This document shows, piece after piece, positions 1 through 5,371 of a stretch of 5,371 nucleotides of DNA. The translations under genes were made by a program, and so were the position numbers. How positions within the stretch are numbered: position 1 is the first letter of the stretch; each line of letters begins with the position of its first letter. Below the pieces are notes generated by a model that did no database searches, was not told the DNA's origin, and saw nothing but the letters and a program-made list of their open reading frames with translations. The DNA comes from a virus. Its lineage: Duplodnaviria; Heunggongvirae; Uroviricota; Caudoviricetes. The stretch lies in IMG/VR virus record IMGVR_UViG_2667527717_000007, positions 1 to 5,371 of that record, one strand, 5' to 3'.

Positions 1-1
1 G

Positions 2-322
2 TTTACCGCCTGGCAGACCGCTGGCGCACCGTCTAAAGAAAGCTGGGCATTCACTGCGTTAGGTGTTCTCGGCAACGATGACANNCCTGAAGCATGGTTT
101 TTCAGTGATGTCAGCGGGTTATCTGAGAGTCATGCAGTACATTTACCAGAAAGTAATGGTTCAGACTTTCTCCCGCTTAGCGATGAAGAGATCAGACTGC
201 TAACTGTCTTCAGGAAATTTCCTTCTGTAGAGAGTAAAAACATGCTGTTAGCGTTTGAGATGAGACTTCAGGAGATAAAAGAATACTATTCCAAATACGC
301 TAATCCCAATAAAAACCGATAG
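2..322 (+). CDS. 3' portion of a gene entering from upstream (106 sense codons, stop TAG 320-322); hypothetical protein, possibly the C-terminal part of a prophage regulator
   Basis: Frame 2 is open from the window edge to TAG at 320-322; the other + frames hit stops within about 60 nt. Codon usage looks E. coli-like. The tail ...LSDEEIRLLTVFRKFPSVESKNMLLAFEMRLQEIKEYY resembles C-terminal tails I associate with some XRE-family regulators, from memory only. NN at 84-85 gives one unknown residue. Confidence 0.5.
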   Translation, partial: FTAWQTAGAPSKESWAFTALGVLGNDDXPEAWFFSDVSGLSESHAVHLPESNGSDFLPLSDEEIRLLTVFRKFPSVESKNMLLAFEMRLQEIKEYYSKYANPNKNR

Positions 323-348
323 TCTCCTTCTTTCCTCCCCCAACAATC

Positions 349-375
349 ACAAGCCTGCTTGAAATGCAGGCTTGT
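349..375 (+). other. Stem-loop with 10-bp stem (acaagcctgc / gcaggcttgt) and 7-nt loop, 27 nt after the stop of the upstream gene; no U-tract
   Basis: Direct base pairing of 349-358 with 366-375. Shares the GCCTGC...GCAGGC stem with hairpins at 1721-1734 and 2087-2104. No T-run follows, so it is not a canonical intrinsic terminator. Confidence 0.5.
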
Positions 376-386
376 TACACCTCGCA

Positions 387-401
387 TAATAAAACACTTA
401 A
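387..401 (+). repeat. Direct repeat copy 1: TAATAAAACACTTAA (exact 15-mer, second copy at 666-680; degenerate copy TAAACACTTGTATTTAT at 441-457)
   Basis: Exact 15-nt identity between 387-401 and 666-680, extending with a 2-nt gap into TTCAT. Both lie in an AT-rich context. Confidence 0.7.
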
Positions 402-558
402 ATTTCATACAATTAAAAATTTTTAGTGATTTTCTCACTTTAAACACTTGTATTTATCAAATCCATTTTGTAGATTGATTGTACAAATCCTCTAGCAACA
501 CATGCGCGACAGGTAAACGTTCCGCCGACGGGCGTAAAACAAAGATGAGGACGACAGA

Positions 559-747
559 GTGGACAAGACTGAACTGAAACACATTATCGCCCTGCTCCTG
601 GAAGATGCAAAACGTCTTCAGCAGGTTGAACCAAATGCAGGCACTGAGGCCCGCATATGGTTGGCTAATAAAACACTTAATTCATTCAGAGAGTTAAGCG
701 GTTTTGCAAGAGGGTCAGGTATCTCTACCGAACACCAACTTTCTTAG
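559..747 (+). CDS. Small hypothetical protein (62 aa), GTG start
   Basis: ORF from the six-frame track. GAGG at 547-550 sits 8 nt upstream of GTG 559. Codon usage is reasonable. It has no recognisable motif, contains a copy of the 15-bp repeat, and its last 23 nt overlap the convergent ORF 725..913. Coding status is uncertain. Confidence 0.35.
   Translation: MDKTELKHIIALLLEDAKRLQQVEPNAGTEARIWLANKTLNSFRELSGFARGSGISTEHQLS
666..680 (+). repeat. Direct repeat copy 2: TAATAAAACACTTAA, lying inside putative ORF 559..747
   Basis: Exact 15-mer match to 387-401. Confidence 0.7.
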
Positions 748-913
748 CTAGCGCCTCCATAATAATAGAATGTCGTTCGCTAAGAATGCCGATTGCCGCC
801 CCGCAAAGTGCACACTGAACGAAGTGAATAATGTGACTGCAATTTTTCACTGAGGAATTGGTTTTTAACTCAAAAGAAGTTGATGGGCATTTTGGACAGG
901 TTGTTACAGCCAT
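725..913 (-). CDS. Small C4 zinc-ribbon protein (62 aa), hypothetical
   Basis: ATG at 913-911 is preceded on the - strand by GGAGGG with a 6-nt spacer (+ strand cctcc at 922-926). The protein MAVTTCPKCPS...CSHIIHFVQCALCG carries a CxxC...CxxC spacing typical of a zinc ribbon. Its 3' end overlaps ORF 559..747 convergently. Confidence 0.5.
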   Translation of the reverse strand: MAVTTCPKCPSTSFELKTNSSVKNCSHIIHFVQCALCGAAIGILSERHSIIMEALAKKVGVR

Positions 914-946
914 ATTTTACCCTCCACGGGGTCGATGTTGGTGGAG

Positions 947-969
947 TTCCCGACGGACGAGGTCGGGAA
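947..969. other. Inverted repeat ttcccgac-N7-gtcgggaa (8-bp arms) in the 5' leader of the minus-strand ORF
   Basis: 947-954 is the reverse complement of 962-969. It lies about 34 nt upstream of the ATG at 913 in minus-strand sense. Confidence 0.4.
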
Positions 970-998
970 TGTGCGCCGGACACAGGTATAAATCCGGC

Positions 999-1013
999 AT
1001 ACGAAATTCGTAT
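999..1013. promoter_or_regulatory. Perfect 15-bp palindrome ATACGAA-A-TTCGTAT; candidate operator for a dimeric DNA-binding protein
   Basis: Arms 999-1005 and 1007-1013 are exact reverse complements. It sits in the divergent gap between the minus-strand ORF start (913) and the + strand operon (1391). Confidence 0.35.
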
Positions 1014-1047
1014 CACATGCAGGATATGTATTTAAACACGAGCACAT

Positions 1048-1122
1048 AACCGAAAACGCACTACGCAGAACCTTCCTTGTCGGGTCTGTCGTTAAATTTA
1101 CTGCGATAGTGCGTTTCCGGTT
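1048..1122. repeat. Long imperfect inverted repeat: arms 1048-1068 (aaccgaaaacgcactacgcag) and 1101-1122 (ctgcgatagtgcgtttccggtt), separated by 32 bp
   Basis: The reverse complement of arm 2 is aaccggaaacgcactatcgcag, which aligns to arm 1 with one mismatch and one 1-nt gap. It could be an operator pair or a structured RNA; the sequence alone cannot distinguish them. Confidence 0.55.
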
Positions 1123-1159
1123 ATGAGTGAAAATCATAACAGTGCTGTGTGTAGTCTTT

Positions 1160-1206
1160 GACGGTATCCGTTAACAAAGTTTTCCTGGCTGATACCGTCC
1201 TTTTTC
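1160..1206 (+). terminator. Terminator-like element: 9-bp stem gacggtatc / gataccgtc with a 22-nt loop, followed by CTTTTTC
   Basis: 1160-1168 pairs with 1191-1199 and a T5 run follows at 1201-1205. The loop is larger than in typical intrinsic terminators. It lies about 185 nt upstream of ORF 1391..1681, so it could be a leader attenuator. Confidence 0.35.
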
Positions 1207-1390
1207 AGAATGAATTTTATAGTGTGGTGAATGCGGCTCAGCGCACGTGACACAGTTAAAAACATGTCAGTCCTTCATCTGTTGATGGGTGGGAATGTTC
1301 GTCGGCAGTAATGGTTAGCTGTTTACTGTCACCGGGAGGCACCCGGCACCACACTCCAAAATTCATTGTGTTACCAGAATGGAGACAACT

Positions 1391-1681
1391 ATGCCAGTTA
1401 CACCTGAAATAAAACAAAACTCAGACTGGATGCGGCGCAACAAATCTGAACAAACCGCCCCTGCCTGTAAGCCTGGTATTATTCAGAAAATATTAAGTAC
1501 GCTGAACCAGAAAGGTGACCCCACCCTTATTCCTTGCGCTTATTGTGGCAAAGCCATCAACAAAAGTGAAATCGTGGAGCATGAACTTATTTATATAAAC
1601 GGAAGTCAGCTCGCAAGAAAAACGAATCTATATTGCAGTAAACGATGTGCCGAATATGACCAGATGGCACATGAATCTTAA
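1391..1681 (+). CDS. Small zinc-ribbon protein (96 aa), hypothetical early-left operon gene
   Basis: GGAG at 1381-1384 sits 6 nt before ATG 1391, which I prefer to the track start at 1379 (no SD). The protein has CAYCGK...x28...CSKRC, a CxxC-N28-CxxxC pattern. Stop TAA 1679-1681 is followed immediately by TAG. Its position matches the small genes that precede recE in Rac-like prophages. Confidence 0.65.
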   Translation: MPVTPEIKQNSDWMRRNKSEQTAPACKPGIIQKILSTLNQKGDPTLIPCAYCGKAINKSEIVEHELIYINGSQLARKTNLYCSKRCAEYDQMAHES

Positions 1682-1720
1682 TAGCTGAAAGTTTAACACT
1701 GCATTAACCCTGAAACTATG

Positions 1721-1734
1721 CCTGCAATGGCAGG
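1721..1734 (+). other. Short hairpin CCTGC-aatg-GCAGG in the gap between the two small genes
   Basis: 5-bp stem with a 4-nt loop. Shares the stem sequence of the hairpins at 349-375 and 2087-2104. Confidence 0.4.
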
Positions 1735-1764
1735 ATATCACTCACCCTGAAAAGAGAATATAAA

Positions 1765-2097
1765 ATGAGAAAGACACCGAGCGAATCAGTAATTAATGAA
1801 CTCAACAAACGAGCAAAGGAAATTCTTGAACTGTGTGAGAAAAACGATATTCCGGTTGTTTTTTGTTACTCATTCGAATTAAGCCGGAATGAAAATGGAT
1901 ATTTAAACAACAAATCCATTACAGCTTATATCAATAAAGAGAAAGGAGCATGGGATTCAACAATAGCCGCAGCCAGCATGATCCTGCGGATGAAAGAGGT
2001 TCCTGAGATAGCTATCCATGCAATGGCTGAAATGGCTGCGATTTGTGACATCACACGGACTGCATCCGGTACTTCAGATGAAAAAAGCCTGCACTAA
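1765..2097 (+). CDS. Hypothetical protein (110 aa) immediately upstream of recE-like gene
   Basis: ATG 1765 with a weak purine-rich SD (aaagaga, 1751-1757). Stop TAA 2095-2097. Co-directional and closely spaced with its neighbours. It occupies the position of racC in Rac, but I do not claim homology. Confidence 0.6.
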   Translation: MRKTPSESVINELNKRAKEILELCEKNDIPVVFCYSFELSRNENGYLNNKSITAYINKEKGAWDSTIAAASMILRMKEVPEIAIHAMAEMAAICDITRTASGTSDEKSLH

Positions 2098-2116
2098 GGC
2101 AGGCATTTTCCCGGTT
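2087..2116 (+). terminator. Possible intrinsic terminator or processing hairpin: GCCTGC-actaag-GCAGGC followed by ATTTTCCCGGTTTTT
   Basis: 6-bp GC-rich stem (2087-2092 / 2099-2104). The stop codon of the upstream ORF lies in the loop. The T-rich tract 2106-2119 is interrupted by CCCGG. recE starts 118 nt downstream, so any termination is probably partial. Confidence 0.35.
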
Positions 2117-2233
2117 TTTACATCCCGGCGATGCTGAGGTGGGCGACCAAACCCACCGACAGAGACATGACCAATGAGCACCAGAGGTGATCACCGATCG
2201 CCTCATTCTAAACAGAAGTGAGGTTAAAAAACA

Positions 2234-5200
2234 ATGAGTGATAAGAAAGAAGATTTCGCGCTGTACTGCCCTGTTAAAAATGAAGAGGCCAGGAAACGAC
2301 TTGGAATAAAAGCAGGCTTTTTCTGGGCAACTGCAAAAAAATTATCTGTGGCTGTTTCCCGCTGTATTGCTGCTATGGACGATAAGGGGTATGACGAGGA
2401 TGACTTTAAAAAACCTGTTCGCGTCAATTACCCCGTCGTTAACGACCTGCCTCCTGAAGGCGTGTTTGATACTGAATTCTGCAACCGTTACGAAAAAGGC
2501 GGTCAGGGTGGTATCACAATGGTACTTATCCCCGGCGCTGTTCCCGCCGATCCAATGCACGGCGAAGTCGGCAGGGATATTACTGGCAGCGGCAACGCAG
2601 ACGCAGACGCAGACGCAGGCACAGACGCAGATAATGCTACGGACAATACCGAAAGTACGCTCCTCCCCGCTTACGCTTATAACGTCAACGGCGAACTGAT
2701 GTCGGAAGTGGAAAAGGAAATGTCGCAGCCTGTTTCAGGACTAAGTCTGCCACTTCGTTTCCTGGCGCAATTTAATAACGACTGTCCACAACATCAGGTC
2801 ACACCAGAGCGTTTACGGGAGTTAAACCTTACAGAGCAGGATCCCGACAGTCGTACCGGAACTATTTTACTCGCCATCCAGAACAGAAAGGAACAGCTCG
2901 AAAAACTGGACACAAAAAACCTGCATCCTTTGGCGACGTACATTGAAAAAGTATTTCCCTGCGGAAAACGACCACAACTCAATGATGTCATTAATTTTAT
3001 CGATGCCGTACTTAATACAGACTATGTCGATCGCGGACTGCTCGTTAAGGAATGGTGCGAAGGTCGTCGAGCCGCGTGCGTAGAGCATGTAACAGCACCA
3101 GAAACCAGGCGTGATAATACTGTGTCAGCGCAGACGGAAACGAAGACTACTGTCACTGAACGTCCGCGTCGTAGCGAAAAAACAACGCACCGGACGATTA
3201 ATTATGAAATTGGCTGTGGCTTATATGACGGCGAGCTGGATCTTCATAACCTGAGGGAACCGCTGGATTTTGCGAAACGCATTATGGCGAAAGACCGGGA
3301 AGACTGGAAAGTATGGTCAGACACAATCAACTGCATCCCTGGCATCCTGAATTATGACCGCCAGACCATTATCGAGATGGTACGAAAAGCCCCCACCCCG
3401 ACTTATCACAGTGCTGCACTGCGCCGCGAGTGGTGTGATTCTTATCTGCGAGCCTGGGGACGGCTCGATCCCGACTGGAGCCAGAGCGCCGCTGTCAAAA
3501 CAGCAGAGTCACATGAAGATGTCTGTGCTGATATCAGGAAGGCCGGAAAGCGCCTGCGTGAAATTGAATCAGGAGTTGGGATCAATGAAGAAAAACAGAC
3601 GACACAGGGAGAACTGGCAGATGAACCGTCAGCGCCTGAATCAGTGGAACCGGCTTCAGCTGAACATCAGCAGAATACGCAGCCGCTGGATGCTGAGGCA
3701 TCTGTAAACACCACTAAAACGGAATTCGATGTATTTGCTCTAATGCAGAACTCATCTGTTTATGGCAGCAAAAACACACAGGAGACGACCAGCAATGTGC
3801 AGGTTCAGGACGCTGAAAAGGATGAAAAACAGGCTGGTACTGAAGTTCAGTCAGGCGAAAGCAGTCTGGGAACTGGTGAAGAGTCAGATACCAGACAGCA
3901 AGCCGATGTAAACCAGAATACGGATTCTGTCGCCCAAAATAGCGATTCTGTAAACCAAACTGAACCAGTTTTGGCACAAACCGAGCCAGAAGTGCAATCT
4001 GACGAACCGGCTGTTGTTTACCCCGCTTACTTCGAACCAGGCCGCTATGAGGGTCTGCCGAACGAGGTTTATCACGCAGCCAACGGTATCAGCTCGACAA
4101 TGGTAAAAGATGCGCGGGTGAGCCTGATGTACTTCAATGCGCGCCACGTAGAGAAAACCATTATCAAAGAACGCTCTCCTGTACTGGATATCGGTAACCT
4201 GGTGCATGCACTGGCGTTGCAGCCAGATCAACTCGATGAAGAATTCAGCATTGAACCCGTAATTCCGGAAGGTGCATTTACCACCACGGCAACGATCCGC
4301 GCGTTTATTGATGAGCACAACGCCAGCCTGACAGCGATGCTGTCAGCCGACGACATCAAAGCACTGTTAGAAGAGTACAACGCCACCCTTCCTGCTCAGG
4401 TTCAGTTAGGTGGTTCCGTGGAGGAAACTGGCCAGAGCTATATGTCGCTGCCAGAAGAGTTCCAGCGTCTCGAAGCGGACAAGAAGCAGACCGCAGCGGC
4501 AATGAAAGCCTGCATCAAGGAATACAACACCACACTGCCTGCACAAGTGAAAATCAGCGGTAGCCGTGATGCGTTACTCGAGCAGTTAGCAATCATCAAT
4601 CCTGACCTGGTGGCGCAGGAAGCGCAGAAGCCCGCGCAGTTGAAAGTGTCCGGCACCAAAGCGGATCTGATTCAGGCCGTGAAGTCTGTTAATCCTGATG
4701 CCATCTTCGCCGACGAACTGCTGGATGCGTGGCGCGAAAATACGCAAGGGAAAGTGCTGGTCACCCGCCAGCAACTGAGCACTGCACTGAGCATTCAGAA
4801 AGCCCTGCTCGAGCACCCTACAGCGGGCAAGCTACTGACACACCCGAGCCGCGCCGTTGAGGTGAGCTACTTCGGTTTTGACGACGAAACCGGTCTGGAA
4901 GTCCGCGTTCGTCCCGACCTTGAGATCGATCTTGACGGGGTGCGCATCGGCGCCGACCTGAAAACCATCAGCATGTGGAACATTAAACAGGAAGGTCTGC
5001 GCGCCAAACTGCACCGCGAAATCATCGACCGTGACTACCACCTGAGTGCTGCCATGTATTGCGAGACCGCAGCGCTTGACCAGTTCTTCTGGATTTTCGT
5101 CAACAAAGACGAGAACTACCACTGGATCGCCATCATCGAGGCATCCGCCGAACTTCTGGAACTGGGCATGCTGGAGTACCGCAAGGCAATGCGCGCCATC

Positions 5201-5296
5201 GCTACCGGCTTTGACACTGGCGAGTGGCCAGCGCCGATCACCTCCGGTAACTCCGATGAAATAGCCGACTACACCGACGAACTGAACGATTTCGAC
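2234..5296 (+). CDS. recE: Exodeoxyribonuclease VIII (RecE family; PD-(D/E)XK / DUF3799-type nuclease domain at C-terminus); 3' end truncated by an artefactual junction
   Basis: Single long ORF with GAGG at 2220-2223 and ATG 2234. Stretches I recognise from E. coli Rac RecE: FPVVNDLP-like NYPVVNDLPPEG, LPLRFLAQ, DYVDRGLLVKEW, NTQPLDAEASVN. The C-terminal domain carries nuclease motifs: YHAANGISSTMVKD, LDIGNLVHALAL, RVRPDLEID, GADLKT (D-x-K), DYHLSAAMY. An acidic, Q/T-rich low-complexity linker spans roughly aa 470-590. No stop codon is reached before the sequence turns into rRNA at 5297. Confidence 0.85.
2597..2630 (+). repeat. In-frame imperfect hexanucleotide tandem repeat (GCAGAC)n, about 5.7 units, encoding ADADADAGTDAD within recE
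   Basis: gcagac gcagac gcagac gcaggc acagac gcag, read directly. The unit length of 6 keeps the reading frame under slippage. Confidence 0.8.
4295..4710 (+). repeat. Degenerate internal repeats inside the recE nuclease-domain region (three copies of an [IM][RK]A-x-[IL]-x-E-[HY]-N-x-[ST]-L motif, and duplicated LPAQV-x-[IL]-SGS / KVSGTKADLIQAV modules)
   Basis: DNA-level similarity between 4373-4418 and 4520-4564 (about 67% identity, 147-bp period). Protein motifs: IRAFIDEHNASL, IKALLEEYNATL, MKACIKEYNTTL, and ISGSRDALLEQLAIINPD vs VSGTKADLIQAVKSVNPD. Confidence 0.5.
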
Positions 5297-5371
5297 NCNT
5301 GCCATCNGANGNGCCCAGATGGGATTAGCTAGTAGGTGGGGTAACGGCTCACCTAGGCGACGATCCCTAGC
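5297..5371 (+). rRNA. Internal fragment of 16S rRNA gene (Enterobacteriaceae-type, roughly E. coli positions 215-290); most likely a chimeric or assembly artefact, not an intact rRNA gene
   Basis: tgccatcNgaNgNgcccagatgggattagctagtaggtggggtaacggctcacctaggcgacgatccctagc matches the conserved 16S segment TGCCATCGGATGTGCCCAGATGGGATTAGCTAGTAGGTGGGGTAACGGCTCACCTAGGCGACGATCCCTAGC as I recall it. It begins abruptly inside the recE reading frame, with N calls clustered at 5297-5312. Confidence 0.8.

Follow-up and report, generated by a model that had tools for sequence, protein, structure and literature searches.

A GCCTGC/GCAGGC stem shared by three hairpins in a Rac/Gifsy-type prophage is best read as coincidence between separate features

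Does a short stem that recurs at three gene boundaries of one prophage mark a single functional element, or have unrelated hairpins arrived at the same letters? This question is raised by the window studied here, a stretch of 5,371 nucleotides corresponding to the immunity and early-left region of a lambdoid prophage of the Rac/Gifsy type. Three hairpins with a common short stem are present exactly where a first-pass annotation had placed them: HP1, ACAAGCCTGC-ttgaaat-GCAGGCTTGT, at 349-375; HP2, CCTGC-aatg-GCAGG, at 1721-1734; and HP3, GCCTGC-actaag-GCAGGC, at 2087-2104, with 1.4 and 0.4 kb between the sites. That annotation had proposed one shared element or binding site at the three boundaries, a proposal that we do not uphold, because the three hairpins have different histories and the orthologues of HP1 and HP2 lack the stem. 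We consider it likely that HP1 is the terminator of the repressor gene, HP2 a leader hairpin and HP3 the terminator of an IsrB-type RNA, independent pieces of punctuation whose shared stem is coincidental.

The window starts with a chimeric contig end (bases 1-85, with an E. coli DUF4132 gene matched at 1-83), and 3' of 5296 it is N-ridden and then turns into 16S rRNA. The stretch from 86 to 5296 is 99.9% identical to locus L112. Megablast matched neither the window to anything in a phage collection nor the immunity region to any complete E. coli genome. Genes and RNAs follow each other in the order repressor, PL-like promoter, small genes, DicF-like and STnc100-like RNAs, ydaE, lygB-like gene and recE. 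The repressor gene is of the RacR/DicA HTH type and is represented by its 3' part (86..322, plus strand), 100% identical to P0020, the full repressor protein of 144 aa with PF01381. Between the repressor and the early-left genes lies an AT-rich region (376..558, plus strand) that we read as an OL/PL-like promoter/operator; its homologues show a TTGACA promoter-like sequence. An operator-like heptamer, ACTTGTA, occurs in it once, at 446-452, just 3' of HP1, and the other three of the four copies in 12.4 kb are located in the divergent cro/repressor promoter region. From this distribution ACTTGTA is the likely operator motif of the repressor, and it is different from the hairpin stem. Further downstream on the plus strand are the ydaE-like gene 5' of HP2 (1379..1681; NF041288 YdaE, E = 1.4e-23), a lygB-like gene at the RacC position (1765..2097; LygB family, Salmonella) and recE, encoding exodeoxyribonuclease VIII (2234..5296). 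The history of each hairpin was followed in about 130 related loci, among which eight near-identical prophage loci all carry HP1, HP2 and HP3. Rfam assigned no family to any of the three when the window and a Gifsy-type locus were scanned, both in full and over the intergenic region alone, and the sole matches at the hairpin sites were weak ones to terminators of other families.

HP1 (349..375, plus strand) is a 10-bp hairpin with a 7-nt loop. It starts 27 nt 3' of the repressor stop codon, so that here the position claimed for all three hairpins, after or between genes, is correct. It folds with -17.8 kcal/mol (z = -5.4 against shuffles), and its U-tract is weak: UUGUUACA follows the 6-bp GC core, only four of the eight nucleotides 3' of this core are T (TTGTTACA), and the terminator scan did not list the site. 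A search of viral contigs with the exact HP1 sequence returned no match. A hairpin with a T-tract follows the stop codon of about 40 homologous repressor genes at a distance of 15-30 nt, the tract being TTTTTTT, TTTTGACTTTT or TTTGTTGTTTT. Their stems differ and covary (GCCCAGTC/GACTGGGC, GCCTGGCC/GGCCGGGC and GCCCAGC/GCTGGGC, compared with GCCTGC/GCAGGC in the window), and all of them keep an AGCC...GGCTT frame. A U.G wobble in two loci (L072, L073) is valid on the plus strand only. On these comparisons HP1 is read as a plus-strand intrinsic terminator of the repressor gene, which in a lysogen would stop repressor transcripts from entering the repressed early-left operon. In phage lambda the cI-rex transcript ends at a terminator ahead of PL, and this terminator and its RacR-DicA equivalents are arranged as HP1 is: they follow the repressor gene immediately, on its own strand, and precede an operator-bearing early-left promoter. 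However, the orthologues have canonical T-tracts, while that of HP1 is poor, and HP1 may terminate weakly or need help.

HP3 lies at the end of the lygB-like gene (2081..2109 with both tracts, read on the minus strand; stem 2087-2092/2099-2104), and here the position after or between genes needs a correction: the left arm consists of the last three codons of the open reading frame 1765-2097 and the stop codon TAA (2095-2097) is in the loop. The conserved C-terminal codons of the lygB-like gene, E-K-S-L-H plus stop, thus make up the A-tract, left arm and loop of the hairpin. The A6 run at 2081-2086 is a U6 run on the minus strand, where the stem GCCTGCCTTAGTGCAGGC is followed by TTTTTT and passes the terminator scan, as it does in the Gifsy-type locus L017; in this orientation HP3 is the only terminator-like site in the lygB-like/recE intergenic region. 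A T-rich tract after the third hairpin, as the first-pass annotation had described it, does exist on the plus strand (ATTTTCCCGGTTTTT, with ATTTT at 2105-2109), but the minus strand has the better T-run (T6), and the plus orientation of the window (ATTTTCCC) was not listed by the scan; the corresponding sequence in L110 is TTTTTCCC. The hairpin folds with z = -2.7 relative to shuffles. About 63 loci conserve the stem and the T-run of the minus strand, which, with a run of T5-7, are invariant in 19/19 sequence variants. Hairpin and T-run are also kept where HP3 is wholly intergenic (L100 and the E. coli phage ON470614). Its seventh pair covaries (A-T, G-C) and the core of 6 bp never varies. On its sequence and conservation, HP3 is accordingly read as the site at which a minus-strand RNA would end by Rho-independent termination; for HP1 and HP3 alike, termination itself is what we infer from these patterns.

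The candidate RNA that ends at HP3 (2081..2174, minus strand, about 88-94 nt) has a published counterpart. isrB-1 and isrB-2 lie between sbcA, a recE homologue, and its upstream gene, on the opposite strand, with lengths of 88 and 94 nt; an orphan Rho-independent terminator led to their discovery, and they extend over the 3' end of their neighbour (Padalon-Brauch 2008, PMC2330248). A role in the maintenance of lysogeny is suspected for IsrB (PMC5391140). In strain 4/74 the Gifsy-2 prophage expresses IsrB-1, an RNA described as ProQ-associated. The RNA predicted in the window is likewise placed between a recE homologue and the upstream gene, on the strand opposite to both, and its terminator overlaps the 3' end of the neighbour with a U-run complementary to Glu-Lys codons. 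We therefore assign the HP3 RNA to the IsrB family by published neighbours, strand, length and terminator rather than by direct alignment with an IsrB sequence. If transcribed in this prophage, the small RNA would start in the recE leader, be antisense to it and end within the last lygB-like codons; its 5' end is set from the published length alone. Distances between isrK and HP3 are 7.4-8.6 kb in related loci, similar but not identical to the 8.08 kb of LT2, a value calculated from the 3'-end coordinates of isrK and isrB-2 (table in PMC2330248). Rfam searches covering the lygB-like/recE region gave no IsrB match, and no paper with the hairpin sequence turned up in a full-text literature search.

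A second hairpin in the same interval argues for the same strand. It is formed by the recE leader or the IsrB-like RNA (2138..2157, minus strand; GGTGGG-cgaccaaa-CCCACC as read on the plus strand), and its loop is conserved. In three independent variants a G.U wobble on the minus strand would be an A-C mismatch if the plus strand were folded. A compensatory change is present in L035, and L100 has another stem with the same loop. The wobble asymmetry favours a structure selected on the minus strand. The region of the minus-strand RNA is moreover 86% identical to the Gifsy-type LygB-recE intergenic sequence, which is widespread in Salmonella, with flanking genes at about 68%. Promoter scans of the window and of the Gifsy-type L017 found no convincing sigma-70 promoter from which the minus-strand RNA could start. 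A conserved TTGTTT-17-TAGAAT/TAAAAT sequence overlapping the recE start fails the scan and predicts an RNA of about 120 nt, not 88 or 94 nt, and its conservation may be due only to the recE ribosome-binding site.

The likeness to IsrB-1 and IsrB-2 (of Gifsy-2 and Gifsy-1) thus comprises the gap next to the recE homologue, the opposite strand, the length of about 90 nt and the terminator over the 3' end of the upstream gene (PMC2330248). There are also differences. The window copy is found in a different prophage with another immunity region and its lygB-like gene is only 50% identical, its terminator loop is CUUAGU instead of AUUUAAU, its second hairpin has a perfect stem, the plus-strand T-tract gives the terminator a bidirectional look, and the window RNA is predicted from sequence.

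This plus-strand tract is the basis for the strongest alternative, namely that HP3 acts mainly on the plus strand, as a lygB-like/recE attenuator or a 3'-end stabiliser of the early-left mRNA, and that the minus-strand T-run is a by-product of Glu-Lys codons. HP3 does lie within the early-left transcript, the A-run does code for conserved E-K residues, and in the lineage of the window the stem is followed by the T-rich tract, with TTTTT directly after it in L110. Outside this lineage, however, no plus-strand T-tract is found, neither in Gifsy-type loci nor in L100 or the E. coli Rac relatives (GCGCTTCCCC, AATTCCCC, TATGAACA), while the minus-strand T-run is universal and kept where the A-run is non-coding. 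The wobble asymmetry of the adjacent hairpin and the published orientation of IsrB, opposite in strand to recE (PMC2330248), also speak against it, and as the main role of HP3 we regard a plus-strand function as rather unlikely. The two readings are compatible and both orientations may terminate in the window's lineage. Here the added plus-strand T-tract would make HP3 a bidirectional terminator, which probably also attenuates plus-strand read-through into recE. The resulting AAAAAA-GCCTGC-loop-GCAGGC-(A)TTTT arrangement resembles that of bidirectional intrinsic terminators; in contrast to these, HP3 is not flanked by convergent genes, one direction serves a small antisense RNA while the other is internal to an operon, and most relatives of HP3 have a T-run in one direction only.

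HP2 (1719..1735, plus strand), located 30 nt 5' of the lygB-like ATG, is of a different nature. Its fold of -8 kcal/mol is no better than that of shuffles (z = -0.6), and hence folding in silico supports stable structures for HP1 and HP3 and only a weak one for HP2. The suggestion that the hairpins are terminators is a fair one for HP1 and HP3 and not for HP2: there is no T-run on its plus strand and the scan of the window did not list it as a Rho-independent terminator. A minus-strand terminator at this site was flagged in L017, but its T-run is not conserved in other lineages, and we rejected it. In all 62 of 62 relatives outside the window's lineage the arm is CCAGC and not CCTGC, and the site folds as UGCCA-GNRA-UGGCA in a register shifted by 2 nt, compared with CCUGC-AAUG-GCAGG in the window's lineage; an E. 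coli Rac phage likewise has UGCCA-GAAA-UGGCA. A single A-to-T change in this lineage would have shifted the register and created the CCTGC/GCAGG stem. A mosaic junction lies immediately 5' of the hairpin. HP2 would accordingly be a small hairpin in a plus-strand leader, located where the lygB/racC module has its 5' edge, with UGCCA-GNRA-UGGCA as its conserved form, and any function of it is a matter of inference.

How surprising is it, then, that three features share a stem? For the exact motif the claim that chance is an unlikely cause is correct: CCTGC-N3-9-GCAGG occurs three times where 0.06 are expected, and 0/200 shuffles of the window contain at least three, although this expected value overstates the case, since the relevant question is whether any stem recurs. 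For any stem the claim does not hold in real DNA. Some GC-rich 5-bp stem is present at least three times in 7/1000 shuffles of the window (0.7%), in 11/110 related prophage loci (a redundant set that includes the window) and in 10/92 E. coli K-12 windows of 5.4 kb. In natural sequence such a recurrence is thus no rarity, with about one in ten E. coli windows of this size having one. The motif itself has a low background, with only two independent sites in related prophage DNA totalling about 250 kb. The same stem core is also found 3' of dnaJ in E. coli K-12, and a weak Rfam match to the STnc370 terminator reveals a CCUGC/GCAGG stem in the terminator of an unrelated sRNA. The common stem of the three hairpins is best read as coincidence, which becomes likelier because the A-tract-GCC...GGC-T-tract build is common in enterobacterial terminators and because this 5-mer serves as a hairpin stem at an above-average rate.

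Opposed to this is the view that the three form one functional class, in which the GCCTGC/GCAGGC stem is recognised by a phage antiterminator or some other protein that binds RNA, by a nuclease that processes it, or by a DNA-binding dimer that uses the palindrome. The excess over expectation with the low background, the retention of all three hairpins in the eight near-identical prophages, the fact that the motif-creating change in HP2 falls in the lineage that has this HP1, and an HP3 core that is invariant even in distant relatives are in line with it. Because this core never varies, its sequence-specific recognition is conceivable. Nevertheless, HP1 orthologues use other stems, HP2 orthologues lack the motif, some stem often recurs in real genomes, and the strand-specific signals of HP1 and HP3 are on opposite strands. 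The flanks of the three sites are unrelated (20-40% identity, i.e. random), and a repeat finder run on the window detected no direct repeat joining them. Each concrete candidate was rejected. Among them, boxB/nut hairpins are closest, as short, identical stems repeated in lambdoid early operons; however, copies of boxB have the same loop, in sequence and in length, and come together with a boxA, whereas the window loops differ (TTGAAAT, AATG and ACTAAG; 7, 4 and 6 nt), no boxA-like sequence with up to one mismatch is found, HP1 is upstream of the early-left promoter region and another copy is on the other strand. The inconstant half-site spacing of 7, 4 and 6 bp argues against the palindromic operator of a dimeric DNA-binding protein, and the lack of shared sequence beyond the stem against a REP-like dispersed repeat family. 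A classical RNase III substrate needs a stem longer than the 5-10 bp seen here. A single class is thus very unlikely.

Equally improbable in our estimation is that HP1 derives from the IsrB terminator, carried there when prophage modules recombined, and is hence homologous to HP3. HP1 (AAGCCTGC-TTGAAAT-GCAGGC) and the Gifsy-type HP3 (AAGCCTGC-ATTAAAT-GCAGGC) are identical at 19/21 positions with equal loop length, and all three hairpins are at mosaic boundaries. However, the similarity does not extend past the hairpin and the functional orientations are opposite, while the orthologous repressor terminators share the frame and flanks of HP1, with a C-rich run before it, an AGCCTG start and GGCTTTGT after it. 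Because frame and flanks match these terminators, descent in place suffices for HP1. Least probable of all is that the stem was selected three times for a lineage-specific factor that reads its sequence, with the A-to-T change in HP2 being adaptive and not neutral, although such a factor, if real, would tie together repressor termination, processing of the lygB leader and IsrB/recE control.

A short GC-rich stem repeated within one window is thus weak evidence for a shared element. Reading the three hairpins as separate features directs attention to HP3, where the hairpin and minus-strand T-run recur in several Rac/Gifsy-type lineages, as does the second hairpin with its conserved loop, except in the E. 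coli Rac phage. IsrB-type antisense RNAs next to recE would therefore not be confined to Gifsy-1 and Gifsy-2, and the set of variants would supply an alignment from which a covariance model could be built and mutations chosen.

The window is the immunity and early-left region of a Rac/Gifsy-type lambdoid prophage. Positions 86-5296 are 99.9% identical to a prophage segment (L112) that is present in several enterobacterial assemblies. Both window ends are assembly chimeras with Ns at the joints (1-85 and 5297-5371): positions 1-83 match an E. coli chromosomal DUF4132 gene with 100% identity, and positions 5321-5371 are bacterial 16S rRNA. A related locus with the same immunity region, L070, likewise breaks at an N into unrelated sequence. 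The gene order starts with a repressor gene of the RacR/DicA type (HTH, 144 aa, P0020), followed by an AT-rich gap, a 62-aa ORF, a DicF-like RNA (1146-1200, plus strand, 24 bits) and, directly 3' of it, an STnc100-like RNA (1199-1403, plus strand, 39.5 bits), both scoring under the Rfam gathering score. Next is a ydaE-like gene, the ORF start of which is overlapped by the STnc100 match, then a lygB-like gene (110 aa) in the racC position between the ydaE-like gene and recE, which is the last gene. The pair of DicF-like and STnc100-like RNAs is also found in the Gifsy-type locus L017. Within recE, a run of short GCAGAC repeats (2587-2625) encodes the low-complexity stretch DADADAGTDAD.

Three hairpins in this region, HP1 (349-375), HP2 (1721-1734) and HP3 (2087-2104), carry the stem GCCTGC/GCAGGC (CCTGC/GCAGG in HP2), and the first-pass annotation took this reuse at gene boundaries as a sign of a shared RNA element or protein-binding site. 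All three positions are confirmed, and the reading of the sequence was accurate, but its cause was over-interpreted. For this specific motif, three occurrences stand against 0.06 expected, and none of 200 shuffles reached three. However, the reader was free to notice any stem, and hence the fair test is the recurrence of any stem. A GC-rich 5-bp stem with three or more copies was present in 7 of 1000 dinucleotide-shuffled versions of the window. Such stems were also present in 11 of the 110 related prophage loci (a redundant set including the window) and, when the first 250 kb of E. coli K-12 were divided into 92 half-overlapping segments of 5.4 kb, in 10 of these. The motif itself (CCTGC-N3-9-GCAGG) is found seven times in that E. 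coli sample, about three times the 5-mer average (three sites in genes, three in tRNA anticodon arms and one hairpin directly after dnaJ). It is enriched outside coding sequence in E. coli, as any hairpin would be, and is not special. The coincidence is further eased because such terminators typically start with A-tract-GCC and end with GGC-T-tract, so that only about three more pairs have to coincide. Unrelated terminators can also have a CCUGC/GCAGG stem, as in a weak STnc370 match and the dnaJ hairpin.

A real link among the hairpins through their stem retains a small probability. The motif is rare in related prophage DNA (two independent background sites in about 250 kb), and HP1 and the Gifsy-type HP3 are alike at 19 of 21 positions. 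Against such a link, HP1 and HP3 are under selection on opposite strands (plus and minus, respectively), the motif is missing from HP1 and HP2 orthologues, no two sites agree in loop length or loop sequence, and the flanks share nothing. The motif was rejected as an operator, the likely operators being a different motif, ACTTGTA; a search at the hairpins found no boxA-like sequence, and since classical RNase III substrates need longer stems than 5-10 bp, these stems are too short for RNase III sites. The hairpins are best read as three ordinary features: a repressor-gene terminator, a small leader hairpin altered by one substitution and the terminator of an IsrB-family RNA. Compared with shuffled sequence, HP1 (z = -5.4) and HP3 (z = -2.7) fold more stably, whereas HP2 does not (z = -0.6).

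HP1 starts 27 nt past the repressor stop codon. The loci collected through lygB do not span this region, and comparison loci were therefore gathered through the repressor protein. In about 40 homologous repressor genes a strong hairpin always lies 15-30 nt past the stop, with a T-tract after nearly all of them. The closest orthologues (59-70% protein identity) share a common frame (C-rich run, A-rich bases, AGCC...GGCTT, TTTGT), within which the inner stem varies by paired substitutions (GCCCAGTC/GACTGGGC, GCCTGGCC/GGCCGGGC, GCCCAGC/GCTGGGC, and GCCTGC/GCAGGC in HP1 itself). One orthologous stem contains a U.G pair, which the opposite strand would render as a C-A mismatch; being valid only on the plus strand, it indicates that the structure is selected in plus-strand RNA. 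The U-tract of HP1 (TTGTTACA) is the poorest of the orthologue set and falls under the threshold of the intrinsic-terminator scan. From these comparisons we conclude that HP1 is the predicted intrinsic terminator of the repressor gene, of uncertain strength. It would shield the repressed early-left promoter from read-through in lysogens. The heptamer ACTTGTA occurs four times in 12.4 kb, once 3' of HP1 (446-452) and three times (L112 5917, 5938 and 5983) on the far side of the repressor gene, in the divergent promoter region that this gene shares with the cro-like gene. This placement looks like an OR/OL arrangement, and the copies are probably the operators of the repressor. A minus-strand 62-aa ORF (725-913) with CxxC pairs and weak matches to Lar and ECs_2282 zinc fingers lies antisense in the early-left operon and overlaps the end of the ORF at 559-747; its transcript would head for HP1, and it is called as a gene in the related locus L111.

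At HP2, 62 lygB-family loci outside the lineage of the window have the left arm CCAGC rather than CCTGC, which creates an A-A mismatch in the pairing originally proposed. These sequences pair in a register shifted by 2 nt, as UGCCA-GCAA-UGGCA, and the corresponding site 5' of racC in an E. coli Rac phage reads UGCCA-GAAA-UGGCA. Thus, the conserved object is a plus-strand 5-bp stem with a GNRA tetraloop, and CCTGC/GCAGG arose by a single A-to-T substitution found only in the prophage lineage of the window. The hairpin lies at the 5' boundary of the lygB/racC module, with a mosaic junction immediately upstream, and may be a 5' leader structure.

The left arm of HP3 encodes Ser-Leu-His of the lygB-like gene, with the stop codon in the loop, and no part of the LygB-like tail is better conserved than its C-terminal E-K-S-L-H. 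Of 67 sequences with the conserved recE-leader anchor (window included), about 63 keep an intact stem, and the loop differs (ATTAAAT vs ACTAAG). Three Salmonella prophage loci, L019, L030 and L031, have lost the right arm to an 11-nt deletion (about 3825-3840), indicating that the hairpin is dispensable in at least some prophages. On the plus strand, the sequence 3' of the stem is T-rich only in the lineage of the window (ATTTTCCC; TTTTTCCC in L110; elsewhere GCGCTTCCCC or similar). On the minus strand T5-T7 follows the stem in 19 of 19 sequence variants, and this orientation is the sole terminator-like site that the scan finds in the intergenic region. In the related locus L100 and the E. coli Rac phage, HP3 is preceded by another gene (RacC-like, 91 aa) and lies entirely between genes, yet both keep the GCCTGC/GCAGGC core and the minus-side T-run, with A-T or G-C as seventh pair. 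The A-run is thus kept where it is non-coding and is not merely a coding by-product. In the lineage of the window HP3 appears, from its flanks, to be bidirectional. Length changes of the A-run 5' of HP3 lead to frameshifted LygB variants that read through into the intergenic region (P0010, P0011, P0015 and P0018).

A second leader hairpin (2138-2157) keeps its loop while its stem varies. In three independent variants its odd pair would be G.U in minus-strand RNA but A-C in plus-strand RNA; one variant is compensated. The window and the Gifsy type share 86% identity over roughly 100 nt of minus-strand sequence, compared with about 68% in the surrounding genes. The lygB/racC-recE intergenic region (window 2105-2233; L100 5328-5461; L136 1030-1107) is a conserved structured element of 100-140 nt with at least three hairpins, covarying stems and the conserved loop CGACCARAC; the E. 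coli Rac phage has a shortened version and the E. coli locus L001 none.

We take sbcA in LT2 to be the recE homologue. [quoted passage not shown] 2008, PMC2330248). Read on the minus strand, HP3 matches this geometry exactly. The distance from isrK to HP3 is 7.4-8.6 kb in four related loci, consistent with the 8.08 kb calculated from the LT2 coordinates of isrK and the isrB-2 3' end, though not exact, as expected of mosaic prophages. Rfam searches gave no match to an IsrB model. HP3 is probably the IsrB terminator, matched by its published description. Several lygB-family prophages (L144, L145, L146, L149 and L153; at 16.2-18.8 kb) end beside the SraC/RyeA-SdsR locus, and about 5-6 kb upstream of lygB these prophages have an antitoxin RNA resembling sok. 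L146 additionally shows matches to isrI, isrK and C4-type antisense RNAs. Later studies report expression of IsrB-1 from Gifsy-2 in strain 4/74 (PMC7067206) and describe IsrB as associated with ProQ and suspected of helping to maintain lysogeny (PMC5391140). The predicted minus-strand RNA ending at HP3 would be a divergent member of the known IsrB antisense RNA family. Besides a calibration for recurring-stem calls, the analysis yields a collection of IsrB-like variants spanning several lineages of Rac/Gifsy-type prophages.

Follow-up and report, generated by a model that had tools for sequence, protein, structure and literature searches.

A probable divergent dicF-type RNA module preceding the early-left gene block in a Rac/Qin-like lambdoid prophage

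Relation to DicF, KilS and STnc100

In prophage Qin, the polycistronic RNA gives rise to the small RNA DicF, as a 190-nt species through RNase III and a 53-nt species through RNase E, and no internal promoter was found (10.1101/2023.04.14.536235). KilS, encoded in the sieB-kilR spacer (kilR 5' UTR) of the Rac prophage in Escherichia coli K-12, has been verified by Northern analysis; its recorded start is at 1,418,502, and its RNase E site lies at 1,418,471 (Bar et al. 2021, PMC8175672). STnc100, EcOnc27 and PasD are reported Hfq-bound small RNAs, with STnc100/PasD covered by a recent preprint (Zhu, Shabalina and Storz 2026). Canonical STnc100 copies are late-region elements, found between Q and holin or 3' of stx2B, and each has its own terminator. 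The literature we found treats DicF, KilS and STnc100/PasD as unrelated, and we found in it no account linking the KilS/DicF unit to the kilR/dicB leader and STnc100.

Here, we analysed positions 914–1390 of a 5,371-nt stretch (hereafter, the window; positions 1–5,371 of the Caudoviricetes record IMGVR_UViG_2667527717_000007). This palindrome-rich gap is a divergent copy of a common prophage RNA module and not a repressor-operator set. It probably represents a non-coding dicF-type module, transcribed on the + strand, from a lambdoid prophage of the Rac/Qin kind. It comprises, all 5' of the early-left genes, a hairpin for processing, a small RNA of the DicF/KilS type with a terminator, and a structured STnc100-related leader. 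Our analyses demonstrate homology, architecture and helix covariation for 914–1390. In alignments, the ydfC-dicF-dicB spacer of Qin was homologous to the region over its entire length, with 914–1040 aligning to the ydfC-dicF interval, and the sieB-kilR spacer of Rac was homologous from ~1040 on, whilst in Rac-like phages the DNA upstream of kilR matched the window from 1083 at 70–74% (blastn). Related sequence was carried by 4327 of 5426 complete E. coli genomes in word-11 blastn searches; megablast of 700–1700 against complete E. coli genomes gave no match.

Covariance searches returned two Rfam families end to end on the + strand, DicF at 1146–1200 (RF00039; 24.1 bits, E 0.053) and STnc100 at 1199–1403 (RF02076; 39.5 bits, E 3.7e-6, full model 1–206 aligned), and the same pair of matches occurs in K-12 Rac and Qin. 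Since both scores fall under the curated gathering thresholds (48 and 47 bits, respectively), the region constitutes a divergent new member of known families. For comparison, DicF scored 39.1 bits in the K-12 Rac copy and 76.7 bits in Qin DicF, and the three Fels-1 STnc100 copies scored 138, 83 and 59. A covariance model of the leader built without the window (R1) matched the window leader at 114.3 bits (E 4e-30) and recovered all three Fels-1 STnc100 copies (39.9, 34.5 and 20.4 bits).

The window shares with KilS a slot between a - strand accessory gene and the leader plus first gene of the kil/recE block, together with a 13-nt seed, an upstream long hairpin containing TAAATT, the terminator layout and 65% identity over ~100 nt. 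Unlike in KilS, the terminator stem sequence differs by compensating changes, the loop is different, the downstream gene encodes a 96-aa YdaE-family protein rather than KilR and the upstream gene encodes a zinc-ribbon protein rather than SieB. The Qin dicBF locus is colinear over the 477-bp spacer, with small hairpins, a long hairpin, a small RNA with terminator and a ~190-nt structured spacer, but has ~110 extra nucleotides between the long hairpin and dicF. With STnc100/PasD, the window leader shares the closing helix, the GUGAAU junction and the invariant hairpin UCACCGGGAGGCACCCGGCAC; in contrast to canonical copies, the window element has no terminator and forms the 5' leader of an early gene, and the sequence of its first internal hairpin differs. 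Connecting the KilS/DicF unit, the kilR/dicB leader and STnc100 is a modest, testable addition to the existing literature.

Inverted repeats and structured elements

All four dyads reported in a first-pass annotation were recovered by sequence inspection and inverted-repeat search: the perfect 15-bp palindrome ATACGAAATTCGTAT (999–1013), an 8-bp repeat (947–954/962–969), a 9-bp repeat (1160–1168/1191–1199) followed by TTTTT at 1201–1205, and a long imperfect repeat. The arms of the last had been placed slightly off, at 1048–1068/1101–1122, and are better given as 1045–1063/1107–1125 (19 nt, 95%), which RNAfold lengthens to ~1045–1068/1101–1125. Two further elements had been overlooked, a long-range repeat at 1206–1229/1347–1370 (24 nt, 88%) and a 5-bp hairpin at 1332–1346. 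The density of dyads exceeds chance: counting perfect inverted repeats of at least 8 bp with loops of up to 60, the region holds three, compared with 0.31 ± 0.53 in 300 shuffles, none of which reached three, and eight equal-size coding stretches held 0–1 each.

Nearly all of these dyads are RNA structures of the + strand and not operators. Folding z-scores were -4.77 (+ strand) and -5.71 (- strand), with no equally stable fold among 100 shuffles. As both strands are well folded, energy alone fails to separate them, and the strand was taken from G-U counts and the U-run. Cells with G-U outnumbered those with A-C by 25 to 5 in the long hairpin and by 23 to 13 in the leader, and a U-run lies 3' of a hairpin on the + strand only. 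The long hairpin, the leader and the stem of the terminator are each supported by compensatory base changes among relatives, whilst register-slid controls were only 25–45% paired. Compensatory changes combined with many G-U pairs indicate RNA helices instead of protein-binding palindromes. When the dyads were compared across related prophages, the helices proved to be kept through compensatory change and the 15-bp palindrome to be lineage-specific.

Three small + strand hairpins precede the long hairpin. The stem of H1 (923–947; CTCCAC...GTGGAG) is identical in sequence to that of the hairpin 3' of ydfC in Qin; on the opposite strand, H1 overlaps the zinc-ribbon gene's ribosome-binding region. 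H2 (947–969; TTCCCGAC-GGACGAG-GTCGGGAA) contains the 8-bp dyad; its Qin counterpart in the alignment is the hairpin CTCCAC-GGGTGAG-GTGGAG, and the two differ in both arms of the stem. H3 (975–998; CCGGA...TCCGG) lies within the block GTGCGCCGGACAC..ATCCGG common to Qin-type loci. The adjoining 15-bp palindrome, for which no strand is assigned, is single-copy, and near the corresponding alignment position Qin has a different, shorter palindrome, AACTGACAGTT. No conserved RNA feature accounts for the palindrome of the window.

The long hairpin (1045–1125, + strand) has ~24 paired positions in the window, 18 of which are conserved across Qin-, Rac- and window-type loci; over these 18 pairs, 96.9% of cells were paired and six pairs showed double changes, with none of 500 shuffles scoring as high. 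By analogy with Qin, it is likely an RNase III processing site for read-through transcripts, as the 190-nt RNase III-dependent DicF species starts, judged by length, in the 3' arm of the homologous hairpin, an assignment that depends on a gel estimate accurate to ~10 nt. Its nearly invariant loop motif TGTCGTTAAATTT contains a candidate -10 on the + strand, TAAATT (1093–1098), with a predicted start at G1105/A1106. The recorded KilS start in K-12 Rac (MG1655 1,418,502, position 2525 of locus L003) lies 7 nt after TAAATT, which is there preceded by TG (TGtTAAATT). Homology with this mapped start suggests that the region probably holds a weak promoter; since the window has CG in place of the Rac extended -10 TG and has no -35, the internal promoter may be absent from this copy. 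The earlier statement that no convincing -35/-10 hexamers could be placed holds in consensus promoter scans of the region, which gave none above shuffle expectation.

Downstream of this hairpin, a KilS-like small RNA is predicted on the + strand in a long form of ~100 nt (1105–1205; 65% identity to K-12 KilS) and a putative DicF-like short form (~1143–1205) with a single-stranded seed, GCUGUGUGUAGUC, at 1144–1156. The 13-nt seed is identical to the Rac/KilS seed (GCTGTGTGTAGTC within the 1105–1205 alignment), and the published KilS probes (PMC8175672) match the seed and hairpin. Homology likewise covers the region of the K-12 RNase E site. In its RNAfold shape (free seed, 9+4-bp hairpin of -15.4 kcal/mol, UUUUU), the element falls in the ~55–60 nt class of DicF, and twelve sequence types, folded one by one with RNAfold, all gave a free seed, hairpin and U-run. 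Its location, in the repressor-controlled early-left operon upstream of a ~190-nt structured spacer and a small gene, is colinear with that in Qin and Rac. The DicF seed, UUUCUGGUGAC, differs from that of the window, so their targets probably differ. RNAduplex against E. coli ftsZ (-80 to +40) did not separate even genuine DicF from shuffles, and the loop sequence of the window differs from that of DicF. Pairing between the seed and the downstream ORF start (-22.4 kcal/mol, p ~0.002 in the window; p 0.1–0.3 in Rac and Qin) was rejected as a family feature because it was significant in the window only.

The putative intrinsic terminator (1160–1205, + strand; -15.4 kcal/mol) combines the 9-bp stem 1160–1168/1191–1199 with an inner 4-bp stem, followed by C and UUUUU (1201–1205), a short run of five U and then C. 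Its stem covaries, with GACGG/CCGTC in the window and GGCGG/CCGCC or GGTGG/CCACC in relatives. A terminator scan with a loop limit of 8 nt missed 1160–1205, and the terminator was accepted from folding and homology.

The remaining interval forms an STnc100-like, multi-helix structured leader of ~150 nt (1206–1370, + strand), identified by Rfam STnc100, model R1 and covariation. Its closing helix, supported by covariation, pairs 1221–1229 with 1347–1355 and extends to 1206–1229/1347–1370; within it are the invariant hairpin in GGUGAAUGCGGCUNAGCGCACG (1232–1235/1242–1245), the inner helices 1248–1251/1301–1304 and 1305–1308/1326–1329, and a hairpin with loop AGGCA (1332–1336/1342–1346), all on the + strand. 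Over 26 pairs, 94.1% of cells were paired, and 11 pairs (49 cells) showed double changes, with none of 500 shuffles as high; the covariation score was 0.331 compared with 0.140 in shuffles. The closing helix and the CACCNGGAGGCACCNGGCAC hairpin, as in STnc100, are kept by covariation. No hairpin plus U-run that could serve as the leader core's own 3' terminator was found from 1370 to the ribosome-binding site (1381), and the predicted fold leaves the ribosome-binding site unsequestered. On the + strand, Shine-Dalgarno GGAGA (1381–1385) and ATG 1391, the true initiation codon (1381–1393 together), start the 96-aa YdaE-family ORF (1391–1681). This ATG aligns onto the kilR start, kilR (Rac) and dicB (Qin) occupying the corresponding position, and in relatives gene callers give 96 aa with PF27493 YdaE; a PHROG match was also obtained.

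Operator, antitermination, small-RNA and coding explanations

The density of dyads had been taken to signal operator sites or an antitermination leader. What stands of this expectation is a non-coding regulatory stretch that heads the early-left (kil/recE) block and includes a terminator-like hairpin, but the mechanism does not. Nor is the region the counterpart of lambda OL/pL/nutL, as immunity-specific control DNA ends near 500, upstream of 914–1390. This boundary follows from a relative with a different repressor family (L030), which is 98.9% identical from window ~501 on and unalignable before that at the same offset, and which keeps the whole region including the 15-bp palindrome. The expected pL/OL site is instead the AT-rich spacer after the repressor gene (323–558, + strand), immunity-specific up to ~500, with the repressor C-terminus reading to 319. 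Control at the DNA level, with the dyads serving as operators for the prophage repressor or another regulator and flanking divergent zinc-ribbon and early-operon promoters, is in our assessment very unlikely. The palindrome at 999–1013 is shaped like a dimer-binding site and unexpected by chance, the zinc-ribbon gene (725–913, - strand) needs a promoter in or beyond 914–1170, for which a weak - strand candidate with an extended -10 (TGTTATGAT) exists at ~1130–1162, and the K-12 KilS start implies a promoter within the long hairpin. However, each 6.2-kb immunity region has a single copy of the palindrome half-sites, unchanged with either repressor family, whereas a lambda-type OL would present several related, immunity-specific half-sites; immunity-specific DNA stops near 500; variation in the remaining dyads consists of compensatory changes and G-U pairs, which leave a helix intact but would destroy a sequence-specific protein site; and consensus promoter scans stayed at shuffle expectation. 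The 15-bp palindrome itself is not an immunity operator, and is either a small RNA hairpin or some other protein site. The region resembles lambda OL/pL/nutL and HK022 putL in its general placement close to the beginning of the leftward early operon and in a 5-bp stem with pentaloop, and differs from lambda in lying 400–800 bp downstream of immunity-specific DNA without repeated operators, a conserved boxA or an N gene. A quite unlikely reading, that the STnc100-like core or the 1332–1346 hairpin acts as a nut- or put-like RNA for processive antitermination of the long early-left operon, would fit the position of the core at the head of long operons, both early-left (Rac, Qin and the window) and late (Q-holin in Fels-1, after tRNA genes in L013). 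It would also fit the stem and loop sizes of the hairpin, which are those of lambda boxB, and the lack of a recognizable N-like gene, as in put-using HK022; the 62-aa first ORF had no Pfam match and matched only PHROG families of unassigned function. Against it, the loop AGGCA is not GNRA-like, and the boxA-like GCTGTTTAC varies, reading T1322G in close relatives and AACTGGTTA in Rac and Qin. Moreover, in loci of the Rac, Qin and window types the DicF-type terminator precedes the core, and in 25 loci and in canonical STnc100 the core is directly followed by a terminator, giving a terminated small RNA, so the core alone does not block termination. HK022 put is a two-stem RNA of ~70 nt, whereas the window leader is a multi-helix junction closed by a long-range helix, with no similarity between them; R1 gave no match at E up to 1 in HK022 24000–36000, which runs from an IS903 copy to gene O and is expected to hold the unannotated immunity region with putL and putR. 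With this null result and the unconserved boxA-like motif, the put and nut readings were set aside.

Reciprocal matches between the covariance models of the core and STnc100, together with the reported Hfq binding of STnc100, EcOnc27 and PasD, are what could make the core an STnc100/PasD-type small RNA that depends on Hfq and acts in trans, processed out of the read-through transcript, rather than a cis leader. We regard this as unlikely, as in the window, Rac and Qin alike the core lacks its own terminator and leads directly into the ribosome-binding site, the usual Hfq anchor being a 3' hairpin with a U-run, and the literature found reports no such RNA from kilR or dicB leaders. That the region is instead degenerate coding sequence, a remnant of a kil, sieB or ydfC-type gene in which the repeats are incidental, is extremely improbable, even though gene callers give a 43-aa ORF on the - strand (window 1134–1265) in relatives and one E. 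coli annotation names a related element 'frameshifted hypothetical protein'. As the first-pass annotation had it, there is no credible ORF, the region containing only unconserved ORFs of 30–77 aa. No ORF is kept between types and no frame is shared by the window, Rac and Qin types in alignments; indel lengths among relatives are not multiples of three, and substitutions cluster as compensatory stem pairs. Conservation of the non-coding spacer is just as good in Qin and Rac, whose flanking genes are intact.

Proposed expression of the module and its significance

For the preferred dicF-type module, the promoter, processing and termination assignments are all carried over from the K-12 homologues, and we infer that the same processing steps, as well as a role for the leader, apply in the present prophage. 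Transcripts would start at an early-left promoter under repressor control (upstream, ~380–550) and cross the 62-aa ORF, the antisense zinc-ribbon gene and then the hairpin array. RNase III would cleave the long hairpin (1045–1125), and the weak loop promoter (TAAATT, 1093–1098) may also initiate at ~1105, either route giving the KilS-like RNA of ~100 nt. RNase E may then trim this RNA to a DicF-like form of ~60 nt with a free 5' seed and terminator hairpin. The hairpin 1160–1199 and its U-run would terminate the small RNA, and the same terminator would attenuate transcription into the YdaE-like, RacC-like and RecE genes. Read-through RNA would bear the 150-nt STnc100-like leader, ending ~10 nt before the ribosome-binding site, and we propose, as a guess, that this leader acts in cis to affect either translation or message stability of the first gene.

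A broader and more tentative possibility, which we think doubtful, is that the seed-plus-terminator unit and the STnc100/PasD core are two portable modules of one widespread lambdoid RNA system, in which the core has a conserved cis function heading long phage operons and the known small RNAs are by-products or secondary uses. In early-left operons either unit may precede the other, and in late operons the core is found by itself or as tandem copies; one example of a core role would be a docking platform for a host or phage factor controlling RNA stability, translation or elongation.

For annotation, the frequent 'empty' 0.5-kb gap in Rac/Qin-like prophages corresponds to an RNA module, into which gene callers sometimes put spurious small ORFs and whose divergent copies are overlooked by present Rfam thresholds. 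The 17 seed variants seen among 43 seed-plus-downstream-start combinations represent variable seeds on a constant scaffold, suggesting that prophages diversify their small-RNA targets. Ultimately, because the module sits directly 5' of toxic or host-acting genes (kil, dicB, recE), its terminator and leader likely set how tightly these genes are silenced in lysogens.

Homology and covariation of the non-coding gap

On the plus strand of the window, an Rfam scan returned two sub-threshold matches that adjoin end to end, one to DicF (1146-1200, 24.1 bits, E 0.053) and one, full-length, to STnc100 (1199-1403, 39.5 bits, E 3.7e-6). In Rac-like phages, the DNA directly preceding kilR matched 1083-1393 at 70-74% by blastn; of 5426 complete E. 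coli genomes, 4327 contained related sequence, in a median of two places each. Both places in K-12 are prophage spacers (sieB-kilR in Rac and ydfC-dicF-dicB in Qin), each with paired DicF and STnc100 Rfam matches as in the window. The 914-1040 part was alignable with Qin too, the two sharing the block GTGCGCCGGACAC...ATCCGG, and the Qin counterpart of the hairpin at 947-969 is CTCCAC-GGGTGAG-GTGGAG, with both stem sides changed. The whole 477-bp gap is therefore a single homologous non-coding unit, and 914-1390 is a divergent member of the KilS/DicF and STnc100 prophage RNA families, lying under both Rfam thresholds.

The four dyads reported by the first-pass annotation were all present, whilst the coordinates of one needed correcting. 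Their density was above chance: three perfect inverted repeats of 8 bp or more were counted, whereas shuffles gave 0.31 +/- 0.53 and same-sized coding stretches 0-1. The RNA folding z-score of the region was -4.77, and two further dyads were detected, a long-range repeat (1206-1229/1347-1370) and a hairpin (1332-1346).

Loci carrying the invariant 22-mer GGTGAATGCGGCTNAGCGCACG were compared across related prophages, 22 of them in species-representative genomes and 120 in viral contigs. The comparison, proposed in the first-pass annotation, revealed that the long hairpin, terminator stem and leader are kept with compensatory changes. Within the leader (1206-1370), five helices were predicted from 17 diverse sequences (RNAalifold), with 94.1% of cells paired and 11 of 26 pairs (49 cells) changed on both sides; none of 500 shuffles reached these values, and a slid-register control brought pairing down to 29-45%. 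The stem of hairpin 1332-1346, for example, reads CCGGG/CCCGG in eight sequences and CCUGG/CCAGG in eight. Across 20 sequences, the long hairpin (1045-1125) comprised 18 conserved pairs, with 96.9% of cells paired and six doubly changed pairs (matched by 0/500 shuffles). The terminator stem (1160-1199) also covaries, being GACGG/CCGTC in the window, GGCGG/CCGCC in most relatives and GGTGG/CCACC in one. This covariation, the excess of G-U over A-C cells (25 vs 5 in the long hairpin, 23 vs 13 in the leader) and a U-run 3' of the terminator hairpin on the plus strand only indicate a plus-strand RNA. Judged from these sequence comparisons, nearly all of the dyads are RNA helices.

Putative DicF/KilS-like small RNA and STnc100-like leader

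In Qin, DicF is excised from the polycistronic dicBF RNA by RNase III to a 190-nt form and by RNase E to a 53-nt form, and an internal dicF promoter was not found (10.1101/2023.04.14.536235). Measured from the 3' end of DicF, this gel-estimated length of 190 nt would put the cut within the 3' arm of the long hairpin's Qin copy. The Rac counterpart, KilS, is a Northern-verified, Hfq-associated small RNA (MG1655 1,418,502 to 1,418,405) with an RNase E site mapped to 1,418,471 and a start site recorded for its 5' end (Bar et al., PMC8175672). On the K-12 Rac locus it occupies 2525-2622 (L003), from the start of the long-hairpin 3' arm to the U-run, and the KilS probes match the seed and DicF-like hairpin. 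The KilS start is 7 nt downstream of TAAATT; with the TG in front of it, this hexamer forms an extended -10 within the loop motif TGTCGTTAAATTT, nearly invariant across all types. The window carries TAAATT at 1093-1098, with CG in place of TG and no -35 found; by analogy, a start at about 1105 is predicted from this candidate -10. The 1105-1205 stretch is 65% identical to KilS, with an identical seed, GCUGUGUGUAGUC.

The seed region (1139-1156) is predicted to pair with codons 10-16 of the YdaE-like ORF (1421-1438) over 15 bp (-22.4 kcal/mol, p about 0.002 vs shuffles), and similar pairings in Rac and Qin were non-significant. This ORF segment, TGGATGCGGCGCA, resembles the invariant TGAATGCGGCTCA of the leader. 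A candidate extended -10 promoter (GTCAAA, 18 nt, TGTTATGAT) also lies in the seed region on the minus strand (1130-1162), directed towards the zinc-ribbon gene; were this promoter genuine, its transcript would have a 5' UTR of about 210 nt lying antisense to the long hairpin. Elsewhere, a 43-aa ORF (L028-L030, 2649-2780) and a 'frameshifted hypothetical protein' (L154, 3554-3873) are annotated over the RNA module, and both calls are probably spurious.

A covariance model of the leader (R1), trained on 14 leader sequences with the window and Fels-1 left out, matched the window leader (114.3 bits, E 4e-30) and all three STnc100 copies of Fels-1 (39.9, 34.5 and 20.4 bits), demonstrating that leader and STnc100 are homologous. 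These canonical copies lie between the Q and holin genes (L153 12432-14187), and the last, separated by 46 nt from the start of the holin gene, mirrors the core before kilR in Rac, dicB in Qin and the first gene of the window. Published positions of STnc100 and the related PasD are near Q and downstream of stx2B. Tandem STnc100-type cores, three in Fels-1 and two in another locus (L013 6530-7348), were located between Q or tRNA genes and lysis genes. Module order varies among 120 distinct loci: 47 of Qin type and 19 of Rac type have the small RNA ahead of the core, 25 have the core ahead of a DicF-like terminator with a Rac seed, and a few have the core by itself. The core-first form is likewise found in an early-left operon and scores 43-45 bits for STnc100. 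In one such locus (L154 3490-3530), the long hairpin is reduced to its 5' arm (AAAAGCAGGCACATAAC), fused directly to the core, which suggests that this arrangement was derived from the Rac/Qin order via rearrangement.

Prophage setting and alternative readings

The window comes from a Rac-like lambdoid prophage and represents its immunity-left part. It opens with the C-terminal end of a protein (2-319, frame 2, plus strand) at the position where near-identical contigs encode a 144-aa HTH_3 repressor, followed there by divergent YdaS/YdaT-type genes; two Ns lie within this fragment (84-85). An AT-rich spacer with a hairpin at 349-373 follows (323-558), then a 62-aa ORF (559-747, plus; PHROG families of unknown function) and, convergent with it across a 23-nt overlap, a 62-aa zinc-ribbon ORF (725-913, minus) with weak matches only, to Lar_restr_allev and CGGC. 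The place of the latter is taken by sieB in Rac and by an ECs1072-family gene in another prophage; early-left transcripts must therefore cross this ORF antisense. Beyond the palindrome-rich gap (914-1390) are a 96-aa YdaE-family ORF with its real start at ATG 1391, a 110-aa ORF in the racC position (1765-2097; PHROG match, function unknown) and exonuclease VIII/RecE (2234 onward), giving the Rac order of racR, ydaG, ydaF, sieB (opposite strand), kilR, ydaE, racC and recE. Within recE, a GCAGAC/GCAGGC hexamer run (2590-2635) encodes a D/A-rich, simple-repeat, low-complexity linker, DADADAGTDAD. The window end (5297-5371), where scattered Ns precede a 51-nt bacterial 16S rRNA fragment (Rfam SSU, 35.5 bits, model positions 237-287), looks chimeric or mis-assembled, truncating recE; RecE comprises 1034-1038 aa in relatives.

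The first-pass annotation had interpreted 914-1390 as operators or an antitermination leader, the counterpart of lambda OL/pL/nutL, and this interpretation was partly supported. A relative with a different repressor (L030; Phage_CI_repr, vs HTH_3 in the window type) is 98.9% identical from about 501 onward and unalignable at the same offset upstream, placing the immunity-specific control DNA upstream of about 500 and thereby arguing against the lambda counterpart. The real pL/OL counterpart is likely the 323-558 spacer, in which a promoter scan found no strong consensus promoter (best matches 8-9/12). The 15-bp palindrome, which occurs once in the entire 6.2-kb immunity region and does not differ between the two immunity types, also fits poorly with OL. 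Close to its aligned position, Qin has a shorter, different palindrome, AACTGACAGTT, which hints at a conserved small hairpin, although the 15-bp palindrome may also be a lineage-specific protein site. A boxA-like GCTGTTTAC varies among relatives rather than being conserved, and R1 found no match in HK022 24000-36000 (IS903 copy to gene O, the expected putL/putR immunity region, unannotated). Working terminators directly 3' of the core in many loci argue against its acting as an autonomous antiterminator.

Proposed mechanism

The sequence comparisons establish the homology, architecture and covariation of the 914-1390 module, a predicted small RNA followed by a structured leader. Early-left transcripts would run into this hairpin array, where the long hairpin would be cut by RNase III, with a transcription start within its loop as an additional possibility. 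The resulting KilS-like RNA would terminate at 1160-1199 and might then be shortened to about 60 nt, the DicF-like form. Processing, start site and Hfq binding have been shown for the K-12 homologues and would extend to the window module by analogy. The same terminator would restrict transcription into the YdaE-like, RacC-like and RecE genes, whilst read-through RNA would carry the STnc100-like leader, suggested to affect stability or translation in cis. KilS/DicF and STnc100 are linked in this module, and its leader is very widespread.

Follow-up and report, generated by a model that had tools for sequence, protein, structure and literature searches.

Introduction

Everything known about the structure and mechanism of RecE comes from the K-12 Rac enzyme (exonuclease VIII; PDB 3H4R), and RecE/RecT is a workhorse of recombineering whose adaptation to mammalian knock-in is under way. 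In K-12, recE lies directly upstream of recT, an order shared by the relatives of the gene described here, and a review describes the pairing of RecE with RecT as partner specific (PMC11611040). In K-12 RecE, residues 665 to 698 are reported to form disordered DNA-binding loops at the rim through which double-stranded DNA (dsDNA) enters. In the literature on RecE or exonuclease VIII with a SAP domain, and on DUF3799, we found no account of an insertion at this place.

The RecE described here is encoded in a window of 5,371 nucleotides, the whole stretch of DNA analyzed, which corresponds to positions 1 to 5,371 of the Caudoviricetes record IMGVR_UViG_2667527717_000007. A first-pass annotation of the sequence had proposed that its nuclease domain carries a large insertion built from repeats.

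Results

The open reading frame (ORF) listed at positions 2234 to 5332 (+ strand) encodes a RecE/DUF3799 exonuclease of the PD-(D/E)XK fold. Its Exonuc_VIII N-terminal region (PF06630) spans positions 2393 to 2815 (+; aa 54 to 194) and scores 41.3 bits against a Pfam cutoff of 25, and PF12684 (DUF3799) matches the ORF with 45 bits (cutoff, 26) in two stretches, the larger at aa 835 to 1001, with the insertion between them. The first conserved block of the nuclease core (4034 to 4276, +; aa 601 to 681) contains LDIGNLVHAL with the active-site His, and the second (4742 to 5251, +; aa 837 to 1006) contains RVRPD...ADLKT with the catalytic Asp/Asp/Lys. The motifs LVHAL, RVRPD, and ADLKT can all be read in the window protein, and an alignment of 63 family members shows no variation at H72, D309, D322, and K324 (fragment numbering). 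A phmmer search of the PDB with the whole ORF returned nothing at an E value of ≤0.01, and the C-terminal fragment recovered 3H4R. The alignment with K-12 RecE (3H4R) consists of two blocks only, fragment residues 25 to 120 and 252 to 417 (15 to 95 and 251 to 414 by BLASTP), and identity over the nuclease core is only 21 to 26% (BLASTP).

The gene itself occupies positions 2234 to 5296 (+); beyond about position 5297, the listed frame passes through N's (5297 to 5311) into a foreign tail outside the gene, a 16S rRNA fragment at 5321 to 5371 (+; Rfam SSU_rRNA_bacteria, E value of 9.6e-8, model positions 237 to 287). This tail has matches in 5274 of 5426 E. coli genomes, at a median of 7 places per genome, which are taken to be the rRNA operon copies. 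The window end is thus a chimeric join that cuts the RecE gene before its end, and about 13 aa of the true C terminus are absent; the E. coli homologue WP_061360105 ends in ...DFDLRRLEALRTQA. Compared with RecE of the Gifsy-1/mEp237 type, the window copy also has an extra 6-aa SGNSDEI insertion close to the C terminus.

Between the two nuclease blocks lies a SAP-derived helical array of 155 aa (4277 to 4741, +; aa 682 to 836), delimited by block projection, repeats, and the structural model. When both blocks are projected onto K-12 RecE, the corresponding linker has 15 aa (aa 676 to 690), and 14 diverse representatives together with K-12 have 8 to 16 aa at the site. The insertion proposed earlier, of about 130 residues at positions 4250 to 4740, is therefore borne out with computed limits of 4277 and 4741 and with about 140 extra residues, and it is an insertion whether K-12 RecE or the consensus of the DUF3799 family is taken as the reference; a segment of the same length in canonical RecE relatives was sought as a refutation and is absent. 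The site maps within K-12 residues 665 to 698, although, with so little identity between the two cores, the rim-loop geometry of K-12 is an extrapolation when applied to the window. In other lineages an unrelated second repeat family sits at the same site, which suggests that the site is a permissive, outward-facing location. At least two unrelated repeat families have been gained independently at this loop, which makes it a hotspot of the DUF3799 fold.

AlphaFold2 predicts the domain with a pLDDT of 94.2 and a pTM of 0.81, with the insert as eight helices, and the insert modeled alone has a pLDDT of 91.3. The top Foldseek match of the domain model is 3H4R (E value of 8.9e-9; 224 alignment columns on a target of 219 residues), followed by 3L0A, and a Foldseek search of the PDB with the insert-only model gave no meaningful match (best E value, 0.88). 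In the model the insert is all-helical and lies outside the alpha/beta nuclease core, in agreement with the earlier suggestion of a separate unit, and both a2-b2' and a3-b3 (defined below) are predicted to form a helix, a loop of about 10 residues, and a second helix.

The best self-alignment of the segment scores 112, compared with 28.8 +/- 5.3 (maximum, 52) for 200 shuffles. It yields one set of repeats with three members (IRAFIDEHNASL, IKALLEEYNATL, and MKACIKEYNTTL) and a second with two (PAQVKISGSRDALLEQLAIINPD and PAQLKVSGTKADLIQAVKSVNPD). These define three “a” helices, [IM][KR]AxIxE[YH]NxxL, and three “b” units, PAQxKxSG[ST][KR]xxL...NPD, one of which is degenerate. From the N-terminal side, unit a1 (FTTTATIRAFIDEHNASLTAM; 4277 to 4339, +) includes a predicted helix at fragment residues 99 to 112 and is followed by a2 (LSADDIKALLEEYNATLPAQV; 4340 to 4402, +), which is delimited, like a3, by self-alignment, model, and profile match. 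The degenerate b2', which has lost the basic residue of G-x-[KR], and its linker x (QLGGSVEETGQSYMSLPEEFQRLEADKK) occupy positions 4403 to 4486 (+). Unit a3 (QTAAAMKACIKEYNTTLPAQV; 4487 to 4549, +) and b3 (KISGSRDALLEQLAIINPDLVAQEAQK; 4550 to 4630, +) form the best-preserved contiguous helix-loop-helix unit and precede b4 (PAQLKVSGTKADLIQAVKSVNPDAIF; 4631 to 4708, +). A closing helix, ADELLDAWREN (4709 to 4741, +), identified by sequence comparison and in the model, returns into the core; by our reading it would be the counterpart of the short K-12 helix before GKTVIT.

In hhalign comparisons, the a units match one another at 97.6 to 98.1% and b3 matches b4 at 96.4%, whereas b2' matches b3 or b4 at only 11 to 45% and the a-versus-b controls reach at most 10%. 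At the DNA level, a single 20-nucleotide pair (4310 to 4329 and 4370 to 4389; 85% identity) is the only repeat, and TRF reports no tandem repeat in the insertion region. The duplications are thus old; a recent tandem event in the DNA is ruled out.

The units of the window score below threshold on the Pfam SAP model (PF02037; cutoff, 23.9): the best match, 16.6 bits with an E value of 0.006, covers only the second half-motif VSGTKADLIQAVKSV in unit b4, and scans of isolated a3+b3, isolated a2+b2'+x, an a2/b3 splice, and an a1/b4 splice gave no match or 15 bits. Because these direct scans are subthreshold or empty, membership rests on transitive evidence, and we term the units SAP-derived rather than curated members. 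Four relatives with one module at the site (P0256, P0241, P0237, and P0249) score 43.9, 34.4, 33.4, and 29.6 bits, respectively, on the same model; the IMG name of P0241 is already “DUF3799/SAP domain,” and P0256 has a weak FANC_SAP match. MAFFT aligns helix 1 of the single-module relatives with a1 and helix 2 with b4, which places the remaining units inside an ancestral SAP loop. Against the single-SAP profile, hhalign gives 96.9% (E value of 1.4e-10) for a3+b3 and 87.6% for a2+b2'. On these sequence comparisons, the window units are judged homologous to the single SAP modules at the same site in relatives. A possible SAP unit in mycobacteriophage RecE, suggested by tblastn matches that start at residue 218 inside b4, was rejected, as pairwise alignment and Pfam show no SAP.

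The remaining proposals of the first-pass annotation can be judged against these results. Its degenerate internal repeats are real, with a self-alignment far above the shuffles and unit profiles that match each other. The resemblance to SAP or helix-extension-helix (HeH) motifs is upheld as homology by site and profile, but not as membership by the Pfam threshold. The idea of a row of HeH units holds for the repeated units and fails for their order, which is not a simple row but a-a-b'-x-a-b-b, with two units inside the ancestral SAP loop. The suggested DNA binding with altered handling of the substrate is a putative role, for a segment that is net acidic (-9).

Across about 240 family members the array fits the expression a^n[b'xa]^m b^n, with length variants of 57, 104, 106, 155, 204, and 206 to 208 aa, and in HMM counts nA equals nB + nB' in 237 of 240 sequences. 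Going from 155 to 206 aa takes one more a (20 aa) and one more b (31 aa), added at two sites that lie about 100 aa from each other; two lineages with a mutual identity of only about 38% show this change. Versions of 155, 204, and 206 aa occur among proteins that are 72 to 94% identical to the query in the domain. A covariation analysis (APC-corrected mutual information; 63 sequences with 155-aa linkers; Neff, 27) gave no clear a-on-b pairing and did not favor nested matching. The array is a clean natural case of domain-in-domain repeat expansion in which the copy numbers of two half-units covary.

Hundreds of independent records, among them complete genomes and cultured phages, contain the 155-aa segment as one ungapped piece. 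The array-bearing RecE class is present in at least 79 Enterobacterales species genomes, with Gifsy-type prophages among the examples, and in phages such as mEp237 and Kpn_R1; the array is not special to the window protein but standard in the RecE clade of the Gifsy-1/mEp237 type, and it is the norm across enterobacterial prophages. In the relatives, recE lies in the prophage early-left operon after kil and ydaE-type genes, with recT directly downstream. A strong mEp237-type RecT match (>200 bits) was found at 63 of the 68 loci with a 155-aa array and at all 10 of the others. This RecT is a distinct, longer type (357 to 384 aa), which phmmer did not connect to Rac RecT at an E value of ≤1e-5.

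The insert has a net charge of -9 and a pI of 4.6 (class range of charge, -1 to -10), and the nuclease core is as acidic, at -13 in the window and -12 in K-12. Among conserved positions of the insert, 14 are acidic and 11 basic; at SAP-consensus positions, the a helices conserve the basic residues R689, K709, and K758, and the G-x-[KR] motifs conserve R778 and K809. Conservation is highest at caps and turns, namely, the N of E[YH]N, the G of SG, and the P of NPD.

Discussion

We favor, with slightly better than even confidence, a reading in which a folded SAP-derived module of three a/b pairs (a1-a2-b2'-x-a3-b3-b4), placed at the K-12 dsDNA-entry rim loop, captures or holds the duplex end. Capture or holding of the duplex end is the most likely role of the array, inferred as it is and despite a net charge of -9, which speaks against it. 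In such a mechanism, internal duplication would have enlarged a SAP (helix-extended loop-helix) domain until it had three a/b helix pairs, with every a helix packed on a b helix, probably as a2/b2', a3/b3, and a1/b4. In the assembled ring, with the geometry carried over from K-12, the arrays would stand around the DNA entrance, where they may assist in loading the exonuclease on a duplex end and in retaining the duplex in front of the active site. DNA might be contacted through the conserved G-x-[KR] and [IM]-[KR] positions at helix N termini. A possible analogy is Ku, for which the title of one paper reads [quoted passage not shown] (PMC10681742).

A more elaborate form of this proposal is tentative, and we consider it rather doubtful. 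The SAP assembly would be nested like a Russian doll and tunable in length, with new units placed within the older loop and an outer layer that changes only by coupled a^n...b^n edits about 100 residues apart. Four such arrays would crown the DNA entrance to the ring of RecE, and duplex-end capture and holding, or gating, would be set by their copy number. If true, this would be a means, not described before, by which a toroidal exonuclease adjusts how it engages its substrate.

Instead of binding DNA, the array might dock proteins, as a platform that recruits its cognate annealase, RecT, or a factor of the host, e.g., SSB. This seems unlikely, but it would suit the acidic net charge of the insert, the partner specificity of RecE-RecT pairing, and the distinct, longer RecT that accompanies this RecE class. 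SAP domains can also serve protein contacts, as in the SLX4 SAP domain, which is reported to bind MUS81 (PMC13171448), and in PDB entry 6h9u, titled as the BiP NBD complexed with the MANF SAP domain, and these examples count against a DNA role. However, the K-12 loop at the site is on the dsDNA-entry rim, a canonical SAP is found at the same site in stand-alone DUF3799 nucleases, and one RecT type accompanies arrays of 104, 155, and 206 aa, so that, at this resolution, the number of copies does not follow the partner.

A structural element without a ligand of its own, whether a channel lid or gate or an oligomerization brace altering ring size or stability, is in our view quite improbable. The high pLDDT and the pTM suggest rigid packing on the core rather than tethering, and the conserved caps and turns and the balanced steps in length changes are in keeping with such an element, but the conserved basic residues are at positions of the SAP DNA-contact type. 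Moreover, the variation in copy number among close relatives is hard to square with a precise architecture, and a second unrelated repeat family is found at the same site elsewhere. That there is no insertion at all, the segment being ancestral with a deletion in K-12, an alignment artifact, or a product of chimeric assembly, is extremely unlikely. The foreign 16S tail with its N's and the distance between the K-12 and window nuclease domains could be taken in its favor; against it, the Pfam DUF3799 match breaks in two at the site, the diverse representatives share the short linker of K-12, and the chimeric junction lies about 550 nucleotides 3' of the segment. An origin in chimeric assembly is ruled out by the ungapped recurrence of the segment in independent records.

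A widespread enterobacterial form of RecE thus has a folded multi-SAP array in place of the K-12 “DNA-binding loop.” Should the array enhance end capture or processivity, it would be an obvious module to test in, or transplant to, engineered exonucleases.

The nearest described systems differ from the window RecE to various degrees. RecE of the Gifsy-1/mEp237 type (WP_061360105 and AFM76186; “RecE family exodeoxyribonuclease”) belongs to the same class, with 85 to 94% domain identity and the same 155-aa array, and shows no essential difference. K-12 Rac RecE shares the PD-(D/E)XK RecE/DUF3799 fold, the catalytic His/Asp/Asp/Lys, and the N-terminal Exonuc_VIII region, but its nuclease domain is distant, its partner RecT is of another type, and its 15-aa linker lies in a disordered 34-residue loop where the window has a folded helical array. 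The single-SAP stand-alone DUF3799 nucleases have a homologous module at the same insertion site; unlike the window protein with its three diverged units, they have one canonical SAP above the Pfam threshold in a linker of 48 to 51 aa, and they are without the long RecE N-terminal region. Among eukaryotic proteins, Ku is ring-shaped and FAN1 has a SAP plus VRR_nuc architecture. The C-terminal SAP of Ku70, the SAP of FAN1 (PF18081 FANC_SAP), and that of SLX4 are likewise small HeH modules on a ring-shaped end-binder or a PD-(D/E)XK nuclease, where the module contacts duplex DNA or aids end loading. These SAPs are single, basic, and terminal or between domains, whereas the module in the window lies within the nuclease fold, is multiplied, and is net acidic.

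The recE ORF and its surroundings

The main feature of the window is a 1032-codon ORF (positions 2234 to 5332, + strand), in which Pfam recognizes the enterobacterial Exonuc_VIII region (aa 54 to 194; 41.3 bits) and, in two stretches, the PD-(D/E)XK family DUF3799 (the larger at aa 835 to 1001; 45 bits). The 3' end of the contig is chimeric, because positions 5321 to 5371 match a 51-nt 16S rRNA fragment foreign to recE (bacterial model positions 237 to 287; Rfam E value, 9.6e-8) and N's occupy 5297 to 5311; further N's are at 84 to 85. The E. coli homologue WP_061360105 (1129 aa, 88.7% identical) ends in ...DFDLRRLEALRTQA, which indicates that the RecE of the window is broken off ahead of its stop and is short by approximately 13 C-terminal residues; recT, the next gene in the homologue, is not in the window. 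The junction lies approximately 550 nt 3' of the repeat array described below, which is unaffected. The rRNA tail probably also accounts for the “match” of the window to 5274 of 5426 E. coli genomes.

The closest RecE proteins are from Citrobacter (93 to 94%). Near-identical DNA (88.7%) is present in E. coli genomes only for the part of recE encoding the linker and nuclease domain (3744 to 5242), and megablast against these genomes found no match for the N-terminal 1500 nt of recE or the upstream genes. This restriction indicates that prophages exchange the nuclease module in mosaic fashion.

Two short tandem repeats lie in frame within recE: (ACGCAG)x6, encoding DADADAGTDAD, in the N-terminal part (2595 to 2631), and 2.5 copies of a 21-nt unit, encoding NTDSVAQ/NSDSVNQ (3907 to 3959), in an acidic Q/E/T-rich linker right ahead of the nuclease domain. 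The small ORFs upstream (1379 to 1681 and 1765 to 2097, both +, and 725 to 913, −) have no significant Pfam family. The first of these (100 aa) has a Cys-rich CxxC...CxxxC end, and the last (62 aa) has weak CGGC and Lar-like zinc-ribbon matches (E values, 0.004 to 0.007); E. coli and mEp237 relatives carry kil and ydaE-family genes at these positions. Ahead of the recE operon genes, and running into the first part of the 100-aa ORF, is a full-length, subthreshold match to the gammaproteobacterial sRNA STnc100 (1199 to 1403, +; 39.5 bits, gathering 47; E value, 3.7e-6).

A repeat-built insertion in the nuclease domain

The nuclease domain of K-12 RecE, the exonuclease of the E. coli Rac prophage (PDB 3H4R), aligns to only two blocks within the C-terminal 434 residues. 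When both conserved blocks were projected onto each protein, with the numbering verified on the active-site His652, the linker between them was 155 aa in the window (aa 682 to 836; nt 4277 to 4741) versus 15 aa in K-12 (aa 676 to 690), confirming the long insertion proposed in the first-pass annotation. The degenerate internal repeats proposed there are likewise real: the best self-alignment of the insertion scored 112, versus 28.8 ± 5.3 for shuffled sequences, and revealed three “a” helices (IRAFIDEHNASL, IKALLEEYNATL, and MKACIKEYNTTL) and two “b” units (PAQVKISGSRDALLEQLAIINPD and PAQLKVSGTKADLIQAVKSVNPD) plus a degenerate b2', in the order a1-a2-b2'-x-a3-b3-b4, where x is a linker. Profile-profile comparison matched a with a at 97.6 to 98.1% and b3 with b4 at 96.4%, versus ≤10% for a-b controls. 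Almost no repetition is left in the DNA of the array, and the duplications are therefore ancient.

An AlphaFold2 model based on a 63-member alignment (pLDDT, 94.2; pTM, 0.81) predicts the insertion to be eight helices placed on an alpha/beta core, rather than a stretch built into the nuclease fold and lacking repeat units. The best match of the predicted core among solved structures is 3H4R (E value, 8.9e-9), and the model is suggestive of structural membership of the array in SAP.

SAP origin and balanced growth of the array

The units of the window fall below the Pfam SAP threshold (16.6 bits; cutoff, 23.9). Among 91 family representatives (50% clustering), linker lengths here cluster strongly into a few classes: 8 to 16 aa (14 representatives plus K-12), 47 to 58 aa (a single module per protein), 106 aa, 155 aa (which takes in the window and most of the enterobacterial proteins), and 206 to 208 aa. 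Single modules of the relatives P0256, P0241, P0237, and P0249 all exceed the SAP threshold (43.9, 34.4, 33.4, and 29.6 bits, respectively), and P0241 is labeled “DUF3799/SAP domain” in IMG. When 63 family members were aligned with MAFFT, helix 1 of the single-module SAP fell on a1 and helix 2 on b4, and the other 98 array residues therefore lie within the ancestral SAP loop. Against the single-module profile, a3+b3 of the window matched at 96.9% and a2+b2' at 87.6%. The SAP-like (helix-extension-helix) character first suggested for the units is thus upheld through the single-module relatives, while the architecture is corrected to units nested in one ancestral loop.

A pooled census of the representatives with 120 close relatives and 79 loci of GTDB species genomes showed that all clear array variants obey a^n[b'xa]^m b^n, with (n, m) of (1, 0) at 57 aa (P0148 and relatives), (1, 1) at 104 aa (Buttiauxella and Rahnella), (2, 0) at 106 aa (P0147), (2, 1) at 155 aa (the window), (2, 2) at 204 aa (P0044), and (3, 1) at 206 to 208 aa (P0121, Klebsiella, Silvania, and Photobacterium). 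By HMM counting, nA = nB + nB' in 237 of 240 sequences, many of them related, so that independent events are fewer; one fragment with a frameshift and two divergent proteins are the exceptions. Going from 155 to 206 aa takes one more a (20 aa) and one more b (31 aa), each at a site of its own; this step is found both in a lineage near the window and in Photobacterium-type proteins approximately 38% identical to that lineage, and no form with just one of these changes was seen in the pooled set. Because the a and b counts covary, we read this as each a helix requiring a b partner, which would fit helix-loop-helix units; covariation analysis (Neff, 27) did not settle which a pairs with which b.

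Distribution

The 155-aa form is standard in Citrobacter, Enterobacter, Kluyvera, Klebsiella, Serratia, Proteus, Edwardsiella, Salmonella, and others and also occurs in phage mEp237 (whose annotation likens the protein to “gifsy-1 prophage RecE”) and in Klebsiella phage Kpn_R1 and Aeromonas phage pAEv1818. Array-bearing proteins are annotated merely as RecE-family or PD-(D/E)XK nucleases. A literature search found no paper on the array or on any SAP domain in RecE, and a survey published in 2025 on lambdoid recombination modules names the Rac and Gifsy-1 types of RecE but does not take up the array. The enzyme and the accessory motif are known; what is undescribed is the motif multiplied and set as a domain within a domain, at a site suggestive of function.

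At the identical linker site, other RecE/DUF3799 proteins (P0175, P0181, P0206, P0183, P0178, P0187, P0188, P0207, and P0191) carry an unrelated repeat family (KPTxxQxxxYxxWxxxGKPExxx...) of 43, 86, 124 to 135, or 180 aa, which had no Pfam match in the three scanned (P0175, P0178, and P0206). The nuclease linker loop would seem a general hotspot at which repeat arrays are acquired.

The partner RecT is 357 to 384 aa long (locus L001, 7581 to 8672; L004, 5329 to 6441; downstream of recE in L005 to L083), and phmmer (E ≤ 1e-5) found no link between it and Rac RecT (269 aa).

Site and likely role

The K-12 site of the array is treated in a 2023 review coauthored by the RecE-structure laboratory, and the K-12 linker is the mid-part of the loop covered there, which belongs to the disordered DNA-binding loops at the rim through which dsDNA enters (residues 665 to 698). 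Given this position, the RecE class of the window would thus have a folded SAP-derived array in place of a flexible DNA-capture loop. Basic residues are kept at SAP-consensus positions in the a helices (R689, K709, and K758) and in G-x-[KR] (R778 and K809). This conservation, together with the rim-loop site, makes capture or holding of a duplex end at the mouth of the ring the most likely role, and the altered substrate handling suggested in the first-pass annotation is plausible. In such a role the array may be likened to the SAP domain of Ku70, which is described as aiding loading onto DNA ends (PMC10681742).

The net charge of the insertion (−9) counts against end capture, although the nuclease domain as a whole is about as acidic, both in the window and in K-12. 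The main rival explanation is that the array is a protein-docking site for RecT or a host factor, as might be expected from the consistent pairing of this RecE class with a distinct, longer RecT type, but one and the same RecT type goes with the 104-, 155-, and 206-aa array variants.

Follow-up and report, generated by a model that had tools for sequence, protein, structure and literature searches.

The recE-16S rRNA junction at the end of an Escherichia coli prophage contig is very probably a terminal misassembly

Results

A prophage segment lies between two foreign stubs

We analyzed a stretch of DNA of 5371 nt, here called the window. An exact look-up of its 1032-aa product, including the X residues, identified the window as the whole of contig CDRS01000150.1 from the E. 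coli draft assembly GCA_000939135.1; the sequence under the public accession does not differ from the window, and two samples are on record for this 5371-nt contig. Positions 86..5296 (plus strand) are an authentic segment of a Rac-like lambdoid prophage, which contains matches to DicF-like and STnc100-like RNAs, a ydaE-like ORF, an ORF of 110 aa, and codons 1 to 1021 of recE. This core is preceded by a piece from within a chromosomal E. coli gene for a DUF4132-domain protein (1..83, plus strand) and two ambiguous bases (84..85), and it is followed by a fragment of the 16S rRNA gene (5297..5371, plus strand). Both outer pieces are foreign to the prophage.

As a reference set for the intact prophage we used eight fetched loci (L004-L007 and L015-L018) from assemblies of other projects. 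Comparison of the core with one of them, L006 (GCA_037004945.1), gave 0 mismatches and one indel of a single 6-nt repeat unit, and the identity ended exactly at positions 86 and 5296. The repeat is a (GACGCA)n hexanucleotide array inside recE, at about 2590-2625, which encodes a DADADA stretch and has one unit fewer in the window than in L006. All eight loci carry the true continuation of the prophage at both breakpoints, with a recE of 1036-1038 aa (1034-1038 aa for RecE of this prophage as a whole) followed by recT, and downstream of recT they contain DUF977, Ead/Ea22, an integrase, and a chromosomal NA37-family gene. The gene order of the core is conserved across the other assemblies read. 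An exact-protein look-up with the 110-aa ORF, whose product is named as E. coli by its sources, led to 166 index blocks of public draft assemblies with the same prophage. The allele in the window had no match above 91% identity among 5,426 complete RefSeq E. coli genomes.

The kil region of the prophage contains two sub-threshold Rfam matches, which lie immediately 5' of the ydaE-like ORF and extend over its start: DicF at 1146-1200 (24.1 bits against a gathering score of 48, E value 0.053) and the sRNA STnc100 at 1199-1403 (39.5 bits against 47, E value 3.7e-6). The ydaE-like ORF is on record as a 96-aa version, and its 100-aa version with an ATG start is not on record.

recE is truncated at codon 1021 and runs into 16S sequence

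The authentic part of recE extends over 2234..5296 (plus strand). It lies in an ORF called from 2234 to 5332, which, as the first-pass annotation had pointed out, reaches the join without a stop codon; the ORF runs straight through and ends at a TAG within the 16S sequence. Homology to recE genes of phages and of E. coli ceases at 5295/5296, and none of the DNA similarity to recE of mEp237, HK225, SPN3UB, Gifsy-1/2, and E. coli prophages goes past 5296. After ...GATTTCGAC, the intact gene continues in 8/8 fetched loci with ACACGCCGCCTTGAAGCGCTGCGTACGGCACAAGGGGAATGA, which corresponds to TRRLEALRTAQGE and a stop codon. The intact copies of the prophage read on past recE codon 1021 as ACACGCCGCC... 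into recT (350-351 aa, PF03837), the start of which is overlapped by the 3' end of recE. Since the eight intact loci carry TRRLEALRTAQGE plus stop, the window holds 1021 authentic codons of recE and lacks the last 13 codons and the stop codon. Their place is taken by a spurious C-terminal tail of 11 residues, XCHXXXPDGIS, and a false stop (5297..5332, plus strand), and nowhere in the window is there a complete recE frame with its own stop, followed by recT. The earlier suspicion that the ORF end at 5332 and the last residues are false, and that the true 3' end of recE is missing together with recT, was thus borne out by the intact copies.

Two Pfam domains scored above their curated cut-offs in the product of the ORF, namely, PF06630 (Exonuc_VIII; residues 54-194, 41.3 bits, cut-off 25) and PF12684 (PDDEXK-like; residues 835-1001, 45.1 bits, cut-off 26). 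Both lie wholly inside the authentic part, and the nuclease domain (835-1001) is intact. Judged by these predicted domains, the assignment to the RecE family holds, and the gene of the window appears as a truncated and falsely extended member of it. The domain content is that of the RecE/RecT module of Rac-like and Gifsy-like lambdoid prophages, and the 3' part of recE has 81-91% DNA identity to recE of mEp237, Gifsy-1/2, and E. coli prophages. The window differs from that module in having foreign sequence instead of the last 13 codons, the stop codon, and recT. RecE of K-12 has 866 aa, and RecE of the window prophage, with about 1034 aa, is longer. A cluster look-up with the exact sequence of the chimeric protein, without the stop, found it absent from the collection.

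The tail was compared directly with E. coli rrs, and all of its called bases (70/70) are identical to 16S rRNA positions 216-290, in the sense orientation. The first-pass annotation had put the beginning of the 16S match at about 5297, and this position is exact. Base 5296 (C) fits recE and 16S alike, and 5295 is incompatible with 16S. A BLAST search with the tail found 5297-5371 within an annotated 16S gene in 5,426 of 5,426 complete E. coli genomes. The Rfam model of the bacterial SSU rRNA (RF00177) matched 5321-5371 (35.5 bits, E value 9.6e-8, model positions 237-287); this match is not full-length, runs into the window's end, where its 3' side is truncated, and scores below the gathering score of 50 bits. 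The likeness to rrs consists of the 70 called bases and the RF00177 match, and the difference is that the window has just 75 of ~1540 nt, ending at the contig terminus, and that the fragment begins mid-molecule inside a coding gene, without promoter or leader.

The left end carries a second chimeric stub

The left end of the window, which the first-pass annotation had passed over together with its two Ns, is chimeric as well. Many complete E. coli genomes match positions 1-83 with 100% identity and no further, and in E. coli 042 this sequence sits in the middle of a gene. The NN at 84 and 85 correspond to AA in the intact prophage copies and in the sibling contig described below, and at the positions equivalent to 1-85 the intact copies carry quite different sequence. 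A spurious chimeric ORF of 106 aa, containing X, spans the join from the DUF4132 gene across the NN into the prophage (2..322, plus strand) and is annotated as a gene in the source record.

A sibling contig shares the right join and contradicts the left one

The chimeric 1032-aa product was also found on CCBS01000270.1 (11,052 nt), a contig of assembly GCA_000938175.1. The last 5,286 nt of this sibling contig equal window positions 86-5371, including the five Ns of the right join, the terminus, and the shortened hexanucleotide repeat. The left join of the window is absent from the sibling contig, which has the true prophage sequence straight through that point. Its own left end is a stub again: positions 1-64 match an internal fragment of polB, and positions 58-86 form a transition zone of 29 nt with ten Ns; its called bases agree with polB as far as position 63 and with the prophage from 65 onward. 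Between 65 and 10977 the sibling contig differs from L006 solely at seven Ns and by the same repeat-unit indel.

Because the Ns and the terminus are identical, the CDRS01 and CCBS01 assemblies are not independent witnesses of the junction. The first-pass annotation had taken the same junction in independent assemblies as a sign that would speak against an artefact; formally, CCBS01000270.1 does provide the junction a second time, but not the independence. Chance chimeric reads would not repeat themselves from one independent library to another, so shared reads or a deterministic step are indicated. Most simply, the two accessions have reads or a library in common or went through the same deterministic pipeline step.

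Ambiguous bases are confined to the contig ends

The complete list of non-ACGT bases in the window is 84, 85, 5297, 5299, 5307, 5310, and 5312, the last five of which had been noticed before and were all found at the positions given then. The chance that seven random Ns would all fall in two join zones of 16 nt is about 3e-16. Expressed as distances from the nearest terminus, the Ns lie at 84 and 85 nt at the left end of the window, at 60, 62, 65, 73, and 75 nt at the right end common to both contigs, and at 58, 61, 64, 71, 73, 76, 78, 80, 85, and 86 nt at the left end of the sibling contig. All Ns of the two contigs are therefore placed at 58-86 nt from a terminus, and the interiors (5.2 kb in the window and 10.9 kb in the sibling contig) are free of Ns. 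This confinement to the contig ends ties the Ns to the assembly product and not to a genomic feature, and the presence of the band in both contigs suggests a systematic defect of these assemblies.

Several more specific explanations of the Ns were tried, and they were either rejected or found no support. The Ns are not simple conflict codes between the recE continuation and 16S, as an N occurs at 5 of the ~13 conflict positions of the right join, and in the left zone of the sibling contig 2/10 Ns fall where polB and the prophage agree. Variation among E. coli 16S copies is not supported as their source either, since three fetched rrs variants were identical at all five positions. A fixed offset of the Ns from the join was considered as well; offsets 1, 11, 14, and 16 are common to two joins, which is not significant (hypergeometric, ~0.08).

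The junction is absent from the genome, phage, and contig collections scanned

We searched for the recE-16S join in 5,426 complete E. coli genomes and 50,697 phage records and found no place that spans it; alignments in these sets stop at or before 5296. The exact junction pattern, with N as a wildcard, was absent from contigs of species-representative genomes, viruses, and metagenomes, and in a control the pattern did match target sequence that contains Ns. The one other occurrence of the junction is the sibling contig CCBS01000270.1.

The two sides of each join in the window come from different, non-adjacent loci that meet at a sharp breakpoint, recE and rrs at the right end and the DUF4132 gene and the prophage at the left end. 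Independent genomes with the same flank lack the junction, all eight intact loci proceeding to recT instead. The breakpoints lie mid-gene on both sides, at recE codon 1021 and 16S position 216, and inside polB and the DUF4132 gene. The idea that the contig ends mark repeat boundaries common to other prophages was not supported: the recT side beyond the breakpoint had matches in just 78 of the 5,426 genomes, at 80-90% identity, the prophage region to the left of window position 86 had no match whatever (0/5,426), and neither flank is a common E. coli repeat.

Discussion

Our analysis leaves us with high confidence that the recE-16S join results from a terminal misassembly of contig ends and is a data artefact, with no biological feature behind it. 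The first-pass annotation had already judged the join to be non-biological, and the eight intact loci of the same prophage support this. During assembly or finishing of the fragmented short-read draft, a short overhang would have been added at both termini of the contig, 83 nt plus NN at the left and 75 nt at the right, taken from unrelated places of an E. coli genome. A single or very few chimeric or mis-overlapped reads may have lengthened the contig ends with sequence from other parts of the genome, over a distance shorter than a single read. The Ns would then be low-confidence consensus calls in the thinly supported stretch at the transition from the real contig to the foreign sequence. 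Gene calling then ran recE across the right join as far as a chance TAG, which gave the false protein of 1032 aa, and it produced false chimeric ORFs at both contig ends.

The join belongs to a well-known class, the chimeric contig ends of short-read drafts. As in other members of this class, the breakpoints of the window lie within genes on either side, the Ns cluster at the join, the join sits at the contig terminus without support in any other genome, and a sibling assembly contradicts one of the two joins. Unlike in usual chimeric contig ends, a second accession has the right stub of the window too, and the Ns are grouped in a band at 58-86 nt from each end. Recurrence of the stub together with the N band points to a specific pipeline step or to shared reads.

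Could the junction instead be real? Illegitimate recombination might have joined codon 1021 of the prophage recE to position 216 of rrs, and the contig would end 75 nt further on because short-read assemblers cannot cross the multi-copy 16S gene. A tail of 75-76 nt into a repeat is indeed what a de Bruijn contig with a k of about 77 would have, the same join is found in two assembly accessions, and the flanks show weak microhomology, with base 5296 shared and 7/13 bases matching around the join. We nevertheless regard a real junction as very improbable. The two contigs agree down to their Ns and terminus and are not independent, and a clonal join would show full coverage and zero Ns. Stubs of the same kind, with unrelated genes (DUF4132, polB) as their source, are found at the other three contig ends examined, and the left join of the window is directly contradicted by the sibling contig. 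Moreover, the junction is absent from the complete E. coli genomes and the contig collections scanned, and every fetched intact copy of the prophage continues into recT. A variant of this idea, in which real DNA molecules with the join existed in the culture, for example in a minority subpopulation with illegitimate recombination between prophage and rrn, could account for the Ns by capture at low depth; we give it extremely little credence.

The internal 16S piece at the right end also calls to mind a wet-lab chimera, as no bacterial target is amplified more often than the 16S rRNA gene, and the library might have been contaminated with a 16S amplicon or with DNA of another organism. The tail is identical to the 16S of E. 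coli itself, and the stubs at the other ends, from polB and the DUF4132 gene, are no amplicon targets, which together make contamination exceedingly unlikely. The limits of the fragment, 216 and 290, are not known to coincide with a standard primer site (27F, 338R/341F, 515F, 806R). Finally, foreign sequence and Ns at both ends might have been produced at a later stage than assembly, through the handling of records, concatenation of contigs, or processing in a database, which is scarcely credible, as concatenation would join whole contigs and not stubs of 75-86 nt, the graded 29-nt zone of the sibling contig with Ns on both sides of its breakpoint looks like consensus calling, and the same sequence, identical to the window, stands under the public accession.

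If terminal misassembly is the cause, as we think, the join has no biological significance, and neither of its parts, a RecE family member in a Rac-like/Gifsy-like recET module and a fragment of rrs, is novel. It matters for the use of the data. The false 1032-aa "RecE" with its XCHXXXPDGIS tail and the 106-aa ORF are already in public protein collections, and rRNA-based screens for contamination or taxonomy could be misled by 16S sequence on a prophage contig, which might also suggest phage-borne rRNA. Foreign stubs of 75-86 nt with Ns were present at 4/4 contig ends examined in the two related assemblies; hence, the terminal ~90 nt of every CDRS01 and CCBS01 contig should be distrusted or trimmed, and X-containing proteins derived from such contig ends are not to be trusted.

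Phage records under Enterococcus, Aeromonas, Acinetobacter, Listeria, and Actinobacillus also matched the window when it was used as a query. The matches to records of these five genera presumably arose via the 16S tail, so some deposited phage records may contain 16S sequence.
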